Positions 1-64,000 of a stretch of 64,000 nucleotides of DNA are shown piece after piece; position 1 is the stretch's first letter, and each line of letters opens with the position of its first letter. Location of the stretch: the sequence record OR757453.1. One strand, given 5' to 3'. The DNA is from Escherichia phage BYEP01. The position numbers were made by a program, and so were the translations under genes. Under the pieces are notes generated by a model, which was given only the letters and a program-made list of their open reading frames with translations, had not been told where the DNA came from and ran no database searches.

Positions 1-39
1 TTATCTTCTACTGTAGCTAGTGATAACATTAAAAACTTT

Positions 40-720
40 ATGAAGCCGAGCTTCATTAAATCTGAGACATCTATAACCGATTTGGTTGAATTTACTATTG
101 TTAACGATGTTAAAAAGACCCATTTGGCTGATTGGTTATCTACCATTCCCGAAACTAAATTTGCTGATAAATTCGCTTGTCAATTCAATGACCAAGTGAA
201 TATGCTTTTTAAGCATGCTCGTAAACTATTTACCGCGGGCGATGACCGTACAAATACAGTTCATGTTAAGGATTGGGTTATTGCTGATGAAGTAACACAC
301 AAGCCAGGTGGTTCATCAGTATTAATTAATATCCAGGTTCCTTATTATTACTCACGTAATCTCGGCACCATGACAGCTAGAGAAATTAATAAGCACAACA
401 AAATTATTCGTTCGTTGTCTTATAAACTCTGCACGATGGTGGAGATGATGGACGTAGTAGAAATGTATGACGAAACCGAAGATAATGGTTCAATGCTGTA
501 CAGTTCACGCATTCTAATTAAACTGAAGAACCCTAATACATATAAGACAGTTGTAAAAGAGCCTAAAGTAGAAAAGATTGATAACTTGAGCGAAGAACGC
601 GAATATCTCAATGCTCGTTTGATTGAAGTTGAAGCCCAAATTGCAGAACACACCAAATTGTTAAAAGCTCTTAATGCAAAAGCAAATGGTTTACGTAATG
701 CTATTGAGGTATTGAAATGA
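40..720 (+). CDS. hypothetical early protein, 226 aa, coiled-coil C-terminus (nrdC-flanking ORF)
   Basis: Long ORF with ATG start; position matches nrdC.x ORF cluster of T4-like phages. Confidence 0.6.
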   Translation: MKPSFIKSETSITDLVEFTIVNDVKKTHLADWLSTIPETKFADKFACQFNDQVNMLFKHARKLFTAGDDRTNTVHVKDWVIADEVTHKPGGSSVLINIQVPYYYSRNLGTMTAREINKHNKIIRSLSYKLCTMVEMMDVVEMYDETEDNGSMLYSSRILIKLKNPNTYKTVVKEPKVEKIDNLSEEREYLNARLIEVEAQIAEHTKLLKALNAKANGLRNAIEVLK

Positions 721-1031
721 AAAAGCGTCTATTAGAAGACATTGCAGCTTCAAGTAATTCCAGTTTAATTAAAATTATTATGGCCGGTGAAGAAGACGAT
801 CTGGAAATGCGTGGAAAGATTCATGGTTGTGATGATTATAGCAGCCCTATTAATTGGGATTCTGTAATGGTCATGGTTAAACGTCGCGAACGTGCTTCTA
901 AAAACGTTCCTAATTGCCCTGAATGTGGAACTGAACAGGTGCAATTGGTCCATTGGCAGACTAATAATCTTCGTTATAAATGTCGCCATTGTAAACACCG
1001 ATTTGACCGAGAAGAAAATGACCAAGCGTAA
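717..1031 (+). CDS. hypothetical protein with C-terminal zinc-ribbon (CPECG...CRHCKH)
   Basis: ORF 104 aa; ATGA stop/start overlap with upstream ORF; CxxC...CxxC motif. Confidence 0.55.
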
Positions 1032-1260
1032 AGAATATATGGAGACTGCTGAAAAGGCAGTCCGTGAATTAGTAATAGCTTATTATAATGAACATGGTAA
1101 ATTTCCTGATAGATACAGCGTGCTTAAATCTGCTTTAACTCGTTCATATAAAAATATGCTATCAGAAGTAAGTGATATTATATACAAACATAAAGAACAA
1201 ACGGGCCAAAGTCTTGATTACGACGAGACTTTTAAACAAGTACTAGGAATTAAGGAATAA
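1018..1260 (+). CDS. hypothetical protein, 80 aa
   Basis: ATG at 1018 in frame of track ORF 892..1260; upstream extension overlaps previous gene and is rejected. Confidence 0.45.
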
Positions 1261-1261
1261 T

Positions 1262-1525
1262 ATGTTTAAAGTATATGGTTATGATAGCAACATCCATAAA
1301 TGCGTGTATTGTGATAATGCAAAACGTCTTTTGACCGTGAAGAAACAGCCATTTGAATTTATCAACATTATGCCGGAAAAAGGTGTTTTTGATGATGAGA
1401 AAATTGCTGAGCTTCTGACTAAACTAGGTCGTGATACTCAAATCGGCTTGACAATGCCTCAGGTATTTGCTCCTGATGGAAGTCATATTGGCGGCTTTGA
1501 CCAATTGCGGGAATACTTTAAATGA
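1262..1525 (+). CDS. nrdC: glutaredoxin/thioredoxin NrdC (87 aa)
   Basis: Protein MFKVYGYDSNIHKCVYCDNAKRLL... with CVYC active site recognised as T4 NrdC; length 87 aa. Confidence 0.95.
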   Translation: MFKVYGYDSNIHKCVYCDNAKRLLTVKKQPFEFINIMPEKGVFDDEKIAELLTKLGRDTQIGLTMPQVFAPDGSHIGGFDQLREYFK

Positions 1526-1737
1526 TGCTCGAAGGAACTGATTATATCCATGACTACCGCGGAAGCGCGGTATATGTAGGTGATGAAGTTGCAGTTTACT
1601 ATGGATATGGAACTTTGATGACAGCCAAAGTTATTCAAATTAAAAATAACCGTGCTAAACTTGAAGTTTATTATTCTAATGGCGAAAAGTCTATTTCTAA
1701 GTGGAAATACGGCGATTGTATGGTCAAACTGGGGTAA
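1522..1737 (+). CDS. hypothetical protein, 71 aa
   Basis: ORF with ATGA overlap to nrdC stop (translational coupling). Confidence 0.55.
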   Translation: MMLEGTDYIHDYRGSAVYVGDEVAVYYGYGTLMTAKVIQIKNNRAKLEVYYSNGEKSISKWKYGDCMVKLG

Positions 1738-1739
1738 AT

Positions 1740-1910
1740 ATGATTTACGATATTAGTGTAGCAAGAACTCCATCAATGGTTACTATTCCAGCTGAAGAAT
1801 TAGATCGTCTTCATAAAATTGAAGAACTTCTTTGGGAAATTGAATCTGATTTGCCATCAGGACTAGAATCCTGGATTGATTATGAAGAACTTAATAAGCT
1901 TCGGGGTTAA
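1740..1910 (+). CDS. hypothetical protein, 56 aa
   Basis: ATG at 1740 directly after upstream stop; in-frame part of track ORF 1701..1910. Confidence 0.45.
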   Translation: MIYDISVARTPSMVTIPAEELDRLHKIEELLWEIESDLPSGLESWIDYEELNKLRG

Positions 1911-1962
1911 ATCCTGGTGGGCGGCTAGATGGGAAACAGTAGAGCCAGAGCCGGAAGAACCG

Positions 1963-1992
1963 GTTTACACTGATGAAGAAACAGTATATAAT
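1963..1992 (+). promoter_or_regulatory. T4-type early promoter (GTTTAC -35, 18-bp spacer, TATAAT -10)
   Basis: gtttac at 1963-1968 and tataat at 1987-1992. Confidence 0.4.
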
Positions 1993-2032
1993 GAACCAAC
2001 GATAAATGACTTAATTGATATGGAGATGGGAC

Positions 2033-2479
2033 ATGATTACAGTAGATAAGTGGTTTAGAATTAATCGTGCTGATAAAGGGCTGTGTAATTACTGGCCGGA
2101 ACTTAGTGCAGGTACTGTCTTTAAAGTTCGTGAACTTGCAAAAGAATGCGAAGATGATATAGAACCTGATACTGGAATTATTGAAATTGAACTTTCTGAC
2201 GGAAAGGTTATTAACATCTATGATAAGCCAATTACGTATTGGTGCTTGTGGAATACTGAATCAGTAGAAAATGGCGAAATTGAAGAAGTTGTAGAACGAG
2301 CTGATCAAGCTCTTCATAAACCTAAAGCCGCTTTTCAAGGTGAACGCATTTCATACGCATTAGCTAAATTAGCTGCACAAGAAAATAACGATGGTTATGA
2401 AGGAAATTTGATGCAAGCTGCGGCAGAATATATTGAATGGCTTGAAACTCAAATTTCTTTTTCTGACCGAGCGTTTTAA
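2033..2479 (+). CDS. hypothetical acidic protein, 148 aa (occupies pin/49.x position)
   Basis: ATG at 2033 in frame of track ORF 2015..2479 (track start is TTG). Confidence 0.5.
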   Translation: MITVDKWFRINRADKGLCNYWPELSAGTVFKVRELAKECEDDIEPDTGIIEIELSDGKVINIYDKPITYWCLWNTESVENGEIEEVVERADQALHKPKAAFQGERISYALAKLAAQENNDGYEGNLMQAAAEYIEWLETQISFSDRAF

Positions 2480-2490
2480 TACTTGAAAAT

Positions 2491-2530
2491 AATAAATACC
2501 CTTATCTATTTAAGGTAAGGGTTTATTATG
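2491..2530 (+). promoter_or_regulatory. stem-loop overlapping ribosome-binding region of gene 49
   Basis: accctta (2498-2504) pairs with taagggt (2516-2522); ATG of gene 49 at 2528. Confidence 0.4.
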
Positions 2531-3001
2531 TTATTGACTGGCAAATTATATAAAGAAGAAAAACAGAAATTTTATGATGCACAAAATGGTAAATGCTTAA
2601 TTTGCCAACGAGAACTAAATCCTGATGTTCAAGCTAATCACCTTGACCATGACCATGAATTAAATGGACCAAAAGCAGGAAAGGTACGTGGATTGCTCTG
2701 TAATCTCTGTAATGCAGCAGAAGGTCAAATGAAGCATAAATTCAATCGTTCTGGCTTAAAGGGACAAGGTGTTGATTATCTTGAATGGTTAGAAAATTTA
2801 CTTACTTATTTAAAATCCGATTACACCCAAAATAATATTCACCCTAACTTTGTTGGAGATAAATCAAAGGAATTTTCTCGTTTAGGAAAAGAGGAAATGA
2901 TGGCTGAGATGCTTCAAAGAGGATTTGAATATAATGAATCTGACACTAAAACACAATTAATAGCTTCATTTAAGAAGCAGCTTAGAAAGAGTTTAAAATG
3001 A
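2528..3001 (+). CDS. 49: endonuclease VII (Holliday junction resolvase), 157 aa
   Basis: Protein MLLTGKLYKEEKQKFYDAQNGKCLICQ... recognised as T4 gp49; zinc-binding Cys cluster; length 157 aa. Confidence 0.9.
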   Translation: MLLTGKLYKEEKQKFYDAQNGKCLICQRELNPDVQANHLDHDHELNGPKAGKVRGLLCNLCNAAEGQMKHKFNRSGLKGQGVDYLEWLENLLTYLKSDYTQNNIHPNFVGDKSKEFSRLGKEEMMAEMLQRGFEYNESDTKTQLIASFKKQLRKSLK

Positions 3002-3535
3002 CGATTGAAAAAGAAATTGAAGGATTAATTCATAAAACTAATAAAGACCTTTTAAACGAGAATGCTAATAAAGATTCTCGTGTTTTTCCAACTCAACGGG
3101 ACCTTATGGCTGGTATTGTGTCTAAACATATTGCCAAAAATATGGTCCCGTCTTTTATTATGAAAGCGCATGAAAGCGGAATTATTCACGTGCACGATAT
3201 TGATTATTCCCCTGCTCTTCCATTTACTAATTGCTGTTTAGTAGATTTAAAAGGAATGCTTGAGAATGGATTTAAGCTCGGTAATGCACAGATTGAAACT
3301 CCTAAATCAATCGGTGTTGCTACTGCAATTATGGCACAAATTACTGCGCAGGTTGCTTCTCATCAATATGGCGGAACGACTTTTGCGAATGTAGATAAAG
3401 TACTTTCTCCTTATGTTAAACGCACCTATGCAAAACATATTGAGGACGCAGAAAAATGGCAAATCGCTGACGCGTTGAATTATGCCCAATCTAAAACAGA
3501 AAAAGACGTATACGATGCATTCCAAGCTTATGAGT
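2998..3535 (+). CDS. nrdD: anaerobic ribonucleotide reductase NrdD, exon 1
   Basis: ORF aligns to N-terminal third of class III RNR; ORF ends in stop 3541-3543 inside intron; 5' splice site after U3535 inferred from P1 pairing. Confidence 0.85.
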
Positions 3536-3868
3536 TAATTTAATTCAGGCTCATGTAAAACCGGTCTAAACGGGGAACCTCTCTAGTAGACAATCCCGTG
3601 CTAAATGTTCTTTTGAACTAAATGCCTAACGACTAACCGTGATGAATGTAGCGGTGTAGAATAGAAGCTAATGCTATTCGAAACGGCCGGCATCGAAAGA
3701 TGAAGATATAGTCTAATCTGCATGGCGACATGCAGCAGTCATCTTGTATAAATAAGATTATCTTATGAATACGAGGTGAAACAATGAAATGGATAAAAGA
3801 CGTTGCATATCTATGGACTATCCAAATTTTGTTGTTTCATATAAACGGGCATGAATTTGCGTCTCATG
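3536..3868 (+). ncRNA. group I self-splicing intron in nrdD, no homing endonuclease ORF (about 333 nt)
   Basis: P1: exon atgagt (3530-3535) pairs with intron gctcat (3549-3554) with U.G at splice site; P10: ttcag (3544-3548) pairs with exon-2 start ctgaa (3869-3873); conserved P (cggggaa), Q (aatcccgtgc), R (acgactaa) and S (aagatatagtc) elements; P9 hairpin ctgcatggcgacatgcag; omega-G at 3868. Confidence 0.75.
3747..3754 (+). promoter_or_regulatory. late-promoter consensus TATAAATA inside the nrdD intron
   Basis: Exact TATAAATA; followed by SD gaggtg and in-frame ATG at 3784. Confidence 0.4.
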
Positions 3869-5160
3869 CTGAATATAATGATGAAGTAAATACACTTTTC
3901 AGCTCTAATGGACAAACGCCTTTTGTAACAATTACGTTTGGTACGGGAACCGACTGGACTGAACGAATGATTCAGAAAGCAATTCTTAAAAACCGCATTA
4001 AAGGCCTTGGTCGTGATGGGATAACTCCTATTTTCCCTAAGCTTGTTATGTTCGTTGAAGAGGGTGTTAATCTTTATAAAGACGATCCGAACTATGATAT
4101 TAAGCAGCTTGCTTTAGAGTGCGCAAGCAAAAGGATGTATCCTGATATTATTTCAGCTAAGAACAATAAAGCTATCACGGGTTCATCTATTCCTGTTTCT
4201 CCAATGGGTTGTCGTAGTTTCTTGGGCGTATGGAAAGATTCCACTGGTAATGAAATTCTTGATGGACGTAATAATCTTGGCGTTGTAACACTGAATCTTC
4301 CTCGTATTGCGTTAGATTCTTATATTGGAACACAGTTCAATGAACAGAAATTTGCCGAATTGTTCAATGAACGAATGGATTTATGTTTTGAAGCTTTGAT
4401 GTGTAGAATTAGTTCCTTAAAAGGAGTTAAAGCGACTGTTGCTCCTATTCTTTATCAAGAAGGTGCATTCGGGGTTCGTCTTAAACCTGATGACGATATA
4501 ATTGAGTTATTTAAAAACGGTAGAAGTTCAGTGTCCCTAGGATACATTGGTATTCACGAATTGAATATTCTTGTCGGTCGTGATATTGGACAAGAAATTT
4601 TAACTAAAATGAATGCTCGTCTTAAGCAGTGGACTGAAAGAACCGGTTTTGCTTTTAGTTTGTATTCTACTCCTGCTGAAAACCTGTGCTATCGCTTCTG
4701 TAAACTTGATACCGAAAAATATGGAAGTGTAAAAGATGTTACCGATAAAGGCTGGTACACTAACAGTTTCCACGTTTCAGTAGAAGAAAATATTACTCCG
4801 TTTGAAAAGATTTCTCGCGAAGCCCCGTATCATTTCATTGCGACAGGTGGTCACATTTCTTATGTTGAACTTCCTGATATGAAAAATAACTTAAAAGGCC
4901 TTGAGGCCATATGGGATTATGCTGCACAACATTTAGATTATTTTGGTGTTAACATGCCGGTAGATAAATGTTTTACATGCGGAAGTACCCATGAAATGAC
5001 TCCTACTGAAAACGGATTTGTTTGTTCTATTTGTGGAGAAACTGATCCTAAAAAGATGAACACAATAAGAAGAACATGCGGATATCTTGGAACTCCTAGC
5101 GTTGTTCCATGGAATTTAGGTAAAATGAAAGAAATGGTAAAACGAGTAAAACATGCATAG
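3869..5160 (+). CDS. nrdD: anaerobic ribonucleotide reductase NrdD, exon 2 (glycyl-radical domain)
   Basis: Contains C-terminal Cys cluster CFTCG...CSICG and glycyl radical motif RRTCGYLG; frame continuous with exon 1 after splicing (…AYE-S-EYNDEV…); total about 609 aa. Confidence 0.85.
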
Positions 5161-5983
5161 GTATTATATAATTTATAAAATAACAAATATAATTAATTCA
5201 AAGGAATATATCGGTGCGCATAGCACCGATAACATAAATGACGGTTATATGGGGTCAGGAACATTGATTCGTGCCGCTTTATTAAAATATGGTAGAAAAA
5301 ATTTTAATAAAGAAATTTTACATGTTTTTGATAATGAAAAACAAATGTATGATAAAGAAGCTGAACTTGTAACCGAAGAGTATTGTCTAAAAGAAAATAC
5401 ATATAATATTAAACCTGGTGGAAAAGGTGGAACTGCCTATGAACAGACACTTGAACATCGCCGCAAAAATAGTTTAGCAAATAAAGGTAAAAAGAGAACA
5501 GAAGAAACTAAAATAGCTATTTCACGTGCTTTAAAGAAATATAAACGTACGCCAGCGCATCAAGCAAATTTAAATAAAGCCGTAAGCATAGCTATGAAGC
5601 GAAAAGATGTTAGAAGTAAATTAGCTGGAGAGCGGTCTGAGAAAGATAAATTATCTATATCAAACGGTGTTAAAAAATATTACAATTCTTTGAGTGAAGA
5701 AGAACGCGAACTTCATCGCAAGCGAATTATTGAAGGTAAAAAGAATTCTCCCATGTCATTGGAATCTAGACAAAAGCTTTCAAAAGCTTTAAAAGGACTT
5801 CAAGTTGGTTCAAAAAATCCAATGTATGGAAAAATTTCTCCAACTAGCAAAACCGTTTCAGTTGACGGTATTAAATATGATTCAATTAAAAAGTGCTCAA
5901 ATGCCATAAAAGTTTCTAGACATCTTATACTAAAACGCTGTAATTCTACTGATGAAGCTTGGAAAAATTGGATATTATTATGA
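5153..5983 (+). CDS. freestanding GIY-YIG homing endonuclease (276 aa)
   Basis: N-terminal YYIIYKITN...YIGAHS (GIY-YIG) motif, basic NUMOD-like middle, C-terminal HTH-like tail; start overlaps nrdD stop, stop overlaps nrdG start. Confidence 0.8.
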   Translation: MHRYYIIYKITNIINSKEYIGAHSTDNINDGYMGSGTLIRAALLKYGRKNFNKEILHVFDNEKQMYDKEAELVTEEYCLKENTYNIKPGGKGGTAYEQTLEHRRKNSLANKGKKRTEETKIAISRALKKYKRTPAHQANLNKAVSIAMKRKDVRSKLAGERSEKDKLSISNGVKKYYNSLSEEERELHRKRIIEGKKNSPMSLESRQKLSKALKGLQVGSKNPMYGKISPTSKTVSVDGIKYDSIKKCSNAIKVSRHLILKRCNSTDEAWKNWILL

Positions 5984-6450
5984 ATTATGACAGAATATAC
6001 CCGTGCTGCTTTGTTAATGGTCCTGGATGCAGGACAGTTCTTTTCGTTACAGGTTGTTTGCATAAATGCGAAGGGTGTTATAATAAATCAACATGGAATG
6101 CTAGAAATGGCGTTCCATTTACTGGTGAAACACTAGAACAATTAATTGAATGTTTGAATAATGATTATATAGAAGGATTAACTATAACTGGAGGTGACCC
6201 TCTTTATCCTGATAACCGAGATGATGTTCATTGCATTGTTCAAACTGTAAAAAATCTTTATCCAAATAAAAGCATTTGGTTGTGGACAGGGTACAAGTTT
6301 GAAGATATTAAACAACTAGAAATGCTTAAATATGTTGATGTTATTATTGATGGGAAGTATGAGAAAAATCTTCCAACCAAAAAGCTGTGGCGAGGTTCAG
6401 ATAATCAGCGACTTTGGTCAAATACCGATGGGGTGTGGAAACATGATTAA
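5980..6450 (+). CDS. nrdG: anaerobic RNR activating enzyme NrdG (radical SAM), 156 aa
   Basis: CxxxCxxC-type cluster (CLHKCEGCYN); length matches T4 NrdG; ATG at 5980 (ATGA overlap). Confidence 0.85.
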   Translation: MNYDRIYPCCFVNGPGCRTVLFVTGCLHKCEGCYNKSTWNARNGVPFTGETLEQLIECLNNDYIEGLTITGGDPLYPDNRDDVHCIVQTVKNLYPNKSIWLWTGYKFEDIKQLEMLKYVDVIIDGKYEKNLPTKKLWRGSDNQRLWSNTDGVWKHD

Positions 6451-6564
6451 ACTGAATTATATTATTGATACTATAAATGATATGATTTTTCATTTTGGTC
6501 CAGAATTTTATTCGCAGTATAGTTTAGTACTTATCAATGCTTGGTTAATCAATTAAGGGTAAAT

Positions 6565-6780
6565 ATGTATAAATTTCGTAAAGGTTTAGCTGATTTTCTT
6601 ACAACTGTAACGTTCTTTTTGTTTATGGCAGTTGGTGCTATTTTTCTTATTCCTTTTATTGCTATATTTTTCGTAATTAGCTTAATTTCTCCAGAAAAAG
6701 GCTTATCTTCTAGCGAGTTCAATGAGCGTCTGGATAAAATTACTAACAAGCTTAATGCTGTTCTTGATAAAAAGGCTTAA
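6565..6780 (+). CDS. hypothetical membrane protein, 71 aa
   Basis: ATG at 6565 with upstream AGGG; strongly hydrophobic segment. Confidence 0.55.
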   Translation: MYKFRKGLADFLTTVTFFLFMAVGAIFLIPFIAIFFVISLISPEKGLSSSEFNERLDKITNKLNAVLDKKA

Positions 6781-6782
6781 TT

Positions 6783-7094
6783 ATGATTAGTTTTGAGCAG
6801 TATGTGGTAGAGAGTTGGAAGGGGTTTGATATGTTTGGTAATGACTATTATTTCTATGAATGTAGTCTAAATCCTAGTTTTTGGGCTGGACGTGAACGAG
6901 ATCTCGAAGAAATTAATGCTCGTGCTGAATTGTTAGGTGAACTGCCTACGGTTTATTTTACCTTTGATGCATCTGGATTTGTTATCCAGGTTTATTTTCC
7001 TGAAGAAAATTCTGGCGATGATTCTGTTAACCCGCCATACTGGGCTTATCAAGGAATTATTTCTCGTGGAACAAAACTCGAACTTAAAGAATAA
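6783..7094 (+). CDS. hypothetical protein, 103 aa
   Basis: ORF with ATG start. Confidence 0.5.
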   Translation: MISFEQYVVESWKGFDMFGNDYYFYECSLNPSFWAGRERDLEEINARAELLGELPTVYFTFDASGFVIQVYFPEENSGDDSVNPPYWAYQGIISRGTKLELKE

Positions 7095-7389
7095 GATTGA
7101 AGTCTATGGAATTCCAGATGAAGTAGGTCGTTGTCCTGGATGTCAATCAGTTACAAAACTTCTAAAGGAGCTCAATGCTCCTTTTATTTTCTATAAAGTT
7201 CTTACAAATAATGGTAAGATTGAGTATGATCGTCCACTGATTGTATCTCTTGCTAAACGAGCTGGATTCACATCTCTTAACATTCGTTATCCAGTCATTT
7301 TCATTAATGATTCTAGACAAAAGAACATTAAACACTTCAAAGAAACTCTCATTTCGCTTGGATATGATAGAGATATCATAGAAGATTAA
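7066..7389 (+). CDS. nrdH: glutaredoxin-like protein NrdH (start uncertain, GTG proposed)
   Basis: KIEVYGIP...CPGC glutaredoxin fold signature; no ATG near N-terminus; GTG at 7066 preceded by aagga. Confidence 0.6.
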   Translation: MEQNSNLKNKIEVYGIPDEVGRCPGCQSVTKLLKELNAPFIFYKVLTNNGKIEYDRPLIVSLAKRAGFTSLNIRYPVIFINDSRQKNIKHFKETLISLGYDRDIIED

Positions 7390-7392
7390 GAC

Positions 7393-7414
7393 GGGCCCTC
7401 TGGGCCTTTCTTTC
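7393..7414 (+). terminator. putative rho-independent terminator
   Basis: ggccc-tct-gggcc hairpin followed by T-rich tract. Confidence 0.4.
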
Positions 7415-7487
7415 TCACATTCTGTATATTACCATTCTAAGCTATCGTTCCTTTCTTATCATTCCCTAAAATATTTTTCACAAAGTT

Positions 7488-7517
7488 GTTTACAACGAGC
7501 TCAAACTGTGGTATTAT
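7488..7517 (+). promoter_or_regulatory. T4-type early promoter
   Basis: gtttac 7488-7493, 18-bp spacer, tattat 7512-7517, upstream tttttcacaaa. Confidence 0.5.
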
Positions 7518-7547
7518 TAACATATGAATTGCCTTTGAGGATTTGAT

Positions 7548-7730
7548 ATGGTTGTGGTTGATAAAGAAATTAAAAAGGGACAGTATTATTTTATTAATGG
7601 TAGTGTTGTTCGTGTTACTTATGTAAACGGTTTTGAAGTTTATTATCTTATACTCAAGTTACATAAACAGATGATTTGTGACCGTGCTGTATTTAGTTCA
7701 GTTGCTAAGGAAATTAAACTCCATGGGTAA
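7548..7730 (+). CDS. hypothetical protein, 60 aa
   Basis: ATG with SD gagg upstream. Confidence 0.5.
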   Translation: MVVVDKEIKKGQYYFINGSVVRVTYVNGFEVYYLILKLHKQMICDRAVFSSVAKEIKLHG

Positions 7731-8016
7731 AACGTATCGTCGTAAAGACTTGAAAGTTCGTGATTATGACTATTTCGGAAAGCGTAAAGCTCCTGATGGT
7801 GTAAGTCATAAAGATATGGTTGAAAACATTTTTCGCTCTGATAAATGGCGTAGAATGAAAGGCATTGATTCAGAAGTTAAAGATGAGCTAAATCGTCAAT
7901 TACGTAGTGAAGTAAGAAAGTTGAAAAAATCAGTTTACATTGACGATGATTTTGATTATAATACTTCTCAACGAGTTGCTAAACGTAAATCAAACGAGTG
8001 TTATCGTTACAGCTGA
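7723..8016 (+). CDS. hypothetical basic protein, 97 aa
   Basis: ATG at 7723 in frame of track ORF 7678..8016. Confidence 0.5.
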   Translation: MGKTYRRKDLKVRDYDYFGKRKAPDGVSHKDMVENIFRSDKWRRMKGIDSEVKDELNRQLRSEVRKLKKSVYIDDDFDYNTSQRVAKRKSNECYRYS

Positions 8017-8023
8017 GGAAAAT

Positions 8024-8155
8024 ATGAATATCAAACGAATGCTTTTTAAACAAGGATTATACACTTTAAATGTTACTCCAAAAGGTGATACAACTAAGTG
8101 GTCAGTAAATGACTGGATTAAATTTATTGATGAAAACGGTAACTGGAAAATTTAA
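8024..8155 (+). CDS. hypothetical protein, 43 aa
   Basis: ATG at 8024 with SD gagga. Confidence 0.4.
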   Translation: MNIKRMLFKQGLYTLNVTPKGDTTKWSVNDWIKFIDENGNWKI

Positions 8156-8356
8156 ATGAATCCTGAATCTAAATTATCACAACGAATTGCCGAAGCTCGT
8201 CGTCAGTTCTTTGAAAATATGATAGCCCAAGGTATTGATGATGAAGTTTTTCTAAACTGGTTTTGGAATCACAAATATTCAAGTTGCTCAGGAGCAATAT
8301 TAATATCAGCCGCAATGATGTACGAAGGCTGGAAGGGTGCCAAACGGTTTAGCTAA
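8156..8356 (+). CDS. hypothetical protein, 66 aa
   Basis: ORF with ATG start, followed by terminator. Confidence 0.5.
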   Translation: MNPESKLSQRIAEARRQFFENMIAQGIDDEVFLNWFWNHKYSSCSGAILISAAMMYEGWKGAKRFS

Positions 8357-8373
8357 GGGCTTCGGCCCTTTTT
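8357..8373 (+). terminator. rho-independent terminator
   Basis: gggcttcggccc hairpin plus TTTTT. Confidence 0.6.
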
Positions 8374-8408
8374 GGATAATAAAATTTTAACGTAATTGAG
8401 GATAATGT

Positions 8409-8729
8409 ATGACTATTCAAATTAAAAACGTCATTAATTCTTACGCATATGATAAAGTAGTTTCTTTGCTAGAAAAAGGCGATATTGTAACTCCTCAAAT
8501 TTTGGATAAATGGGAAAAAGAGCTTCATCAAATGATGAAACAGAATGATCAGAAGATTGGACGCAATACTGTCCGTGAATTGTTGGTTCAATATATCTTG
8601 TCAGAATTTGATGTTAAAGCTTTTGGTGTAGAATCTAAAGCTTATCAAAAGCATGAAATTTCCGATAAAACTATTCGTCGCATGAAAAATCAACGCAAGA
8701 AAAAATTTGCAGACCTGAAAAATTGCTAA
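8409..8729 (+). CDS. hypothetical protein, 106 aa
   Basis: ORF with ATG and SD gagga. Confidence 0.55.
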   Translation: MTIQIKNVINSYAYDKVVSLLEKGDIVTPQILDKWEKELHQMMKQNDQKIGRNTVRELLVQYILSEFDVKAFGVESKAYQKHEISDKTIRRMKNQRKKKFADLKNC

Positions 8730-8738
8730 GGTATGAAT

Positions 8739-8954
8739 ATGAACGAAGCTCTTATTAACGATTTGCGTCTTGCCGGATATGAAGTAAATACAAACGGCAT
8801 TGGTTTAACTCAAATTGAAGGAAATGGATTCATCCTTGAGTATGAATTTAGCCAATGGTGGTTATACGCTAATTACGGCGAATTGATTGAATACGTTGAC
8901 CAATTTGATTCACTAGATGCAGCTCTTGAAGCGGCTAAGTTGATGAATGCATGA
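8739..8954 (+). CDS. hypothetical acidic protein, 71 aa
   Basis: Second ATG has correct SD spacing (aagg). Confidence 0.5.
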   Translation: MNEALINDLRLAGYEVNTNGIGLTQIEGNGFILEYEFSQWWLYANYGELIEYVDQFDSLDAALEAAKLMNA

Positions 8955-9220
8955 AATTTATTAATATTTCTATTACTATTGAAAATTATGGAATTTTCTA
9001 TGTTGACCAATATATGAAAATTTCATTTTTCCCAAATAAGACTGGTGTTGGATATTGGGAAAGCCATGTTTCTGAATTAAATGAAAGCGAATATGTTAGC
9101 ACACATGAAAAGTTTTTAGACTTTTTATATCATGCTGATTTAACTAGTCATTATATAGATATTCATGAATTTAAAAAGATGATGGAGAAAGTATTCCAAG
9201 CATACTGTTTACTTAGATAA
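8951..9220 (+). CDS. hypothetical protein, 89 aa
   Basis: ORF with ATGA overlap. Confidence 0.5.
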   Translation: MKFINISITIENYGIFYVDQYMKISFFPNKTGVGYWESHVSELNESEYVSTHEKFLDFLYHADLTSHYIDIHEFKKMMEKVFQAYCLLR

Positions 9221-9232
9221 CTGATATCCTCT

Positions 9233-9261
9233 ATGCTTTAAGATAGATCTTCAAATATTAT
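9233..9261 (+). promoter_or_regulatory. possible middle promoter (MotA box aTGCTTtA plus -10)
   Basis: atgcttta 9233-9240 upstream of gene 55. Confidence 0.3.
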
Positions 9262-9298
9262 GATATAATAGATCTATGAATTGAGCTAAGAGGTGAAA

Positions 9299-9856
9299 AT
9301 GTCAGAAACTAAGCCTAAATATAATTACGTAAACAATAAAGAGCTTTTACAAGCTATTATTGATTGGAAAACAGAATTAGCAAATAATAAAGACCCAAAT
9401 AAAGTAGTTCGTCAGAATGATACTATCGGATTAGCCATTATGCTTATTGCAGAAGGCTTATCTAAACGTTTCAACTTTTCAGGATACACCCAGTCTTGGA
9501 AACAAGAAATGATTGCAGATGGTATAGAAGCTTCTATTAAGGGGCTTCATAATTTTGATGAAACGAAATATAAAAACCCACATGCATATATAACTCAAGC
9601 TTGTTTTAATGCATTCGTCCAACGTATTAAAAAAGAACGTAAGGAAGTTGCAAAGAAATATAGTTACTTCGTTCACAATGTCTATGACAGTCGTGACGAC
9701 GATATGGTTGCGTTAGTAGATGAAACTTTTATTCAAGACATCTACGATAAAATGACGCATTACGAAGAATCAACCTATAGAACACCAGGGGCTGAAAAGA
9801 AAAGTGTTGTAGACGATTCTCCTAGTTTGGATTTTTTATATGAGGCTAACGATTAA
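9299..9856 (+). CDS. 55: late-transcription sigma factor gp55, 185 aa
   Basis: Protein [23 protein letters not shown]... recognised as T4 gp55; ATG 9299 with SD gaggtg. Confidence 0.95.
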
Positions 9857-10058
9857 CCTCTCCGGATTCTTGGAAGAAATACCTGAAGTTGAAGCTATTC
9901 CCTATTTACTTAAAATGTATCTCAGGGAAGTTTTAGCTCTTGACATTGATATTGATCCAGAAAATCCGTATGATACCGCTTTTAAATCTAATGGTGTAGA
10001 ATTAAACTATCGGTATCATTTAACAGATGATGATTTTTATTTTATATTAGAGAAATAA
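9840..10058 (+). CDS. hypothetical protein, 72 aa
   Basis: ORF overlapping end of gene 55. Confidence 0.45.
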
Positions 10059-10059
10059 T

Positions 10060-10377
10060 ATGACTGATAAACCCGAAATTAATGATGAAGTGGAAAAGCT
10101 TATTTCTTCTATTGAAGAAAAGAAGCGTCTTGAAGCAGAAAGAAAAGCAAATAAGTTATTGTCTAAAAATAAACGCGAACTGAACCGTCTTTATAAACAC
10201 GCTCAGATTGCAGCTGAAAACAATAATTTTGCTCAATACGAATATGCTATCAAGAAAAGTCGGGATATTCTAAAACAGCCATATAATGATGAACTCATTA
10301 GTATTCTTTGGAAGACTACTAGATCGCAGATTGAGGATATGATTGATGCTTACACACGTAAAATTCAAGCGTCTTAA
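10060..10377 (+). CDS. hypothetical coiled-coil protein, 105 aa
   Basis: ORF with ATG. Confidence 0.5.
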   Translation: MTDKPEINDEVEKLISSIEEKKRLEAERKANKLLSKNKRELNRLYKHAQIAAENNNFAQYEYAIKKSRDILKQPYNDELISILWKTTRSQIEDMIDAYTRKIQAS

Positions 10378-10549
10378 AATTAATGCAGGATTTACTGAAT
10401 CTTTGAACGGTCATCTTTGTGTGAAAATTTCTGAAAAAGAATACCATGATAGTTCAATTAAAGAAGTTAATCCTCCTATTGTAAGAGCAGATCCTAATAT
10501 GAAAGTGTGGGTTGATTCTTATCAAGTCAAAAAATGGTGGCAACTGTGA
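10343..10549 (+). CDS. hypothetical protein, 68 aa
   Basis: ORF with ATG. Confidence 0.45.
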   Translation: MMLTHVKFKRLKINAGFTESLNGHLCVKISEKEYHDSSIKEVNPPIVRADPNMKVWVDSYQVKKWWQL

Positions 10550-10552
10550 AAG

Positions 10553-10723
10553 ATGAACACCCAGACTTCTGAAAATTTCGATAAAATCCGTAAAGGCAAA
10601 GCAGAAAGAATGAGACGTTTTAAAGAGTCTTATGATAAAGCTAAAGCCGAAGGAACTATTACGTACAAGCCCATTCGATTTAAAAGTTCAAATGAGCCTC
10701 TGTATGACGTATTATGTGGATAG
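10553..10723 (+). CDS. hypothetical protein, 56 aa
   Basis: Short ORF not in track; ATG start, ends at terminator. Confidence 0.35.
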   Translation: MNTQTSENFDKIRKGKAERMRRFKESYDKAKAEGTITYKPIRFKSSNEPLYDVLCG

Positions 10724-10745
10724 GAGCTTCGGCTCCTATATTGCT
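10723..10745 (+). terminator. putative terminator
   Basis: ggagcttcggctcc hairpin. Confidence 0.4.
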
Positions 10746-10765
10746 TTATAAATTTTTGGTAAAAT
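10741..10765 (+). promoter_or_regulatory. possible middle promoter (MotA box TTGCTTTA)
   Basis: ttgcttta 10741-10748 upstream of alpha-gt. Confidence 0.3.
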
Positions 10766-10789
10766 AAACCAAAACAATGAGGACATTAA

Positions 10790-11992
10790 ATGAAAGTATG
10801 TATTTTTATGGCTCGAGGTCTTGAAGGTTGCGGTGTAACTAAATTTTCTCTTGAGCAACGTGATTGGTTTATTAAAAATGGTCATGAAGTAACTTTGGTT
10901 TATGCTAAAGATAAATCATTTACTCGTAATTGCGCGCATGATTATAAATCATTTTCAATTCCGGTTTTATTGGCAAAAGAATACGATAAAACACTTAAGC
11001 TGGTAAATGATTGTGATATTCTAATTATCAATTCAGTTCCTGCTACTTCAGTAGAAGAAGACACAATTAATAACTATAAAAAAATTATTGATAATATTAA
11101 ACCTTCGGTTCGTGTTGTAGTTTATCAGCATGACCATTCTTCTCTTTCTTTACGCCGAAATTTGGGATTAGAAGAAACTGTTCGTCGAGCTGATGTTATT
11201 TTTAGTCATTCTGATAATGGCGATTTTAATAAAGTTTTAATGAAAGAATGGTATCCAGAAACAGTTTCTCTGTTTGATGATATTGAAGAAGCACCGACCG
11301 TATATAACTTTCAGCCTCCTATGGATATTGCGAAGGTTCGATCAACCTACTGGAAAGATGTTTCTGAAATTAACATGAATATCAACCGTTGGATTGGTCG
11401 TACTACTACATGGAAAGGCTTTTATCAGATGTTTGATTTTCACGAAAAACATCTTAAACCTGCAGGACTAAGTACTATTATGGAAGGTCTGGAACGTTCT
11501 CCAGCGTTCATTCCTATTAAAGAAAAAGGAATTCCATACGAGTATTATCGTCTTCACCAAGTAGACCAAATTAAAATTGCTCCTAATTTGCCGACGCAAA
11601 TTCTCGACCGTTATGTAAATAGCGAAATGCTTGAACGCATGAGTAAATCCGGATTTGGTTATCAGCTGAGTAAGTTGGACAAAAAATATCTACAACGTTC
11701 TTTAGAATATACTCATCTCGAGCTTGGTGCATGTGGAACAATTCCGGTATTTTGGAAATCTACTGGCGAAAATTTAAAATTCCGTGTTGATAATACTCCA
11801 TTAATTTCACACGATAGCGGTATCGTTTGGTTTGATGAAAATGACATGGAATCAACATTTGAACGTATTAAAGAACTGTCATCTGACCGAGCTCTTTATG
11901 ACCGTGAACGTGAAAAAGCTTATGAATTTTTGTATCAGCATCAAGATTCAAGCTTCTGCTTTAAAGAACAGTTTGACATTATTACAAAATAA
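10790..11992 (+). CDS. a-gt: DNA alpha-glucosyltransferase, 400 aa
   Basis: Protein MKVCIFMARGLEGCGVTKFSLEQRDWF... recognised as T4 alpha-gt; length 400 aa. Confidence 0.9.
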   Translation: MKVCIFMARGLEGCGVTKFSLEQRDWFIKNGHEVTLVYAKDKSFTRNCAHDYKSFSIPVLLAKEYDKTLKLVNDCDILIINSVPATSVEEDTINNYKKIIDNIKPSVRVVVYQHDHSSLSLRRNLGLEETVRRADVIFSHSDNGDFNKVLMKEWYPETVSLFDDIEEAPTVYNFQPPMDIAKVRSTYWKDVSEINMNINRWIGRTTTWKGFYQMFDFHEKHLKPAGLSTIMEGLERSPAFIPIKEKGIPYEYYRLHQVDQIKIAPNLPTQILDRYVNSEMLERMSKSGFGYQLSKLDKKYLQRSLEYTHLELGACGTIPVFWKSTGENLKFRVDNTPLISHDSGIVWFDENDMESTFERIKELSSDRALYDREREKAYEFLYQHQDSSFCFKEQFDIITK

Positions 11993-11993
11993 A

Positions 11994-12010
11994 GGGCTTC
12001 GGCCCTTTAG
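11994..12010 (+). terminator. rho-independent terminator
   Basis: gggcttcggccc hairpin plus TTT. Confidence 0.55.
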
Positions 12011-12031
12011 CTTTATACGGAGTTTGATATA

Positions 12032-12172
12032 ATGATATTTCTTGGATATGTGATACTTTTTCTTGCATTTTATCTATTCACTAGAGCATGTTGGATTGGG
12101 TTCTTTAGCACTCCAGATGGATTTATTTCAATAATTTTATTTTGCATTTCAATGACGGTTCTTGATATATGA
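12032..12172 (+). CDS. small hydrophobic protein, 46 aa
   Basis: Untracked ORF; stop overlaps gene 47 ATG (ATGA). Confidence 0.35.
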   Translation: MIFLGYVILFLAFYLFTRACWIGFFSTPDGFISIILFCISMTVLDI

Positions 12173-13188
12173 AAATTTTAAATTTAGGTGATTGGCATTT
12201 AGGCGTTAAAGCTGATGATGAGTGGATTCGCGGTATTCAAATTGATGGAATTAAGCAAGCGATAGAATATTCTAAGAAAAACGGAATTACTGTATGGATT
12301 CAATATGGTGATATTTTTGATGTGCGAAAAGCGATCACGCATAAAACTATGGAGTTTGCTCGCGAAATAGTTCAAATGCTTGATGACGTTGGAATCACAT
12401 TACATACTATTGTAGGAAATCACGATCTCCACTATAAAAATGTAATGCATCCAAATGCCTCTACTGAGCTTTTGGCTAAATATCCTAATGTTAAAGTATA
12501 TGATAAGCCTACTACAGTAGATTTTGACGGATGTTTGATTGATTTAATTCCTTGGATGTGCGAAGAAAATACTGGTGAAATTCTTGAACACATCAAAACT
12601 TCATCTGCTTCTTTTTGTGTTGGTCACTGGGAGTTGAATGGATTTTATTTTTATAAAGGAATGAAATCTCACGGTCTTGAACCTGATTTCCTTAAGACTT
12701 ATAAAGAGGTGTGGTCTGGTCACTTCCATACTATCTCTGAGGCTGCTAACGTCAGATATATTGGGACACCATGGACACTAACTGCAGGTGACGAGAATGA
12801 CCCTCGCGGGTTCTGGATGTTTGATACAGAAACAGAACGAATGGAATTTATTCCAAACAACACTACCTGGCATCGTCGAATTCAGTATCCATTTAAGGGA
12901 AAAATTGACTATAAAGATTTTACAAATCTATCAGTGCGTGTTATAGTAACTGAGGTAGACAAAAATCTAACGAAGTTCGAATCTGAACTAGAAAAAGTTG
13001 TGCATTCATTACGAGTTGTGTCAAAGATTGATAACTCTGTCGAGTCAGATGATAGCGAAGAAGTTGAAGTTCAATCTCTTCAGACGTTGATGGAAGAATA
13101 CATTAATGCAATTCCAGACATCACTGATTCTGATCGCGAAGCACTTATTCAATATGCAAATCAGTTATATGTAGAGGCAACACAATGA
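12169..13188 (+). CDS. 47: recombination nuclease subunit gp47 (Mre11/SbcD-like), 339 aa
   Basis: Phosphoesterase motifs (DWHLG, GDIFD, GNHD); length matches T4 gp47. Confidence 0.9.
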   Translation: MKILNLGDWHLGVKADDEWIRGIQIDGIKQAIEYSKKNGITVWIQYGDIFDVRKAITHKTMEFAREIVQMLDDVGITLHTIVGNHDLHYKNVMHPNASTELLAKYPNVKVYDKPTTVDFDGCLIDLIPWMCEENTGEILEHIKTSSASFCVGHWELNGFYFYKGMKSHGLEPDFLKTYKEVWSGHFHTISEAANVRYIGTPWTLTAGDENDPRGFWMFDTETERMEFIPNNTTWHRRIQYPFKGKIDYKDFTNLSVRVIVTEVDKNLTKFESELEKVVHSLRVVSKIDNSVESDDSEEVEVQSLQTLMEEYINAIPDITDSDREALIQYANQLYVEATQ

Positions 13189-13635
13189 CTTTTGATGAAT
13201 TTAAAAATGTTATGATGAGTCAGCATTTTGAATGTGAAGTAAAAGATGATATTGGGCATAAAGAAATTATTGAATATTGGTTTGAACCGTTAGAGGTTGA
13301 AGATAATTGTATTAAAAAGGTCACGGTCTGCACTGACTGGGCTGTATCTTTTAACTTCAACATTTTAGATAATGACACACCTAAATCATTACAAGATATG
13401 GCTGTATCTTGTATTAAGGATGCATACTGTGAAGTTTTCGACATTTGACATTAACGATGAATTCATAGCAAATATTGATTACACCGAAGAAGATTCTAGA
13501 TATGTTGGAATAATTTATATCACATCAAAAGCAGCACAAGGTGTTGTTTGCATGGCTGAATTTGATGAATACTTTTTAGATTATGATGATATGATAGAAT
13601 GGTCTAAAAGATACATTAAAAGGAATCTTTTGTGA
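13185..13635 (+). pseudogene. ORF split by a 7-bp tandem duplication (fragments 13185..13448 and 13420..13635)
   Basis: Direct repeat gacatt-t-gacatt at 13440-13452; deleting 7 nt fuses the two frames into one 147-codon ORF. Confidence 0.45.
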
Positions 13636-14486
13636 AGAATTTTAAACTTGATATTAATGATGAATTTTTAATAAAGGAATTAGTTGAAAAATTAGTGTTG
13701 AGCGAAGAAGACGCCAAGTCTTACATTAATTTTATTTCTATGAATTCAACTGTTAAAACTCCAGGTAAAACGGAAGCACATCACGTGCTTCCTAAATCAA
13801 TATTTCCTGAATATTTAAAATCTACATGGAATTTAGTTAATTTAAGTCATTTCAATCATTTCAAAGCACATTTCTTATTAGCAAAAGGTAAAAATGGAAA
13901 AATGCTAAATGCTTTAAATAGAATGATGTCAGGAAAAACATATAAAAATTTATCTTTAGCCGAAGTTGATTTAATAGCTGCTGAATATAGTTTTATAAAA
14001 CAAGATGTAAGTGACACAATATCAAAAAGGCTTCAACAGTATTATTCAAATCCGCAAAATAGAAATGCTGCTAGAGAAAGGGCATTAAAATATTTTTCAG
14101 TAGCAAAAAATAGAAAAGATAACAAAGAAAGATTAAATAATTTTAAAACAAAACAAAAAATTTCAATGGCTTCAAGGGAATGGTTTAATAACGAAGAAAA
14201 TAAAATTAAACACCAAAGGGCTGTTCGCGCTGCTTTATCAAAACCTGAATATAAAATAGCTATATCAAATTCAGTAGCTGCTAGTTGGAAAAATCCGGAG
14301 ATTAGAAAAGCTCATATAGCATCTCGACGAAAAGGCTATCATTGGGATAATAAAGATAAATTGTATGAATTGTGGATATCATATAATCGTCCTAAACATG
14401 TGATGTTTAGGAAAATGTTAGTTAAGAATGGATATCCAATAGAGGCTTCATTACAGGCTTTAGTTAAAGAATTTTCTTCATTGTGA
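13632..14486 (+). CDS. freestanding HNH homing endonuclease, 284 aa
   Basis: HNH-type motif EAHHVLPKS...NLVNLSHFNHFKAH, NUMOD-like basic repeats; inserted between genes 47 and 46; GTG start. Confidence 0.7.
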   Translation: MKNFKLDINDEFLIKELVEKLVLSEEDAKSYINFISMNSTVKTPGKTEAHHVLPKSIFPEYLKSTWNLVNLSHFNHFKAHFLLAKGKNGKMLNALNRMMSGKTYKNLSLAEVDLIAAEYSFIKQDVSDTISKRLQQYYSNPQNRNAARERALKYFSVAKNRKDNKERLNNFKTKQKISMASREWFNNEENKIKHQRAVRAALSKPEYKIAISNSVAASWKNPEIRKAHIASRRKGYHWDNKDKLYELWISYNRPKHVMFRKMLVKNGYPIEASLQALVKEFSSL

Positions 14487-14501
14487 ACAATTGGATACAA
14501 A

Positions 14502-16184
14502 ATGAAATCATTTAAACTTAATAGAGTAAAATATAAAAATATAATGTCAGTTGGTCAAAATGGAGTTGACATTCAATTAGATAAGGTTCAAAAAACTCTT
14601 ATTACTGGACGAAATGGCGGTGGTAAGTCTACTATGTTAGAAGCCATCACATTTGGGCTTTTTGGCAAGCCATTCCGTGATGTAAAGAAAGGTCAATTAA
14701 TAAACAGCACAAATAAGAAAGAACTTTTAGTTGAACTGTGGATGGAATATGATGAGAAAAAGTACTATATCAAAAGAGGACAAAAACCAAACGTTTTCGA
14801 AATCACCGTTAACGGTACACGTCTTAATGAATCTGCCAGCAGTAAAGATTTCCAAGCAGAATTTGAACAGCTTATCGGAATGTCATATGCCAGTTTCAAG
14901 CAGATTGTTGTCCTTGGTACAGCAGGGTATACCCCTTTCATGGGTTTGTCGACCCCTGCGCGAAGAAAGCTTGTGGAAGACCTGCTTGAGGTAGGAACAT
15001 TAGCTGAAATGGATAAGCTTAATAAAGCACTAATACGTGAATTAAATTCACAAAACCAAGTGCTTGATGTTAAAAAAGATAGTATTATCCAACAAATTAA
15101 AATATATAATGATAACGTTGAACGCCAGAAAAAATTAACTGGTGATAACCTTACTCGTCTGCAGAATATGTATGATGATTTGGCAAAAGAAGCTAGAACG
15201 CTAAAATCGGAAATAGAAGAAGCTAATGAAAGATTAGTTAATATTGTTTTGGATGAAGACCCGACTGATGCATTTAATAAAATCGGTCAAGAAGCATTTT
15301 TAATTAAATCAAAAATTGACTCGTATAATAAAGTCATTAATATGTATCACGAAGGTGGATTATGTCCAACCTGTTTGTCACAATTAAGTTCCGGTGATAA
15401 AGTTGTTTCTAAAATTAAAGATAAAGTTTCTGAATGCACGCATTCATTTGAACAGCTTTCAACACATCGTGATAATTTAAAAGTTCTTGTTGATGAATAC
15501 CGAGATAATATTAAAACCCAACAGTCGTTGGCAAATGATATTCGCAATAAAAAGCAATCTCTGATCGCAGCAGTAGATAAAGCTAAAAAGGTTAAAGCGG
15601 CTATAGAAAAAGCATCTTCTGAGTTTATTGACCATGCTGATGAAATAGCACTGCTTCAAGAAGAACTTGATAAAATTGTTAAGACAAAAACTAATTTAGT
15701 AATGGAAAAATACCACCGAGGAATTTTGACTGATATGCTCAAAGATTCTGGTATTAAAGGTGCTATTATTAAAAAGTACATTCCATTATTTAATAAGCAG
15801 ATTAACCATTATCTTAAAATAATGGAAGCGGATTATGTGTTTACATTAGATGAAGAATTTAATGAGACAATTAAATCCCGTGGTCGTGAAGATTTTAGTT
15901 ATGCTTCATTTAGTGAAGGTGAAAAAGCACGAATTGATATTGCTCTTTTATTTACTTGGCGTGATATTGCTTCTATTGTATCTGGTGTTAGTATTAGTAC
16001 ATTAATTCTTGATGAAGTGTTTGATGGGTCATTTGATGCCGAAGGTATTAAAGGTGTAGCTAATATTATAAATTCAATGAAAAATACTAATGTTTTTATA
16101 ATTTCGCATAAAGACCATGACCCGCAAGAATATGGTCAGCATCTTCAAATGAAGAAAGTTGGTCGATTTACTGTAATGGTTTAA
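14502..16184 (+). CDS. 46: recombination ATPase gp46 (Rad50/SbcC-like), 560 aa
   Basis: Walker A GRNGGGKST, coiled-coil, zinc-hook CPTC, signature/Walker B at C-terminus. Confidence 0.9.
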   Translation: MKSFKLNRVKYKNIMSVGQNGVDIQLDKVQKTLITGRNGGGKSTMLEAITFGLFGKPFRDVKKGQLINSTNKKELLVELWMEYDEKKYYIKRGQKPNVFEITVNGTRLNESASSKDFQAEFEQLIGMSYASFKQIVVLGTAGYTPFMGLSTPARRKLVEDLLEVGTLAEMDKLNKALIRELNSQNQVLDVKKDSIIQQIKIYNDNVERQKKLTGDNLTRLQNMYDDLAKEARTLKSEIEEANERLVNIVLDEDPTDAFNKIGQEAFLIKSKIDSYNKVINMYHEGGLCPTCLSQLSSGDKVVSKIKDKVSECTHSFEQLSTHRDNLKVLVDEYRDNIKTQQSLANDIRNKKQSLIAAVDKAKKVKAAIEKASSEFIDHADEIALLQEELDKIVKTKTNLVMEKYHRGILTDMLKDSGIKGAIIKKYIPLFNKQINHYLKIMEADYVFTLDEEFNETIKSRGREDFSYASFSEGEKARIDIALLFTWRDIASIVSGVSISTLILDEVFDGSFDAEGIKGVANIINSMKNTNVFIISHKDHDPQEYGQHLQMKKVGRFTVMV

Positions 16185-16197
16185 TTTATAAGAGATT

Positions 16198-16222
16198 ATG
16201 CTTTAATTTATTAGAGTATAAT
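16198..16222 (+). promoter_or_regulatory. middle promoter (MotA box aTGCTTTA, 11-bp gap, TATAAT)
   Basis: tgcttta 16199-16205; tataat 16217-16222. Confidence 0.45.
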
Positions 16223-16239
16223 CTCTATGGAGGAAAAAC

Positions 16240-16428
16240 ATGGAATATTCAACTGGACAGCATCTATTAACTATTCCTGAAATAAAACGATATATTCTGA
16301 GAAATAATTTTTCTAATGAAGAGCATATAGTTACTGAATCTATGCTTAAGAATGCATTTAAATCAGAATATACGAAAATAATGTCCAACAGAAATGAAGC
16401 TTGGACTGTTACTGATTATTATGACTAA
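16240..16428 (+). CDS. hypothetical protein, 62 aa
   Basis: ATG with SD ggagg. Confidence 0.55.
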   Translation: MEYSTGQHLLTIPEIKRYILRNNFSNEEHIVTESMLKNAFKSEYTKIMSNRNEAWTVTDYYD

Positions 16429-16437
16429 AGGTGTATT

Positions 16438-16827
16438 ATGACTAAAATTACTGTGAATTATACTGTTGATGTAAAAGATATTCAGCCAAAACACGTGCGT
16501 TCTGATTCAAATCCACAAAACCAAAATAAAATTCGTCGAGCATGGGTTTTGTCTCTTTCTGATAACGCAATGGAAGTTATTCAGAACAAAATTAAATCTG
16601 CACCTGCTCGTCATGCGTATTATGAAGCTATCGATCGTGAAGTAAGTAATAAATGGATTGAACTAATGCGCAAACATACTACAGAATCCCTAAACGCCGG
16701 TGCTAAATTTATTATGACTTCATGTGGTGAACGCCTTGAAGATGAATATTGCGGTAATGCAGATGAACGTCTAATTGTTGCTGCTCAACTTGTTGCGGAA
16801 ACAATTGCGGCTGATTTTAATCGTTAA
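16438..16827 (+). CDS. rpbA: RNA polymerase-binding protein RpbA, 129 aa
   Basis: Length and position between 46 and 45 as in T4. Confidence 0.6.
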
Positions 16828-16851
16828 TTGCTTTATTAAATTAGTTATAAA
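16828..16851 (+). promoter_or_regulatory. possible middle promoter for gene 45
   Basis: ttgcttta 16828-16835, tataaa 16846-16851. Confidence 0.3.
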
Positions 16852-16882
16852 ATTAAATCTCATTTGAATTGAAGGAAATTAC

Positions 16883-17569
16883 ATGAAACTGTCTAAAGAT
16901 ACACTGAATATTTTGAAAAATTTCGCTACTATTAACTCCGGTATTATGCTTAAATCCGGTCAATTTATTATGACTCGCGCGGTTAATGGTACCACTTATG
17001 CGGAAGCAAATATTTCTGACGTTATTGATTTTGATGTAGCGATTTACGATTTGAACGGTTTTCTCGGTATTCTGTCTCTAGTTAATGATGATGCAGAAAT
17101 TTCCCAGTCAGAAGATGGTAATATTAAAATTGCTGATGCTCGCTCAACAATTTTTTGGCCAGCAGCCGATCCGAGTACAGTAGTTGCTCCTAATAAACCA
17201 ATTCCATTCCCGGTAGCATCTGTTGTTACTGAAATTAAAGCTGAAGACCTTCAACAACTGTTGCGTGTATCTCGTGGTCTGCAAATTGATACAATTGCTA
17301 TCACGGTAAAAGAAGGTAAAATCGTAATTAACGGTTTTAATAAAGTAGAAGATTCTGCTTTGACCCGTGTTAAATATTCTTTGACTCTTGGTGATTATGA
17401 TGGTGAAAATACATTTAATTTCATTATCAATATGGCAAATATGAAAATGCAACCAGGAAATTATAAACTTCTGCTCTGGGCAAAAGGTAAACAAGGTGCT
17501 GCTAAATTTGAAGGTGAACACGCGAATTATGTGGTAGCTCTTGAAGCTGATTCTACCCACGATTTTTAA
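16883..17569 (+). CDS. 45: sliding clamp gp45, 228 aa
   Basis: Protein MKLSKDTLNILKNFATINSGIMLK... recognised as T4 gp45. Confidence 0.95.
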   Translation: MKLSKDTLNILKNFATINSGIMLKSGQFIMTRAVNGTTYAEANISDVIDFDVAIYDLNGFLGILSLVNDDAEISQSEDGNIKIADARSTIFWPAADPSTVVAPNKPIPFPVASVVTEIKAEDLQQLLRVSRGLQIDTIAITVKEGKIVINGFNKVEDSALTRVKYSLTLGDYDGENTFNFIINMANMKMQPGNYKLLLWAKGKQGAAKFEGEHANYVVALEADSTHDF

Positions 17570-17573
17570 TAGA

Positions 17574-17590
17574 GGGCTTCGGCCCTTTAT
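17574..17590 (+). terminator. rho-independent terminator
   Basis: gggcttcggccc hairpin plus TTT. Confidence 0.55.
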
Positions 17591-17620
17591 AATTTACACT
17601 AAAACTTGAATGAGGAAATT

Positions 17621-18580
17621 ATGATTACCGTAAATGAAAAAGAACACATTCTTGAACAGAAATATCGTCCATCTACTATCGATGAATGTATTCTTCCCGC
17701 CTTTGATAAAGAAACCTTTAAATCTATTACAAGTAAAGGTAAGATTCCACATATTATTCTTCATTCTCCTTCTCCAGGAACAGGTAAAACAACTGTAGCA
17801 AAAGCATTGTGTCATGATGTAAATGCTGATATGATGTTTGTGAATGGATCAGATTGTAAAATTGATTTCGTTCGTGGTCCTTTGACTAATTTTGCCAGCG
17901 CCGCTTCATTTGATGGTCGTCAAAAAGTAATCGTTATTGATGAATTTGACCGTTCAGGGTTAGCAGAGTCTCAGCGACATCTTCGTTCCTTTATGGAAGC
18001 TTATAGTTCAAACTGTAGTATTATTATTACTGCTAACAATATTGATGGTATTATTAAACCACTTCAGTCACGCTGTCGAGTTATTACGTTCGGTCAACCG
18101 ACCGATGAAGATAAAATTGAAATGATGAAGCAGATGATTCGTCGATTGACTGAAATCTGTAAGCATGAAGGAATTGCTATAGCTGATATGAAAGTTGTAG
18201 CAGCTTTGGTTAAAAAGAATTTTCCTGATTTTCGTAAAACTATTGGTGAGCTCGATAGTTATTCATCTAAAGGTGTTTTGGATGCTGGTATTTTATCACT
18301 GGTTACTAACGATCGTGGTGCTATTGATGATGTTCTTGAGTCTCTCAAAAATAAAGATGTTAAACAACTCAGAGCTTTAGCACCAAAATATGCGGCTGAT
18401 TATTCGTGGTTCGTAGGTAAACTTGCCGAAGAAATCTATACACGCGTAACTCCGCAAAGTATTATTCGTATGTATGAAATTGTTGGTGAAAATAACCAGT
18501 ATCATGGAATTGCGGCTAATACTGAATTACATTTAGCATATCTTTTCATTCAATTGGCATGTGAAATGCAGTGGAAGTGA
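17621..18580 (+). CDS. 44: clamp loader large subunit gp44 (AAA+), 319 aa
   Basis: Walker A SPGTGKTT; SRC motif; ATG 17621 with SD gagga. Confidence 0.9.
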
Positions 18581-18581
18581 T

Positions 18582-19145
18582 ATGAGCTTATTTGAAGATG
18601 ATATTCAATTAAACGAGCATCAAGTTGCTTGGTATTCTAAAGATTGGACAGCTGTCCAATCCGCTGCTGATTCTTTTAAAGAAAAAGCTGAAAATGAGTT
18701 TTTTGAAATAATTGGAGCTATTAATAATAAAACTAAATGCTCTATTGCTCAAAAAGATTATTCAAAATACATGGTTGAGAATGCATTATCACAATTTCCA
18801 GAGTGCATGCCAGCTGTATATGCTATGAATTTAATTGGATCAGGTTTAAGTGATGAAGCTCATTTTAATTATCTGATGGCTGCTGTTCCTCGGGGTAAAA
18901 GATATGGTAAATGGGCAAAACTGGTTGAAGATTCCACCGAAGTATTGATTATTAAGTTACTTGCTAAACGGTATCAAGTTAATACAAATGATGCAATTAA
19001 CTATAAATCAATTCTTACTAAAAACGGAAAACTACCTTTAGTATTAAAAGAACTAAAAGGATTAGTCACGGATGATTTTTTGAAAGAAGTGACTAAGAAC
19101 GTAAAAGAACAGAAACAACTCAAAAAACTAGCATTGGAATGGTAA
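18582..19145 (+). CDS. 62: clamp loader small subunit gp62, 187 aa
   Basis: Position and length as T4 gp62. Confidence 0.85.
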
Positions 19146-19146
19146 A

Positions 19147-19515
19147 ATGATTGAAATTACTCTTAAAAAACCTGAAGATTTTCTGAAAGTAAAAGAAACT
19201 TTGACTCGTATGGGAATTGCTAATAATAAAGATAAAGTTCTGTATCAATCCTGTCATATTCTTCAGAAAAAAGGACTATACTATATCGTTCATTTTAAAG
19301 AAATGCTTCGTATGGATGGTCGCCAGGTTGAAATGACAGAAGAAGATGAAGTTCGTCGTGATTCAATCGCATGGCTATTAGAAGATTGGGGACTAATTGA
19401 AATCGTTCCTGGTCAAAGAACTTTTATGAAAGATTTAACTAATAACTTCCGAGTTATTTCTTTTAAACAAAAACATGAATGGAAACTCGTTCCTAAATAT
19501 ACGATTGGTAATTAA
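19147..19515 (+). CDS. regA: translational repressor RegA, 122 aa
   Basis: Protein MIEITLKKPEDFLKVKETLTRMGIANN... recognised as T4 RegA. Confidence 0.9.
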   Translation: MIEITLKKPEDFLKVKETLTRMGIANNKDKVLYQSCHILQKKGLYYIVHFKEMLRMDGRQVEMTEEDEVRRDSIAWLLEDWGLIEIVPGQRTFMKDLTNNFRVISFKQKHEWKLVPKYTIGN

Positions 19516-19517
19516 GC

Positions 19518-19537
19518 AAGGGGCTTCGGCCCCTTAA
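19518..19537 (+). terminator. stem-loop (possible terminator or RNA stability element)
   Basis: aaggggcttcggcccctt hairpin, weak T tract. Confidence 0.4.
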
Positions 19538-19593
19538 TTGGAGTATAATATATCAAGAGCCTAATAACTCGGGCTATAAACTAAGGAATATCT

Positions 19594-22290
19594 ATGAAAG
19601 AATTTTATATCTCTATTGAAACAGTCGGAAATAACATTGTTGAACGTTATATTGATGAAAACGGAAAGGAACGTACTCGTGAAGTAGAATATCTTCCGAC
19701 TATGTTTAGGCATTGTAAGGAAGAGTCAAAGTACAAAGACATTTACGGTAAAAACTGTGCTCCTCAAAAATTTCCATCAATGAAAGATGCACGAGATTGG
19801 ATGAAACGAATGGAAGACATCGGTCTCGAAGCTCTCGGTATGAACGATTTTAAACTCGCTTATATCAGTGATACATATGGTTCAGAAATTGTTTATGACC
19901 GAAAATTTGTTCGTGTAGCTAACTGCGACATTGAGGTTACTGGTGATAAATTTCCTGACCCAATGAAAGCAGAATATGAAATTGATGCTATCACTCATTA
20001 TGATTCAATTGACGACCGTTTTTACGTCTTTGATTTGTTGAATTCAATGTACGGTTCAGTATCAAAATGGGATGCAAAGTTAGCTGCTAAGCTTGACTGT
20101 GAAGGTGGTGATGAAGTTCCTCAAGAAATTCTTGACCGAGTAATTTATATGCCATTTGATAATGAGCGTGATATGCTCATGGAATATATTAATCTCTGGG
20201 AACAGAAACGACCTGCTATTTTTACCGGTTGGAATATTGAGGGATTTGACGTTCCGTATATCATGAATCGTGTTAAAATGGTTCTCGGTGAACGTAGTAT
20301 GAAACGCTTCTCTCCAATCGGTCGAGTAAAATCTAAACTAATTCAAAATATGTACGGTAGCAAAGAAATTTATTCTATTGATGGCGTATCTATTCTTGAT
20401 TATTTAGATTTGTACAAAAAATTCGCATTTACTAATTTGCCATCATTCTCTTTGGAATCAGTTGCTCAACACGAAACCAAAAAAGGTAAATTGCCGTACG
20501 ATGGTCCTATTAATAAACTTCGTGAGACTAATCATCAACGATACATTAGTTATAACATCATTGACGTAGAATCAGTTCAAGCAATTGATAAAATTCGTGG
20601 GTTTATCGATCTAGTTTTAAGTATGTCTTATTACGCTAAAATGCCTTTTTCTGGCGTAATGAGTCCTATTAAAACTTGGGACGCTATTATTTTTAACTCA
20701 CTGAAAGGTGAACATAAAGTTATTCCTCAACAAGGTTCGCACGTTAAACAGAGTTTTCCAGGTGCATTTGTATTTGAACCTAAACCGATTGCTCGTCGAT
20801 ACATTATGAGTTTTGACTTGACATCTCTGTATCCTAGCATTATTCGTCAGGTTAACATTAGTCCTGAGACTATTCGTGGACAATTTAAAGTTCATCCAAT
20901 TCATGAATATATCGCAGGAACAGCTCCTAAGCCAAGTGATGAATATTCTTGCTCTCCGAATGGATGGATGTATGATAAGCACCAAGAAGGTATCATTCCA
21001 AAGGAAATCGCTAAAGTATTTTTCCAGCGTAAAGACTGGAAAAAGAAAATGTTCGCTGAAGAAATGAATGCCGAAGCTATTAAAAAGATTATTATGAAAG
21101 GTGCAGGGTCTTGTTCAACTAAACCAGAAGTTGAACGATATGTTAAGTTCAATGATGATTTCTTAAACGAATTATCGAATTACACTGAATCTGTTCTTAA
21201 TAGTCTGATCGAAGAATGTGAAAAAGCAGCTACACTTGCTAACACAAATCAGCTGAACCGTAAAATTCTTATCAACAGTCTTTATGGTGCTCTTGGTAAT
21301 ATTCATTTCCGTTACTATGATTTGCGAAATGCTACTGCTATCACAATTTTCGGTCAAGTCGGTATTCAGTGGATTGCTCGCAAAATTAATGAATATCTGA
21401 ATAAAGTATGTGGAACTAATGGTGAAGATTTCATCGCCGCGGGTGATACTGATTCGGTATATGTTTGTGTAGATAAAGTAATTGAAAAAGTAGGTCTTGA
21501 CCGCTTTAAAGAACAAAATGATTTAGTTGAATTCATGAATCAGTTCGGTAAGAAAAAGATGGAACCTATGATTGATGTTGCATATCGTGAGTTATGTGAT
21601 TATATGAATAACCGCGAGCATCTGATGCATATGGACCGTGAAGCTATTTCTTGCCCTCCACTTGGTTCAAAGGGTGTTGGTGGATTTTGGAAAGCGAAAA
21701 AGCGTTATGCTCTGAACGTTTATGATATGGAAGATAAGCGATTTGCTGAACCACATCTAAAAATCATGGGTATGGAAACTCAGCAGAGTTCAACACCAAA
21801 AGCAGTACAAGAAGCTCTCGAAGAAAGTATTCGTCGTATTCTTCAGGAAGGCGAAGAGTCTGTCCAAGAATACTATAAGAACTTTGAGAAAGAATATCGT
21901 CAACTTGATTATAAAGTTATTGCTGAAGTAAAAACTGCGAACGATATAGCGAAATATGATGATAAAGGTTGGCCAGGATTTAAATGCCCATTCCACATTC
22001 GTGGGGTGCTAACTTATCGTCGAGCTGTTAGTGGTCTAGGTGTAGCTCCAATTTTGGATGGAAATAAGGTAATGGTTCTTCCATTACGTGAAGGAAATCC
22101 ATTTGGTGACAAGTGCATTGCTTGGCCGTCGGGTACAGAACTTCCAAAAGAAATTCGTTCTGATGTACTATCTTGGATTGACCACTCAACTTTGTTCCAA
22201 AAATCGTTTGTTAAACCGCTTGCGGGTATGTGTGAATCGGCTGGCATGGATTATGAGGAAAAAGCTTCGTTAGACTTCCTGTTTGGCTGA
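19594..22290 (+). CDS. 43: DNA polymerase gp43 (family B), 898 aa
   Basis: Exo motifs and pol motifs (YGDTDS); length 898 aa. Confidence 0.95.
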   Translation: MKEFYISIETVGNNIVERYIDENGKERTREVEYLPTMFRHCKEESKYKDIYGKNCAPQKFPSMKDARDWMKRMEDIGLEALGMNDFKLAYISDTYGSEIVYDRKFVRVANCDIEVTGDKFPDPMKAEYEIDAITHYDSIDDRFYVFDLLNSMYGSVSKWDAKLAAKLDCEGGDEVPQEILDRVIYMPFDNERDMLMEYINLWEQKRPAIFTGWNIEGFDVPYIMNRVKMVLGERSMKRFSPIGRVKSKLIQNMYGSKEIYSIDGVSILDYLDLYKKFAFTNLPSFSLESVAQHETKKGKLPYDGPINKLRETNHQRYISYNIIDVESVQAIDKIRGFIDLVLSMSYYAKMPFSGVMSPIKTWDAIIFNSLKGEHKVIPQQGSHVKQSFPGAFVFEPKPIARRYIMSFDLTSLYPSIIRQVNISPETIRGQFKVHPIHEYIAGTAPKPSDEYSCSPNGWMYDKHQEGIIPKEIAKVFFQRKDWKKKMFAEEMNAEAIKKIIMKGAGSCSTKPEVERYVKFNDDFLNELSNYTESVLNSLIEECEKAATLANTNQLNRKILINSLYGALGNIHFRYYDLRNATAITIFGQVGIQWIARKINEYLNKVCGTNGEDFIAAGDTDSVYVCVDKVIEKVGLDRFKEQNDLVEFMNQFGKKKMEPMIDVAYRELCDYMNNREHLMHMDREAISCPPLGSKGVGGFWKAKKRYALNVYDMEDKRFAEPHLKIMGMETQQSSTPKAVQEALEESIRRILQEGEESVQEYYKNFEKEYRQLDYKVIAEVKTANDIAKYDDKGWPGFKCPFHIRGVLTYRRAVSGLGVAPILDGNKVMVLPLREGNPFGDKCIAWPSGTELPKEIRSDVLSWIDHSTLFQKSFVKPLAGMCESAGMDYEEKASLDFLFG

Positions 22291-22303
22291 TAGAATAAAT
22301 CTA

Positions 22304-22325
22304 GGGACCTCCGGGTCCCTTTTTC
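22304..22325 (+). terminator. rho-independent terminator
   Basis: gggacctccgggtccc hairpin plus TTTTT. Confidence 0.6.
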
Positions 22326-22407
22326 ATACAAGTAATATAAATCTATACTTAGGAAAAATAGATGATTCTAGGACCTTTGAATTCATTAAAAAATTTTTCA
22401 CAAAGCT

Positions 22408-22437
22408 GTTTACAAGACTGTTCCTCTGTGGTACTAT
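22408..22437 (+). promoter_or_regulatory. T4-type early promoter (repeated cassette)
   Basis: gtttac 22408-22413, tactat 22432-22437; cassette near-identical to 51663 region. Confidence 0.5.
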
Positions 22438-22471
22438 ACAACTATCAACCAATACAAATTTGGAGAATGAA

Positions 22472-22852
22472 ATGAAAATCGCTATTTTGGTTATTGCATT
22501 GGGTCTTACTGGTTGTGTAGCTCAAGGACCAGTAGTAAATCAGTCTGATGCAGGAAAAATTGTAAACTGTTCAAGCAAATTTTATAATCCTAATGTCAAG
22601 TGTTATAAAGAAGCTCCAAAACAGACAGTAGAACAAATGCAGGCGAATTTTGACGAAGCTATTCGTCCAGATGAATCTGCTCAAGCATATCGTAATTCGG
22701 ATGTAATTACACGCGAAGAAAAAATTGAAAACTACTGTGCAGAACTTTGGGCAAATTGGGCTAATAATTACCAGTGGCGTACTGGTAAAAATGCTCCGAT
22801 GGAGTATGTAGTAAATTCTTATAATTCATGTGTAAAAAATTTGACTAAGTGA
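22472..22852 (+). CDS. putative lipoprotein, 126 aa
   Basis: Signal peptide with lipobox LTGC; ATG 22472 with SD ggag. Confidence 0.6.
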   Translation: MKIAILVIALGLTGCVAQGPVVNQSDAGKIVNCSSKFYNPNVKCYKEAPKQTVEQMQANFDEAIRPDESAQAYRNSDVITREEKIENYCAELWANWANNYQWRTGKNAPMEYVVNSYNSCVKNLTK

Positions 22853-22859
22853 GGAAAAC

Positions 22860-23111
22860 ATGGAAACTTTAGTAGCAGGTTCAATTTTTATGGTTTTAGT
22901 TTCAGGCGTGTTGGCTATTATTATATACATGCTTCCTTGGTTCATCGCCTTGATGCGCGGGTCAAAATCGACAGTAGGAATCTTTTTCACATCTTTACTG
23001 TTTAACTGGTCAATTATTGGTTGGTTTATTACATTTATTTGGTCAATTGCGGGTGAAACTAAAAAATCTGTACAGCAAAATCAAGTAATTATCATCAGAG
23101 AGAAGGAATGA
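22860..23111 (+). CDS. imm: superinfection immunity membrane protein Imm, 83 aa
   Basis: Two TM segments; sequence and length as T4 Imm. Confidence 0.85.
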   Translation: METLVAGSIFMVLVSGVLAIIIYMLPWFIALMRGSKSTVGIFFTSLLFNWSIIGWFITFIWSIAGETKKSVQQNQVIIIREKE

Positions 23112-23257
23112 AAAGCAAAATTTTAGCAGTATTGCTTTTAATCTTGATGATTATAATAAGTATATACTATAGCGTAACGGTTCCTTGCATGATTCCGACA
23201 CTTATTATAGGTTGGGGTTTATTACTGTTACAAGTTAAATATGAATGTATCAATTGA
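23108..23257 (+). CDS. small membrane protein, 49 aa
   Basis: Untracked ORF with ATGA overlap to imm stop; hydrophobic. Confidence 0.4.
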   Translation: MKSKILAVLLLILMIIISIYYSVTVPCMIPTLIIGWGLLLLQVKYECIN

Positions 23258-23264
23258 GGTTTAA

Positions 23265-24005
23265 ATGATTAATGACTCTATGACAGTTGAAGAAATCCGT
23301 CTTCATTTGGGAATTGCATTAAAGGAAAAAGATTTCGTAGTTGATAAAACTGGTGTTAAAACTATTGAAATTATTGGCGCATCATTTGTAGCAGATGAAC
23401 CGTTTATTTTTGGCGCTCTTAATGATGAATACATTCAGCGTGAACTTGAATGGTATAAATCTAAAAGCTTGTTTGTTAAAGATATTCCAGGTGAAACACC
23501 GAAGATTTGGCAACAAGTAGCATCTTCTAAAGGCGAAATTAACTCGAATTATGGTTGGGCTATCTGGTCAGAAGATAACTATGCCCAGTATGATATGTGT
23601 TTAGCTGAACTTGGTCAAAATCCTGATTCTCGACGTGGTATCATGATTTATACTCGTCCATCCATGCAGTTTGACTACAATAAAGATGGTATGTCAGATT
23701 TCATGTGTACGAATACAGTACAGTACCTGATTCGTGATAAGAAAGTCAATGCAGTTGTTAATATGAGAAGCAATGACTGCTGGGCAGGCTATCGTAATGA
23801 TTATGCATGGCAAAAATACGTACTAGATAAATTAGTATCTGATTTGAATGCAGGCGACCCATCGCGGCAATATAAAGCAGGTTCTATTATATGGAACGTT
23901 GGAAGTCTCCATGTGTACGAAAATCAGTTTTATTTAGTTGACCATTGGTGGAAAACTGGCGAAACTCATATTGCGAAAAAAGATTATAATGGTGAGTGGA
24001 AATGA
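23265..24005 (+). CDS. 42: dCMP hydroxymethylase gp42, 246 aa
   Basis: Thymidylate-synthase-like fold sequence recognised as T4 gp42. Confidence 0.9.
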   Translation: MINDSMTVEEIRLHLGIALKEKDFVVDKTGVKTIEIIGASFVADEPFIFGALNDEYIQRELEWYKSKSLFVKDIPGETPKIWQQVASSKGEINSNYGWAIWSEDNYAQYDMCLAELGQNPDSRRGIMIYTRPSMQFDYNKDGMSDFMCTNTVQYLIRDKKVNAVVNMRSNDCWAGYRNDYAWQKYVLDKLVSDLNAGDPSRQYKAGSIIWNVGSLHVYENQFYLVDHWWKTGETHIAKKDYNGEWK

Positions 24006-24844
24006 TTCAATTCGTAATTCCAAGCTATCAACGCGTAGGGGCAGTTTCTGCCCTTGATATGTTTCCATCTGATTATGAACCTCATATTGTAGTACGTAAA
24101 CACGAAGAAAAAGCTTATTATGACGCTTATGGGTCTAGAGCTAAAATTATAACTATTCCTGATGATGTCAATGGAATTGCTGGTACTCGTAAAGCAATTA
24201 CTGATATGTATGCAGGTCAACGAATCTGGATGATTGATGATGATACTACTATTCGTATGAGTTCAATGCGAAAGAAAGATGATCGTCGCTGCGTAGATAA
24301 AATTAATCAATTAACCCGTGAACAGTTCTATGAATTGATTCAATACGTTGAAGATGCCATGGATTGCGGGTATTATCATGGTCATGCTCGTCTACCTATT
24401 TTTAAAATTACTTCATCTTGGGGTAATTATCGTGAAAATTCATATGGATTCACAAATACATGGTATGACCTTGGAAAACTTACAACAGAACAAATTGGGT
24501 ATGGAAAAATTGATTTATGCGAAGATATGTATGCATTTCTCAATTTAATTAATCAAGGTTATCCGCATTTGGCCTTGTTCAAATATCTGGTTGTATCCGG
24601 AAAAGCACAAGCTCCTGGCGGATGTAGTTCAATTCGTAGTAATTCAAAACATAATAGAGCGCTCGAGCAAATCAATAGAGAGTTTCCAGAGCAAGCTCGT
24701 TGGAAAACTTCTAATATTGAAAAGAGAAAATCATTGGGTGAAGAAGACGAGCCATTAAAGGTTCTTCGCATGTGTGTTTCACGTAAAGAAAAATCAGAAG
24801 CGTTTCATAAGTTTAATGCTATTCATCCAATAGCAGTTGATTAA
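24002..24844 (+). CDS. glycosyltransferase at the beta-gt locus (not T4 beta-gt; possibly T2/T6-type beta-alpha-glucosyltransferase)
   Basis: 280-aa protein with DDD motif; differs in length and sequence from 351-aa T4 beta-gt; ATGA overlap with gene 42. Confidence 0.5.
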   Translation: MIQFVIPSYQRVGAVSALDMFPSDYEPHIVVRKHEEKAYYDAYGSRAKIITIPDDVNGIAGTRKAITDMYAGQRIWMIDDDTTIRMSSMRKKDDRRCVDKINQLTREQFYELIQYVEDAMDCGYYHGHARLPIFKITSSWGNYRENSYGFTNTWYDLGKLTTEQIGYGKIDLCEDMYAFLNLINQGYPHLALFKYLVVSGKAQAPGGCSSIRSNSKHNRALEQINREFPEQARWKTSNIEKRKSLGEEDEPLKVLRMCVSRKEKSEAFHKFNAIHPIAVD

Positions 24845-24847
24845 TGC

Positions 24848-24878
24848 CTAAATTTATTGTGTTATAATTACCCTATCT
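24848..24878 (+). promoter_or_regulatory. possible middle promoter for uvsX
   Basis: MotA-box-like tgcctaa then tataat 24873-24878. Confidence 0.3.
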
Positions 24879-24921
24879 TTAACCAGTGAGGAAAATATAA
24901 TGATGCCTATGGAAAAAATGA

Positions 24922-25851
24922 ATGTCTATTGCAGATTTAAAATCCCGTTTGATTAAAGCTTCCACTTCTAAAATGACTGCTGAACTGACTACATCTAAAT
25001 TCTTTAATGAAAAGGATGTAATTCGTACAAAAATCCCAATGCTTAATATCGCTATTTCTGGCGCGATTGATGGTGGTATGCAGTCTGGTTTAACCATTTT
25101 TGCAGGTCCTTCTAAACACTTTAAATCAAATATGTCTTTGACTATGGTTGCGGCGTATTTGAACAAATATCCTGACGCGGTTTGTCTATTTTATGATAGC
25201 GAATTTGGTATTACTCCAGCTTATTTGCGGTCCATGGGAGTTGACCCTGAACGAGTAATTCATACGCCAATTCAGTCAGTTGAACAACTGAAAATTGATA
25301 TGGTGAATCAGCTTGAAGCTATTGAGCGTGGTGAAAAAGTTATTGTATTCATCGACTCAATCGGTAATATGGCTTCTAAGAAAGAAACGGAAGATGCCTT
25401 GAATGAAAAATCTGTGGCAGATATGACTCGTGCTAAATCACTGAAGTCATTATTCCGTATTGTTACTCCTTATTTTAGCATTAAAAATATTCCATGTGTT
25501 GCGGTTAACCATACAATTGAAACAATTGAAATGTTTAGTAAAACCGTGATGACAGGTGGTTGTGTTATTGCTGGTACTAAAATCCAGATGTCCGATGGTT
25601 CTACTAAAGCAGTTGAAGATATTCGTCCAGGTGAGCGTGTTAAAACCATGGTCGGTGATAATGAAGTAACTTATGTTTGGGACCCCGAAACTCTGGCTGA
25701 AGGTACTCCTGAATGTTTCGAAATTGAATTCGAAGACGGTTATAAAGTAACTACTTCAGATACTCACAAGTTCCTGGTAATGGTTAAAGACATTCCAACT
25801 TGGGTTGAAGCTAAAGATTTAGTAGCTGGAATGGATTGTGTTGTAAGGTAA
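24922..25851 (+). CDS. uvsX: UvsX recombinase N-terminal extein (213 aa) fused to split-intein N-fragment (96 aa)
   Basis: N-part recognised as T4 UvsX up to ...FSKTVMTGG, then CVIAGTKIQM... intein block A and TTSDTHKF block B; TAA stop 25849-25851. Confidence 0.85.
   Translation: MSIADLKSRLIKASTSKMTAELTTSKFFNEKDVIRTKIPMLNIAISGAIDGGMQSGLTIFAGPSKHFKSNMSLTMVAAYLNKYPDAVCLFYDSEFGITPAYLRSMGVDPERVIHTPIQSVEQLKIDMVNQLEAIERGEKVIVFIDSIGNMASKKETEDALNEKSVADMTRAKSLKSLFRIVTPYFSIKNIPCVAVNHTIETIEMFSKTVMTGGCVIAGTKIQMSDGSTKAVEDIRPGERVKTMVGDNEVTYVWDPETLAEGTPECFEIEFEDGYKVTTSDTHKFLVMVKDIPTWVEAKDLVAGMDCVVR
25561..25848 (+). other. split intein N-terminal fragment (IntN)
   Basis: Begins with Cys codon 25561 after extein Gly; contains TxxH block B. 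Confidence 0.8.
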
Positions 25852-25854
25852 TAA

Positions 25855-25897
25855 ATATGGGTACCGGACTAATGTATATTTTTGAGGTACCCATATG
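25855..25897 (+). promoter_or_regulatory. 11-bp perfect stem-loop sequestering SD and start codon of the GIY-YIG gene
   Basis: atatgggtacc (25855-25865) pairs with ggtacccatat (25886-25896); ATG 25895. Confidence 0.6.
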
Positions 25898-26617
25898 AAT
25901 TTTGTCTATAAAATTGTGTTCAACGATAGAATTAAAAACGGCACTCCGCCATATTACTACATAGGGAGCAAGACAAATGCTTCTTATGTAGATGGTAAGA
26001 TTATTGACGCCCACGGTCGTGAGTACTATGGCTCATCGAGATATCCCGGATATCATGATTTTATCAATAATGTTACTGTTGAAATATTGGAGCAATATGA
26101 TGATATTAAACACACTAAACTGCTAGAGCGCGAAAATTTCTATCAGAAACAAGTAAATGTTAAAACAAATCCAGATTATTTTAATTTAGATTATGCTTGT
26201 GGGCATAATTCATATGCTAATGCTGATTTTGCATCATACAAGCATTATATAACAGGTAAATGTATTCGTCTTGAAAGAAACCATCCGCTTGTTAAATCTG
26301 GTGTGTATGTTGGCGTCACAAAAGGCGTGAAATCTTCTGATGAACACCGTAAGCACATATCAGAAGGTATTACCGGAGAAAACAATGGGTTCTATGGTAA
26401 GAAACACACTAAAGAAACAATTAATAAAATATCAGAAAAAGCAAAGAAAAGATTAAAGCATTCCCATCCTAGACAAAAAGGTGTTATCATAAACGGTATT
26501 GAATACCGGGGCGTCAGACCTGCTGCAAGAGCGTTGGGAATTAATCCTAACACAATTATCAACAAAATTAAAGCTAATATAAAAGGATGGGCTTATGCAG
26601 TAGATGCACGCGGTTAA
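25895..26617 (+). CDS. freestanding GIY-YIG homing endonuclease, 240 aa, between intein halves
   Basis: VYKIVFND...YYYIGSK GIY-YIG motif; NGFYGKKH NUMOD-like repeat; C-terminal HTH (AARALGIN). Confidence 0.8.
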   Translation: MNFVYKIVFNDRIKNGTPPYYYIGSKTNASYVDGKIIDAHGREYYGSSRYPGYHDFINNVTVEILEQYDDIKHTKLLERENFYQKQVNVKTNPDYFNLDYACGHNSYANADFASYKHYITGKCIRLERNHPLVKSGVYVGVTKGVKSSDEHRKHISEGITGENNGFYGKKHTKETINKISEKAKKRLKHSHPRQKGVIINGIEYRGVRPAARALGINPNTIINKIKANIKGWAYAVDARG

Positions 26618-26725
26618 GGCATTCGAAGATATGGTAAAAGAATTTGGAATGAACATGACAATCAAGATTATGCTTTCATGAAATATGTATATTGAAACTA
26701 GCTACTACGAAACACAAGGTAAAGT

Positions 26726-26830
26726 ATGAAAATTAAATCTGTTAAATCTGTTGGTAAAAAAGAAGTCTATGATTTGTCTGTTGCTGACGTCGAGCATTAT
26801 GTTTTAGAAAATGGTATCGTTACACACAAC
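26726..26830 (+). other. split intein C-terminal fragment (IntC)
   Basis: 35 aa ending HN followed by +1 Thr; resembles DnaE-type IntC. Confidence 0.8.
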
Positions 26831-27373
26831 ACAGGCGTAATGTATTCGGCTGATACTGTATTCATTATCGGTAAACGTCAGATTAAAGATGGTTCTGATC
26901 TTCAGGGGTATCAATTTGTTCTAAATGTAGAAAAATCTCGTACCGTTAAAGAAAAAAGTAAATTCTTTATTGATGTTAAATTTGACGGTGGTATCGATCC
27001 TTATTCTGGATTATTAGATATGGCTCTTGAATTAGGATTTGTGGTAAAACCTAAAAATGGCTGGTATGCTCGTGAATTTCTTGACGAAGAAACCGGCGAG
27101 ATGATTCGCGAAGAAAAATCTTGGCGTGCAAAAGATACCAATTGCACTACATTCTGGGGTCCTTTATTTAAGCATCAACCATTCCGAGATGCTATTAAAC
27201 GCGCTTATCAGTTAGGTGCTATTGATAGTAATGAAATTGTTGAAGCTGAAGTTGATGAATTAATTAACTCAAAGGTTGAAAAATTTAAATCTCCAGAAAG
27301 TAAAAGTAAATCAGCAGCTGATTTAGAAACTGACCTAGATCAGTTAAGTGATATGGAAGAATTTAATGAATAA
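26726..27373 (+). CDS. uvsX: split-intein C-fragment (35 aa) fused to UvsX C-terminal extein (180 aa)
   Basis: MKIKSVKSVGKKEVYDLSVADVEHYVLENGIVTHN then TGVMYSADTVFIIGK... matching T4 UvsX C-terminus; own SD aagg. Confidence 0.85.
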   Translation: MKIKSVKSVGKKEVYDLSVADVEHYVLENGIVTHNTGVMYSADTVFIIGKRQIKDGSDLQGYQFVLNVEKSRTVKEKSKFFIDVKFDGGIDPYSGLLDMALELGFVVKPKNGWYAREFLDEETGEMIREEKSWRAKDTNCTTFWGPLFKHQPFRDAIKRAYQLGAIDSNEIVEAEVDELINSKVEKFKSPESKSKSAADLETDLDQLSDMEEFNE

Positions 27374-27710
27374 AAATGATTTAGATTTAGATTTAGAAAT
27401 TATCGACGAATCCCCCTCTTCGGAGGGGGAAGAAGAAAGAAAAGAACGTCTTTTTAATGAATCTCTTAAGATAATTAAATCTGCCATGGAAAATGTTATC
27501 CAGGAGATTGTCATTAAACTAGAAGACGGTTCTACACACATTGTGTATGTGACAAAATTAGATTGGGTTGATGGAAAAGTCGTAATGGACTTTGCTGTTC
27601 TTGACCAAGAAAGAAAAGCTGAGTTAGCTCCTCATGTAGAAAAATGTATTACAATGCAACTACAAGATGCATTTAATAAAAGGTCAAAGAAAAAATTTAA
27701 ATTCTTTTAA
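27366..27710 (+). CDS. 40: head vertex assembly protein gp40 (start uncertain, 27348 or 27366)
   Basis: Position between uvsX and 41; ATGA overlap with uvsX stop. Confidence 0.6.
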   Translation: MNKNDLDLDLEIIDESPSSEGEEERKERLFNESLKIIKSAMENVIQEIVIKLEDGSTHIVYVTKLDWVDGKVVMDFAVLDQERKAELAPHVEKCITMQLQDAFNKRSKKKFKFF

Positions 27711-27719
27711 GGAGTAAGT

Positions 27720-29147
27720 GTGGTAGAAATTATTCTTTCTCATCTCATATTTGATCAAGCTTATTTTTCAAAAGTTTGGCCATATATGGATTCAGAATAT
27801 TTTGAAAGTGGTCCAGCTAAAAATACATTCAAATTAATTAAATCTCATGTTAATGAGTACCATAGCGTTCCATCCATTAATGCGTTAAATGTTGCATTAG
27901 AAAATAGTTCATTTACTGAAACAGAATATTCTGGTGTAAAAACACTTATTTCAAAACTAACCGATTCTCCGGAAGACCACAGCTGGTTAGTAAAAGAAAC
28001 AGAAAAATATGTTCAGCAAAGGGCGATGTTTAATGCTACGTCTAAAATAATTGAAATTCAAACTAATGCTGAGCTTCCTCCGGAAAAACGAAATAAGAAA
28101 ATGCCAGATGTAGGTGCTATTCCTGACATCATGCGCCAAGCATTATCAATTTCATTTGATAGCTACGTTGGTCATGATTGGATGGATGACTACGAAGCAC
28201 GTTGGCTATCTTATATGAATAAAGCTCGTAAGGTTCCATTTAAACTCAAAATTCTAAATAAAATTACTAAAGGCGGAGCTGAAACTGGAACACTGAACGT
28301 TTTAATGGCTGGTGTTAACGTTGGTAAGTCATTAGGTCTGTGTTCATTGGCAGCAGATTATTTACAGCTCGGTCATAATGTTCTTTACATTTCAATGGAA
28401 ATGGCAGAAGAAGTCTGTGCTAAGCGTATTGACGCTAATATGCTTGATGTTTCTCTTGATGACATTGATGATGGGCATATTTCTTACGCTGAGTATAAAG
28501 GAAAAATGGAAAAATGGCGTGAGAAATCTACTCTCGGCCGTTTAATCGTTAAACAGTATCCTACTGGTGGAGCAGACGCTAATACATTTCGGTCGCTTTT
28601 AAATGAATTAAAGCTCAAGAAGAATTTTGTTCCAACAATCATTATTGTTGACTATCTGGGTATTTGTAAATCTTGCCGCATCAGAGTTTATTCAGAAAAT
28701 AGTTACACAACTGTTAAAGCTATCGCAGAGGAATTGCGTGCTCTGGCTGTTGAAACCGAAACTGTTCTTTGGACTGCAGCACAGGTTGGTAAACAAGCTT
28801 GGGACTCTTCCGATGTTAACATGAGCGATATTGCAGAATCTGCTGGTCTTCCAGCGACAGCTGATTTTATGCTTGCGGTCATTGAAACCGAGGAGCTAGC
28901 AGCTGCTGAACAGCAACTCATTAAGCAAATCAAATCACGATACGGTGATAAGAATAAATGGAATAAGTTTTTGATGGGTGTTCAAAAAGGAAATCAGAAA
29001 TGGGTAGAAATTGAACAAGATTCTACTCCAACTGAAGTGAGTGAAGTAGCAGGTTCACAGCAGATTCAGGCTGAGCAGAATCGCTATCAAAGAAACGAAT
29101 CGACTCGAGCTCAGTTAGATGCTTTGGCGAATGAATTAAAATTTTAG
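27720..29147 (+). CDS. 41: replicative DNA helicase gp41 (DnaB-like), 475 aa
   Basis: Walker A GVNVGKS; GTG start with SD aaggag; length 475 aa. Confidence 0.9.
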   Translation: MVEIILSHLIFDQAYFSKVWPYMDSEYFESGPAKNTFKLIKSHVNEYHSVPSINALNVALENSSFTETEYSGVKTLISKLTDSPEDHSWLVKETEKYVQQRAMFNATSKIIEIQTNAELPPEKRNKKMPDVGAIPDIMRQALSISFDSYVGHDWMDDYEARWLSYMNKARKVPFKLKILNKITKGGAETGTLNVLMAGVNVGKSLGLCSLAADYLQLGHNVLYISMEMAEEVCAKRIDANMLDVSLDDIDDGHISYAEYKGKMEKWREKSTLGRLIVKQYPTGGADANTFRSLLNELKLKKNFVPTIIIVDYLGICKSCRIRVYSENSYTTVKAIAEELRALAVETETVLWTAAQVGKQAWDSSDVNMSDIAESAGLPATADFMLAVIETEELAAAEQQLIKQIKSRYGDKNKWNKFLMGVQKGNQKWVEIEQDSTPTEVSEVAGSQQIQAEQNRYQRNESTRAQLDALANELKF

Positions 29148-29176
29148 TTTACAAGCTGACAAGACTATGGTATAGT
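29147..29176 (+). promoter_or_regulatory. T4-type early promoter
   Basis: gtttac 29147-29152, tatagt 29171-29176. Confidence 0.45.
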
Positions 29177-29205
29177 AGTCTTGTTGGTTAAATGAGGAGA
29201 TTGTT

Positions 29206-29388
29206 ATGGAATTGGTAAAGGTAGTTTTTATGGGGTGGTTTAAGAATGAAAGCATGTTTACTAAAGAAATCACAATGATGAAAGATGACGTTCAATGGGC
29301 TACTACTCAATATGCTGAAGTTAATAAAGCACTAGTTAAAGCTTTCATTGATGACAAGAAAGTATGCGAAGTGGATTGCCGAGGATAA
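29206..29388 (+). CDS. dmd: Dmd (discriminator of mRNA degradation, antitoxin), 60 aa
   Basis: 60-aa protein at the 61.5 position; SD gaggag. Confidence 0.6.
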   Translation: MELVKVVFMGWFKNESMFTKEITMMKDDVQWATTQYAEVNKALVKAFIDDKKVCEVDCRG

Positions 29389-29389
29389 T

Positions 29390-29647
29390 ATGCACATTGT
29401 TTTATTTAAACCTACTCCGTATAATGTCAGGAAAAATACTCAATTCAAAGCACTTGTTGCAGATACGTGGGAATTGGTGTTAGATATTCCAGCAGAAGAA
29501 AGTCCTCCATTTGGTCGAGTGGAATTTATTAAATTTGCTGTGCGCCCTACGAAGCGACAGATTCGTCAATGCAAAAGATACTTTCGTAAAATCGTCAAGT
29601 TAGAGAAACAGTTTGTAACATGTGATTATGCAGAAGTTTTAAAATAA
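29390..29647 (+). CDS. hypothetical protein, 85 aa
   Basis: ATG 29390 with SD gagga. Confidence 0.5.
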   Translation: MHIVLFKPTPYNVRKNTQFKALVADTWELVLDIPAEESPPFGRVEFIKFAVRPTKRQIRQCKRYFRKIVKLEKQFVTCDYAEVLK

Positions 29648-29705
29648 GTGTTTACTTTTGTTGAAAATTGAGATACTATAAACATAAACTACTGAGGAGA
29701 TTATC

Positions 29706-29999
29706 ATGAAAAAATTTGTTTTTGCTGCAATTTTTGCTTTGGCTTCTTGTGCTGCTCAGCCTGCTATGGCAGGTTATGATAAAGATTTGTGTGAATGGTC
29801 TATGACCGCAGATCAGACTGAGGTTGAAACTCAAATTGAAGCGGATATTATGAATATCGTTGAGCGTGATCGTCCTGAAATGAAAGCTGAAGTACAAAAA
29901 CAACTTAAGTCTGGTGGTGTAATGCAGTATAATTATGTTCTGTATTGCGATAAAAACTTTAATAATAAAAATATCATCGCTGAAGTGGTAGGTGAGTAA
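29706..29999 (+). CDS. sp: periplasmic protein Spackle, 97 aa
   Basis: Signal peptide MKKFVFAAIFALASCAAQPAMA; length 97 aa as T4 Sp. Confidence 0.65.
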   Translation: MKKFVFAAIFALASCAAQPAMAGYDKDLCEWSMTADQTEVETQIEADIMNIVERDRPEMKAEVQKQLKSGGVMQYNYVLYCDKNFNNKNIIAEVVGE

Positions 30000-30011
30000 T
30001 TAGAGGCTAAT

Positions 30012-30176
30012 ATGAAAACATATAAAGAATTTATCAAAGAAGATATGGTCGCTGGAGATTCAGGTGGTAATCCTGAAAATATCTCTACTGGAACAACGTC
30101 AGGTGCTGTAGTAAATAAAGGTCCTGAACAGATTCCTAAAAAGAAAAAAGAGGAATCTAAAGAAAAAGAAGAGTAA
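30012..30176 (+). CDS. hypothetical lysine-rich protein, 54 aa
   Basis: Untracked ORF with SD gagg. Confidence 0.4.
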   Translation: MKTYKEFIKEDMVAGDSGGNPENISTGTTSGAVVNKGPEQIPKKKKEESKEKEE

Positions 30177-30178
30177 AA

Positions 30179-31207
30179 ATGTCATCAATACCTTGGATTG
30201 ATAATGAGTTTGCATACCGTGCATTAGCTCATTTACCTAAATTCACACAAGTAAATAATAGTTCAACTTTTAAATTACGGTTTAGATGCCCTGTTTGTGG
30301 AGATTCAAAAACCGACCAAAATAAAGCCCGTGGATGGTATTATGGCGATAATAATGAAGGAAATATTCATTGTTATAACTGCAACTATCATGCACCAATC
30401 GGAATATATTTAAAGGAGTTTGAACCTGATTTATATCGTGAGTATATCTTTGAAATAAGAAAAGAAAAAGGTAAAAGTCGTCCAGTAGAAAAACCTAAAG
30501 AACTTCCTAAACAACCTGAGAAGAAAATAATTAAATCTCTTCCGTCATGCATTAGATTAGATAAACTGGCGGAAGACCATCCAATTATAAAATACGTAAA
30601 AGCTCGCTGTATTCCAAAGGATAAATGGAAATATCTTTGGTTTACAACCGAATGGCCTAAATTAGTTAATAGCATAGCACCAGGAACATACAAAAAGGAA
30701 ATACCTGAGCCTCGTCTTGTTATTCCAATTTATAATGCTAATGGAAAAGCTGAGTCTTTTCAAGGACGTGCATTAAAGAAAGATGCTCCTCAAAAATATA
30801 TCACCATCAAAGCTTATCCTGAGGCAACAAAAATCTATGGAGTCGAACGAGTCAAAGATGGTGATGTATATGTTCTAGAAGGACCTATAGATTCACTTTT
30901 TATTGAAAATGGTATAGCTATTACAGGTGGTCAATTAGACCTAGAAATTGTTCCATTTAAAGATAGACGTGTATGGGTTTTAGATAATGAACCTCGTCAC
31001 CCTGATACTATTAAACGAATGACTAAATTAGTTGATGCAGGAGAAAGGGTTATGTTTTGGGACAAATCTCCCTGGAAATCAAAAGATGTTAATGATATGA
31101 TTAGAAAGGAAGGTGCAACCCCTGAACAAATTATGGAATATATGAAAAATAATATTGCGCAGGGGTTAATGGCTAAAATGCGGCTATCTAAATATGCTAA
31201 GATTTAA
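30179..31207 (+). CDS. 61: DNA primase gp61, 342 aa
   Basis: Zinc ribbon CPVCGDS...CYNC and TOPRIM region; length 342 aa. Confidence 0.9.
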   Translation: MSSIPWIDNEFAYRALAHLPKFTQVNNSSTFKLRFRCPVCGDSKTDQNKARGWYYGDNNEGNIHCYNCNYHAPIGIYLKEFEPDLYREYIFEIRKEKGKSRPVEKPKELPKQPEKKIIKSLPSCIRLDKLAEDHPIIKYVKARCIPKDKWKYLWFTTEWPKLVNSIAPGTYKKEIPEPRLVIPIYNANGKAESFQGRALKKDAPQKYITIKAYPEATKIYGVERVKDGDVYVLEGPIDSLFIENGIAITGGQLDLEIVPFKDRRVWVLDNEPRHPDTIKRMTKLVDAGERVMFWDKSPWKSKDVNDMIRKEGATPEQIMEYMKNNIAQGLMAKMRLSKYAKI

Positions 31208-31404
31208 ATTAACCCAACTAAAGCAAATGCTAAATCTACGAATGTATCAAGAGTAACTACTGGAATACTAACGCCATGAGCAATAGCAACTGGCGATAAA
31301 ACAAAATTCCAAAGTAAAATTCCTACCATAGCAGAAATAGTAAAAGCTATACGTTTTTTATTACCTTTTATGGCATTAACAAGTGCCATTAATTTTTGTA
31401 CCAT
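31204..31404 (-). CDS. small membrane protein, 66 aa, on opposite strand
   Basis: Strong SD (ggagg) 7 nt upstream of ATG on minus strand; hydrophobic; stop overlaps primase stop. Confidence 0.45.
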   Translation of the reverse strand: MVQKLMALVNAIKGNKKRIAFTISAMVGILLWNFVLSPVAIAHGVSIPVVTLDTFVDLAFALVGLI

Positions 31405-31452
31405 GTGTCGTCCTCCTTTAAATTAATATTTATCGCAAATTTTACAAAATTT

Positions 31453-31482
31453 GTTTACTTTCTCAGCTTGTTATGGTATTAT
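31453..31482 (+). promoter_or_regulatory. T4-type early promoter
   Basis: gtttac 31453-31458, tattat 31477-31482. Confidence 0.5.
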
Positions 31483-31507
31483 AAAATAAACTGCTGAGGA
31501 TAATATA

Positions 31508-32847
<1,340 letters not shown>

Positions 32848-32907
32848 CTGCTTATATATTCAAATGATATAATTATTTAACTTATTAATGAATTGAAAGG
32901 AAAAATA

Positions 32908-33423
32908 ATGGCATACTTTAATGAATGTTCACAACTGATCGAAGGCGCTGATAAAGCTCAAAATGAATACTGGGATATTCTCGGTGATGAAAAAGACCCA
33001 CTACAGGTTATGCTTGATATGCAGAAATCTTTGCAGGTTCGTTTAGCAAATGACCGCGAATACTGCTATCATCCAGATAAATTAGAAACTGCCGGTGATG
33101 TTGTTTCTTGGATGCGTGAACAAAAAGACTGTATTGATGATGAATTCCGCGAACTTCTGACTTCTCTTGGTGAAATGTCACGTGGTGAAAAAGATGCATC
33201 GGCAGTTTGGAAAAAATGGAAAGCACGTTATATTGAAGCGCAAGAAAAACGCATTGATGAAATGTCCCCAGAAGATCAGCTCGAAATTAAATTTGAGCTT
33301 GTGGATATATTTCATTTCGTATTAAATATGTTTGCTGGCCTTGGAATGAATGCGGAAGAAATTTTTAAACTTTATTATTTGAAAAATAAACATAATTTTG
33401 AACGTCAAGATAATGGGTATTAA
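32908..33423 (+). CDS. 56: dCTP pyrophosphatase gp56, 171 aa
   Basis: MazG-like sequence; ATG 32908 with SD aagga; length 171 aa. Confidence 0.85.
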   Translation: MAYFNECSQLIEGADKAQNEYWDILGDEKDPLQVMLDMQKSLQVRLANDREYCYHPDKLETAGDVVSWMREQKDCIDDEFRELLTSLGEMSRGEKDASAVWKKWKARYIEAQEKRIDEMSPEDQLEIKFELVDIFHFVLNMFAGLGMNAEEIFKLYYLKNKHNFERQDNGY

Positions 33424-34087
33424 ACAAAAATTTTATAGAACATATATAGTAAAAGTTAGGACGCCGAAAGGCGTCTTTTGGTACGCTGGGAAACATGAAT
33501 CATTTATTGTAAATCCATATGATGATAAATATCCGGGTTCAGGCAAAATACTATGGAACATATATCGTAAGTATGGTTTTAATTATAAAATACGTTGGTC
33601 AAAATGCCATGGTTCTAGAGAAAAATCATATGAAGTTGAACGCGAGCTAATATCTGCATTAAAACGTAAACACCCAGATACTTGCATTAATATTTCTCCT
33701 GGTGGTCAGGGTGGAGAAGGAAGAAAATGGACTGAGCAACAACGATTAGAACATAAACTTAGATTAAACAACCCTGAAACAAAAACTCGGATGAAGAATT
33801 CACAACGTATAGCCCAAAATAGAGCAGAACGAAAAGCTCGGCAATCTGAAGTAATGAAAAAGTTTTATTCAAATGGCGGAAATAAAAAGATTTCAGAAGG
33901 AACTTCAAGGGCGCAAAGAAAAGCACCGCATTGGCATGAACCACTTAAAAGCGAAATACACGAGTTATGGGTTTCTTTAGGTAAACCAGCAACAGGCCCG
34001 GTTGTAAAGGCGCTTAAAGGAAAATATGATGTAACAAGTTCAGCTCTTAAGAATTTAATTTACTTATTCAGAAAAGAAGATGTATAA
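33413..34087 (+). CDS. segF: GIY-YIG homing endonuclease SegF-like, 224 aa
   Basis: YIVKVRTPKGVFWYAGKH GIY-YIG variant; position between 56 and soc; length 224 aa. Confidence 0.75.
   Translation: MGIKQKFYRTYIVKVRTPKGVFWYAGKHESFIVNPYDDKYPGSGKILWNIYRKYGFNYKIRWSKCHGSREKSYEVERELISALKRKHPDTCINISPGGQGGEGRKWTEQQRLEHKLRLNNPETKTRMKNSQRIAQNRAERKARQSEVMKKFYSNGGNKKISEGTSRAQRKAPHWHEPLKSEIHELWVSLGKPATGPVVKALKGKYDVTSSALKNLIYLFRKEDV
33459..33480 (+). terminator. terminator-like hairpin inside the 5' end of segF coding region
   Basis: gacgcc-gaaa-ggcgtc plus TTTT, 36 nt after gene 56 stop. Confidence 0.45.
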
Positions 34088-34090
34088 ATA
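34083..34090 (+). promoter_or_regulatory. late promoter TATAAATA
   Basis: Exact TATAAATA about 30 nt upstream of soc ATG. Confidence 0.6.
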
Positions 34091-34120
34091 ATCATGTAAT
34101 TTAAATAAAAGGAGAATTAC

Positions 34121-34366
34121 ATGGCTAGTACTCGCGGTTATGTTAATATCAAAACATTTGAGCAGAAATTAGATGGAAATAAGAAAATTGAAGGAAAGGA
34201 AATTTCAGTAGCTTTCCCTCTTTATTCTGACGTTCACAAAATTTCTGGCGCTCATTACCAGACATTCCCTTCAGAAAAAGCAGCATATACTACTGTATAT
34301 GAAGAAAATCAGCGTACTGAATGGATTGCTGCAAACGAAGATTTGTGGAAAGTAACTGGCGGTTAA
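34121..34366 (+). CDS. soc: small outer capsid protein Soc
   Basis: Protein MASTRGYVNIKTFEQKLDGNKKIEG... recognised as T4 Soc. Confidence 0.9.
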   Translation: MASTRGYVNIKTFEQKLDGNKKIEGKEISVAFPLYSDVHKISGAHYQTFPSEKAAYTTVYEENQRTEWIAANEDLWKVTGG

Positions 34367-34373
34367 TAATTCA

Positions 34374-34399
34374 AGGACTCCTTCGGGAGTCCTTTTTTC
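34374..34399 (+). terminator. rho-independent terminator
   Basis: ggactccttcgggagtcc hairpin plus TTTTTT. Confidence 0.65.
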
Positions 34400-34408
34400 A
34401 TTTTACCG

Positions 34409-34438
34409 GTTTACTTTCCAAAACAAGTATGGTATAAT
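34409..34438 (+). promoter_or_regulatory. T4-type early promoter
   Basis: gtttac 34409-34414, tataat 34433-34438. Confidence 0.5.
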
Positions 34439-34464
34439 AGAATTATCTTATAGAGGAGAGCACT

Positions 34465-34671
34465 ATGTTAAATCGTTGGATTAAACCAAATGAAGATTTA
34501 GATATTATCATTTCACGGCATGTAATGAAGAAATATGAACTACAGCCATGGTCTACAGAAGTTGTTGTGCATTCATTTATGATGTATGCAGATGGTTCTG
34601 TCGAATTTAATGCAGAGATTCGATATGATTATGGTGAGAAGCAAGTCGAATTCAAGAGAGGCTTTTTGTAA
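34465..34671 (+). CDS. hypothetical protein, 68 aa
   Basis: ATG with SD gagga. Confidence 0.5.
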   Translation: MLNRWIKPNEDLDIIISRHVMKKYELQPWSTEVVVHSFMMYADGSVEFNAEIRYDYGEKQVEFKRGFL

Positions 34672-35012
34672 TGTTTATCTTTAATTGGTTTAAAAGTTTC
34701 TTTACGGATTTTTTCTCTACAACTCCCGGAGAAGGTGTAGTTCCTATTTCAAATGACTACCTTCCTTTAACTGTAGTTGAATATGTTTATATGGGAGATG
34801 GAACAGTAGAAGCAGTTACTATGACTTATGAAGAAGCCCAAGAATATTATAAAAATCCTTGGCGCTGGTCAACACCTGCTGCATCATCTAATACGCAGAA
34901 TACACAGTCTAGTTCTGATTCATATGACACTAATGTTCCTGTTCATGTATGGACGGGCGATTCGTGTGGAAGTTCTTGTGATTCTAGTTGTTCATCTGCA
35001 TCTTGTGATTGA
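34671..35012 (+). CDS. hypothetical Ser/Cys-rich protein, 113 aa
   Basis: ORF with ATG. Confidence 0.5.
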
Positions 35013-35020
35013 GGAAAATT

Positions 35021-35506
35021 ATGGAAGCGATTTTGTTTGAAATGTATATTAGCAGTAATAGTATGTCGTTTGCTAAAGACGTTCCAATTACTGTAGCAGT
35101 AATGATTGATAAGGGTTATTGTGACCCAATGTATCTTGTAGAAAATTTCGTTTCAATGCCAGTTCCAGAAGATGCTGAAATAAAACTTAAAAAGATCGGA
35201 ATTATTGAAACTGTACCAAATATTCCGTTTAGAGCAATTGAAGCATTTACTAAATCCGAATACATTAATGTTAGCGCAGAACAATATAATGATAAGCCTT
35301 TATCTTTTTATTCGTACGATTCACTATATAGTTGGAAAATAGATAAAGGAAATAAATTTATAATTGCAAGTGAAGATGCTTTATCATACTTTATTTCTTC
35401 TATATGGAATAGTTTACATCCAAATTTGCTAAAAATTCATGAATTTGATGATGCTCCTACTGTTGTTTTGGGTAAAGTAAATGAAAGTTCTGAAGAAAAT
35501 GTTTGA
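35021..35506 (+). CDS. mrh: Mrh-like protein (modulator of host RpoH), 161 aa
   Basis: ATG 35021 with SD gagg; length 161 aa matches T4 Mrh; position between soc and modB. Confidence 0.5.
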
Positions 35507-35684
35507 ATGGTTCAATAGACCAAACTCAATGTACATTGATGATGGTTGGGTTGAACAAGCAAATAAAGAAATGCAGAACGAACCAGAAGAATGGATGAAA
35601 TCAATGATTAGAATTGAGAAAGAAAAGAAATTAGAACGCTCAGCGCTTAAATTGATGAGAGACATCTATGGGGATAAATCATGA
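35499..35684 (+). CDS. hypothetical protein, 61 aa
   Basis: ATG 35499 in frame of track ORF. Confidence 0.45.
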
Positions 35685-35845
35685 ACAGAGATATGACGTT
35701 AGAAGAGGCCAAGGCTAAAGCAAATGAAGCATTGGATTTGCTTCTCAAAATTGGCAGTAAAATGATGGAAGAAAATGAGAAATATATCCAGGAAAACAAA
35801 ATTCCTGACGGCCCATTAGTAGGCAAGAGGAAATCGCATGATTGA
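35681..35845 (+). CDS. hypothetical protein, 54 aa
   Basis: Untracked ORF with ATGA coupling. Confidence 0.4.
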
Positions 35846-36308
35846 AGTAGCAAAACATTATTCAATAGAATTTATGTCTAAAGAAGGTAAATCAGTAAAT
35901 ACACTTGATAAAGAGTGCTCATTAATTATTCCTTTAGCAGAAAATCCGGATCTTTTAATTAAAGATATAAAAGAAAGAAAATATCCAGAAAATGTTATTC
36001 TAATTATAAAGCATACTGAAGATATTTTGCAGAATACTGATTCACCGTTTTCTTCTTCTGAAGCTTTAACTATTAAAGGCTATAAAAGAGCTCATGAATA
36101 TGGTCTTTTTGACCTGTTTGAAGACGATAAAGTTAAATTAGCGAGTCAACCTTCTAAAAGTAAAACATTCATTATTGAAGATATTAAAGATATAAATGCA
36201 TTTGTTAAGATGGTCTGGGCTCATTTTGATGTTGGACTACGCTGGAGAATGTCCGAAGAAGAAAGAAAGATTATTGAAACTAATCGTTATTTTGGTTTTT
36301 ATCGCTAG
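35838..36308 (+). CDS. hypothetical protein, 156 aa
   Basis: ORF with ATG. Confidence 0.55.
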
Positions 36309-36316
36309 GAATTAAT

Positions 36317-36499
36317 ATGGATTTATTTGAGATGTTAGAAGATAATCATTCTACGAATATCCAGAATGATTCTAGTGATTATAAGAAAGAGTACCGTATA
36401 GTATTACAGAATTATGGAATTGAAGCCCCAGATGCTCTTCTAGAAGAACTAGCTTCATACCATCTTGACCCTCCGCCTTGGGCTCCCTGGGCAAAATAA
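36317..36499 (+). CDS. hypothetical acidic protein, 60 aa
   Basis: ORF with ATG. Confidence 0.45.
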   Translation: MDLFEMLEDNHSTNIQNDSSDYKKEYRIVLQNYGIEAPDALLEELASYHLDPPPWAPWAK

Positions 36500-36510
36500 T
36501 TCAAAAAGTT

Positions 36511-36540
36511 GTTTACTTTCCTTCCTAACAATGATATGAT
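36511..36540 (+). promoter_or_regulatory. T4-type early promoter
   Basis: gtttac 36511-36516, tatgat 36535-36540. Confidence 0.45.
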
Positions 36541-36566
36541 AGCTTCTGAAGTATATGGAGGCTATC

Positions 36567-37190
36567 ATGATTATTAATCTTGCAGATGTTGAACAGTTAT
36601 CTATAAAAGCTGAAAGCGTTGATTTTCAATATGATATGTATAAAAAGGTCTGTGAAAAATTTACTGACTTTGAACAGTCAGTTCTTTGGCAATGCATGGA
36701 AGCCAAAAAGAATGAAGCTCTTCATCAGCAGTTGAATAAAATCGTTAAAAAGCATTTAACTAAATCGCCTTATCAGCTATATCGTGGTATATCAAAATCG
36801 ACAAAAGAACTCATTAAAGATTTACAAGTCGGAGAAGTGTTTTCAACGAACAGAGTAGATTCATTTACTACTAGTTTGCACACAGCATGTGGTTTTTCTT
36901 ATGTTGAGTATTTCACTGAAATAATATTTCGCTTAAAAACTGATAAAGCTTTTAATTATTCTGACCATATCAGCGATATTATACTTTCTTCTCCTAATAC
37001 TGAGTTTAAGTATACATATGAAGATACTGATGGATTAGATTCAGAACGTACTGATAACTTAATGATGATTGTGCGTGAACAAGAATGGATGATTCCAATT
37101 GGAAAGTATAAAATAACTTCTATTTCAAAAGAAAAATTACACGATTCATTTGGAACATTTAAAGTGTATGATATTGAGGTAGTTGAATGA
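36567..37190 (+). CDS. modB: ADP-ribosyltransferase ModB-like, 207 aa
   Basis: R-S-ExE signature (YRGIS, STN, EQEWMIP); SD ggagg before ATG 36567. Confidence 0.65.
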   Translation: MIINLADVEQLSIKAESVDFQYDMYKKVCEKFTDFEQSVLWQCMEAKKNEALHQQLNKIVKKHLTKSPYQLYRGISKSTKELIKDLQVGEVFSTNRVDSFTTSLHTACGFSYVEYFTEIIFRLKTDKAFNYSDHISDIILSSPNTEFKYTYEDTDGLDSERTDNLMMIVREQEWMIPIGKYKITSISKEKLHDSFGTFKVYDIEVVE

Positions 37191-37789
37191 AATATTCAGC
37201 AATGCAATTAAAAGATTTTAAAATCAAATCAATGGATGCATCGGTGCGTGCTTCTATTCGTGAAGAATTACTTTCTGAAGGATTTAATTTATCTGAAATT
37301 GAACTTTTAATTCATTGTATTACTAATAAGCCAGACGATCATTCTTGGTTAAATGAAATAATCAAATCTCGTTTGGTTCCAAACGATAAACCTCTTTGGA
37401 GAGGTGTTCCAGTTGAGACTAAACAGGTGTTAAATCAAGGAATTGATATTATTACATTCGATAAAGTAGTATCAGCTTCATATGATAAAAATATAGCTCT
37501 GCATTTTGCTTCTGGATTAGAATACAACACACAAGTTATTTTTGAATTCAAAGCTCCTATGGTATTTAATTTTCAGGAGTATGCTATAAAAGCTCTACGT
37601 TGTAAAGAATATAGTCCGAGTTTTAAATTTCCAGATAGCCATCGCTATCGTAATATGGAATTAGTTTCAGATGAACAGGAAGTAATGATACCAGCTGGAA
37701 GTGTATTTAGAATTGCGGATAGATATGAATATAAAAAGTATTCAACATACACTATCTATACTCTTGATTTTGAAGGATTTAATCTATAA
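37187..37789 (+). CDS. modA: ADP-ribosyltransferase ModA-like, 200 aa
   Basis: Paralog of upstream gene with LWRGV, SAS, EQEVMIP motifs. Confidence 0.65.
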   Translation: MKYSAMQLKDFKIKSMDASVRASIREELLSEGFNLSEIELLIHCITNKPDDHSWLNEIIKSRLVPNDKPLWRGVPVETKQVLNQGIDIITFDKVVSASYDKNIALHFASGLEYNTQVIFEFKAPMVFNFQEYAIKALRCKEYSPSFKFPDSHRYRNMELVSDEQEVMIPAGSVFRIADRYEYKKYSTYTIYTLDFEGFNL

Positions 37790-37845
37790 TGGAAGGACTT
37801 AGATTCATTATACAATGAAAGTTTTAAAGCATTTTTCATAAAGTT

Positions 37846-37875
37846 GTTTACAAGCTGAAGTAAAAATGTTATAGT
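37846..37875 (+). promoter_or_regulatory. T4-type early promoter
   Basis: gtttac 37846-37851, tatagt 37870-37875. Confidence 0.5.
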
Positions 37876-37904
37876 ATAAGTAGTTAACCGTCCGTGAGAA
37901 AAAT

Positions 37905-38654
37905 ATGAAACTGTCTAAAAATCAAATTCGTAAAATTACACGTCGTCTAGAGCACACTCAGGCATCTGCTAAAAGACGCTCTAAAGATTTTAACTTAGAC
38001 TTCAATTACATTAAGAACATTTTAGATCAGAAAGTTTGCGCTTACTCGGGAGAACCTTTTGATAATCGTATTGAAGGAGAGAAATTATCATTAGAACGTT
38101 TTAATAACGATATCGGCTACATTAAAGGTAATGTTATCCCAGTTAAGAAAAAATATAACACGGCTCGTTCTGATTTAACATTAGAAGAACTTATTGAGAA
38201 ACGTGACGCTATTGCAAGACGTATTGCTAATCCTTCTGCTCGTAAAGTAGAGAAACTTAATCTCGACGAGAAGAAATGGGCCCAAATTAAAAAGGTTTAT
38301 GGTACTATTTTAAAAATCCGAGCAAAGCGTGAAAATCGTGTTAAGCATATGGCGAACATGATGAAAAATCAACCTTTATCTAACGAATCTAAACTTAAAA
38401 TTGTTGCTTTGAAAGCACGCATTAATGGCTCACATCAAGCAGAAGGCCATGAACTTACTAAACTCAACGTTCTTCTTAAAGGCTCTGATTGGAAAACTAA
38501 AACTAAATTAACTGACGCTGAATCGCTTTTCGATACATATGATAAAGTTATCAAAGGTCTGCAACGTTTTGAAAAGATTGGTTTCATTGGTAAATTAAAA
38601 TTGAAACGTGGCTTACCACTTAGTGCATCATTATTCCAACTGATTAAAGGTTAA
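37905..38654 (+). CDS. srd: Srd-like basic protein, 249 aa
   Basis: Position between modA and dda; length as T4 Srd. Confidence 0.5.
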   Translation: MKLSKNQIRKITRRLEHTQASAKRRSKDFNLDFNYIKNILDQKVCAYSGEPFDNRIEGEKLSLERFNNDIGYIKGNVIPVKKKYNTARSDLTLEELIEKRDAIARRIANPSARKVEKLNLDEKKWAQIKKVYGTILKIRAKRENRVKHMANMMKNQPLSNESKLKIVALKARINGSHQAEGHELTKLNVLLKGSDWKTKTKLTDAESLFDTYDKVIKGLQRFEKIGFIGKLKLKRGLPLSASLFQLIKG

Positions 38655-38656
38655 TT

Positions 38657-38968
38657 ATGGTTTATGTATATGCAATAGTTTATCGAGATATGGAAGGATT
38701 TACTGTCCCGGTTCCGCTTGATGAGCATCGTCCTGCAGTATTTTTTAGAAAGGATATTGCAGATAAAGTTTTCGATACTTTGAAAACACAGTATAAAACA
38801 GATTTAAAAATGGGAGTTCTAAGAATGGTCGAAACTCCGCGTAAGTTCTGGTTTAATAAGCTTGAAATGAAACACGTTAAACTAGATGCGGAGACGCAAA
38901 GATTATATCGGCGAATTTTAGATACTGGGCGTATTGTTAGTATACCAATTGCAGGGAATTTACGATGA
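38657..38968 (+). CDS. hypothetical protein, 103 aa
   Basis: ORF with ATG. Confidence 0.5.
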   Translation: MVYVYAIVYRDMEGFTVPVPLDEHRPAVFFRKDIADKVFDTLKTQYKTDLKMGVLRMVETPRKFWFNKLEMKHVKLDAETQRLYRRILDTGRIVSIPIAGNLR

Positions 38969-40284
38969 CATTTGATGATTTGACAGAAGGCCAGAAAAAT
39001 GCCTTTAACATCGTTATGAGGGCTATTAAAGAAAAGAAACATCATGTAACTATTAATGGACCTGCTGGTACTGGTAAAACTACTCTTACTAAGTTCATCA
39101 TTGAAGCCTTAATATCTACGGGCGAAACTGGCATTATTTTAGCAGCTCCTACTCATGCAGCTAAAAAGATTCTTTCAAAACTGTCAGGGAAAGAAGCGAG
39201 TACTATTCACAGTATTCTTAAAATTAACCCAGTAACATACGAAGAAAACGTTCTTTTTGAACAAAAAGAAGTACCGGATTTGGCTAAATGCAGAGTATTA
39301 ATCTGCGACGAAGTGTCAATGTACGATAGAAAGCTATTTAAAATTCTGCTTTCAACTATCCCGCCGTGGTGTACTATAATTGGAATAGGCGATAATAAGC
39401 AAATTAGACCTGTTGACCCAGGAGAAAACACTGCTTATATTAGTCCATTCTTTACACATAAAGATTTTTATCAGTGTGAACTCACTGAAGTTAAACGCAG
39501 TAATGCTCCTATTATTGATGTAGCTACTGATGTTCGTAATGGTAAGTGGATTTATGATAAAATTGTTGACGGACATGGAGTACGTGGATTTACTGGTGAT
39601 ACCGCTTTACGCGATTTTATGGTAAATTATTTTTCAATCGTAAAATCACTAGATGATTTGTTTGAAAATCGCGTAATGGCATTTACGAATAAATCTGTTG
39701 ATAAGTTAAATAGCATTATTCGTAAAAAGATTTTTGAAACTGATAAAGATTTTATTGTCGGTGAAATTATTGTAATGCAGGAACCATTAATTAAAACATA
39801 TAAAATTGATGGAAAGCCTGTGTCAGAAATTATTTTTAATAACGGACAATTAGTTCGTATTATAGAAGCAGAGTATACATCGACGTTTGTTAAAGCTCGT
39901 GGTGTTCCTGGAGAATATCTAATTCGTCATTGGGATTTAACAGTAGAAACTTACGGCGATGATGAATATTATCGTGAAAAGATTAAAATAATTTCATCTG
40001 ATGAAGAGCTATATAAGTTTAACTTATTTTTAGGTAAAACGGCAGAAACTTATAAGAACTGGAATAAAGGCGGAAAAGCTCCGTGGAGTGATTTTTGGGA
40101 TGCTAAATCACAGTTCAGTAAAGTGAAAGCACTTCCTGCATCAACATTCCATAAAGCTCAGGGTATGTCTGTAGACCGTGCTTTCATTTATACGCCTTGT
40201 ATTCATTATGCAGATGCTGAATTGGCCCAACAACTTCTTTATGTTGGTGTAACACGTGGTCGTTATGATGTATTTTATGTATGA
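38965..40284 (+). CDS. dda: Dda DNA helicase (SF1B), 439 aa
   Basis: Walker A GPAGTGKTT; length 439 aa. Confidence 0.9.
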   Translation: MTFDDLTEGQKNAFNIVMRAIKEKKHHVTINGPAGTGKTTLTKFIIEALISTGETGIILAAPTHAAKKILSKLSGKEASTIHSILKINPVTYEENVLFEQKEVPDLAKCRVLICDEVSMYDRKLFKILLSTIPPWCTIIGIGDNKQIRPVDPGENTAYISPFFTHKDFYQCELTEVKRSNAPIIDVATDVRNGKWIYDKIVDGHGVRGFTGDTALRDFMVNYFSIVKSLDDLFENRVMAFTNKSVDKLNSIIRKKIFETDKDFIVGEIIVMQEPLIKTYKIDGKPVSEIIFNNGQLVRIIEAEYTSTFVKARGVPGEYLIRHWDLTVETYGDDEYYREKIKIISSDEELYKFNLFLGKTAETYKNWNKGGKAPWSDFWDAKSQFSKVKALPASTFHKAQGMSVDRAFIYTPCIHYADAELAQQLLYVGVTRGRYDVFYV

Positions 40285-40305
40285 TTAAATTTGAGGAAGC
40301 TATTC

Positions 40306-40551
40306 GTGGAAATAACTAAAGATCAGTTTTATCTTCTTCAAGATAAAGTAAGCGAAATTTATGAAATTGCTCATGGTAAAAATCGTAAAACTGTAAAAAT
40401 TGAATCTAGTAAGTTGATGCTTCAATTAGAAGAAATTGAACGAGATTTAATTGCGTTAGAATTCTTTTGCGGTGAAGTGAAAACTGTTACAATCAATGAT
40501 TACGTTTTAGGCGAAATTAGCTATCTTTATGAGGCGATTATTAATGATTGA
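40306..40551 (+). CDS. hypothetical protein, 81 aa (tandem paralog 1)
   Basis: GTG with SD gagga; paralogous to next ORF. Confidence 0.45.
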   Translation: MEITKDQFYLLQDKVSEIYEIAHGKNRKTVKIESSKLMLQLEEIERDLIALEFFCGEVKTVTINDYVLGEISYLYEAIIND

Positions 40552-40786
40552 ATTAAGTTGGTGGCAGTTTAAATCTCTTATGACAAGTGTTAAAGATGTC
40601 ATTGAAGAAAATCCAGGTCCTGAAAATATTACTATTCGCGAAAAAGCTTCAAAGATAGTATACAGTCTTGAAGAGATACAAAAAGACATTGAATCTGTGG
40701 CAAAATTTATTGATGAGCCCATTAATAAAGTTTATATTCAAGACTATACTGTAGGTCAAATTCGCGATTTAGCAAGGAAAATTTAA
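40544..40786 (+). CDS. hypothetical protein, 80 aa (tandem paralog 2)
   Basis: Shares LEEI..D...IQDY..G.I pattern with previous ORF. Confidence 0.45.
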   Translation: MIELSWWQFKSLMTSVKDVIEENPGPENITIREKASKIVYSLEEIQKDIESVAKFIDEPINKVYIQDYTVGQIRDLARKI

Positions 40787-41469
40787 TGTTTGATTTTATT
40801 ATAGATTTTGAAACAATGGGAAGTGGTGAAAAAGCAGCTGTTATTGATTTGGCTGTAATTGCTTTTGACCCTAATCCAGAAGTCGTTGAAACATTCGATG
40901 AATTAGTTTCACGTGGCATTAAAATCAAATTTGATTTAAAAAGCCAAAAAGGACATCGTCTTTTTACTAAAAGCACTATCGAATGGTGGAAGAATCAATC
41001 TCCTGAAGCTAGAAAAAATATTGCACCATCAGATGAAGATGTAAGCACTATCGATGGTATTGCAAAATTTAATGATTACATCAATGCACATAATATTGAT
41101 CCTTGGAAATCTCAAGGCTGGTGCCGTGGAATGTCGTTTGATTTTCCAATTTTAGTCGATCTCATTCGCGATATTCAACGTCTTAATGGCGTTTCTGAGA
41201 ATGAGCTTGATACGTTTAAGTTAGAACCATGTAAATTTTGGAATCAGCGTGATATTCGTACCAGAATTGAAGCACTTCTGCTTGTTCGTGATATGACCAC
41301 GTGTCCTCTTCCAAAAGGAACTTTAGATGGATTCGTTGCACATGATTCTATTCATGACTGTGCGAAAGACATCCTGATGATGAAGTATGCTTTGCGCTAT
41401 GCCATGGGTCTTGAAGATGCTCCGTCAGAGGAAGAATGCGATCCTCTATCTCTTCCAACAAAACGATAA
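40786..41469 (+). CDS. dexA: exonuclease A DexA (DEDDh 3'-5' exonuclease), 227 aa
   Basis: Exo motif DFETMG; length 227 aa. Confidence 0.85.
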   Translation: MFDFIIDFETMGSGEKAAVIDLAVIAFDPNPEVVETFDELVSRGIKIKFDLKSQKGHRLFTKSTIEWWKNQSPEARKNIAPSDEDVSTIDGIAKFNDYINAHNIDPWKSQGWCRGMSFDFPILVDLIRDIQRLNGVSENELDTFKLEPCKFWNQRDIRTRIEALLLVRDMTTCPLPKGTLDGFVAHDSIHDCAKDILMMKYALRYAMGLEDAPSEEECDPLSLPTKR

Positions 41470-41475
41470 AAAGTT

Positions 41476-41505
41476 GTTTACTTCCTCGGTTAGTTGTGGT
41501 ATTAT
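41476..41505 (+). promoter_or_regulatory. T4-type early promoter
   Basis: gtttac 41476-41481, tattat 41500-41505. Confidence 0.5.
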
Positions 41506-41532
41506 AACACCATAGCTACTGAGGATAATAAA

Positions 41533-41664
41533 ATGAAAATTTATCGTGTTGAATCATCGTTTAGTATTCTTGATTATGAAGATGGTGTTGAACTTCTGAA
41601 TGTTGTTCATGCAGGTGATTTTAGTGTAGTACCTCGTAGTGCAGTGGTAGCTATTTTGAATTAA
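41533..41664 (+). CDS. hypothetical protein, 43 aa
   Basis: Untracked ORF with SD gagga downstream of early promoter. Confidence 0.4.
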   Translation: MKIYRVESSFSILDYEDGVELLNVVHAGDFSVVPRSAVVAILN

Positions 41665-41666
41665 TA

Positions 41667-41702
41667 GTTTACAAACTCTTGGGACCAGAGTATAATGGTC
41701 CC
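41667..41702 (+). promoter_or_regulatory. T4-type early promoter with -10 element inside a hairpin loop
   Basis: gtttac 41667-41672, tataat 41691-41696; gggacc (41681-41686) pairs with ggtccc (41697-41702). Confidence 0.45.
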
Positions 41703-41742
41703 TCGTGGAGTATAAAATCTTTTTAACAAGTGAGAGATAACT

Positions 41743-42231
41743 ATGATTATTAATATTGGCGAAATTGCTCGTGTATCTGATAAATCCCGCTCTAAAGCAG
41801 CAGGAAAATTGGTCGAAATTGTAAGCATTCAGCTTAAACATGGCGTTAAAGATGAAGATTCTGAAGTAAAAGTGCGTATCATTCCTAAAGATGGAAAGTC
41901 TAAACCTCAGTTTGGCTATGTTCGTGCGAAATTTCTTGAGTCTGCGTTTTTGAAAGCTGTTCCTGCTAAAGGAATTGAAACGATTGATACTTCGCATGTA
42001 GGTGTAGACTTTAAGTGGAAACTCGGTCAAGCTATCAAGTTCGTTGCTCCTTGTGAATTTAACTTTATCAAAGACGATGGAAGGGTTGTTTATACTCGTG
42101 CTATGTGTGGATACATTACCGATCAATGGGTAGAAGATGGTGTTAAGCTGTACAATGTGGTATTTTTAGGAACATACAAAGTCATTCCTGAAAGTTGGAT
42201 TAAACACTATAGCAATGCTCTCTATGCATAA
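41743..42231 (+). CDS. motB: MotB-like protein, 162 aa
   Basis: Position next to dexA and length 162 aa as T4 MotB. Confidence 0.6.
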   Translation: MIINIGEIARVSDKSRSKAAGKLVEIVSIQLKHGVKDEDSEVKVRIIPKDGKSKPQFGYVRAKFLESAFLKAVPAKGIETIDTSHVGVDFKWKLGQAIKFVAPCEFNFIKDDGRVVYTRAMCGYITDQWVEDGVKLYNVVFLGTYKVIPESWIKHYSNALYA

Positions 42232-42401
42232 AGTTTAAATTTTTTCATAAAACTATATACATCAGTAGTTGATTATGGTACTATATCAATATCAACTACT
42301 GATACAGAAAACAACTTGGAGAATAAAATGGAAATTCGCTAAAGGTGTTGATACTCTTCTGAAACGTATCGCTCCACTGTTCAATTAATGAGGAAATTGT
42401 A

Positions 42402-42617
42402 ATGAAACGTAAAATTGTTCAGAACTGCACTAATGACGAATTTGAAGATGTATTATTCGATCCAGATTTAGTAGTGGTTCAAAAGGAACATACTGTTAAG
42501 TTTACTCACTTGACTTCGGTTTATGTGTATGAAAAGGTTGGTGATAAACAACCGATTTACGGTGTATTTCGTGAAATTACTGAAGATGGCACAACTTACT
42601 GGAAGGAAATTTATTAA
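42402..42617 (+). CDS. hypothetical protein, 71 aa
   Basis: ATG with SD gagga. Confidence 0.5.
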
Positions 42618-43036
42618 TGGCTATTAAATTTGAAGTTAATAAATGGTATCAATTTAAAAATAAACAAGCTCAAGAAAATTTTATTAAAGACCATACTGAT
42701 AACGGAATCTATGCACGACGTTTAGGTATGGAACCTTTTAAAATTTTAGATGTTGACTATTACGGGCGTCCTACTAAAATTGTGACATCTACTGGCACAA
42801 TTGGATATTCAACATGTGGTACAGTCATTGACGAAAACTTTATCTGGCTCTCTTCTAACGAAGCTGGGTTCTTTGATGAAGTTGAAAATCCATATCAGGC
42901 TGCTGAAGAACAAGAGCAGGAAGAGCAAGAACAAATAGAAGATTTCACAGAATTCCCGGTAATGAAAGTTACTATTGAAAATAATGAACAAGCATGGTCT
43001 TTGTATCAGATGTTGAAAGCTCACTTTAAGGAATAA
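42617..43036 (+). CDS. hypothetical acidic protein, 139 aa
   Basis: ORF with ATG; [10 protein letters not shown] tract. Confidence 0.5.
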
Positions 43037-43038
43037 TT

Positions 43039-43215
43039 ATGCCTCTTTATGATTATAAATGTCAATCCAAAGACTGCGCAAAAGAATACGAAAAAATCAA
43101 GAAAATTTCTGAAAGGGATACTGATGTATGTCCTGATTGTCATCGGATTGCTATTCGGTTAGTTTCCGCTCCTAAGCATGTGAATGGTGGATTTTACGAC
43201 TTACTTAAAGGGTAA
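43039..43215 (+). CDS. zinc-ribbon protein (FmdB-like), 58 aa
   Basis: MPLYDYKCQSKDCAKEYE...CPDCH two CxxC pairs; SD aagga. Confidence 0.5.
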   Translation: MPLYDYKCQSKDCAKEYEKIKKISERDTDVCPDCHRIAIRLVSAPKHVNGGFYDLLKG

Positions 43216-43217
43216 TT

Positions 43218-43589
43218 ATGTTTAAAATCGGTAAGAAATATCGTGTTCGCGAAGGTGAAGAAAAGAAATATCTGCTTTCTTCTATTTATAGGAATGGTTC
43301 TATTAATGCTGTAATATCTACAAGCGAATTTATCGTTGAAGATATGAAAGGCCATAATGTTACAATGATTAGTACCGCATCTGGAAATGATGGAAAAATT
43401 CTTCACAGTTTTCAGAGTAATGTTCTAATTTATGATGAAGAATTTGACTTCTTCGAAGAAGTTCCCGAAAATTTTGATTTTGGATGCACTATCACTATGA
43501 AATCTGGCGACCCTCTTTCTTTTACAGTTAAAGATGAAAGAAGTCGCTTGAGAATTATTAGTCTTCTTCAAGCCATTAAATTTAAGTGA
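43218..43589 (+). CDS. hypothetical protein, 123 aa
   Basis: ORF with ATG. Confidence 0.5.
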   Translation: MFKIGKKYRVREGEEKKYLLSSIYRNGSINAVISTSEFIVEDMKGHNVTMISTASGNDGKILHSFQSNVLIYDEEFDFFEEVPENFDFGCTITMKSGDPLSFTVKDERSRLRIISLLQAIKFK

Positions 43590-43855
43590 AAATTATGAAA
43601 TATGTTAATCGTTCTATCGCGGCGTTAGTATTAGCAGTATCTTTAGTAGGATGTACTGATGCTGATAATGCAACCAAAGTTTTGTCTTCGAGTGGTTTTA
43701 CTAATATTGAAATCACTGGATACAATTGGTTCGGTTGTTCTGAAAATGATTTCCAACATACTGGATTTCGTGCTATTGGACCTACCGGGCAGAAAGTAGA
43801 AGGAACAGTATGTTCTGGTCTATTCTTCAAGGATTCGACTATCCGTTTTAAATAA
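43586..43855 (+). CDS. putative lipoprotein, 89 aa
   Basis: Signal peptide with lipobox LVGC. Confidence 0.55.
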   Translation: MKIMKYVNRSIAALVLAVSLVGCTDADNATKVLSSSGFTNIEITGYNWFGCSENDFQHTGFRAIGPTGQKVEGTVCSGLFFKDSTIRFK

Positions 43856-43856
43856 A

Positions 43857-43878
43857 AGGCCTTCGGGCCTTTAGCTTT
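43857..43878 (+). terminator. putative terminator
   Basis: aggccttcgggcct hairpin plus T-rich tail. Confidence 0.5.
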
Positions 43879-43924
43879 ATGATTACCGGAGTATAATATT
43901 CCCGAAACCAAACGAGGATAAGTG

Positions 43925-45742
43925 ATGATTAAGAATGAAATTAAAATTCTGAGCGATATTGAACATATCAAAAAGCGTAGCGGCATGTACATTGGCTCTT
44001 CAGCTAATGAAATGCATGAGCGCTTTCTGTTTGGTAAATGGGAAAGTGTTCAGTATGTACCTGGTCTTGTTAAGCTTATTGATGAAATTATCGATAACTC
44101 AGTAGATGAAGGTATTCGTACTAAGTTTAAATTCGCAAATAAAATTAATGTTACCATTAAAAATAATCAGGTAACAGTTGAAGATAACGGTCGTGGTATT
44201 CCACAAGCGATGGTTAAAACACCTACCGGTGAAGAAATTCCTGGTCCTGTTGCTGCCTGGACTATTCCAAAAGCAGGTGGTAACTTTGGTGATGATAAAG
44301 AACGCGTCACCGGCGGTATGAATGGTGTTGGTTCTAGTTTAACTAACATTTTTTCTGTGATGTTTGTCGGTGAAACTGGCGACGGTCAAAATAATATTGT
44401 AGTTCGTTGTTCAAATGGCATGGAAAATAAATCATGGGAAACTATTCCTGGAAAATGGAAAGGAACTCGCGTTACTTTCATTCCTGATTTTATGTCATTT
44501 GAAACTAATGAGCTATCTCAGGTTTATCTTGACATTACACTGGATCGTCTCCAGACACTTGCAGTAGTTTATCCTGATATTCAATTTACCTTTAATGGTA
44601 AAAAGGTTCAGGGTAATTTTAAGAAATATGCACGTCAATATGATGAACATGCTATCGTTCAAGAACAAGAAAACTGTTCTATTGCGGTTGGTCGTTCGCC
44701 GGATGGTTTTCGTCAATTAACATACGTCAATAACATTCATACTAAGAATGGTGGCCATCACATTGACTGTGTTATGGATGATATTTGTGAAGACCTTATT
44801 CCACAAATCAAACGTAAATTTAAAATTGACGTAACTAAAGCACGTGTTAAAGAATGTTTGACTATCGTTATGTTTGTTCGTGATATGAAAAACATGCGAT
44901 TTGATTCTCAAACTAAAGAACGACTTACTTCTCCTTTTGGTGAAATTCGTAGTCATATTCAGCTTGATGCTAAAAAGATTTCACGTGCTATTTTAAATAA
45001 TGAAGCAATTTTAATGCCAATTATTGAAGCTGCCTTGGCTCGTAAATTGGCGGCAGAAAAAGCAGCAGAAACTAAAGCAGCTAAAAAGGCTTCTAAAGCT
45101 AAGGTTCATAAACATATTAAAGCGAATCTTTGCGGTAAAGATGCTGATACTACTCTTTTCTTGACTGAGGGTGATTCTGCTATCGGATATCTTATTGATG
45201 TTCGTGATAAAGAACTTCATGGTGGTTATCCATTGCGCGGTAAAGTTCTTAATAGCTGGGGTATGTCATATGCTGATATGCTTAAAAACAAAGAACTGTT
45301 TGATATTTGCGCAATCACTGGATTAGTTCTTGGCGAAAAGGCAGAGAATACGAACTATCGTAATATTGCAATTATGACTGACGCAGATCACGACGGTCTT
45401 GGAAGTATCTATCCGGCTTTGCTTGCTTTCTTTAGTAATTGGCCTGAATTGTTTGAACAAGGACGTATTCGCTTTGTTAAAACGCCTGTAATTATTGCAC
45501 AAATTGGCAAAACTCAAAAATGGTTTTATACTGTAGCTGAGTATGAAGAAGCTAAAGATGCTCTACCTAAGCATAGTATTCGATACATCAAGGGATTGGG
45601 CTCACTTCAGCGGGATGAATATAAAGAAATGATTCAAAACCCTGTGTACGACGTAGTTAAACTTCCTGAAAATTGGAAAGAACTATTTGAAATGCTCATG
45701 GGTAACGACCCTGAACTCCGTAAAGATTGGATGCTAGGATAA
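43925..45742 (+). CDS. 39: DNA topoisomerase II large subunit gp39, unsplit form (605 aa, covers T4 gp39 plus gp60)
   Basis: GyrB-like ATPase and TOPRIM regions in one ORF; ATG 43925 with SD gagga. Confidence 0.85.
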   Translation: MIKNEIKILSDIEHIKKRSGMYIGSSANEMHERFLFGKWESVQYVPGLVKLIDEIIDNSVDEGIRTKFKFANKINVTIKNNQVTVEDNGRGIPQAMVKTPTGEEIPGPVAAWTIPKAGGNFGDDKERVTGGMNGVGSSLTNIFSVMFVGETGDGQNNIVVRCSNGMENKSWETIPGKWKGTRVTFIPDFMSFETNELSQVYLDITLDRLQTLAVVYPDIQFTFNGKKVQGNFKKYARQYDEHAIVQEQENCSIAVGRSPDGFRQLTYVNNIHTKNGGHHIDCVMDDICEDLIPQIKRKFKIDVTKARVKECLTIVMFVRDMKNMRFDSQTKERLTSPFGEIRSHIQLDAKKISRAILNNEAILMPIIEAALARKLAAEKAAETKAAKKASKAKVHKHIKANLCGKDADTTLFLTEGDSAIGYLIDVRDKELHGGYPLRGKVLNSWGMSYADMLKNKELFDICAITGLVLGEKAENTNYRNIAIMTDADHDGLGSIYPALLAFFSNWPELFEQGRIRFVKTPVIIAQIGKTQKWFYTVAEYEEAKDALPKHSIRYIKGLGSLQRDEYKEMIQNPVYDVVKLPENWKELFEMLMGNDPELRKDWMLG

Positions 45743-46539
45743 TGAATTATCGTAAAATTTATGATAAACTTATCGCTGCGGCTAAAAACCGCAGCACTAT
45801 TCCTAATTATACTGAAACTCACCATATTTTGCCTAAATCTATGGGCGGGAGTAATGCTAAATCAAATCTAGTTAAAATGACCCCTAGAGAGCATTTTATC
45901 GCCCATTTATTGCTTTATAAAATTCATAAGAACCGTTCTATGCTTATGGCTATTAGAGCTTTTTACATGGGAGCTAGAAATTCTAGAGATTATGATTGGC
46001 TTAAACAAGAATTCTCTAAAGAGCACTCTAGATTTATGAAAGAATGGATTGCTAAAAATGGCAACCCATTTAAAGGTAAAAAACATACTAAAGCAACAAG
46101 AGAATTAATGTCACATATTGCTTCACAACGTATAGGCGAATTAAATCCATTTTATGGTAAAACTCATACGCAAGAAGCAATAGATAAAATAATACAGGCT
46201 AACAAGTTATCTTGGGAGAATGGGCGAAAAGCACCTGTAAAAACAAAAGAACACCAGGATAAAATAACTAAATCAAGAATGGAAACATTTAAAACAAAAG
46301 GATTTAAACCATACACTCCTAGGTCAGAAGAAACTAAAGCTAAGACTAGAGAGTTGTATAAATCTAAATATGAAAGAAGGCCTATAAGAATCACAAGTGT
46401 AAAAACAGGTGAAACTATTGATTTTAACTATCTTTATGAATTAAGGGAGTATTTAGATATAGGGTCTTCTAATATATTGAAAGCATTAAATAATCCTAAC
46501 AGAACCTGCAAAGGTTATAAAATGTGTTGGATGTCCTAA
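45742..46539 (+). CDS. freestanding HNH homing endonuclease, 265 aa
   Basis: ETHHILPKSMGGSNAKSNLVKMTPREHFIAH HNH motif; NUMOD repeats; TAATG overlap with gene 39 stop. Confidence 0.75.
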   Translation: MNYRKIYDKLIAAAKNRSTIPNYTETHHILPKSMGGSNAKSNLVKMTPREHFIAHLLLYKIHKNRSMLMAIRAFYMGARNSRDYDWLKQEFSKEHSRFMKEWIAKNGNPFKGKKHTKATRELMSHIASQRIGELNPFYGKTHTQEAIDKIIQANKLSWENGRKAPVKTKEHQDKITKSRMETFKTKGFKPYTPRSEETKAKTRELYKSKYERRPIRITSVKTGETIDFNYLYELREYLDIGSSNILKALNNPNRTCKGYKMCWMS

Positions 46540-46562
46540 GCTCCTTCGGGAGCTTCATTTTA
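46539..46562 (+). terminator. putative terminator
   Basis: agctccttcgggagct hairpin plus T-rich tail. Confidence 0.5.
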
Positions 46563-46655
46563 ATTTTAATAAGGCTTAATTATGAAAGTTATGTTTATCC
46601 CATCTCGTGCAGTCCCATTTAATCCTGACCTTCGTAAAGAATGGATGAGCCAATA

Positions 46656-46685
46656 GTTTACTTTACCACAAGGATGTGGTATAAT
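46656..46685 (+). promoter_or_regulatory. T4-type early promoter
   Basis: gtttac 46656-46661, tataat 46680-46685. Confidence 0.5.
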
Positions 46686-46710
46686 TAATTGGGCAAATGA
46701 GGATATTGAA

Positions 46711-46914
46711 ATGAAATCATATAGAGTAAATTTAGAACTTTTTGATAAAGCAGTTCATCGAGAATATAGAATCATTCAACGCTTTTTCGATATGGGAGAA
46801 GCCGAAGAGTTTAAAAACCGCTTTAAGGATATTAGAGATAAAATTCAATCCGACACTGCAACTAAAGACGAACTACTAGAAGTTGCTGAAGTTATTAAGC
46901 GTAATATGAATTAA
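46711..46914 (+). CDS. hypothetical protein, 67 aa (rIIA.1 position)
   Basis: ORF with SD gagga. Confidence 0.5.
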
Positions 46915-46924
46915 TGAGGAAATT

Positions 46925-49102
46925 ATGATTATCACCACTGAAAAAGAAACAATTCTTGGTAATGGTTCTAAATCAAAAGCATTTAGCATCACAGCATCTC
47001 CTAAAGTATTTAAAATTCTATCATCTGATTTGTATACAAACAAGATTCGCGCAGTAGTCCGTGAATTGATTACTAATATGATTGATGCCCATGCTCTTAA
47101 TGGAAATCCTGAAAAATTTATCATTCAAGTTCCTGGACGTTTAGATCCACGATTTGTTTGCCGAGATTTTGGTCCGGGTATGAGTGATTTTGATATTCAG
47201 GGTGATGATAATTCTCCTGGTTTGTATAATTCATACTTCAGTTCATCTAAGGCTGAATCTAACGATTTCATTGGCGGATTTGGTTTAGGTTCTAAATCTC
47301 CGTTTAGTTATACTGATACATTTAGTATTACTTCATATCATAAAGGTGAAATTCGTGGTTATGTAGCTTACATGGATGGTGACGGTCCACAGATTAAACC
47401 TACATTCGTAAAAGAAATGGGTCCAAATGATAAAACTGGTATTGAAATCGTAGTTCCAGTTGAAGAAAAAGACTTTAGAAACTTTGCTTATGAAGTTTCT
47501 TATATCATGCGACCATTCAAAGATTTGGCTATCATTAATGGTCTTGACCGCGAAATTGATTATTTTCCGGATTTTGATGACTATTACGGTGTAAATCCAG
47601 AAAGATACTGGCCAGATCGCGGTGGATTATATGCTATCTATGGTGGTATTGTTTATCCTATCGATGGCGTTATTAGAGACCGTAACTGGTTAAGCATCCG
47701 CAATGAAGTGAATTACATTAAGTTTCCAATGGGTTCACTTGATATTGCCCCATCGCGTGAGGCTCTTTCATTAGATGATCGTACTCGTAAAAATATTATT
47801 GAGCGTGTTAAAGAGCTCAGTGAGCAGGCATTTAATGAAGATGTAAAACGATTTAAAGAATCTACATCTCCTCGTCATACATATCGCGAATTAATGAAGA
47901 TGGGATATTCTGCTCGAGATTATATGATTAGTAATTCAGTCAAATTCACGACTAAAAATCTGTCATATAAGAAGATGCAAAGCATGTTTGAACCTGACAG
48001 TAAGTTATGCAATGCAGGGGTTGTGTATGAAGTAAATCTTGACCCTCGACTGAAACGCATTAAGCAAAGCCATGAAACTTCAGCCGTTGCATCAAGTTAT
48101 CGTCTGTTTGGTATTAATACGACAAAAATTAATATTGTTATTGATAATACTAAAAATCGTGTTAATATTGTCCGTGGATTAGCACGTGCATTAGATGATA
48201 GCGAATTTAATAACACCTTAAATATTCATCACAATGAGCGGCTTCTGTTTATTAATCCAGAAGTAGAATCGCAGATTGATTTGCTTCCTGATATTATGGC
48301 AATGTTTGAAAGTGATGAAGTTAACATTCATTATTTGTCAGAAATCGAAGCTTTAGTTAAAAGTTATATTCCAAAGGCAGTAAAAAGTACAGCTCCTCGT
48401 CCTAAAACTGCTACTGCATTTAAGTTTGAAATTAAAGACGGGCGCTGGGAAAAAGAGGAATTGTTTACACTTACGTCAGAAGCAGATGAAATTACTGGTT
48501 ATGTAGCATACATGCATCGTTCTGATATTTTCTCTATGGATGGTACTACATCGCTTTGTCATCCATCTACGAATATTTTGATTCGTATGGCTAATCTTAT
48601 TGGCATTAATGAATTTTATGTTATTCGTCCACTTTTACAGAAAAAGGTAAAAGAACTTGGTCAGTGCCAATGTATTTTTGAAACTTTGCGTGATTTATAT
48701 GTAGATGCTTTTGATGATGTAGATTATGATAAGTATGTAGGTTATTCAAGTTCAGCTAAACGATATATTGATAAAATTATCAAGTATCCTGAGTTAGATT
48801 TTATGATGAAGTACTTCAGTGTAGATGAAGTTTCTGAAGAATATACACGACTCGCTAATATGGTTAGTTCATTACAGGGTGTATATTTTAATGGTGGAAA
48901 AGGTACCATTGGTCATGACATCTGGACAGTAACTAATCTTTTTGAAACACTATCATATAATGCTTCAAAAAACAGTGATAAAATGGTTGCTGAGTTTACC
49001 AAGAAATTCCGTATTGTTTCCGACTTCATCGGTTATCGCAATTCTTTAAGTGATGATGAAGTTTCCCAAATCGCTAAAACTATGAAGGCCCTTGCGGCCT
49101 AA
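46925..49102 (+). CDS. rIIA: rIIA protein, 725 aa
   Basis: N-terminal HATPase-like region; length 725 aa as T4 rIIA. Confidence 0.9.
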
Positions 49103-49113
49103 TAAGGAAAATT

Positions 49114-50053
49114 ATGTACAATATTAAATGCCTGACCAAAAACGAACAAGCTGAAATTGTCAAACTGTATTCAAGTGGTAATTACACCCAACAGGAATTG
49201 GCTGATTGGCAAGGTGTATCGGTGGACACAATCCGTCGTGTTTTGAAAAATGCTGAAGAAGCTGAGCGCTCCAAAGTTACCATTAGCGGTGACATTACAG
49301 TTACAGTTAAGAGCGATGCAGCTATTGCTCCAGTTGCTAAATCTGACATTATTTGGAATGCATCTAAAAAATTCATTTCAATTACTGTTGACGGTGTAAC
49401 TTATAACGCAACTCCTAATACTCATTCAAACTTCCAAGAAATTCTTAATCTGCTTGTTGCAGATAAATTGGAAGAAGCGGCGCAAAAAATTAACGTTCGT
49501 CGCGCTGTTGAAAAATATATTTCCGGTGATGTTCGAATTGAAGGTGGAAGCTTGTTCTATCAAAATATTGAATTGCGGTCTGGTTTAGTTGATCGTATTC
49601 TCGATTCGATGGAAAAAGGTGAAAACTTTGAATTTTATTTTCCGTTCCTGGAAAATCTGTTAGAAAACCCAAGCCAAAAAGCGGTAATCTCGACTCTTTG
49701 ATTTCTTGGTAGCAAACGATATTGAAATTACAGAAGACGGTTACTTCTATGCTTGGAAAGTAGTTCGCAGTAATTACTTTGACTGCCATTCAAATACTTT
49801 TGATAACAGTCCTGGTAAAGTAGTTAAAATGCCACGTACTCGTGTGAATGACGATGATACACAAACTTGTTCTCGTGGTCTGCATGTGTGTTCTAAATCT
49901 TATATTCGTCACTTTGGCAGTTCAACCAGCCGAGTTGTAAAAGTTAAAGTACATCCTCGCGATGTAGTATCAATTCCGATTGATTACAACGATGCTAAAA
50001 TGCGTACCTGCCAATACGAAGTAGTTGAAGACGTTACTGAACAATTCAAATAA
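49114..50053 (+). pseudogene. rIIB: rIIB interrupted by a +1 frameshift (fragments 49114..49701 and 49706..50053)
   Basis: Two adjacent frames together span 940 nt, one more than the 939 nt needed for 312-aa rIIB; junction confined to 49688-49699 with TTT run at 49697-49699. Confidence 0.6.
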
Positions 50054-50067
50054 GGGCTTCGGCCCTT
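50052..50067 (+). other. stem-loop at rIIB 3' end
   Basis: aagggcttcggccctt hairpin without T tract. Confidence 0.35.
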
Positions 50068-50081
50068 AACTAAGGAAAATT

Positions 50082-50276
50082 ATGTTAGGTTATCAAGCAC
50101 GAGTAAAAGAAGAATACGATCAATTAATGCTCAAAATTAATGCACTGAGCAAATTTTTAGAAAGCACAAAGTTTCTAACGATTAATGAAGTCGAGCAAGA
50201 ATTACTGCTTTCACAGTTCATCTCAATGAAATCTTACGCAGATTGTTTAGAGAAAAGAATTGCACAATTCAAATAA
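50082..50276 (+). CDS. hypothetical protein, 64 aa
   Basis: ORF with SD aagga. Confidence 0.5.
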   Translation: MLGYQARVKEEYDQLMLKINALSKFLESTKFLTINEVEQELLLSQFISMKSYADCLEKRIAQFK

Positions 50277-50280
50277 AATA

Positions 50281-50303
50281 AAGGGCTTCGGCCCTTTTGT
50301 TTT
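50281..50303 (+). terminator. rho-independent terminator
   Basis: aagggcttcggccctt hairpin plus TTGTTTT. Confidence 0.6.
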
Positions 50304-50362
50304 AAGGGAAACTATGATTTATTATATTAACATCAGTGATTCCGACGTAAAAGGAAAGTTTA

Positions 50363-50920
50363 ATGCAGAAAACGAATCCGGGTTTACAGAGACTATTTCA
50401 GATTCCGACATTTACCCTATCGAACAGTGACTTGACTAGTGAAATGAAGGTCAAAATTGCTGATACAGCAAGATACTCTTTAAAACAAAATCCAAATCAG
50501 GATAAAGCAGAAGTTATCGAAAGATGCCGTATCGCGGTGTACGCAGAGTTTTTTGTAGCAGATTGGCTAAGCGGGTATGTTAACAAAGGCCAAGAGGATG
50601 TTAATGACCCGTATACATACGCATGGGATGTATTGGCGCATCCAAGATATTGCGGGCTTCGTGTAGAAGTTAAGACACACCAAACTGACTCACGTTGGAT
50701 TTCGGTAACAACCGGATGCAGCGGAGAGTATCCATACGGTTCTGGAATAAATCTAGGGCCCATTCTGAATCACCAAGTCGCTGACTGTATAATTATATTC
50801 AACACTAAAGAAATTCATCCAGGTGTCATCCAGTACACTCCGAAGTTCATCGGTGATAGAGAAGACCTTCGTAAGGTTGTAAGAAAAAGCAACTACAACG
50901 GATGGTATCTTTCCATTTAA
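50363..50920 (+). CDS. denB: endonuclease IV DenB, 185 aa
   Basis: Position after rIIB and length 185 aa as T4 DenB; SD aagga. Confidence 0.7.
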   Translation: MQKTNPGLQRLFQIPTFTLSNSDLTSEMKVKIADTARYSLKQNPNQDKAEVIERCRIAVYAEFFVADWLSGYVNKGQEDVNDPYTYAWDVLAHPRYCGLRVEVKTHQTDSRWISVTTGCSGEYPYGSGINLGPILNHQVADCIIIFNTKEIHPGVIQYTPKFIGDREDLRKVVRKSNYNGWYLSI

Positions 50921-50936
50921 AAATTTTCATAAAACG

Positions 50937-50966
50937 GTTTACATACCACAAGGACTGTGGTACTAT
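50937..50966 (+). promoter_or_regulatory. T4-type early promoter (repeated cassette)
   Basis: gtttac 50937-50942, tactat 50961-50966; leader shared with 22440 region. Confidence 0.5.
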
Positions 50967-51000
50967 ACAACTATCAACTGATACAGATTTGGAGAATAAA

Positions 51001-51207
51001 ATGTTTACTACAGCTGAATTAAAACGAGCAAAAGCTAAGAAAGGGCAAGGAAAATATAAAGCTGAATTAGTCAAAGAACTTCAGTTTGCTGAGGCTGAAT
51101 TGAATTCAATGATTATTCAAAATGCCCCAGAAACTGAAATTGCTCTTAAGCGTATTGCGAATAAGTGTCTTCGTGATGCAATCGTCGATCTTTTAGCGGA
51201 TTATTGA
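51001..51207 (+). CDS. hypothetical protein, 68 aa
   Basis: ATG 51001 with SD ggag; track extension upstream is promoter DNA. Confidence 0.5.
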   Translation: MFTTAELKRAKAKKGQGKYKAELVKELQFAEAELNSMIIQNAPETEIALKRIANKCLRDAIVDLLADY

Positions 51208-51476
51208 GTAAAATGAAATTTAAATTTTATTACGCTAAACATAAAATAACTGATGAGTTTGTGTCAGTTGAATATTCTAGCGATGATGAAGGTATGATTT
51301 ATACTCGCTTGGGACTATCGCATTGGGAGTCTGATACGCCTTATTTTTCAACTCCCGAAGAAATTACACGTTTAGTTAATGGTCATATGAATGACCACTG
51401 GAATGTAATTCTTTCAGATAGTCTTAAAGCGGCTATTAATAGTAATGAAATGAAAATCGCTGAGATTGAACTATGA
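51204..51476 (+). CDS. hypothetical protein, 90 aa
   Basis: ORF with ATGA coupling. Confidence 0.5.
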   Translation: MSKMKFKFYYAKHKITDEFVSVEYSSDDEGMIYTRLGLSHWESDTPYFSTPEEITRLVNGHMNDHWNVILSDSLKAAINSNEMKIAEIEL

Positions 51477-51555
51477 GTTCATTATGGTGGTGTTTTGTTT
51501 GGTTAATTAGTATTCCATTAATTTGTTTAGTATTTACTTTTGTGATGAGGTTATT

Positions 51556-51654
51556 ATGAAAATTTTGAATTCTGTACTTATTGCTTGTGCATGGTGGGTT
51601 GCGCAAGTTTCAGCAGTAGTAGTTGGTATTCACATTTATTACGAATATTTTTAA
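51556..51654 (+). CDS. small membrane peptide, 32 aa
   Basis: Untracked; SD gagg; hydrophobic. Confidence 0.35.
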   Translation: MKILNSVLIACAWWVAQVSAVVVGIHIYYEYF

Positions 51655-51662
51655 AAAAGTTG

Positions 51663-51691
51663 TTTACAAGACTGTTCCTCTGTGGTATTAT
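51663..51691 (+). promoter_or_regulatory. T4-type early promoter (repeated cassette)
   Basis: gtttac 51663-51668, tattat 51686-51691; about 30 bp identical to 22396-22430. Confidence 0.5.
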
Positions 51692-51719
51692 TACCCTATC
51701 AACTACGGAGGAACAGAAA

Positions 51720-51833
51720 ATGAAAAAGATTGTTAAAGCTATATGGAATGTAGTTATAATACTAATAGTTTTGAGTATATTCCCAATCGTTTTAATGATT
51801 GATGTATTAAACGCTTACTTTGGATTTATGTGA
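51720..51833 (+). CDS. small membrane peptide, 37 aa
   Basis: SD ggagg; hydrophobic. Confidence 0.4.
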   Translation: MKKIVKAIWNVVIILIVLSIFPIVLMIDVLNAYFGFM

Positions 51834-51840
51834 GGAAAAT

Positions 51841-52038
51841 ATGAAGCGTAAACGCAGTGCTTTTACATTTATGGAATGGTTTTTCGATAATATTTTTCCA
51901 GCTTTATTCATTTTCATGCTGATTTTCGCCTTGGGTTCAGTTGTGGTTGGAATCTATTTGATGGCAGTTGTCGGAATGGATATTCACCAAAATGGTTTGA
52001 AATCTGTGGTTGAAACAATTTGGAATGGCGTAAAATGA
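51841..52038 (+). CDS. small membrane protein, 65 aa
   Basis: ORF with SD gagga; hydrophobic. Confidence 0.5.
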   Translation: MKRKRSAFTFMEWFFDNIFPALFIFMLIFALGSVVVGIYLMAVVGMDIHQNGLKSVVETIWNGVK

Positions 52039-52145
52039 TGAATTTGCTGAGTGGTTGGTTTTATATTCTTATGTTTTACATTGGCGCAAATTTCCCATAT
52101 TGGATGGGATGGTCAACAACTGCATTTGGATTTTATACTCCTTGA
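52035..52145 (+). CDS. small membrane peptide, 36 aa
   Basis: Untracked; ATGA coupling; hydrophobic. Confidence 0.35.
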   Translation: MMNLLSGWFYILMFYIGANFPYWMGWSTTAFGFYTP

Positions 52146-52153
52146 GGTGAATT

Positions 52154-52369
52154 ATGAAAATCTTTAAAGATGTAAAAGTTGGTGAAATTTTTTGCTTAGA
52201 TAGCGGTGATCAGTTAATTCGTATTTCACCTCTTAAGAGCACTAGCGAGAAAATGACAGTTAATGCTACTTTAGCAAACAATAGCAATGAACGTTTCTGT
52301 ATTGAAAATGATACTGAAACTTATACTGTAGAAGAGTTCTGGGAATTAAGCGTCGACTGCGACGATTAA
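52154..52369 (+). CDS. hypothetical protein, 71 aa
   Basis: ORF with SD gaggtg. Confidence 0.5.
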   Translation: MKIFKDVKVGEIFCLDSGDQLIRISPLKSTSEKMTVNATLANNSNERFCIENDTETYTVEEFWELSVDCDD

Positions 52370-52429
52370 TTTAATGGCCGTGTGTATTCATGCGGCCTTG
52401 GAGTAGAAAATAATTTAGAGGAAATTAAT

Positions 52430-52888
52430 ATGAAATATATGACTGTTACTGATCTGAACAATGCAGGCGCTACCGTTATTGGTACAATCAAGAACGGTGA
52501 ATGGGTTTTTGGAACTCCACATAAAGACATTTTGTCTAACCCTGGATTTTACTTTTTAGTAGGTAAATTAGATGGTCGTCTATTTAGTAATCCATGTGTG
52601 TCTGCACGATTTTATGTAGGTAATCAACGTTCTAAGCAAGGATTCAGCGCAGTTCTAAGTCATATTCGTCAACGTCGGTCTCAGCTTGCGCGTACTATTG
52701 CAAATAACAATGTTCCATACGCGGTATTTTATTTACCTGCTTCTAAGATGAAACCTCTGACGACGGGATTTGGAAAAGGTCAGTTAGCTTTGGCGTTTAC
52801 TCGTAATCATCATTCTGAGTATCAAACGCTTGAAGAAATGAATCGTATGTTGGCTGATAACTTTAAATTTGTTTTGCAGGCATACTAA
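52430..52888 (+). CDS. ndd: nucleoid disruption protein Ndd, 152 aa
   Basis: Protein [21 protein letters not shown]... recognised as T4 Ndd. Confidence 0.85.
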
Positions 52889-52968
52889 TGAGTAATTTCC
52901 ATAACGAACATGTAATGCAGTTTTATCGTAACAATCTTAAAACTAAAGGCGTCTTCGGACGCCAGTGA
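52888..52968 (+). CDS. stp: Stp peptide, 26 aa
   Basis: Translation [26 protein letters not shown] recognised as T4 Stp; TAATG overlap with ndd. Confidence 0.8.
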
Positions 52969-52975
52969 GGAAAAT

Positions 52976-53134
52976 ATGAATATTGCAAAACTATTAGGAG
53001 TTATTTCATTTATTTGTTGGATAGTAGCATGTGTTTTAACTATCTGTATCGATGTTAGCAGTGTGTTTTCACAAGCTTTAGCCCAGGGTATGTGTGCATA
53101 TTTAACATTTGTGTTGTTATCTACCAATGATTAA
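52976..53134 (+). CDS. small membrane protein, 52 aa (possibly ac)
   Basis: Untracked; SD gagg; hydrophobic; position between stp and 52. Confidence 0.4.
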   Translation: MNIAKLLGVISFICWIVACVLTICIDVSSVFSQALAQGMCAYLTFVLLSTND

Positions 53135-53267
53135 GAAAATCTTGGGCTATTCATTAGCCCTTGCTACTTTATTGGTAGCGTTATATTATGGAGTAATGTT
53201 CGGATTAATTCAAGTCGTGCTTTTCATTTCTGATGTTATTATGGCACTACATTCACTAGTATGGTAA
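53127..53267 (+). CDS. small membrane protein, 46 aa
   Basis: Untracked ORF; hydrophobic. Confidence 0.35.
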   Translation: MIKKILGYSLALATLLVALYYGVMFGLIQVVLFISDVIMALHSLVW

Positions 53268-53271
53268 ATTT

Positions 53272-54600
53272 ATGCAACTGAATAATCGCGATTTAAAAAG
53301 TATCATTGATAATGAAGCACTGGCTTATGCTATGTACACGGTTGAAAATCGTGCTATTCCAAATATGATTGATGGATTTAAGCCAGTCCAACGATTTGTT
53401 ATTGCTCGAGCTCTTGATTTGGCGCGAGGAAATAAAGATAAGTTTCACAAACTCGCTTCTATTGCAGGCGGTGTAGCTGACCTTGGATATCATCATGGTG
53501 AAAACTCTGCGCAAGACGCGGGGGCTTTGATGGCTAATACTTGGAATAATAACTTTCCTCTGTTAGATGGTCAAGGAAACTTTGGTTCTCGTACCGTTCA
53601 AAAAGCAGCGGCAAGTCGTTATATTTTTGCTCGTGTAAGTAAAAATTTCTATAACGTATATAAAGATACTGAATATGCTCCGGTACATCAAGATAAAGAA
53701 CACATTCCGCCTGCTTTCTATTTGCCTATTATTCCTACCGTTCTTCTTAATGGTGTTTCCGGTATTGCAACTGGTTATGCAACTTACATTCTTCCTCATA
53801 GTGTTTCTTCTGTCAAGAAAGCTGTACTACAAGCTCTTCAAGGAAAGAAAGTAACTAAACCGAAGGTAGAATTCCCAGAATTTCGTGGTGAAGTCGTTGA
53901 AATTGATGGACAATATGAAATTCGTGGAACATATAAGTTTACTTCACGAACTCAAATGCATATCACTGAGATTCCGTATAAGTATGATCGTGAAACTTAT
54001 GTGAGTAAAATCTTAGACCCACTTGAAGATAAAGGCTTCATTACATGGGATGATGCTTGTGGTGAGCATGGTTTTGGCTTTAAAGTTAAATTCCGTAAAG
54101 AATATTCTTTGAGCGATAATGAAGAAGAACGCCATGCAAAAATTATGAAAGACTTCGGGTTGATTGAGCGTCGTTCCCAGAATATTACCGTTATTAATGA
54201 GAAAGGAAAGCTACAAGTTTACGATAACGTAGTTGATTTAATCAAAGACTTCGTTGAAGTTCGTAAAACTTATGTCCAAAAACGAATTGATAACAAAATC
54301 AAAGAAACTGAGTCAGCTTTTCGTTTAGCCTTTGCCAAGGCACATTTCATTAAGAAAGTAATTTCAGGTGAAATTGTTGTACAGGGTAAAACTCGTAAAG
54401 AACTGACCGAAGAACTTTCTAAAATTGAGATGTATTCTTCTTATGTTGATAAACTAGTCGGTATGAATATTTTTCATATGACTTCTGATGAAGCAAAGAA
54501 ACTTGCTGAAGAAGCTAAAGCTAAGAAAGAAGAAAACGAATATTGGAAAACTACTGATGTAGTTACCGAATACACCAAAGATTTAGAGGAAATCAAATGA
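53272..54600 (+). CDS. 52: DNA topoisomerase II medium subunit gp52 (GyrA-like), 442 aa
   Basis: Protein recognised as T4 gp52; length 442 aa. Confidence 0.9.
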   Translation: MQLNNRDLKSIIDNEALAYAMYTVENRAIPNMIDGFKPVQRFVIARALDLARGNKDKFHKLASIAGGVADLGYHHGENSAQDAGALMANTWNNNFPLLDGQGNFGSRTVQKAAASRYIFARVSKNFYNVYKDTEYAPVHQDKEHIPPAFYLPIIPTVLLNGVSGIATGYATYILPHSVSSVKKAVLQALQGKKVTKPKVEFPEFRGEVVEIDGQYEIRGTYKFTSRTQMHITEIPYKYDRETYVSKILDPLEDKGFITWDDACGEHGFGFKVKFRKEYSLSDNEEERHAKIMKDFGLIERRSQNITVINEKGKLQVYDNVVDLIKDFVEVRKTYVQKRIDNKIKETESAFRLAFAKAHFIKKVISGEIVVQGKTRKELTEELSKIEMYSSYVDKLVGMNIFHMTSDEAKKLAEEAKAKKEENEYWKTTDVVTEYTKDLEEIK

Positions 54601-54746
54601 GTCCATTCATTGGTATTACAAGCGCGGCGTTAGTATCTGGCGGCATTTTACTAGCGGGTTTAGGTGTTGTTCCAGCCGTAGCAGGAGGTCTTCTTGCGTT
54701 CGGCATTCAACGCGTTATCATGACAGTTATCACAGTCATGCAGTAA
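54597..54746 (+). CDS. small membrane peptide, 49 aa
   Basis: Untracked; SD gagga; ATGA overlap with gene 52; Gly/Ala-rich TM. Confidence 0.4.
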   Translation: MSPFIGITSAALVSGGILLAGLGVVPAVAGGLLAFGIQRVIMTVITVMQ

Positions 54747-54751
54747 TTTTA

Positions 54752-54778
54752 GGGAGAGCCTCGGCTCTCCCTTTTTTA
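54752..54778 (+). terminator. rho-independent terminator
   Basis: gggagagcctcggctctccc hairpin plus TTTTTT. Confidence 0.65.
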
Positions 54779-54831
54779 TTTCAAAAATTTTTTCACAAAA
54801 ACTACTGATACAGAATTACGGAGATTAGAAA

Positions 54832-55467
54832 ATGTCTAAAGTAACTTACATCATCAAAGCTTCTAACGATGTTCTGAATGAAAAAACTGCTGCGATTTTA
54901 ATTACCATTGCTAAGAAAGATTTCATTACAGCTGCAGAAGTTCGTGAGGTGCATCCAGATTTAGGTAATGCAGTAGTTAATAGTAATATTGGGGTATTGA
55001 TTAAAAAAGGCCTGGTGGAGAAATCTGGTGATGGATTAATCATTACTGGTGAAGCTCAGGATATTATTTCAAATGCAGCAACTTTATACGCACAGGAAAA
55101 CGCTCCGGAACTGCTGAAAAAACGAGCAACTCGTAAAGCTCGCGAGATTACTTCTGATATGGAAGAAGATAAAGACTTCATGTTAAAACTTTTAGATGAA
55201 AATGGATTTGTTCTTAAAAAGGTTGAAACTTATCGTAGTAACTATCTCGCTATTTTAGAAAAACGCACTCACGGAATTCGTAATTTTGAAATTAACAACA
55301 ATGGAAATATGCGAATTTTTGGATACAAAATGATGGAACATCATATTCAGAAATTTACTGATATCGGAATGTCATGTAAAATCGCTAAAAATGGTAATGT
55401 GTATCTTGACATTAAACGCTCAGCAGAAAACATTGAAGCTGTAATTACTGTAGCATCTGAACTGTGA
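54832..55467 (+). CDS. motA: middle-transcription activator MotA, 211 aa
   Basis: Protein MSKVTYIIKASNDVLNEKTAAILITIAKK... recognised as T4 MotA. Confidence 0.9.
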   Translation: MSKVTYIIKASNDVLNEKTAAILITIAKKDFITAAEVREVHPDLGNAVVNSNIGVLIKKGLVEKSGDGLIITGEAQDIISNAATLYAQENAPELLKKRATRKAREITSDMEEDKDFMLKLLDENGFVLKKVETYRSNYLAILEKRTHGIRNFEINNNGNMRIFGYKMMEHHIQKFTDIGMSCKIAKNGNVYLDIKRSAENIEAVITVASEL

Positions 55468-55477
55468 GGAATAAATA

Positions 55478-55807
55478 ATGAACAAGTTAGAAATTGTTAA
55501 TGAACTTCGTCGTTGTGCAGAACCCACTCAAGAGGGGTGGGACATCTGGTACCATGGAGCTTATCTTGGAACTATCGTAAAGATTAAGACTAGTAAATAC
55601 ATGATTATTCGTGAAAGTAAAGATGCTCCAGTAGGTATTCGCAATAATTTCATGGCAGCGATAAGTTCCTTTACAGATTCAGCTTACGAAATTTACCTTG
55701 CTGATTATAAAGAATTCCAGGAATCTCAACCGGTTATTCGCTCAATTGGTGTTAACAAAGCTCAACAGAAAACTTTGTGGCAACGTATTAAAGGATGGTT
55801 TAAATGA
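55478..55807 (+). CDS. hypothetical protein, 109 aa
   Basis: ORF with ATG. Confidence 0.55.
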
Positions 55808-56265
55808 ACCCATTTATTAATCGTTTAAAAATGCTGAATGTTCCTTTATCTCGTGAAACTCCAGAAAGTCTTGTTGAAAAATTTAAAGCGCATGGTTATA
55901 AATGCACAGAAGAAGATATTCTAAAAGAAGTTCCTGAAATCTGTTGGCAGTCTGCATACTGGGATGAAAACCAAAAGTATCAACGACGAATTGTTTGTGC
56001 AGCCAACCGTTTTAAATTAAAAGATGGACGAACTCTTGTTATTCCAGGTGCTCGTCATTATTCTAAAGATATGGCAGCAGTTTTAGATGTAGTTAAACCA
56101 CAATTAGTTACTCAACAAGTTTGTGATGATGACCAAGGGTTTATTGACCAATATAGTAATTATTGGACACGTGAAGAAGCAATGATTATTGCAACTTACG
56201 CTGGACAAGTACGTATTGAACGTGGTGGTAGTGAAAAAGAACTTTACTCTGAGGACCTTTACTAA
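55804..56265 (+). CDS. hypothetical protein, 153 aa
   Basis: ORF with ATGA coupling. Confidence 0.55.
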
Positions 56266-56561
56266 TGAATATTAAAAAGTTTCAAATTGATGGAATTACG
56301 AATCAAATTAAGGCATTGGAATATGCTAATAAAATGATGTCAACTAATTGGGGAATTTATACCAATGAGCCGGGATTTAAGTTCTGCGATATGGAATTCG
56401 CCAAAAAGCTTGTAGGAAAAGATTATGTATGCCCATTTAGTTCTCCGGTAAATGGAATGCTAAAACCTGCTCTACGCGATCTTTATATTGCGATGAACGA
56501 AGAGATGATAAAAGAGCTAAAACGTCAACTGAAGGTGATTCAATTTGGCCAGGGAAATTAA
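56265..56561 (+). CDS. hypothetical protein, 98 aa
   Basis: ORF with ATG. Confidence 0.5.
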   Translation: MNIKKFQIDGITNQIKALEYANKMMSTNWGIYTNEPGFKFCDMEFAKKLVGKDYVCPFSSPVNGMLKPALRDLYIAMNEEMIKELKRQLKVIQFGQGN

Positions 56562-56763
56562 TTCAAAATCCGATTATTTTAATTCTCTCAATGATAAAGA
56601 TAAAAATCTAATACGGCATTTTATCGTTGAGATGGGATATACTGATACACGTGATTTAAGAGAACATATATTTGAATGTGGTGTAGCTAAAAAGTTTTCA
56701 TTCACATGCAAATGTTTAAGAGAGGTAATTCAGCACTATGAACAATTTAGTCGCAAAACATAA
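56545..56763 (+). CDS. hypothetical protein, 72 aa (TTG start, uncertain)
   Basis: ORF without ATG start. Confidence 0.3.
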   Translation: MAREINSKSDYFNSLNDKDKNLIRHFIVEMGYTDTRDLREHIFECGVAKKFSFTCKCLREVIQHYEQFSRKT

Positions 56764-56846
56764 TTTTAATAAAGCTTCTGTTCATAAAGATAAGAAGAAA
56801 GCGTTTAAAGAATCTAATCGCAAACAGAAACATAAGGGGAAGGTCT

Positions 56847-57125
56847 ATGATTATTGATTCTCAATCTGTGGTTCAATACACAATCAAAATTGATATTCTA
56901 GAAAAGCTATATAAGTTTCTACCAAATTTATACCACTCAATTGTCAATGAATTAGTTGAAGAACTACATCTTGAGAATAATGATTTCTTGATTGGAACTT
57001 ATAAAGACCTCTCAAAAGCAGGATATTTTTACGTAATTCCAGCTCCAGGAAAAAGTATTGATGATGTATTAAAAACTATAATGATTTATGTCCATGATTA
57101 TGAAATTGAAGATTATTTCGAATGA
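56847..57125 (+). CDS. arn: anti-restriction nuclease Arn-like acidic protein, 92 aa
   Basis: Length 92 aa, acidic, adjacent to asiA as in T4. Confidence 0.5.
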   Translation: MIIDSQSVVQYTIKIDILEKLYKFLPNLYHSIVNELVEELHLENNDFLIGTYKDLSKAGYFYVIPAPGKSIDDVLKTIMIYVHDYEIEDYFE

Positions 57126-57274
57126 GTCATAATCTTGAAAAGGTAATCGAGCATAATGTAGCTCAGGAACGTGAGTCGTTCAAAGAATTCGTAGAAAAAA
57201 TTTTTGAAGAAAATAACACAGACCAGTTTACAAATCAAGCGTCTGATGATATTATAATAAAGTCAACTAATTGA
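57122..57274 (+). CDS. hypothetical protein, 50 aa
   Basis: Untracked ORF with ATGA coupling; contains early promoter for asiA. Confidence 0.35.
   Translation: MSHNLEKVIEHNVAQERESFKEFVEKIFEENNTDQFTNQASDDIIIKSTN
57226..57255 (+). promoter_or_regulatory. T4-type early promoter upstream of asiA
   Basis: gtttac 57226-57231, tattat 57250-57255. Confidence 0.45.
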
Positions 57275-57286
57275 GTGGTATAGTTA

Positions 57287-57559
57287 ATGAATAAAAACAT
57301 TGATACAGTTCGTGAAATTATTACTGTTGCGTCTATTTTGATTAAATTTTCCAGAGAAGATATTGTTGAAAATCGTGCTAATTTTATTGCATTTCTGAAT
57401 GAGATTGGAGTAACGCATGAAGGTAGAAAATTAAATCAGAATTCATTCCGTAAAATTGTTTCTGAATTAACTCAAGAAGATAAGAAAACCCTCATCGACG
57501 AATTCAACGAGGGTTTTGAGGGTGTATATCGATATCTAGAGATGTATACGAACAAATAA
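57287..57559 (+). CDS. asiA: anti-sigma-70 factor AsiA, 90 aa
   Basis: Protein MNKNIDTVREIITVASILIKFSREDIV... recognised as T4 AsiA. Confidence 0.95.
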   Translation: MNKNIDTVREIITVASILIKFSREDIVENRANFIAFLNEIGVTHEGRKLNQNSFRKIVSELTQEDKKTLIDEFNEGFEGVYRYLEMYTNK

Positions 57560-58216
57560 TTATTTAGCCCTTCCTAATATTCTGGCCGCCTGAGCACATA
57601 TTGATTCAAGGCGGTCATTACTTATATGATCATTTCTATACCAGTACATGGTTATTGTTCCAGCATAGATATTATCCAAATTGAAATATGGACAACTGTA
57701 CATGTAATTTATTTCGGGAGTAGGCTTTTTGGTTGGTAAAAAAGCAAATTTTGAGTTGGAATAATAATGACGTCCATTTAAATGAACTGCATATTCATCC
57801 ATAGTTTTATCAACAGGATATCCTCCAAGTGATTTTTCACTTATTGTTGAAGGTAATCTTCCTTCGTATGCTATAATATCAACAAAATAGTTTAAGTTTT
57901 TAGGGCGGAAAGAATACACCGCACTAAAGTCTGCCTCAGATGATATATGAACTATCTGGAGTTGTTCCAGGGCGACAGATTCAAAGCGTGCATTTCTTTC
58001 CTTTTCAATAATTTCACTGTATGTTTCATACTTTGATTGCTTATAGTACTCAAAGAAACTATCTCCCCTATACCAAACAATCGCCATCATAAACAAAAGA
58101 ATTACGACAGCTACCCGGGAAGCAAGAACTTTCCCGGTAGCGTTATCTTTGAACACGCGATCTAGAACACCCAACAGAATATCAGAGGGCGAAAATGATA
58201 TTCTAGGTGCTGCCAT
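57560..58216 (-). CDS. t: holin T, 218 aa
   Basis: N-terminal TM segment plus large periplasmic domain; length 218 aa; late promoter upstream. Confidence 0.9.
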   Translation of the reverse strand: MAAPRISFSPSDILLGVLDRVFKDNATGKVLASRVAVVILLFMMAIVWYRGDSFFEYYKQSKYETYSEIIEKERNARFESVALEQLQIVHISSEADFSAVYSFRPKNLNYFVDIIAYEGRLPSTISEKSLGGYPVDKTMDEYAVHLNGRHYYSNSKFAFLPTKKPTPEINYMYSCPYFNLDNIYAGTITMYWYRNDHISNDRLESICAQAARILGRAK

Positions 58217-58234
58217 AGACCCTCCTTTTTAAGA

Positions 58235-58242
58235 TATTTATA
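58235..58242 (-). promoter_or_regulatory. late promoter TATAAATA for t
   Basis: Plus-strand tatttata; SD aggagg between promoter and ATG. Confidence 0.6.
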
Positions 58243-58789
58243 CGTAATGCTTGAATAAACGCTTATACCAAGGCTTCCGTTCTTTTTCAGGCCATGCAGG
58301 GAATTCACCACCTAAATGCTCATGCTTTTCTAAAAGAGCAAAGAACCGTTTAAGGTTTTGATAATAGAATTTTTCCTTTTTATTTGCAGCTGAAGCTTCG
58401 ATCATATTACTCAATACTTGGAATTCTTTATATAATTCTTCAATTTTTCTATTACGAATTAAAACCCGTTTATATGTTTCATCTTCTTTCCAACCATCAT
58501 CAGTCCATATATCAAATTCGCCAGGCTCATCAAAAGTTATACCAACTGGGCTTCCAATGTCATTTATAAAAATTTCTTCTTTATTAAAAGTCCATGCCCG
58601 TTTGCCGCGATGGTCTTCTTCATAAACCCAATCCTGAATACGTTCATCAAATACAACTGCGTATCCTTCTTTAGGTTCTAAAGGTTTTTTAACTGTTGAA
58701 TGAGCAGGAAGACCGAGACCTTTAACCGGTTTGTAATTTTCTTCTTTGTAAAATTCTTTAGTGTCAAAATAATAATGATAGATTTTCAT
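58238..58789 (-). CDS. 38: tail fiber assembly protein gp38 (T4-type), 183 aa
   Basis: Protein MKIYHYYFDTKEFYKEENYKPVKGLGLP... recognised as T4 gp38. Confidence 0.9.
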   Translation of the reverse strand: MKIYHYYFDTKEFYKEENYKPVKGLGLPAHSTVKKPLEPKEGYAVVFDERIQDWVYEEDHRGKRAWTFNKEEIFINDIGSPVGITFDEPGEFDIWTDDGWKEDETYKRVLIRNRKIEELYKEFQVLSNMIEASAANKKEKFYYQNLKRFFALLEKHEHLGGEFPAWPEKERKPWYKRLFKHYV

Positions 58790-58816
58790 ATTTAGAAGGG
58801 GCCGAAGCCCCTCTCC

Positions 58817-61800
58817 TTATGCTAAACGAACGATATAGTTAAAAGCAATGTTTTTAACCGTGTTTTCTGTATTACCTGTACTATTTACAGTGATAGTATG
58901 ACCATGCGAACCAATCGCTACCGTGTGGGTATGAGCACCAATACCTACAGAGTGGGAATGGTTACCAGCATCGCTTGTAGTACCAGACCATGTGTGTGTA
59001 TGGTTACCAGTTGTGTTAGTGTTAGGGAACTTGTTATCACGTCTGTCAAGCCAGTCAAGTGTTCTAGGCAGACTGTTGCCAACGGTTGTATACCCGTACA
59101 AAGCATCACCGCCGTTAACTAATAGTAGACCTAAGTGATGAGCGTGGTTACCAGCAGCACTTGTTGTACCACTTACAGAGTGAGTGTGAGCACCAGTACT
59201 ATTAGTGTTCTTCGTACCATAGTCAAAGCTTGATGTGGTTTTAGTGCCTAAGTCAGTACTTGAAGCAGATGCACTATGGCTATGAGCCTTAACACCATCT
59301 TCTTCTGTGCTCAAAACAGCACGACCACTTGGTTTACCTTTGATAGTTTGCCCGCGCATATCTGGAATAACACCGCTAGGATATGCAACAGCTAGCTTTG
59401 GATATGCAGACTTATCAAAGGTCTGACCTTCCATAATAGCGTAACCGTTAGGAGGAGTATCTGTAGGCCATGGAATTGGAGCTCCAATAGGATAACTTGA
59501 AACAATATCAGTTTTAAGTGATTCAATTGTACTGTTTAAGTTAGCAAAATTACCAGAACCACCAGTAATATTACCATCAGTGCCAAGAGTGGCAGCGCCG
59601 GCAATAATTTTACCTGCCGCGCGGAAATCGCCTGTGCGACGGAATTCCCAACTCAAATCTACTCCATTGGTGCTAGTTCCCTGGTGATAATGGACGCGGA
59701 AGTCTCCCTGAGAAATCAAGGTACCAATAGAATAAGTACTATCTCCTTGAACGTAACGTTGCTTCAAAATTGGAATATAAGTACTATTATCACCACGGTC
59801 GATATTCATATAGAACGGTGCACGAACATTTTCGTTATTCTGTGAAGCAAACGAACCAGCACCTGCCGGGCGAACAGAGTTAGTGCATTCAACATCAATA
59901 TAAGACGAGTGGCCTATTTGCATGCGGAAATTAGGGCTTAATCTGGTATTAGAAGTTATCACAACAAGTTTACTATCATTATCAATAGTAACCATATTGC
60001 CGCCTAATCCATCGTCGCCTAATGTAACCGAATGACGCATTTGTACCATACCATTATTAAGACTAATACTTAATGGGCGGAGATTACTTATTCCACCACT
60101 TTCACCAGCATCTTTAGGAGTCGGGATAATATGTAATGCTGCTTCTGAACGACGGAAAATAGCACCGTATTCAGCATTCCAAATTCTCAATGCATCAGCT
60201 GTTCCACCAATTTTTACTTGGCCTGTAATAGAAGAACTCCCAGTTAAATTAAGCCCATTGCTCATTGTAACTGCGCCGACTAAAGTGCTCAATCCATTAA
60301 CTTTAAGATTTCCTGCAGTGCTAATAGAGCCGTTAGCATTAACTGGTCCATTGAACTGGGTTACAACGGGCCCAACAGTTTCAGAACCTTCTGGGCGCTG
60401 GCGTTGTGAATAAAAATAATAACCTTGTGAATCATATACTTCAAATACAGTTTCTCTAATACCGGGAACTGAGTTAAAGGCATTACCCCATGCTTTAATT
60501 GAAACAGTATTTTTATTCTGTCCGTTACGAGTGCCTGCATCCCAGTTAATAGTTTTGGTACCATCTACACCGGAAGGAGCTTTAAACGATAAAGCATTAG
60601 TATTATCATCACCATTTAAAAACAAGCCCGTACGCATAGAAATACGTTGGGTTGAGTCAAATGTACCATCTGCTCTAATAGCAACTCTATTAGACCCAGT
60701 TTTAATATCTAAAATACCTGGCTCAACAAGAAGTCCATCGCCCATGCTAACAGACATACGACCCGTGCCACGGAAATAGTGATACATTTTAGAATTACTG
60801 TTATAACCGATATGAGTTTGCCCATCACCGTTATTATTGCCATCAACATCAGTACGCGCAGTAAACATTGCTTGGTTGTTATTTGGGAAAACCCAAGTAG
60901 AACCGGAATCTCGACTATAACCAACCATCAATTTTTTAGTACTGTTAATACCATTATTAATAATAGTCGCCGCAGAAATACCGTTAGCCATTAGGTCATA
61001 AACACCGTCACGGACCCATTTAATACCGGTATCGTTATCGCCAATTGCAATACCAATGGAAATGGCAGACTCTAAAGGATAACGCCCATTTGTACCATTA
61101 TCAGGAAGACCTACTGAAATAGATTTACCTGCGGTAATACGTCCAGAGTTATCAAACGCCCACTGGAAAGATGAAGGTCCTACGCCGGTCCACCAAGAAA
61201 TTTCTTGCGGCTTACCTTTTCGACAATCGGCAATTTCATGGAAAATACTTGATGCACTTGATGCACGTAATTTACGCAAATAGTTCAATCCATTTGTAGT
61301 ATTGTCGGAACCATCAGCCGGTGGGTTATAAACCCAGGTAGGTAAAGAAACAATGTCATAACCCGTGTCATTATTCGGTATAAAGGTTTTAGAACTCAGG
61401 TTAATATTTTTTGTATTGACGCGCGGTGCAGAAACAAATCCAGTTGCCGAGTTAATATTACCTGAAGCCGAAATATTACCTGCACGGACTTCAATACTGC
61501 CAGAATCTACAATAAAATTACCGTTACGGTTAAAGACCCAGTGTTTAGAATTGTCTGGAGCTGTAGAATCAATGTAATGAACTCTAAATGAGCCTTCGCT
61601 TACTAATGTACCTACTGAAAAAGTACCGTCTTTATAACGTTGCTTAATCAAAGGGTGGTATTCAGAAGTTGAAGTAGTTGAACTCAAATCGGTAAAGATA
61701 GGAGCTTTATTTTTATGTTGGTTTGCCCAAGCACCATTACCCGCGGTTTTAGGCAGGAATTCAATATATTTACCAGCATAAACAAACTGGTTTCCATTAA

Positions 61801-62026
61801 GATTATATGTTCCATTTTGTAAATAATCACCAGTTTGAGTGATATTTCCACTGATATTACCGCCAGCGGAAATACTTAAATCAATGATATTTCCTGAATC
61901 ATCTTTAGTAAAAATTGTTCTATCTTTTAAGTTTATAGCCAATTCACCTTCGGCTAATACTGAAGCAGCAGGACGTGCACCTGCGGTTTTGCTTCTTTTA
62001 AATTGTATTTGTTTTAAAGTAGCCAT
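58817..62026 (-). CDS. 37: long tail fiber distal subunit gp37, 1069 aa
   Basis: N-terminus [33 protein letters not shown]; His-rich HxH repeats near C-terminal tip. Confidence 0.9.
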
Positions 62027-62034
62027 AAGTCCTC

Positions 62035-62700
62035 TTAATAATAGCCGAAATCTTGAACAGAATCCTTAATTACGATTTGGTCAAATCGTGGAACATGTGA
62101 AGGTTGAGATGCGGGATTCTGCGAGAAAAAGTTTGGCGCGGTTAAATTACCTGTCATAGTGTCGCCAGAACGCAACACTCTAGAGTTCGCATTTGCTGTA
62201 ACAGTATTTATTGCTCCATCAACATAGTCCTTTCTAGTAAGGTCATTTGCTGATACAGGAGAAACTGCATTACTTCTTATTTGACCTACTGCTGTCACAA
62301 CGCCTTTTGTACTAATATCACCATTACGTGCATTAATTACAACATTTCGTTCCGCTGAACCTTGTGATGATTTAAAACCAATACCATTCCACGAAACAAT
62401 ATCAATATTTGCTACAGCAAAAGTAGCATTATCACCGTTACCTGGATAAATACCGCATTGGTTTGTGTTGTTTATAGCATACGGAACTTGTACGCCACCG
62501 TTAAATGTTACCTTTGATGCATAAGTACCACCATTAGCTTTAGAAACGAAATCGTTATCAGTTGCCTGTGGTTTATTATATTCTGAATATATTTTAAATG
62601 ATTTATAGAGTACATCGTCACCGGCTGGATTCAATGGAAAATTTCCTTGATGCCAAATGACAGAGCCTCCGGTTGTTGAACCTACTTTTAAATCAGCCAT
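62035..62700 (-). CDS. 36: long tail fiber subunit gp36, 221 aa
   Basis: Position and length as T4 gp36; late promoter upstream. Confidence 0.85.
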
Positions 62701-62723
62701 TGTATGCCCCTTTATTTTAATAG

Positions 62724-62731
62724 TATTTATA
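62724..62731 (-). promoter_or_regulatory. late promoter TATAAATA for gene 36
   Basis: Plus-strand tatttata. Confidence 0.6.
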
Positions 62732-62758
62732 AAGAAAAAGGGAGCCCGAAGGCTCCCT
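62731..62758 (-). terminator. rho-independent terminator after gene 35
   Basis: gggagcccgaaggctccc hairpin; T-run on minus strand. Confidence 0.55.
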
Positions 62759-62762
62759 CAAT

Positions 62763-63878
62763 TTATACTTCTCTAAATTCTTGTCCAAACACTTTACCAG
62801 TTTTAGACGATGCTTGTGTAGGAAGTACCATTATATCCGGAGGTGAAGCGGATTCACAGATATAATTAACACGAATACCATTGACGCCAAATTCAGCAGG
62901 TTTCGAAATGCCGCCATTTCTTGATACTTCAGAAAAGCTTAAATTTCTCATGCCACCTTGGCCAGCTTGTGCAGTTCTTTGTGCATATATCGTAAATCCT
63001 ACTGCGTTTTCTGGAACAACTACATAATCTTCCTTTAATTCCCATGACCCAGCTTGCCCAGTAAATTCAGCCTGCGTTGAAGAAATATATCTGTTAGATG
63101 CATCATAAAATCGAATGGATATATTCGTAGTTCCAAGAGCAAGTAAATCAGCATCGGCGTATAGCTGTGTTTTAAGATAAAGAACATCACCAGGAATTAA
63201 ATTATAATCAGAGAGTTTACTTATTGCAGCCGAAGTTGGTAAACGCGCGATTTCGTTATTAGTTCCACCAACCGCTGACATAAATTGCTCAACGCTTTCA
63301 TACGTTCTTCTTGGAAACCCGGTAGCTCCAACATCTTCTAAACTGTCAAATACAACATCTAAAATAGTTTGATAATCATCTGTGCTTTTTCTATTACTCA
63401 GTTTAACATGCTCTAATGCAATAGCTCTTTTAGAAGAAGTATAAAAAGCAGCATATGATACGTCAAATCTTGACAATATAGAGTCAGATGGAAAAGCAGA
63501 CGTTCCTGCGGTTCTTAACCAAGATACTACTTCAGGAGGAAAATTAACCTTTCCGTTAGTTAATATAGCAACAAGTCTATTGCTTGAAATAGAATTCATG
63601 AAGCTAACAAAAGCGGCAGATGTAGTATCATTTGAAGTCGAAAAAGCATATGACTTACTATCAACTAATGCTCCGGTGGAAGGGTCAAAAACTCTTAAAT
63701 GAAGGCCTGCGCTAAATGTTTGATTTCCGATAGGATTATCCTGAAATTTAACGTATGGTCCTGCTGTAGAAAGCGGGCAAGAACCCGCTATGCTTATTTT
63801 GTATCTTACTGAATTGCTTTCCGATAAAAATGGCGTTTGGACATATCCTTGTCCAAACTCTGCCATAAATTTTTCCAT
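62763..63878 (-). CDS. 35: long tail fiber hinge subunit gp35, 371 aa
   Basis: Position and length as T4 gp35; SD gagg. Confidence 0.85.
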   Translation of the reverse strand: MEKFMAEFGQGYVQTPFLSESNSVRYKISIAGSCPLSTAGPYVKFQDNPIGNQTFSAGLHLRVFDPSTGALVDSKSYAFSTSNDTTSAAFVSFMNSISSNRLVAILTNGKVNFPPEVVSWLRTAGTSAFPSDSILSRFDVSYAAFYTSSKRAIALEHVKLSNRKSTDDYQTILDVVFDSLEDVGATGFPRRTYESVEQFMSAVGGTNNEIARLPTSAAISKLSDYNLIPGDVLYLKTQLYADADLLALGTTNISIRFYDASNRYISSTQAEFTGQAGSWELKEDYVVVPENAVGFTIYAQRTAQAGQGGMRNLSFSEVSRNGGISKPAEFGVNGIRVNYICESASPPDIMVLPTQASSKTGKVFGQEFREV

Positions 63879-63886
63879 AATACCTC

Positions 63887-64000
63887 TTATTCAACCCATT
63901 CAAATTTAACAGATTTATTCACTGGGTCAGGAACAATGCGAACATTACCAATTCGTAAGAAATCACGAATAGTAAGATTCCCCATTGTAGCATTATCAGA
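63887..64000 (-). CDS. 34: long tail fiber proximal subunit gp34, C-terminal 37 codons (partial, continues beyond window)
   Basis: Open frame to window edge ending ...KFEWVE; gene order 34-35-36-37. Confidence 0.6.
   Translation of the reverse strand, partial: SDNATMGNLTIRDFLRIGNVRIVPDPVNKSVKFEWVE

Follow-up and report, generated by a model that had tools for sequence, protein, structure and literature searches.

The interruption of nrdD near the start of a 64,000-nt stretch of Escherichia phage BYEP01 DNA (OR757453.1; hereafter the window) is, judged from its sequence, a group I intron that has lost its homing endonuclease gene. We put at about 85% the probability that this is the mobile, sunY-type group I intron that T4-like phages carry in nrdD, now late in the life cycle of its homing endonuclease, and that it arrived there by the steps proposed below. 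Loss of the endonuclease is an ordinary stage of selfish-gene decay; the promoter and start codon that stayed behind are remnants. The start of the window corresponds to the nrdC-49-nrdD-nrdG region of Tequatrovirus (T4-like phage), and the closest 12-kb records match it at 96–98% identity, none of them being identical.

The nrdD gene is divided between two ORFs, one (2998-3543) matching positions 1-141 of the Pfam NRDD profile and the other (3784-5160) matching positions 145-562 as well as the Gly_radical domain. A single group I intron lies between them. A covariance-model search matched Rfam RF00028 at 3500-3735 with 72 bits (E = 2.7e-16) against a gathering score of 50 bits, and the cmscan alignment spans positions 1-253 of the 253-position model. 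The above-threshold score and the full P1-P9 core together identify the interruption as a group I intron, as the original prediction had proposed.

The 5′ splice site falls at 3535/3536, where exon AUGAGU (3530-3535) pairs with guide GCUCAU (3549-3554) and U3535·G3549 forms part of P1. This site, also predicted, is upheld by the P1 pairing and by alignment with the intronless nrdD of KIT06, which encodes 605 aa and reads ...AYEYEVNTLF... At the other end, we place the 3′ splice site between G3880, the omega-G, and A3881: linking 3535 with 3881 yields a 605-aa NrdD (AYE-Y-EVNTLF), and no other junction restores the intronless form. The predicted ligated exons read ...GCTTATGAGT/ATGAAGTAAAT, and the spliced product agrees with KIT06 at 603 of 606 positions and with spliced T4 NrdD at 589 of 606 (stop counted). 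The annotated T4 join gives an intron of 1033 nt, in line with the expectation of a T4 nrdD intron of about 1 kb that encodes I-TevII; it ends ...ACACATTG/ATGAAG, and the homologous site in the window reads ...ATATAATG/ATGAAG. The intron had been expected to end at 3868 with a length of 333 nt, which is off by 12 nt, the KIT06/T4 junction giving 3536-3880 and 345 nt. A 4-bp P10 (UUCA/UGAA) is available at the authentic 3′ site. We infer that the 345-nt intron would be splice-competent at 3535/3881, with guanosine-dependent self-splicing as the putative mechanism.

Features of the nrdD locus in the window, with the evidence on which each assignment is based.
Feature	Position	Strand	Basis and remarks
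Endonuclease VII (gp49)	2528-3001		
nrdD exon 1	2998..3535	+	NrdD residues 1-179 and codon 180 base 1; ORF list, Pfam NRDD, alignment to intronless KIT06 nrdD
Group I intron, 345 nt	3536..3880	+	RF00028; boundaries from intronless and T4 alleles; ORF-less derivative of the JB75-type intron
Catalytic core P1 to P9	3536..3735	+	cmscan; internal guide GCUCAU 3549-3554; P9 hairpin 3718-3735
SD hairpin	3739..3779	+	3739-3749 pairs with 3769-3779; -17.8 kcal/mol, z = -4.2
TATAAATA, T4-type late promoter box	3747..3754	+	Exact; conserved in JB75 and T4; predicted start ~3760
SD GAGGTG (3773-3778) and ATG (3784-3786) of the former I-TevII-like gene	3773..3786	+	Identical to the JB75 start, near-identical to T4 I-TevII
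ORF-loop-closing stem	3776..3840	+	5′ arm 3776-3795 with 3′ arm 3819-3840; folds; -18.3 kcal/mol, z = -3.1
Fusion ORF, 458 aa	3784..5160	+	MKWIK, 27 frameshifted residues, D, NrdD 181-605; ORF list and three-frame translation
Deletion junction	3800..3805	+	6-nt microhomology ACGTTG, ORF codons 6-8 vs 239-241; alignment
3′ remnant of the endonuclease ORF (...CISMDYPNFVVSYKRA, then stop)	3806..3854	+	Original stop TGA 3852-3854; now read in another frame
3′-terminal hairpin	3848..3870	+	Folds of window and T4; GCAUGA 3849-3854 / UCAUGC 3864-3869; contains G3868
nrdD exon 2	3881..5160	+	Last two bases of codon 180, residues 181-605, stop; splice-junction comparison and Pfam
Free-standing homing endonuclease, 276 aa	5153-5983		phrog_314, E = 1.4e-59; NUMOD3; between nrdD and nrdG

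A megablast search with 3436-3968 returned 46 phage records that cover the query in two pieces each, spanning ~1233 bp, and the gap between the pieces is annotated in those records as 'homing endonuclease'. By alignment, JB75 (MH355584) carries the same intron at a length of 1045 nt with a 771-nt ORF, whose 256-aa product is 56% identical to I-TevII and matches SegE_GIY-YIG and NUMOD1. The JB75-type intron is full-length in 44 Tequatrovirus records (1044–1047 nt, 99.3–100% mutual identity), and the nearest genome relatives over 12 kb (N2 and SP21535) have the full-length form. Outside the deletion, the retained window intron is 98–99% identical to the JB75 intron: just two aligned intron positions differ, one of them at the deletion junction, and the flanking exons agree over about 50 nt to either side. 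Compared with JB75, 700 nt are absent (699 compared with the A4 allele of F27 described below), and codons 6 to about 238 of 256 are gone. What is left of the endonuclease gene in the window is its first 5 codons and its last 18, the latter out of frame. Without an intact GIY-YIG ORF, the window intron is, by sequence comparison, no longer a mobile intron of the I-TevII type. The original prediction of an intron lacking a homing endonuclease ORF is thus borne out, and its suggestion of a deletion scar of an endonuclease gene is strongly supported by the 44 full-length relatives with a 771-nt I-TevII-like ORF.

The junction itself points to how the gene was lost. JB75 reads ATG AAA TGG ATA AAA AGA CGT TGT ACT... 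on the 5′ side and ...ACT ATA AAA GAA CGT TGC ATA TCT... near the end of the ORF, and the window reads ATGAAATGGATAAAAGACGTTGCATATC across the deletion, one A fewer than a simple crossover of the JB75 repeats would give. F27 (OP870146) has a full-length 1044-nt intron with an A5-to-A4 slip at codon 5 (ATGGATAAAAGACGTTGTACT, locus positions 454-470), which shortens the endonuclease ORF to 10 codons. Its A4 allele, ATGGATAAAAGACGTTG, is identical to the 5′ side of the window junction, and the window sequence results exactly from a crossover at ACGTTG in a parent like F27. The most economical order of events would be the A5-to-A4 frameshift first and the microhomology deletion afterwards. Further split-ORF alleles are found at 1046 nt (236Ecol005PP, F1 and FN) and at 1047 nt (FL23 and FL44); together with F27, these alleles indicate that frameshift inactivation is frequent in the I-TevII-like gene. 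The sole other large deletion, in 215Ecol030PP (PP328843), removed 566 nt at AAGAC, a 5-nt microhomology, leaving a 479-nt intron (1601-2079 of the extracted locus). The exact window junction (ATGAAATGGATAAAAGACGTTGCATATCTATGG, together with its A4-or-A5 version) was absent from 50,697 phage records and from viral, metagenome and genome contig collections. Decay of this kind is to be expected of a homing endonuclease gene that finds its target sites already occupied, and Sandegren and Sjoberg reportedly described, in 2004, several deleted endonuclease genes in T-even introns.

Only two lineages of the nrdD intron were found, the T4 type and the JB75 type. The T4 type is present in 25 records at 97–100% coverage, 24 of them full-length (1031–1033 nt, the U5 intron having 1031 nt) and one T4 record having 1001 nt; none of these 25 carries a large-deletion allele. 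With 345 nt, the window intron is the shortest among ~70 intron-bearing phage records, the others matching over 1001–1047 nt save one of 479 nt. By blastn over intron positions 1-270 it is 99.6% identical to its JB75-type relatives and 98.9% identical to 215Ecol030PP; against the T4 intron the identity is 81.6% for the megablast part aligned with exon 1 and 73.3% by blastn of the intron alone. The window, T4, JB75 and 215Ecol030PP have the same insertion site and are homologous over the core and the 3′-terminal domain (alignment, with intron coordinates in six loci), and by this comparison the window intron belongs to the T-even nrdD (sunY) lineage. Scanning viral contigs with the conserved 3′ motif TTGTTTCATATAAACGGG brought no further lineages for covariation: apart from four unrelated loci, the one hit was an intron of the T4 type.

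Part of the core has a composition of its own. Over 42 nt (3565-3606, P3′-P4-P5-P6) the window matches the td intron found in T4-like phages at 100% identity, and the T4 nrdD intron differs from this stretch at 9 positions. This stretch looks like a td-to-nrdD gene-conversion patch common to the whole JB75-type lineage, and it recalls the intron domain shuffling that Bryk and Belfort are said to have described in 1990.

Annotation of the locus in related GenBank records bears little trace of the intron. Most records give nrdD as two separate ORFs with no intron or join, the second of them beginning at an internal ATG that lies within the 3′-terminal part of the endonuclease gene. A rho-independent terminator annotated in SA20RB at the equivalent of 3718-3735 was rejected as such, the hairpin being P9 of the intron. 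The boundaries given here supply the correct nrdD join for the window phage and for ~45 related genomes.

Within the 3′ part of the intron, the exact TATAAATA box, the SD gaggtg and the ATG at 3784 are all in the sequence as predicted. The record of phage SA20RB lists the box as a late promoter. Exact copies are not enriched in the 64-kb window (5 versus 11 expected from shuffles), and the intron copy is the sole one within ~30 kb downstream, a scarcity that fits a region of mostly early and middle genes; its weight as a putative promoter comes from its conservation with T4 and JB75 and not from statistics. The box lies in the 5′ arm and loop of the SD hairpin, so that a late transcript would be without the 5′ arm. 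The hairpin has a T4 counterpart of -15.5 kcal/mol (z = -4.0), and control of an intron endonuclease RBS by a hairpin and a late promoter is a principle described earlier (PMC2988022). The window has the sequence layout of this arrangement: the box at 3747-3754 and a hairpin with z = -4.2 and a T4 analogue.

A second stem overlaps these signals. The 5′ arm of the ORF-loop-closing stem runs from the GUG of the SD through the spacer and the AUG into codons 2-4, and its 3′ arm was once the 3′ end of the ORF. T4 and JB75 fold into the same stem when the interior of the ORF is taken out, T4/JB75 identity is 0.8–0.9 in the arms versus ~0.6 inside the ORF, and T4/JB75 likeness is highest exactly in the segments retained by the window. 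Both natural deletions, that of the window and that of 215Ecol030PP, keep both arms. In ORF-containing introns the stem is modelled to close the ~770-nt ORF loop and to return the 3′ splice site to the core, a role for which the support is mostly conservation and three one-sided changes and not strong covariation (two lineages). The 3′-terminal hairpin reads GUAGAG/CUCUAC in T4, with 4 of 6 pairs changed on both sides; these compensatory pairs were read by eye, the MAFFT alignment of the 3′ domain misplacing a gap inside the hairpin.

On the strength of their match to JB75 and T4, the promoter, SD and ATG are the lost endonuclease's own late-expression signals. They were probably kept because they are part of the intron RNA stems, and the ATG region appears to have been retained as RNA structure and not as a translation start. 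The segments that survived the deletion in vivo are the core, the SD hairpin, both ORF-closing arms and the 3′ hairpin.

The ATG at 3784 is nevertheless open into exon 2, as predicted, giving an ORF of 458 aa. Instead of the 28 intron-derived residues originally proposed, this fusion has 32 intron codons and the junction codon GAT (3880-3882) ahead of NrdD 181-605, with the TGA at 3852-3854 out of frame; because the 12-nt shift of the 3′ boundary amounts to four whole codons, the frame into exon 2 holds at the corrected junction too. Stops close all but one of the three reading frames over the retained 3′ piece, so read-through is an approximately 1-in-3 outcome of a random deletion. Read-through into exon 2 was found in none of the relatives: the ORF ends after 10 aa in F27, after 18 in 215Ecol030PP, and in the intact alleles at their own TGA. 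The fusion covers positions 145-562 of the 562-position NRDD profile and lacks 1-144, and so is not a complete NRDD. As had been reasoned, a late transcript from ~3760 could not be spliced, because it is without the 5′ splice site and the core.

Translation of the fusion is predicted to be impeded. The cost of opening the SD-AUG region is 15.4 kcal/mol in the window pre-mRNA and ~12.5 kcal/mol in modelled late transcripts of the window, as compared with 1.8 (JB75) and 2.1 kcal/mol (T4) in the first 160 nt of the late transcript, in a model that is thermodynamic only and ignores ribosome and helicase kinetics. The ORF-closing arms are only 23 nt apart in the window, and folding therefore predicts a local 20-bp hairpin that would bury the start site. 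The late 'on' switch is thus predicted to be largely lost, the RBS being closed in the modelled late transcript. A barrier of ~12 kcal/mol would lower initiation but need not abolish it. Most likely, the fusion is a weakly expressed, functionless by-product.

Beyond nrdD lies a free-standing homing endonuclease gene (5153-5983) that begins at an ATG overlapping the nrdD stop (ATGCATAG). What occupies this position differs between phages: mobC in T4 and in 215Ecol030PP, the window's own gene again in the intronless KIT06, and nothing in JB75. The window gene is probably the segH of Sandegren et al. 2005 (title as cited in PMC2988022). By analogy with mobE, which co-converts the T4 nrdB intron (PMC2790892), this endonuclease could co-convert the nearby ORF-less nrdD intron.

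Four other explanations of the locus deserve consideration, two of which concern the intron itself. It would be very unlikely for the intron to end at G3868, with exon 2 beginning at 3869. The choice of 3868/3869 in the original prediction probably arose because a real 6-bp complementarity, AUUCAG (3543-3548)/CUGAAU (3869-3874), exists there and outdoes the 4-bp authentic P10. Yet the junction 3535/3869 would produce AYE-SEYND-EVNTLF, an NrdD of 609 aa (610 codons with the stop) with four extra residues, and the SEYND insertion is missing from both the intronless and the T4 NrdD. G3868 is moreover base-paired in the hairpin that covaries with T4, and the equivalent position in T4 is an A, so no omega-G exists there. 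G3868 with CUGAAU is a potential cryptic 3′ splice site that is present in the JB75 lineage and not in T4, and it is probably masked by the 3′-terminal hairpin. That the intron was ORF-less ancestrally, the 1045-nt relatives having gained their endonuclease by later insertion, strikes us as scarcely credible. Invasion by a free-standing endonuclease is a proposed route to mobile introns ('collaborative homing'; PMC2988022), but the window retains near-identical ORF ends (5 + 18 codons) with the gene's own stop out of frame, its junction sits at a microhomology within coding sequence, the A4 frameshift precursor is full-length in F27, and the T4 intron, 73–82% identical, has an ORF at the same place.

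The other two concern the allele and its product. As a singleton, the deletion might be suspected of being an artefact of assembly or laboratory passage, and nrdD and the intron endonuclease are dispensable in aerobic culture, so that a splicing-impaired allele could persist in laboratory stocks. Such an origin is highly improbable all the same: the junction is clean, at a 6-nt microhomology, all RNA stems are intact, a similar deletion arose independently in 215Ecol030PP, and a 6-nt repeat is too short to make an assembly collapse. A functional cassette is also improbable, if somewhat less so. Here, a late transcript from TATAAATA would be translated from ATG 3784 into a truncated NrdD (181-605 with a 33-residue leader) bearing the glycyl radical, or would deliver ribosomes to the endonuclease start at 5153; the truncated protein would serve, for example, as a dominant-negative NrdD partner or as a decoy for the activase NrdG, and the phage would have gained a regulated late product from intron debris. 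In its favour, the sequence holds a promoter box, an SD, an ATG and an open frame of 458 codons, the transcript from ~3760 is unspliceable, the fusion keeps the glycyl-radical domain, and the downstream endonuclease ATG overlaps the nrdD stop. Against this, the allele is unique among all the phage records and contig collections searched, the read-through is a 1-in-3 chance result shared by no relative, NRDD positions 1-144 are missing, the predicted fold buries the start site, and in KIT06 the downstream endonuclease is arranged in the same way with no intron promoter there. Late production of a truncated NrdD, as had been suggested, is therefore possible but unsupported.

Taken together, we favour endonuclease decay in an nrdD intron and propose the following history. 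The ancestor would have been a 1045-nt JB75-type intron encoding a GIY-YIG endonuclease 56% identical to I-TevII. A 1-nt slip in the A5 run of codon 5, the state seen in F27, was presumably suffered first or else acquired later, and a 699/700-nt deletion between two copies of ACGTTG would have removed codons 6 to about 238. This would have left the RNA needed for splicing, namely the P1-P9 core, the SD hairpin, both ORF-closing arms, the 3′-terminal hairpin and omega-G. Excision at 3535/3881 from early and middle nrdD pre-mRNA would then give the normal 605-aa NrdD. The late promoter, SD and ATG would be inherited signals of the lost gene; a late transcript from ~3760 could in principle encode the 458-aa fusion, with its start site predicted to be closed. 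One lineage thus documents the steps of endonuclease decay: the intact gene, the frameshift and the microhomology deletion. The window intron is a new allele of a well-known element, and knowledge of intron and endonuclease biology is unchanged by it.

Among known systems, the closest relative is the JB75-type intron (MH355584, N2, SP21535; 44 records), with near-identity over everything retained; the window differs in being without the 700 nt and in having the A4 allele at codon 5. The T4 nrdD (sunY)/I-TevII intron shares the insertion site, the exon context GAGT/...G/ATGAAG, the core, the SD and ATG sequence, TATAAATA within the RBS-sequestering hairpin, the ORF-closing stem and the 3′-terminal hairpin. 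Unlike the window intron, which has 345 nt and no endonuclease, it has 1033 nt with an endonuclease, and the window intron has in addition the 42-nt td-identical segment and a 10-nt insertion that forms an inner hairpin near the promoter. I-TevIII of the T4 nrdB intron is a defunct, internally deleted endonuclease (PMC2988022, PMC1865063). There too, a phage group I intron has kept its splicing RNA and its endonuclease expression signals after a large deletion, although the gene, the intron and the endonuclease family (HNH) are different, and the truncated T4 I-TevIII ORF stops inside the intron while the remnant ORF of the window reads into exon 2. The nrdD intron of 215Ecol030PP is of the same lineage and has likewise lost its endonuclease gene by an independent microhomology deletion with both ORF-closing arms kept, but there the deletion is of 566 nt, the intron of 479 nt, and the remnant ORF stops after 18 codons. 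Finally, engineered ORF-deleted sunY mini-introns or mini-ribozymes (Xu and Shub in 1989, Doudna and Szostak in 1989, Michel and colleagues in 1992) reportedly self-splice or are catalytically active in vitro and likewise combine the core with the 3′-terminal domain without the ORF. Those are laboratory constructs based on T4, whereas the window intron, a nearly complete ORF-less nrdD intron, is their natural counterpart in a sister-lineage allele.

Follow-up and report, generated by a model that had tools for sequence, protein, structure and literature searches.

Escherichia phage BYEP01 (record OR757453.1) carries an intact ortholog of segH, the gene of a free-standing GIY-YIG homing endonuclease, at the junction of nrdD and nrdG. 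The best explanation of the whole locus, to which we assign a probability of about 0.9, is that this gene spreads by homing as proposed below and that the group I intron in the adjoining nrdD has separately lost its own endonuclease gene, I-TevII. The locus lies in a 64,000-nt stretch of phage DNA (in its entirety called the window), in the order gene 49 (endonuclease VII, 2528–3001), nrdD exon 1, intron, nrdD exon 2, segH and nrdG. The window is part of a T4-like (Tequatrovirus) genome; its positions 2400–6600 have matches in over 1,000 phage records, with Escherichia phage N2 the closest (98.6%).

The segH ORF (5153–5983, + strand) encodes 276 residues and is far beyond what chance would produce. 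Because an in-frame TAA is found at 5147–5149, the ATG at 5153 is the earliest start possible. This start overlaps the end of nrdD (TAG, 5158–5160) by 8 nt, and the segH TGA (5981–5983) overlaps the ATG of nrdG (5980–5982) by 4 nt, in the sequence ATGA. The preliminary description was thus right that the gene overlaps both neighbors, but not in placing its ATG 8 nt before the nrdD stop, since the 8 nt are counted to the last base of that stop. Both overlaps are found in the T6 annotation (nrdD 1131–2948, segH 2941–3771, nrdG 3768–4238) and likewise in the RB3 record. The gene sits inside the nrdD-nrdG operon, as first described. The downstream gene, nrdG (5980–6450, + strand), encodes the activase of the anaerobic reductase and was identified by Pfam Fer4_12 (4.1e-48) and Radical_SAM matches and by the nrdG annotation of T6 and RB3.

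The product is identical to RB3 SegH (ABI48949; AY262138.2, annotated “homing endonuclease”) at 275 of 276 residues, the sole difference being E135A in the linker, and this near-identity to the RB3 type protein settles the identity of the gene. Consistent with this, the segH DNA is 99.8–99.9% identical to genes annotated as segH or ‘SegH homing endonuclease’ in RB3 (99.8%), PP01 and others; its identity to T6 segH is 98.9%. The product also matched PHROG_314 ‘homing endonuclease’ (1.4e-59); together with the RB3 match, this upholds the initial reading of 5153–5983 as a free-standing GIY-YIG-type endonuclease gene. The exact BYEP01 SegH protein has no identical sequence on record. Altogether, 72 phage records carry segH, T6 and PP01 among them; judged by its sequence, the gene is already known, named and characterised, which the preliminary description had missed, and it recurs in dozens of T4-like phages with sequenced genomes. 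It was reportedly named by Sandegren, Nord and Sjöberg in 2005 (Nucleic Acids Res), who are said to have described SegH of RB3, LZ2 and T6. The genes of these phages (AY262138.2, AY262139.2) are the same gene at the same nrdD/nrdG position with the same 8-nt and 4-nt overlaps; however, RB3, LZ2 and T6 have an nrdD without intron, whereas BYEP01 has an ORF-less nrdD intron and the E135A substitution. The sole new detail is this combination of segH with an nrdD intron freshly stripped of its ORF.

How is SegH built? The predicted layout is a GIY-YIG domain, then a NUMOD3 linker, then an I-TevI-like C-terminal DNA-binding domain, and profile searches supported its parts to different degrees. The NUMOD3 DNA-binding motif (residues 200–228; 5750–5836, + strand) scored above its cut-off (PF07460, 3.8e-8, 33.6 bits against 20.4). 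The putative GIY-YIG catalytic domain (residues 5–90 approximately; 5165–5422, + strand) was placed by PF19835, by its likeness to SegA-E and by alignment with I-TevI: PF19835 (SegE_GIY-YIG) gave 31 bits when residues 1–100 were searched alone (cut-off 25) and 18.6 bits with the whole protein, and the generic GIY-YIG profile PF01541 stayed below its cut-off (16.5 bits against 22.6). TIGR01453, ‘group I intron endonuclease’, matched SegH over its whole length (2.4e-13), with 50.6 bits below a cut-off of 56.05. The putative helix-turn-helix DNA-binding domain at the C-terminus (residues 226–273; 5828–5971, + strand) was placed by PF20987 (3.6e-4, below its own cut-off), BLASTP and hhalign.

Comparison with T4 I-TevI, for which structures of both domains have been solved (1MK0/1LN0 and 1I3J), gave two collinear BLASTP matches covering the catalytic and DNA-binding domains: SegH residues 7–101 align to I-TevI 5–106, with IY...YIG and YNI conserved, and residues 224–276 to I-TevI 194–243 (E 4e-4). 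In hhalign, a shallow SegH profile matched I-TevI in the C-terminal domain alone (E 3e-4). In GIY-YIG enzymes, motif A consists of GIY, 10–11 residues and YIG (PMC2988022); SegH has it as IIY (6–8), 10 residues and YIG (19–21), aligned to GIY (4–6) and YVG (17–19) of I-TevI. For motif B, BLAST placed a gap in SegH opposite I-TevI R27, and R40 of SegH, in GTLIRAALLKYG, is only a candidate. For motif D, E69 and E71 are invariant in SegH, I-TevII and SegF and lie at most one residue from I-TevI E75; for motif E, Y84-N85-I86 of SegH aligns to Y89-N90-I91. Searches of PDB sequences with SegH alone and with a three-sequence profile gave no meaningful match, and a single-sequence AlphaFold model of SegH was all-helical and unusable (pLDDT 46). 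Over the codons of the YIG motif, segH contains a perfect 9-bp inverted repeat with a 5-nt loop (TATCGGTGC GCATA GCACCGATA, 5209–5231), which a terminator scan flagged on the minus strand and which is probably incidental.

Upstream of segH, nrdD is split. Exon 1 (2998–3535, + strand; Pfam NRDD, 1.5e-40) and exon 2 (3881–5160, + strand; NRDD, 2.1e-122, and Gly_radical, 1.2e-24) flank a 345-nt group I intron (3536–3880, + strand), with boundaries set by alignment to the intron-less T6 nrdD and by the intact spliced ORF. Predicted splicing of 2998–3535 to 3881–5160 yields an intact NrdD of 605 residues with 7 differences from T6. The Rfam model RF00028 matched 3500–3735 over its full length (positions 1–253) with 72 bits (gathering score 50), and the intron, of the nrdD/sunY type, has its catalytic core complete and lies at the insertion site used in T4. 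It has no intact endonuclease ORF, in agreement with the preliminary description, which had noted that the intron lacks an endonuclease of its own; I-TevII is deleted.

Relatives with a T4-type intron have approximately 698–700 additional bp at this position, coding for I-TevII. When aligned to N2, window positions 2400–3805 and 3793–6600 correspond to 501–1908 and 2594–5402, with a 13-nt overlap, and the deletion junction lies in imperfect 14-bp direct repeats, ATAAAAAGACGTTG and ATAAAAGAACGTTG. I-TevII was accordingly removed by a deletion of about 698 bp between short direct repeats. Remnants still surround the scar: the T4 late-promoter consensus TATAAATA (3747–3754, + strand; an exact match with a presumed promoter function), the I-TevII start with the deletion junction (3784–3805, + strand, by N2 alignment; ATG 3784, MKWIKD, junction ATAAAAGACGTTG at 3793–3805), and the 3′ end of the gene. 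Thus, I-TevII was lost in place. Middle and late promoters are known upstream of intron ORFs (PMC2988022). This ORF-less intron allele, with its exact junction, was absent from other phage records, IMG/VR contigs and JGI metagenome contigs. Phage 215Ecol030PP has a different, internal deletion of I-TevII and carries mobC instead of segH. The loss in BYEP01 is best read from these alignments as recent, independent decay of the other selfish element in this crowded locus.

The I-TevII ATG left behind by the deletion (3784) shares its reading frame with nrdD exon 2 (3784–5160, + strand), and it is preceded by the TATAAATA motif at 3747–3754 and by GAGG just ahead of it. A late transcript that stays unspliced or begins inside the intron could therefore direct synthesis of a 458-residue, N-terminally truncated NrdD with 32 foreign residues.

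Could segH be the intron nuclease itself, moved outside the intron? The preliminary description had raised this relocation, and SegH and I-TevII do share the GIY-YIG type, PHROG_314 and a C-terminal ‘VDGIKY’ DNA-binding region; the I-TevII remnant is 1.3 kb upstream of segH. However, the two proteins are only about 29% identical, with many gaps (E 1e-5 to 4e-9), I-TevII being intron-encoded and, in BYEP01, deleted, and SegA-E are far closer to SegH: in blastp, T4 SegD, SegC, SegB, SegE and SegA are its closest T4 paralogs (E 2e-34 to 4e-24). In addition, remnants of I-TevII are still inside the intron, segH and an intact I-TevII coexist in the close relative N2 and in 15 other records, and segH occupies the same site in the intron-less T6, RB3 and PP01. 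Relocation of I-TevII is thus unsupported, and we rejected it as having next to no chance of being correct. With T4 SegA-SegE, SegH shares a common type of N-terminal domain (Y.Y.ITN...YIG.HS...DGYMGSG; 42–54% identity) and a free-standing, promoter-poor cassette lifestyle (PMC2988022), but those genes are at other loci and their C-terminal DNA-binding regions differ from that of SegH, so that they presumably have other targets.

Evidence for mobility of segH comes from the sequences that border it. In most Tequatroviruses, such as T2 and RB51, the site is empty and nrdD and nrdG overlap directly by ATGA. In the window, segH is accompanied on its left by a recoded nrdD 3′ end (5076–5160, + strand) that differs from T2 and RB51, whose site is empty, at approximately 35 of 85 nt and is nearly identical to RB3, as is the sequence from 5050 onward, the end of NrdD staying similar (VKRVKHA* against MHRVKHQ*). 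On its right is a variant nrdG 5′ end (5991–6036, + strand; nt 12–57 of nrdG), heavily substituted against empty-site phages (14 mismatches in 46 nt against T2), again with proteins that stay alike. The start of segH, ATGCATAGG, is the 9-mer with which T2 and T4 encode Met-His-Arg close to the C-terminus of NrdD, and a 16-nt insert ahead of it, GGTAAAACGAGTAAAA, rebuilds the end of NrdD as VKRVKHA*. Against RB3, only 2 mismatches occur over 5050–6011, whereas flanking nrdD exon 2 and nrdG have 5–15 mismatches per 200 bp; for nrdD exon 2 the difference is 4–7%. The segment that travels with segH therefore extends roughly 100 bp to the left and 30 bp to the right of the gene.

The right arm is identical to the nrdG 5′ end behind HNH genes of Paracelsus and 215Ecol030PP. 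T4 itself has mobC where BYEP01 has segH, and mobC is listed at nrdG/nrdD in Table 1 of PMC2988022. MobC and the HNH genes of Paracelsus and 215Ecol030PP thus share with segH both the junction and the variant nrdG 5′ end, but their nuclease family (PHROG_655, HNH) is unrelated to that of SegH, and mobC of T4 and the Paracelsus gene open with the first nrdG codons (MNYDR...), whereas segH opens on ATGCATAGG. At least four states of the junction are known: empty (T2, RB51), with segH, with mobC (T4) and with other HNH genes (Paracelsus). Considered together with decayed copies, these states indicate that the junction is a hotspot of repeated invasion, replacement and decay.

Two genomes have unusual versions of this junction. 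In 215Ecol030PP (4290–4400), the 3′ end of nrdD is recoded as it is next to segH and includes the 16-nt insert; after it come the ancestral nrdD tail and mobC. Such a hybrid junction would be expected if a segH genome and a mobC genome had crossed over at ATGCATAGG, which they share. In phage PD112 (1501–1830 of its compared sequence), segH is cut to an in-frame stub of 80 residues by a deletion equivalent to window positions 5292–5868, between short repeats, and its nrdG has a premature TAA at codon 12.

Is segH of BYEP01 itself a relic? The gene could be inactive and retained only because without it the stop/start overlaps connecting nrdD to nrdG would be upset; homing endonuclease genes do decay, as the internal deletion in PD112 and the decay of I-TevII in the same window attest. 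This is very unlikely, given that the ORF has its full length, with one substitution against the RB3 gene, and that segH is 99–100% conserved over 49 records in which the flanks differ by several percent. Conservation of the gene amid divergent flanks favors recent spread over decay.

How might segH be expressed and spread as an active homing gene? A promoter scan of 4800–5153 found no sigma-70-like site and no TATAAATA, and RNA folding at the segH start found no hairpin that would hide it (z-score 0.59). Several free-standing endonuclease genes are promoter-less cassettes that are transcribed from upstream promoters (PMC2988022). From the arrangement of the genes, segH would be read from the nrdD-nrdG message and translated at a low level, with its start and stop overlapping its neighbors, an arrangement that would preserve the stop/start overlap seen for nrdD and nrdG in phages without segH. 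Within the region, the best sigma-70-like site is located in nrdG (6057–6084, + strand; TTTGCA, 16 nt, TATAAT, with an upstream TG; 10 of 12 matches), from where the small genes further downstream could be transcribed.

In a mixed infection, SegH would then cleave the nrdD-nrdG region of a co-infecting phage, the T4 recombination machinery would mend the break from the segH-carrying genome, and the repair would give the recipient a copy of segH together with the short recoded flanks, that is, intronless homing with marker exclusion. For cleavage and homing we draw on what has reportedly been published on RB3 SegH and other Seg proteins. Sandegren et al. (2005) are said to have found that the SegH cut site is near its own locus, that DNA with and without segH is cleaved, and that SegH homes and is preferentially inherited in mixed infections.

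Does SegH also act on the intron? Among the 72 segH records, a T4-type intron in which I-TevII is intact occurs in 16 and a variant intron region in 4, and approximately 50 are intron-less; since so many lack the intron, segH is independent of it. One of the phages compared, Yersinia phage fPS-2 (181–4666 of its compared sequence), has three homing endonuclease genes around nrdD, namely one in the interval between gene 49 and nrdD, one in the variant intron region (annotated) and segH. The preliminary description had also suggested collaborative homing. By its strict form, SegH would cut the intron insertion site of an intron-less nrdD and the intron would shield its own genome. The neighborhood itself, an ORF-less intron adjoining a free-standing nuclease in one operon, is the arrangement described for this process, whose strict form requires cleavage by that nuclease where the intron inserts (PMC2988022). 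Yet dozens of intron-less phages with segH at the same site would then carry an uninterrupted target, the recoded, co-travelling flanks are at the nrdD/nrdG junction and not at the exon junction, and the intron had its own nuclease until its recent deletion. The cut of SegH near its own locus, reportedly described in the 2005 study, points the same way. With the sequence that travels with segH confined to about 100 bp to its left and 30 bp to its right, strict collaborative homing is extremely improbable.

Alternatively, a SegH cut near the nrdD/nrdG junction could drag the ORF-less intron into intron-less phages by long co-conversion, in a form of trans-homing. The distance would allow it: in an intron-less recipient the insertion site would be 1.28 kb from the junction (exon 2, 3881–5160), and T4 co-conversion reaches at most approximately 2 kb (Wilson and Edgell). 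The T4-type intron is also associated with segH, occurring in 16 of about 70 segH records against approximately 53 of about 708 records without segH (odds ratio 3.7, p 1.5e-4), in a crude comparison that ignores kinship and duplicate records. However, all 16 records that have both elements also have an intact I-TevII, which is enough alone for intron mobility, and the roughly 50 intron-less segH records argue against a joint transfer. The near-identity to RB3 stops approximately 100 bp upstream of segH, exon 2 beyond it differing by 4–7%, so past transfers of segH were short tracts. Moreover, the ORF-less allele was seen in BYEP01 alone among the phage records, IMG/VR contigs and JGI metagenome contigs. 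Trans-homing of the intron by SegH is therefore unlikely, and homing of segH with its short flanks remains our preferred reading.

A natural precedent for such mobilization is T4 MobE, which mobilises the nrdB intron with its defunct I-TevIII by trans-homing (Wilson and Edgell 2009). In MobE/I-TevIII, and in collaborative homing (PMC2988022, its refs 87 and 88), a free-standing nuclease is beside an intron without self-mobility, as in BYEP01; BYEP01 differs in showing no sign of mobilization of the intron by SegH and in its short co-travelling flanks.

Other endonuclease genes were observed elsewhere in the window. A second free-standing GIY-YIG gene, an ortholog of SegF (33413–34087, + strand) that is 99% identical to T4 SegF, is directly after a gene 56-like ORF (32893–33423). 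Gene 39, for the topoisomerase large subunit (region 43922–46539, + strand), is an uninterrupted ORF of 606 residues, whereas T4 splits the subunit into gp39 and gp60. Behind it and overlapping its end is an intact Mob-type HNH/NUMOD3 gene (45742–46539) with 45–53% identity to the N-termini of T4 MobB and MobE. Immediately upstream of gene 46, where T4 has 46.1 and 46.2, lies a MobD-like HNH ORF (13632–14486, + strand) with 30% identity to T4 MobD and no Pfam match.

What does the locus mean for T4-like phages? If trans-homing were true, the locus would follow MobE and the nrdB intron as the second natural case, seen shortly past the hand-over, and BYEP01 would be a possible natural donor in which a free-standing nuclease, at a distance of 1.3 kb, rescues the mobility of an intron that has no nuclease. 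By itself, the locus matters little, but with its decayed copies of segH (PD112) and of I-TevII (the BYEP01 window and 215Ecol030PP), it is an illustration of selfish nuclease genes coming and going.

Follow-up and report, generated by a model that had tools for sequence, protein, structure and literature searches.

A candidate fractured uvsX gene in T-even phages: predicted split-intein halves flank a free-standing homing-endonuclease gene

Layout of the uvsX locus

The window analysed here is a stretch of 64,000 nucleotides from Escherichia phage BYEP01 (sequence record OR757453.1). Its uvsX locus consists of three ORFs on the + strand, each with its own Shine-Dalgarno (SD) sequence and ATG according to the ORF list and the translation (Table 1). 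The ORF coordinates and sequences given in an earlier, sequence-only reading of this DNA proved exact throughout when checked against sequence, ORF list, and translation. The C-terminal residues of the N-extein are FSKTVMTGG, and the reading frame runs on from nt 25561 into the intein N-fragment (IntN), which begins with CVIAGTKIQM. A stop directly follows IntN in 13 of 13 loci compared and, in the UvsX frame, 874 nt (25852-26725) lie between the N-precursor stop and the next ATG. The endonuclease ATG has a GAGG 8 nt to its 5′ side and the C-precursor ATG an AAGG 6 nt to its 5′ side. The intein C-fragment (IntC) ends in GIVTHN; TGVMYSAD, at nt 26831, then opens the C-extein, which corresponds to UvsX residues 214-393. 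The mobile element, in the order IntN, endonuclease gene, IntC, measures 1,270 bp (nt 25561-26830).

Table 1. Features of the BYEP01 uvsX locus (positions in the 64,000-nt window; intein and endonuclease assignments are predictions)
Feature	Coordinates	Strand	Description
N-precursor ORF	24922-25851	+	309 codons = 213 UvsX + 96 intein
uvsX N-extein	24922..25560	+	213 codons, UvsX residues 1-213; ATPase core up to ...NHTIETIEMFSKTVMTGG
Split-intein N-fragment	25561..25848	+	96 codons; Cys1 in block A (CVIAGT); block B S-D-T-H
Double stop TAA TAA ending the N-precursor	25849..25854	+	sequence
Candidate late promoter AATAAATA	25850..25857	+	one mismatch to the T4 late-promoter consensus TATAAATA
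RNA hairpin	25855..25896	+	11-bp perfect stem (25855-25865 with 25886-25896), 20-nt loop
Free-standing homing-endonuclease gene	25895..26617	+	240 codons; divergent GIY-YIG-type domain, NUMOD3, C-terminal helix-turn-helix
Spacer with C-precursor ribosome-binding site	26618..26725	+	108 nt; AAGG 26716-19
C-precursor ORF	26726-27373	+	35 intein codons, then 180 UvsX codons
Split-intein C-fragment	26726..26830	+	35 codons; basic N-terminus (MKIKSVKSVGKK), block F Asp (VYDLSV), block G ...VTHN
uvsX C-extein	26831..27373	+	180 codons plus stop; Thr (+1 nucleophile) first, TGVMYSADTVFIIGK...

The N-extein matches Pfam RecA and phrog_8337/phrog_97, and the C-extein matches Pfam T4_UVSX_C (2e-39) and phrog_18112. 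Joined, the two exteins (393 aa) align without a gap to the T4 UvsX crystal-structure sequence 3io5 (E 3e-203 over residues 31-360), and the C-extein is near-identical to T4 UvsX residues 212-391. The element sits between the codons for Gly213 and Thr214 (Gly211 and Thr212 in T4), where the junction reads MTGG/TGVMYSAD in BYEP01 versus MGGG/TGPMYSAD in T4. An intein-less Tequatrovirus allele is present in Shigella phage vB_SsoM_113; it has 98.2% nucleotide identity to BYEP01 uvsX, and its empty-site flanks match exactly over 66 nt upstream and 29 nt downstream of the junction. Because this intein-less allele with identical flanks exists, the insert is bounded at exactly 25561-26830. Moreover, since the joined exteins align gap-free to T4 UvsX and the intein-less allele matches, the pattern at the locus is not due to chance. 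The claim that the flanking ORFs are colinear with one UvsX, contiguous in T4, is thus borne out by both the 3io5 alignment and the precise empty-site allele. The same reading had placed the junction inside the L2 DNA-binding loop. Aligned to UvsX (E 1e-13), a manually entered E. coli RecA sequence puts the junction at G212/N213, three residues beyond L2 (195-209) and not within it.

The hairpin between the double stop and the endonuclease gene covers half of the endonuclease SD (GAGG, 25884-25887) together with the first two bases of its AUG, and has a fold energy of -17.7 kcal/mol. In five related loci, 96% of cells are paired and compensatory changes occur in 4 of the 11 pairs, a level that 0 of 500 shuffles attained; more distant loci have non-homologous hairpins at the equivalent position. 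A hairpin upstream of or over the endonuclease start has been reported for 15 of 16 published fractured-gene loci (PMC2677866). The 5′ arm of the BYEP01 hairpin is overlapped by the candidate late promoter, and an exact TATAAATA lies within the equivalent hairpins of Proteus PM2, Pseudomonas PspYZU05, and Yersinia TG1. A late-promoter motif in the hairpin was likewise reported for 10 fractured-gene loci (PMC2677866). A promoter scan of the locus found nothing above chance, and no convincing promoter in the 108-nt spacer. The motif matches hint weakly that AATAAATA may work as a late promoter.

The spacer upstream of the C-precursor differs in length between close relatives, measuring 142 nt in HY03 but 38 nt in RPN226, and is absent or overlapping in other genera, while the C-precursor SD, ATG, and first codons are invariant in the four loci aligned (4/4). 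In BYEP01, the 3′ end of the endonuclease gene does not overlap the downstream gene, owing to the 108-nt spacer; it does so in Lion_ER11, UFV01, SEA1, TG1, and EniLVp02. Such an overlap was found in 15 published fractured-gene loci and is frequent, not universal (PMC2677866). Elsewhere in the window, at 3500-3735, Rfam identifies an ORF-less group I intron (nrdD).

The intein halves and the endonuclease

Splicing-domain profile searches, proposed as a check of the intein assignment, recovered one half outright and the other just short of its cutoff. The C-fragment passes TIGR01443 (intein_Cterm; 29.9 bits, cutoff 15.6), while the N-fragment misses the N-terminal splicing model TIGR01445 by 2 bits (22.5 bits, cutoff 24.5). 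Matches of the N-fragment to Pfam Hint, Vint, and Intein_splicing are all under the Pfam thresholds, and PF14890 fails with scores of 16.8 and 21.7 against a threshold of 35.8. The profile of the joined intein matches Npu DnaE (3e-8) and gp41-1 (9e-8), and also Mxe GyrA. The two halves part precisely where Npu DnaE is split, a position that is also the usual insertion site of homing-endonuclease domains, and the alignment of the C-fragment to its Npu DnaE counterpart starts at residue 1.

The residues predicted to carry out splicing are conserved. C1, S66, H69, D112, H130, and N131 are invariant in 10 homologues with identity down to 56%. In block B, the His is invariant and a Ser (S-D-T-H) stands in all homologues where Thr is usual, a conservative variant. 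Each of the 13 phage loci has HN followed by T (13/13), while the metagenomic locus L018 has Ser at +1. Cys1 and Thr+1 fit the nucleophiles of a class 1 intein, and the block F Asp and the block G His-Asn of that class are likewise present. IntN has a net charge of -9 and the first 14 residues of IntC one of +4; PMC2677866 discusses DnaE-type split inteins whose two halves are likewise oppositely charged. For P0011, a metagenomic relative with a contiguous intein, the structural model is of low confidence (pLDDT 55), and its top PDB matches are all inteins, with TM of only 0.3-0.4. As judged from profiles and motifs, the two UvsX-flanking segments are the N- and C-fragments of a predicted split intein.

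The middle ORF had been described as an independent GIY-YIG endonuclease. Its free-standing nature holds, and fold and residues mark it as I-TevI-like; what fails is the Pfam GIY-YIG model. PF01541 gives no match to endonuclease residues 1-112 at E up to 10, while T4 SegA and the Thanatos-1 endonuclease both match. Among 13 homologues, Y5 and Y22-I-G24 are conserved at >=90%, and E80 (in ERENF, as in I-TevI) and N97 are invariant. Pfam detects NUMOD3 (3e-10) and, weakly, NUMOD1; TIGR01453 ("group I intron endonuclease") gives 53.9 bits against a cutoff of 56.05, and the protein also falls in PHROG homing-endonuclease families. The AlphaFold2 model (pLDDT 86) has the I-TevI DNA-binding domain 1i3j (E 1e-3, probability 1.00) and the I-TevI catalytic domain 1ln0 (probability 0.97, TM 0.63) as its top PDB fold matches. 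The middle ORF is therefore a predicted I-TevI-like endonuclease with a divergent GIY-YIG domain.

Yersinia TG1 has a frameshift in the endonuclease and Vibrio VmeM-32 an internal deletion of it, with the intein intact in both, and other endonuclease types take its place in Thanatos-1 and in metagenomic loci. Decay of the endonuclease while the intein stays intact is the pattern expected of a homing cycle with an indispensable intein.

Distribution, proposed mechanism, and competing explanations

The element is found at the same uvsX site (always GG/TG) in 18 deposited phages belonging to at least six named genera. Six of these are Tequatrovirus isolates, among ~480 records with a Tequatrovirus-level uvsX match (at least 95% identical), i.e., about 1-2%. 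The 12 further carriers are Karamvirus, Gelderlandvirus, Bragavirus, Jiangsuvirus, Tegunavirus, and unclassified Shewanella and Vibrio phages. At dS of 0.7-1.7, the two intein halves have dN/dS of about 0.05-0.15 (per fragment, 0.05-0.2 for IntN and 0.02-0.18 for IntC); both exteins show 0.03-0.28 in intein-bearing lineages; the intein halves and the exteins are under purifying selection. Between Klebsiella phage Lion_ER11 and Salmonella phage SEA1, intein dS is 0.36 and extein dS about 1.8-2.0, a contrast that speaks for mobility of the element. In most between-genus pairs, conservation of the intein does not exceed that of the exteins, and recent transfer is therefore shown for some pairs only.

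With uvsX cut in two by the element, the enzyme is most likely stitched together from two proteins. Taken as a whole, the sequence data make it highly probable that uvsX is a "fractured gene" that needs protein trans-splicing and that the element spreads by homing. Two separate translation products would be made, a 309-aa UvsX(1-213)-IntN and a 215-aa IntC-UvsX(214-393). The acidic IntN and the basic start of IntC would pair up into a class-1 HINT domain, and splicing would then proceed through an N-S acyl shift at Cys1, transesterification to Thr+1, cyclisation of Asn131, and finally an O-N shift. The expected product is a scarless 393-aa UvsX of about 44 kDa with the native junction ...TVMTGG-TGVMYSAD...; spliced UvsX would hold the junction peptide TVMTGGTGVMYSADTVFIIGK, and the precursors would measure 34 kDa and 24 kDa. 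By analogy with I-TevI, Aeh1 mobE, and the fractured-gene hairpins described in 2009, the hairpin over the ribosome-binding site would block translation of the endonuclease on early and middle transcripts, and the enzyme is probably produced late. Its cleavage of intein-less uvsX in mixed infections would then lead recombinational repair to copy in the whole element (homing).

Instead of being spliced, the two UvsX halves might form a non-covalent heterodimer, in which the intein fragments are mere association domains and no peptide bond is made. T4-like phages do have working genes-in-pieces without splicing, such as the endonuclease-split nrdA of Aeh1 and T4 genes 39/60 (PMC2677866, PMC3045599), and the complementary charge of the intein halves could alone drive association. 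However, association alone would not constrain the residues that serve only the chemistry (Cys1, the His of block B, the Asp of block F, the penultimate His, the terminal Asn, and Thr/Ser at +1), and all of these are invariant over a divergence at which dS is saturated and dN/dS is around 0.1. Without splicing, a 131-aa HINT domain would also stay beside loop L2, in the DNA-binding groove of the filament. We therefore regard such a heterodimer as decidedly unlikely.

A selfish insertion could also have inactivated uvsX, the flanking ORFs being in decay and the phage living without UvsX or on host RecA. T4 uvsX mutants are viable, with a smaller burst and UV sensitivity; uvsX is not strictly essential in T4, so that loss of function would not be lethal. 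This viability and the presence of the element in only about 1-2% of Tequatrovirus records are compatible with inactivation, which becomes very improbable given that in 18 phages from several genera the exteins are full-length, in frame, and under strong purifying selection (dN/dS 0.03-0.28), that the BYEP01 exteins are 98% identical to intact alleles, and that decay hits the endonuclease and not uvsX.

Less probable again is repair at the level of RNA or translation, by an endonuclease-bearing group I intron or by ribosomal bypassing, to give one ORF with a contiguous intein. T-even phages do have endonuclease-containing group I introns, the BYEP01 endonuclease scores on the group I intron endonuclease model TIGR01453, and in T4 gene 60 ribosomes bypass 50 nt. 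Yet an Rfam search of 25400-27000 at E up to 1 matched no family and no RF00028 core, while the same search finds the nrdD intron. The IntN stop and the IntC SD and ATG are kept in 13 of 13 loci, while the distance between them varies from 501 to 1,066 nt, and in several loci the endonuclease ORF overlaps the C-fragment ATG. As for bypassing, an 874-nt gap holding a translated ORF is far over what is known. Finally, a spurious stop or chimeric insertion arising in assembly or sequencing, a generic worry with split genes (e.g., the resequencing of phage ZZ1, PMC4177764), has a negligible probability. Six independently sequenced Tequatrovirus isolates are alike (94.5-99.2% identity), 12 more distant phages combine many substitutions with identical reading-frame logic, and sequencing artefact is ruled out because independent genomes show the same architecture.

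Relation to known systems and wider meaning

A putatively trans-spliced uvsX fits an architecture that has been established since 2009, when fractured genes were described from marine metagenomes (Dassa, London, Stoddard, Schueler-Furman & Pietrokovski 2009, NAR 37:2560; PMC2677866); examples are gp41-1, NrdJ-1, IMPDH-1, and NrdA-2. The likeness to these metagenomic phage genes noted in the sequence-only reading is supported: colinear halves, matching intein fragments, the endonuclease ORF, and the hairpin are all present. Shared properties are the order host-N plus IntN, free-standing endonuclease, IntC plus host-C; a split at the usual endonuclease-domain insertion site; a T4-like context with DNA-metabolism host genes; GIY-YIG/NUMOD endonucleases in some loci; a hairpin over the endonuclease ribosome-binding site, often with a late-promoter motif; and opposite charges on the two halves. 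In contrast, uvsX is outside the eight enzyme types of that study, where it appears as a neighbour gene only, and the carriers here are cultured, genetically tractable coliphages as opposed to read assemblies. BYEP01 also differs in its Thr +1 nucleophile and its 108-nt spacer, although relatives do show overlap.

Among characterised split inteins, Npu/Ssp DnaE and gp41-1 (PDB 2keq, 4kl5, 6qaz) are the best matches of the joined uvsX intein, with the same split position and fragment sizes (about 100 and 35 aa). They share with it Cys1, the His of block B, the Asp of block F, and the Asn at the C-terminal end. They are, however, only about 25% identical to it. The uvsX intein has a penultimate His where Npu has Ser, and the +1 residue is Thr in uvsX, Cys in DnaE, and Ser in gp41-1; the genes for the two DnaE halves lie far apart and have no endonuclease with them. 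Also comparable are the naturally split PolB1 inteins of the cultured T4-like phages Aes123 and CP21 (PMC11923092, PMC12707363). As with uvsX, an isolated T4-like myovirus has a split intein in one of its replication genes, but the host gene is DNA polymerase gp43, the inteins are cysteine-less, and the phages infect Aeromonas and Campylobacter instead of E. coli.

The endonuclease resembles SegA and I-TevI (PMC2988022) in its N-terminal catalytic domain, NUMOD3 linker, and C-terminal helix-turn-helix. SegA also targets uvsX, and hairpins are known to control the translation of I-TevI and Aeh1 mobE. Similarity of the BYEP01 endonuclease to SegA is nevertheless marginal (E 0.02); compared with this group, its GIY-to-YIG spacing is longer and its gene lies inside an intein, neither intergenic nor in an intron. 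Mycobacterial RecA inteins occupy a site different from that of the uvsX element. These inteins (Mtu RecA, PDB 2imz/3ifj) likewise interrupt a RecA-family recombinase, and the NCBIfam model "intein-containing recombinase RecA" gives a weak match, but they are contiguous and bacterial, contain an in-frame endonuclease domain or its remnants, and splice in cis. In the literature that could be searched, no paper describes a uvsX split intein and none describes this architecture in a T-even coliphage; according to a 2024 paper, there had been no report of inteins in coliphages (PMC11162368). Both uvsX halves are already in GenBank and in PHROGs (phrog_8337, phrog_18112), where they are unrecognised.

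In metagenomic relatives, uvsX is broken into three pieces by two split inteins, and the L2 loop segment of 13 residues sits on an IntC-extein-IntN polypeptide of its own. The element might thus be more than a neutral passenger: as a recombinase for homing and recombination-dependent replication would depend on intein assembly, trans-splicing could gate UvsX conditionally, by timing, redox, or temperature via Cys1 and the invariant Cys52, with the three-piece relatives as a further step; this extension is speculative and improbable. If trans-splicing is true, a three-piece uvsX needs two orthogonal reactions and would amount to a natural three-fragment protein ligation. The uvsX element would contribute a split intein family of the Cys1/Thr+1 type whose natural variants go down to 56% identity, and the three-piece relatives possibly an orthogonal natural intein pair.

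Fractured genes, defined from marine read assemblies, have served protein engineering chiefly as a supply of fast split inteins, and for want of a convenient host-phage pair there has been little study of their biology. UvsX is among the best-characterised recombinases, the T-even carriers are plaque-forming phages of E. coli K-12, and near-identical intein-less uvsX alleles co-circulate. With plaque-forming T-even carriers and intein-less alleles, splicing, homing frequency, co-conversion, and fitness cost would therefore be measurable by standard T4 genetics.

Anatomy of the uvsX locus and identity of the split intein

Across 24922-27373, the ORF list and its translation place three ORFs on one strand (see the table). 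The stop of the N-precursor is separated by 874 nt from the ATG at which the UvsX frame resumes, the gap that had been reported from the sequence-only reading; the coordinates and peptides quoted there all proved exact against the ORF list, the sequence, and its translation.

Features of the interrupted uvsX locus
Feature	Coordinates	Strand	Remarks
N-precursor ORF, 309 codons	24922-25851	+	213 UvsX N-terminal codons ending ...FSKTVMTGG, then 96 intein codons
IntN (intein N-fragment), 96 codons	from nt 25561	+	starts CVIAGTKIQM; in uninterrupted frame with the UvsX N-part
N-precursor terminator TAA TAA	25849-25854	+	
Endonuclease ORF, 240 codons	25895-26617	+	own GAGG and ATG
C-precursor ORF, 215 codons	26726-27373	+	AAGG-N6-ATG; 35 IntC (intein C-fragment) codons ending ...ENGIVTHN, then 180 UvsX codons
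uvsX C-extein, 180 codons	from nt 26831	+	starts TGVMYSAD

When joined, the exteins (393 aa) are colinear with the T4 UvsX crystal-structure sequence (3io5; E 3e-203), and the alignment is gap-free at the junction, which reads ...SKTVMTGG/TGVMYSAD... in the window and ...SKTVMGGG/TGPMYSAD... in T4. The window belongs to a Tequatrovirus, and its nearest record is vB_EcoM_SYGD1 (99.2% identity over the locus). Shigella phage vB_SsoM_113 carries an uninterrupted uvsX with 98.2% nucleotide identity to the window exteins. Since the 66 nt upstream and 29 nt downstream of the junction are identical in the two phages, the insert corresponds exactly to 25561-26830 (1,270 nt). Hence, an occupied/empty uvsX allele pair exists.

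With respect to E. coli RecA, alignment places the junction at G212/N213. The insertion site is presumably three residues beyond loop L2 (195-209), directly after the conserved Gly-Gly. The earlier placement of the junction in the L2 loop thus holds as to neighborhood, but the RecA alignment puts it at the C-terminal edge of the loop. The junction is also 16 residues C-terminal to the allosteric-switch histidine of T4 UvsX, His195.

The NCBIfam profile intein_Cterm recognizes the C-half above its cutoff (29.9 vs 15.6 bits). The N-half is also matched by intein_Nterm, but at 22.5 bits, below the cutoff of 24.5, and matches to Pfam Hint and Intein_splicing are sub-threshold. Joined in silico (131 aa), the intein matches Npu DnaE (2keq; 1.4e-5) and gp41-1 (6qaz; 3e-4), while a profile of ten homologues matches the same two at 3e-8 and 9e-8, respectively, and also the Mxe GyrA, Pho RadA, and Mtu RecA inteins. 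In the alignment, the break ...MDCVVR/MKIKSVKSVGKK... coincides with that of Npu DnaE, ...VDNLPN/IKIATRKYLGKQ...; the split point of Npu DnaE is the canonical insertion site of homing-endonuclease domains. The sequence has the residues on which class-1 splicing depends, namely Cys1, His in block B, Asp in block F (VYDLS), His-Asn in block G, and Thr+1; block B reads S-D-T-H with Ser in place of the usual Thr. Moreover, the net charge is -9 for IntN and +4 for IntC residues 1-14, a polarity that matches that of DnaE-type split inteins. The structure model of P0011, a contiguous metagenomic mini-intein relative, has low confidence (pLDDT 55); its PDB matches are nonetheless all inteins, and the model offers weak predictive evidence for an intein fold.

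The intein_Cterm score, the Npu DnaE and gp41-1 matches, the shared break point, and the class-1 residues bear out the claim that split intein halves flank the endonuclease gene. Together with the colinear exteins, the intervening endonuclease ORF, and the empty-site allele, they also uphold the proposed architecture: judged by its sequence, uvsX of the window is a textbook "fractured gene" with an intein of the DnaE/gp41-1 split type. Trans-spliced UvsX would contain the tryptic junction peptide TVMTGGTGVMYSADTVFIIGK.

Distribution, selection and alternatives to trans-splicing

A tblastn search of phage genomes with IntN gave 27 records, representing 18 distinct uvsX-intein phages. This search is the informative one, as a word-indexed protein search with the 96-aa IntN yielded no more than 16 fragments, all metagenomic, and failed to recover the known phage proteins. 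Six carriers are Tequatroviruses (SYGD1, SP21535, ELT1, pSe_SNUABM_01, HY03, and RPN226). The other 12 are phages of Klebsiella (Lion_ER11), Salmonella (CF-SP2, SEA1), Enterobacter (UFV01, EnC07), Proteus (PM2, Pm5461), Shewanella (Thanatos-1), Pseudomonas (PspYZU05), Yersinia (TG1), and Vibrio (VmeM-32, EniLVp02). Among Tequatrovirus-level records (at least 95% identity), 8 of about 480 carry the element, i.e., about 1-2%. The 12 loci compared in detail share the same arrangement, with the insertion always at ...GG/TG....

Residues C1, S66, H69, D112, H130, and N131 are invariant in 10 aligned inteins with identities down to 56%. By the Nei-Gojobori method, the intein halves have dN/dS of 0.05-0.15 (dS 0.7-1.7); compared between intein-bearing lineages, both exteins have 0.03-0.28. 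These low ratios argue that selection maintains intein and recombinase alike. One alternative is that the two UvsX halves reassemble non-covalently, with no splicing. We consider this very improbable, as it leaves unexplained the invariance of residues needed for catalysis only. Repair at the RNA level, e.g., by a group I intron, is rejected: no Rfam family was found in 25400-27000 at E up to 1, and the stop and restart signals are kept while the spacer length runs from 501 to 1,066 nt. The Rfam search that was blank at uvsX did detect a group I intron in nrdD (anaerobic ribonucleotide reductase). This intron (RF00028, 72 bits; 3500-3735, + strand), which has no endonuclease ORF, lies inside 2998-5160 and interrupts the gene, whose exon ORFs are 2998-3543 and 3784-5160. 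Purifying selection acting on the two exteins contradicts the reading of uvsX as inactive, and a sequencing or assembly artefact is excluded by independent genomes with the same arrangement.

Protein trans-splicing of the two precursors is the most probable reading. Between Lion_ER11 (L002) and SEA1 (L004), intein dS is 0.36, about fivefold lower than that of the flanking exteins (1.8-2.0, near saturation). Since the intein value is far below the extein value, the comparison indicates that the intein moved between genera, probably after these two uvsX genes diverged. Nucleotide identities of intein and extein across genera are similar for most pairs and are not by themselves a sign of recent transfer. 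A search for intein-linked SNPs near the junction, as expected of co-conversion, gave just three candidates (extein nt 573, 669, and 687) against a single intein-less comparator.

T4 uvsX (L014:3387-4562) is a mosaic relative to 24922-27373 of the window, differing by ~22% over extein nt 1-650 and by ~1-2% over nt 690-1182, with the switch no more than ~30 nt from where the intein is inserted. The switch region and the insertion site may share a recombination or cleavage hotspot. In T4, segA is directly upstream of uvsX, and the window lacks segA. The gene 5′ of uvsX in the window (23996-24844, + strand) is a T2/T6-type beta-glucosyl-HMC-alpha-glucosyltransferase, as annotated in HY03. As this gene occupies the place of T4 beta-gt and segA, the phage departs from the T4 type at the upstream locus.

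The endonuclease and its expression signals

The endonuclease ORF matches Pfam NUMOD3 (3e-10), with a weak NUMOD1/HTH match, and PHROGs assigns it to homing-endonuclease families. The Pfam GIY-YIG model gave no match, even when only the N-terminal domain was searched and E values up to 10 were allowed, and NCBIfam TIGR01453 ("group I intron endonuclease", the I-TevI family) scored 53.9 bits vs a cutoff of 56.05. In the PDB, an AlphaFold2 model (13 homologues; pLDDT 86) has as its top two matches both domains of I-TevI, the DNA-binding one (1i3j; E 1e-3) and the catalytic one (1ln0; probability 0.97, TM 0.63). The family alignment shows no variation at E80 (in ERENF, a string common to I-TevI) and N97, and almost none at Y5 and Y22-I-G24. 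Calling the protein a GIY-YIG endonuclease is thus consistent with predicted fold and catalytic residues but not with the Pfam family model, and we accept it as a divergent enzyme, probably of GIY-YIG type. Close kinship to T4 SegA, itself reported to cut uvsX [PMC2988022], is rejected (E 0.02). Elsewhere in the window, a 276-aa ORF between nrdD and an nrdG-like ORF (5153-5983, + strand; it begins ...YIIYKITNIINSKEYIGAHS...) resembles, by eye, a seg-type GIY-YIG homing endonuclease.

A perfect inverted repeat of 11 bp (25855-25865/25886-25896, 20-nt loop) would form a hairpin in which half of the endonuclease GAGG and the first two bases, AU, of the start codon are paired. Over five related loci, 96% of the cells of the comparison are paired and both sides have changed in 4 of 11 pairs, e.g., G-C to A-U in RPN226 and Lion_ER11; this level of covariation was reached by none of 500 shuffles and by no slid register. 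In more distant loci, the equivalent position is likewise occupied by a hairpin, though an unrelated one. Dassa et al. found hairpins at 15 of 16 fractured-gene endonucleases, 10 with TATAAATA, and tied them to the translational repression known for the Aeh1 mobE endonuclease [PMC2677866]. Exact TATAAATA occurs within the hairpins of PM2, PspYZU05, and TG1. It was not found in the window locus, which carries AATAAATA (25850-25857), one mismatch away and overlapping the hairpin 5′ arm; as a late promoter, AATAAATA is a candidate, not an established one. In the proposed model, the endonuclease would be silent on early/middle read-through transcripts, with both UvsX precursors translated from their own ribosome-binding sites, and a late transcript starting inside the hairpin 5′ arm would release the endonuclease ribosome-binding site. 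A generic sigma-70 promoter/terminator scan was uninformative, as promoter-like sites were fewer than in shuffled controls. An internal promoter is not proposed for the 26618-26725 spacer, as its MotA-box-like TGCTTTCA has the wrong spacing and lacks conservation in RPN226.

The start of the C-precursor (Shine-Dalgarno sequence, ATG, and initial codons) does not vary in four close relatives, with the upstream endonuclease end 38-142 nt away or overlapping. Spacer 26618-26725 is indel-rich among near-identical Tequatrovirus loci (vs L001:4697-4838 of HY03 and L013:3188-3225 of RPN226): HY03 has 34 additional nt; RPN226 is ~70 nt shorter, and its endonuclease ORF differs at the 3′ end. The endonuclease and C-precursor ORFs share 4 nt in other genera.

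Within the element, it is the endonuclease that is unstable. It is frameshifted in Yersinia TG1 (L009:2815-3799) and internally deleted in Vibrio VmeM-32 (L010:2763-3290), both with an intact split intein. In Thanatos-1 (L006:2778-3431), a different protein takes its place, a canonical GIY-YIG enzyme recognized by Pfam, with an ORF that overlaps the IntN end; the metagenomic loci have HNH-type enzymes instead. Such turnover within an intact intein is expected of the homing cycle, where the endonuclease may decay and the intein cannot.

Metagenomic variants and relation to known fractured genes

In T4-like contigs of three Logan assemblies (SRR30164251, SRR30164232, and SRR30207033; L015:3346-6747, L016, and L017), uvsX is in three pieces, in the order UvsX-N+IntN(A), HNH endonuclease, 142-aa IntC(A)-extein-IntN(B), second endonuclease, and IntC(B)+UvsX-C. 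Two different split inteins are present, with one endonuclease gene each; intein A lies between ...NHTYQ and TQEM..., and the extein of the middle protein is 13 residues, TQEMYSKTVVSGG, roughly loop L2. This arrangement, found in none of 50,697 cultured-phage records, would require two trans-splicing reactions. Another metagenomic locus (L018:1-4486; ENA ERZ15610583, a 35.8-kb contig) has the same uvsX split intein with Ser at +1, its halves separated by two large endonuclease genes of HNH type (554 and 500 aa). The 161-aa P0011 ORF of this locus, which overlaps the uvsX C-part at the 3′ end of the latter, is the contiguous mini-intein copy with short flanks (...NIKGG/C...HN/SETI).

Published fractured genes comprise gp41, IMPDH, DnaE, NrdA, NrdJ, ligase, and terminase, with uvsX merely a neighboring gene [PMC2677866], whereas here uvsX is the split host gene. 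The cultured T4-like phages Aes123 and CP21 have a split intein in DNA polymerase. The surmise that the uvsX case is undescribed agrees with the openly accessible full-text literature, in which no account of an intein in uvsX turned up. PHROGs lists the two uvsX halves as separate families, and one GenBank note mentions "HintC"; the sequences are already public, though the uvsX intein is without description in the literature searched. The finding is of value chiefly because the fractured gene belongs to an E. coli phage, a tractable system, and encodes an enzyme that has been studied very thoroughly.

Follow-up and report, generated by a model that had tools for sequence, protein, structure and literature searches.

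What does a perfect 11-bp hairpin do when it lies across the translation start of a putative homing endonuclease gene, itself lodged between the two pieces of a split uvsX? The window in which this arrangement occurs, a stretch of 64,000 nucleotides to which all coordinates refer unless another locus is named, comes from a T4-like phage (Tequatrovirus), and its part 24900-27400 is 99% identical to Escherichia phage vB_EcoM_SYGD1. A sequence-only reading of the window had drawn attention to the hairpin and likened it to the translational occlusion described for T4 endonuclease genes; it lacked a late-promoter-like box, AATAAATA, that overlaps the 5' arm. Since such a box is present, the arrangement points to a temporal switch and not just to a damper on expression, and we think it likely that a T4-type switch of this kind, of which the hairpin would be the RNA half, acts on the endonuclease gene in a split-intein uvsX.

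A split uvsX gene with an endonuclease gene between its halves

In the window, uvsX is found in two pieces, and the list of open reading frames places a frame of 240 codons between them on the same strand (Table 1). The N-terminal piece closes with an N-intein half that gives weak matches to the Pfam Hint and Intein_splicing models. The signature of a fractured gene is found on both sides: the N-half carries CVIAG...TSDTH, that is Cys1 and the block B TxxH, and the C-half runs ...IVTHN/TGVMYSAD, with HN followed by the nucleophile (here and below, a slash within a sequence marks a junction). The junction ...TGG/CV... is common to all orthologues. On these signatures, the two uvsX halves with the intervening frame represent a fractured-gene arrangement, in which trans-splicing of the protein halves is predicted. 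The endonuclease gene, described earlier as intein-embedded, does stand between intein halves; the intein itself is not contiguous, and its halves are separately translated. An intein-less relative is contiguous across the junction, reading ...ACAGGTGGT/ACAGGCGTAATG..., with ...GGT/ACA... running on without interruption. Uninterrupted uvsX was found in more than 700 related phage records and the insertion in eight.

Table 1. Features of the split uvsX locus, sites compared with it elsewhere in the window, and stems of distant relatives
Feature	Position	Strand	Basis or remark
Middle-promoter-like site upstream of uvsX	24845..24868	+	read from sequence; TGCCTA 24845-24850 (MotA-box-like), 12-nt spacer, TATAAT 24863-24868
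uvsX N-terminal gene	24922..25851	+	ORF list; Pfam RecA 9e-9
N-extein of uvsX	24922..25560		
N-intein half (96 aa, CVIAG...TSDTH...CVVR)	25561..25848		
TAA stop of the N-terminal gene	25849..25851		
Late-promoter-like box AATAAATA	25850..25857	+	T4 consensus TATAAATA at -13..-6
Hairpin 5' arm, atatgggtacc	25855..25865	+	perfect reverse complement of 3' arm
Operator-like sequence GGTACCGGACTAATGTAT	25860..25877	+	15/18 match to intein-less uvsX GGT/ACAGGCGTAATGTAT
Predicted late transcription start, A	25863	+	-13..-6 rule; 6 nt after box
Hairpin loop, 20 nt	25866..25885	+	conservation by halves
Hairpin 3' arm, ggtacccatat	25886..25896	+	over SD and AUG
Homing endonuclease gene, 240 aa	25895..26617	+	tblastn, Pfam, profile matches
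Endonuclease/uvsX-C spacer	26618..26725		
Middle-promoter-like site in the spacer	26671..26693	+	read from sequence; TGCTTT 26671-26676, 11 nt, TATATT 26688-26693
uvsX C-terminal gene	26726..27373	+	T4_UVSX_C 2e-39
C-intein half (35 aa, ...VTHN)	26726..26830		
C-extein TGVMYSAD...	from 26831		
Gene 49, box AATAAATA	2491..2498	+	ATG at 2528
soc, box TATAAATA	34083..34090	+	ATG at 34121
PspYZU05 stem			cattagtttat / ataaactaatg
L051 stem			taactcctat / gtaggagtta
L052 stem			cctaagtaggtt / aacctacttagg
L053/54 stem			gtacattacccttat / ataagggtaatgtat
L059 stem			cattgctcg / cgagcaatg

The C-terminal gene has a Shine-Dalgarno (SD) sequence of its own (AAGGT, 26716-26720), which is kept, as cAAGGTaaa, in every phage compared. 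Both UvsX halves can thus be produced without expression of the nuclease gene. The endonuclease stop codon overlaps the uvsX-C ATG by 4 nt in other genera (CF-SP2, UFV01, SEA1, EniLVp02), and a coupling of uvsX-C to the endonuclease through this overlap, which could contradict early silencing, was considered and rejected, as the conserved SD precedes uvsX-C everywhere.

T4 middle promoters are laid out as a MotA box followed by a -10 element, and a site of this appearance stands upstream of uvsX. This putative middle promoter is the likely source of read-through transcripts that would carry the whole hairpin; a terminator scan found no + strand terminator between the site and the hairpin. A similar putative promoter in the spacer behind the endonuclease gene could drive uvsX-C independently. 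It is missing from RPN226, where about 70 nt have gone and the site with them, and from the other genera; in ELT1 and HY03 there is a 34-nt insertion upstream of it.

The protein encoded between the halves shows 46% identity to T4 SegG over residues 1-103 (tblastn to T4 segG). Its C-terminal half contains NUMOD3 (3e-10) and an HTH, like the DNA-binding domain of I-TevI, with NUMOD1 weak; a profile of the endonuclease hits the structure of that I-TevI domain (1I3J) at E 5e-4, and hhalign pairs LLERENFYQ...YFNL with the E75/N90 region of I-TevI at E 8e-6. There are further matches to PHROG 7504 and 314, and a single-protein scan of viral contigs returned mostly relatives with NUMOD3 only. The GIY...YIG module, here VYK...YYIGS, and the predicted catalytic residues E80 and N97 are invariant in seven of seven orthologues. 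The earlier assignment to the GIY-YIG class stands through homology to SegG and I-TevI, without a match to the Pfam GIY-YIG model at E <= 1 in any of the seven orthologues, a miss that we read as the sensitivity limit of the model for the SegG branch and not as counter-evidence. By these homologies the middle frame encodes a SegG/I-TevI-like GIY-YIG homing endonuclease, with predicted nuclease activity. Elsewhere, HY03 has a homing endonuclease gene of about 770 nt inside nrdD, and the window (about 3000-3830, compared with 2878-4409 of locus L048) is without it.

A stable hairpin over the ribosome-binding site

The pairing that had been read from the sequence is indeed perfect over 11 bp and encloses a 20-nt loop. 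Its 3' arm, as claimed, covers part of the translation start, namely the last two bases of the SD GAGG (25884-25887) and the AU of the AUG (25895-25897). Calculation of the fold, which had been proposed as a check, gave the same stem throughout: it is present in the MFE and centroid structures in the 76-nt and 251-nt contexts, as well as in contexts of 86-241 nt (RNAfold), and on its own is worth about -16 to -17 kcal/mol. The fold of the 76-nt segment has z = -2.2, and 6 of 200 shuffles did equally well. The 64 kb hold three perfect hairpins of at least 11 bp with short loops, where a rough expectation is one or two; with three such hairpins and a modest z, the existence of the hairpin alone is not improbable. 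What is improbable is its position and its conservation.

The position can be put into figures by comparing the energy needed to open the segment from -13 to +3 at 89 gene starts, mapped from the HY03 annotation. The median is 4.65 kcal/mol, and the endonuclease start ranks fourth with 14.1. First in rank is the start of gene 55, the late sigma factor (ATG 9299, 9229-9324; 15.3 kcal/mol), which has no late box nearby, and the starts at 41533, 31508, 36567 and 1882 also cost more than 12 kcal/mol to open. In the enteric group the 5' half of the hairpin loop (ggactaatgta) is 91% conserved and the 3' half 53%, with indels. An Rfam search of 25600-26900 gave no relevant match, and a scan for sigma-70 promoters found none at the hairpin.

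A mini-ORF of 13 codons begins at an ATG in the 5' arm (25857) and ends at a TGA (25896-25898) that overlaps the endonuclease ATG as ATGA; 8 nt upstream of its ATG there is an AAGGT. We considered this mini-ORF as a coupling device and rejected it, since by eye it lies in another frame in RPN226 and CF-SP2 and has no ATG in Pm5461.

A late-promoter-like box at the foot of the hairpin

The AATAAATA box shares bases with the uvsX-N stop codon on one side and, on the other, with the 5' arm, whose first 3 nt it includes. It agrees with TATAAATA at seven of eight positions, and the deviating base is an A at -13. The T4 late promoter consists of TATAAATA at -13 to -6, in which T at -13 is poorly conserved and A is common in T4-like phages (PMC1524935). 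By this rule (PMC1524935) transcription is predicted to start inside the 5' arm, at A25863; the sequence-only reading had envisaged a transcript starting inside the loop, and a late start is indeed predicted within the hairpin, if some nucleotides earlier, in the arm. Of the 11 nt in the 5' arm, the RNA from this start would retain 3 and be without the other 8. Opening of the SD-AUG region is computed to cost 2.2-2.3 kcal/mol for RNAs that start at 25863-25865 versus 11.2-15.5 kcal/mol for longer RNAs, and with another span and context the values are 4.0 kcal/mol for the late RNA versus 14.1 kcal/mol.

The motif WATAAATA occurs in nine copies in the window, five of them on the + strand, against 25.8 +/- 5 expected, a depletion that is consistent with selection against stray late promoters. 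Because the motif is so strongly avoided, the copy in the hairpin is unlikely to be accidental. In the stretch compared for nrdD, a TATAAATA is found at 3747, 82 nt ahead of the start mapped at 3829.

On the + strand of the early region, only three genes, namely gene 49, the endonuclease gene and soc, have both a WATAAATA no more than 70 nt away and an opening cost above the median. They share one geometry: the 5' arm has the box at its foot and contains the predicted +1, and the 3' arm lies over the SD and AUG. The gene 49 leader of T4, used as a control and compared by sequence, is identical to that of the window and also uses AATAAATA. In T4, inhibitory structures at the translation initiation regions of e, soc, 49 and I-TevI, which late transcripts escape, are documented (PMC3014915, PMC2988022); for e, an effect of about 100-fold on expression has been reported (PMC3014915).

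Based on this geometry, we suggest that long transcripts from upstream of uvsX would run through the junction early and in the middle period. In this read-through RNA the 11-bp stem would form and bury part of the endonuclease SD and the AUG, and ribosomes would translate uvsX-N and uvsX-C from their own SDs and not the nuclease. Late in infection, gp55-RNA polymerase would use the box and start at about A25863; the truncated RNA would leave the SD and AUG free, and the nuclease would be made late. We infer that the late promoter works, that the read-through transcripts exist and that translation follows accessibility. The first part of this course, in which nuclease expression is kept low on read-through uvsX RNA, had been proposed by analogy with T4, and it now draws support from the stable stem on the SD and AUG, from compensatory changes and from stems rebuilt in relatives. 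Silencing may be incomplete: as the uvsX-N stop codon ends only 3 nt before the 5' arm, terminating ribosomes may open the stem in part and allow some early nuclease expression.

Conservation and independent re-creation of the module

The comparison covered 24922-27373 of the window and the loci L001-L008, L042-L047, L050-L054, L059 and L060. A split uvsX with an endonuclease gene between its halves is present in six metagenome loci and in 14 phage records, the latter from six genera or more; throughout, a split intein and a GIY-YIG endonuclease are found at one and the same insertion point (...GG/C...HN/TG...). The carriers belong to Tequatrovirus, Gelderlandvirus, Karamvirus and Jiangsuvirus, with Proteus phage Pm5461, Klebsiella phage Lion_ER11 and Vibrio phage EniLVp02 in addition.

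Five distinct junctions from four genera can be aligned, those of the window, RPN226, CF-SP2, Pm5461 and SEA1 (the metagenome locus L050 repeats the CF-SP2 junction). In this alignment 52 of 52 cells of the 11 pairs are paired. In four of the 11 pairs both partners have changed (two cases of G-C to A-U, one of A-U to G-C and one of U-A to C-G), and Pm5461 provides one U-G pair. Such complete pairing together with compensatory changes was matched by none of 500 shuffles, and when the partner was slid by 1-3 columns, pairing fell to 18-54%. We conclude from this pattern of substitutions that the stem is under selection.

In all, there are 12 distinct split-uvsX junctions with this endonuclease family, and in nine of them a stem lies over or abuts the SD and AUG. 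In these nine, opening costs 7.6-23.5 kcal/mol in the read-through RNA and 1.9-5.2 in the predicted late RNA, and a TATAAATA-like or CTAAATA box, the latter being the Aeh1-type consensus (PMC1524935), is so placed that the predicted late RNA is without the 5' arm. The stems of PspYZU05, L051, L052, L053/54 and L059 cannot be aligned with that of the window, yet have the same layout. Perfect TATAAATA boxes are found in PspYZU05, L051, L052 and L053/54; in L052 this box precedes the stem, and it is a AATAAATA in the loop that would free the ribosome-binding site. CTAAATA is the box of L059 and of EniLVp02, and the boxes of further relatives are progressively poorer: GATAAATA in CF-SP2, ATTAAATA in Pm5461 and AATAAATG in SEA1. 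In PspYZU05, L051, L052, L053/54, L059, CF-SP2 and Pm5461 the late start is predicted to lie within the 5' arm or the loop; EniLVp02, whose stem is not over the ribosome-binding site, is an exception.

The three remaining junctions are exceptions of different kinds. In SEA1, a Salmonella phage (L044 1441-1503), three compensatory changes preserve the stem, whereas the box is degraded; a 17-nt insertion parts the stem from the downstream ATG, and the start has been annotated at another ATG, in frame, by the foot of the stem. In EniLVp02 there are 16 nt between the end of the 14-bp stem and the ATG, and the hairpin of L060, with 5-7 bp, is merely weak.

Free-standing homologues of the endonuclease gene, located between genes 55 and 47 in metagenomic T4-like contigs (L062-L065, L075, L076), have a perfect TATAAATA followed by a hairpin over the start codon. 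The control module therefore accompanies the nuclease family outside fractured genes too. That it is rebuilt with unrelated sequences wherever this family lands argues that silence of the nuclease until the late period is something it needs in order to persist, and no accident.

Other explanations of the hairpin

A different role for the hairpin would be translational coupling, in which a ribosome that ends uvsX-N melts the 5' arm and loads the endonuclease SD, with a low and fixed ratio of nuclease to UvsX-N as the outcome. A ribosome footprint holds several nucleotides downstream of the stop codon unpaired, and the gap between stop and arm is only 3-4 nt in the window group and CF-SP2 and 6-8 nt in SEA1, EniLVp02 and Pm5461. 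In PspYZU05, L052 and L054 it is 11, 12 and 19 nt, yet these junctions have strong sequestering stems and a perfect late box; with such gaps in three lineages, coupling is not the conserved logic. Coupling also leaves unexplained why the late box is conserved and why it holds a fixed place relative to the arm, and the free-standing homologues between 55 and 47 carry the same module of box and hairpin. We thus consider it unlikely that coupling is what the hairpin is for. A role at the 3' end of the uvsX-N message, as a stabiliser, processing site or terminator, is suggested by the 3 nt between the stop codon and the hairpin and by a TTTT 5 nt past the stem, but we regard it as very improbable. 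The terminator scan found no terminator-like site on the + strand in 24700-27500, a 20-nt loop with no adjacent T-run is a misfit for an intrinsic terminator, and termination here would cut off uvsX-C, 40 and 41; for any 3'-end function, the constant place of the 3' arm on the SD and AUG is left unexplained.

The palindrome might instead be mainly a protein site at the DNA level, with the endonuclease itself as candidate binder and RNA pairing as a by-product. In favour of this, 15 of the 18 positions in 25860-25877 agree with the uvsX homing site, conservation is seen in the 5' half of the loop, and the endonuclease has an I-TevI-like DNA-binding domain. The stretch that resembles the homing site is, however, not the palindrome, since from the 5' arm it takes in no more than 6 nt, the rest being loop sequence; moreover the four compensatory stem positions, the U-G pair of Pm5461 and the different stems of distant relatives fit RNA pairing and not a symmetric site. 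A DNA site in place of the RNA switch therefore seems quite improbable to us, and an operator is kept as an addition to the switch and not as its replacement. That the palindrome arose by chance and has no function is scarcely credible: although the window holds three perfect hairpins of this length and the z-score is only -2.2, chance is already contradicted by the comparative data, that is by the covariation of the stem and its independent re-creation in unalignable junctions, and the hairpin co-occurs with a depleted motif, WATAAATA. We thus retain the temporal switch as the preferred reading.

Relation to known systems

A hairpin on the ribosome-binding site combined with a late promoter is known for I-TevI (in the T4 td intron), I-TevII, I-TevIII, T4 segB and Aeh1 mobE (PMC2988022, PMC3014915). 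The likeness to I-TevI is close: in both, the endonuclease gene sits, here by prediction, on the early/middle polycistronic message of an essential gene, a stem sequesters its ribosome-binding site, and a late promoter, putative in the present case, is so placed that the late RNA is without the 5' strand of the stem; in both, a GIY-YIG nuclease domain is joined to a DNA-binding domain of the I-TevI type. The host element differs, being a group I intron for I-TevI and a split intein in uvsX here, where the box has A at -13. With a split intein in place of a group I intron, there is no conflict between splicing and translation of the kind faced by I-TevI. T4 genes 49, soc and e, which are late genes located within early units, have the identical geometry, but none of them is a mobile nuclease gene; they belong to the ordinary genes of the phage.

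Fractured genes, in which split inteins flank a free-standing endonuclease gene, were described by Dassa et al. in 2009 (PMC2677866), with a hairpin upstream of 15 of 16 endonuclease ORFs, ten of them containing TATAAATA (PMC2677866). The order found in those cases is the one seen here: the host N-part with the N-intein, then the endonuclease ORF, some of these encoding GIY-YIG nucleases, and the C-intein with the host C-part. The overlap of the nuclease stop with the downstream start also recurs, as in CF-SP2, UFV01, SEA1 and EniLVp02. Their host genes, from marine metagenomes, were gp41, IMPDH, DnaE, NrdA, NrdJ, ligase and terminase, with uvsX only as a neighbour; here uvsX is itself the host gene, and the carriers are cultured T4-like phages of enterobacteria, Proteus, Pseudomonas and Vibrio. 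[quoted passage not shown]

No description of a split-intein uvsX was found in the literature searched, in which the sole paper with both terms has uvsX as a neighbouring gene. The locus thus appears undescribed in that literature, and the principle is known. As the mechanism is established for e, soc, 49, I-TevI, I-TevII, I-TevIII, segB and mobE, and since 2009 for fractured genes, the uvsX locus is a new case of an established principle; understanding of the textbook T4 mechanism is not changed by it. What the locus adds is an extension of the fractured-gene arrangement, and of control by hairpin and late promoter, to uvsX, the phage RecA homologue. The carriers are cultured and tractable, including phages of E. 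coli, Salmonella, Proteus, Klebsiella, Enterobacter, Pseudomonas and Vibrio, which makes both the regulation and the split intein testable.

A candidate operator for autorepression

The late promoter of I-TevI is repressed by I-TevI itself, at an operator with 15 of 20 positions like those of its homing site (PMC2988022). At the locus studied here, too, a homing-site-like sequence lies by the predicted late promoter, with 15 of 18 matches. It is in register, spanning -3 to +15 around the intein insertion point and likewise -3 to +15 of the predicted late start. A 15/18 match was reached by 4 of 2000 shuffles, and the best match for the operator-like 18-mer elsewhere in the window is 13/18. A comparison of every 18-mer of the 63-nt upstream region with the window (both strands) and with the intein-less allele, about 260,000 positions, gave only three matches of 15/18, the uvsX junction among them. 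The stretch is carried by the well-conserved 5' half of the loop.

The resemblance fades in the relatives. It is 14/18 in RPN226 and Pm5461, which share ancestry with the window, 13/18 in L054 (p about 0.08), 12/18 in PspYZU05, CF-SP2 and SEA1, and 11/18 in L052, none of the values from L054 downwards being significant individually. A TAATGTA core motif occurs in three of eight independent lineages against 0.056 expected per region, which is suggestive but post hoc. By eye, the 36 nt before A25863 contain no C, so that a CNNNG cleavage motif like that of I-TevI is absent there; the cleavage preference of this enzyme may differ.

We tentatively propose, as a possibility that we hold to be somewhat less probable than its alternatives together, that 25860-25877 is a functional operator through which the endonuclease would bind its own promoter with the I-TevI-like domain and shut off late transcription; the resemblance could otherwise be an evolutionary relic or due to chance. 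If the operator is real, no earlier intein-associated homing endonuclease would be known to repress itself, which suggests that promoter, operator, hairpin and nuclease gene would move as one self-regulating cassette. The homing-site-like sequence by the promoter also offers a concrete and cheap handle on how general autorepression of the I-TevI type is.

Two further sequence recurrences were seen in relatives. The loop motif ACTAATGTATA is found again in PspYZU05 (L045 1440-1500), on the opposite strand, and in L054 (1454-1503) the 3'-arm sequence GGGTAATGTAT is identical to the first codons of that locus's own C-extein.
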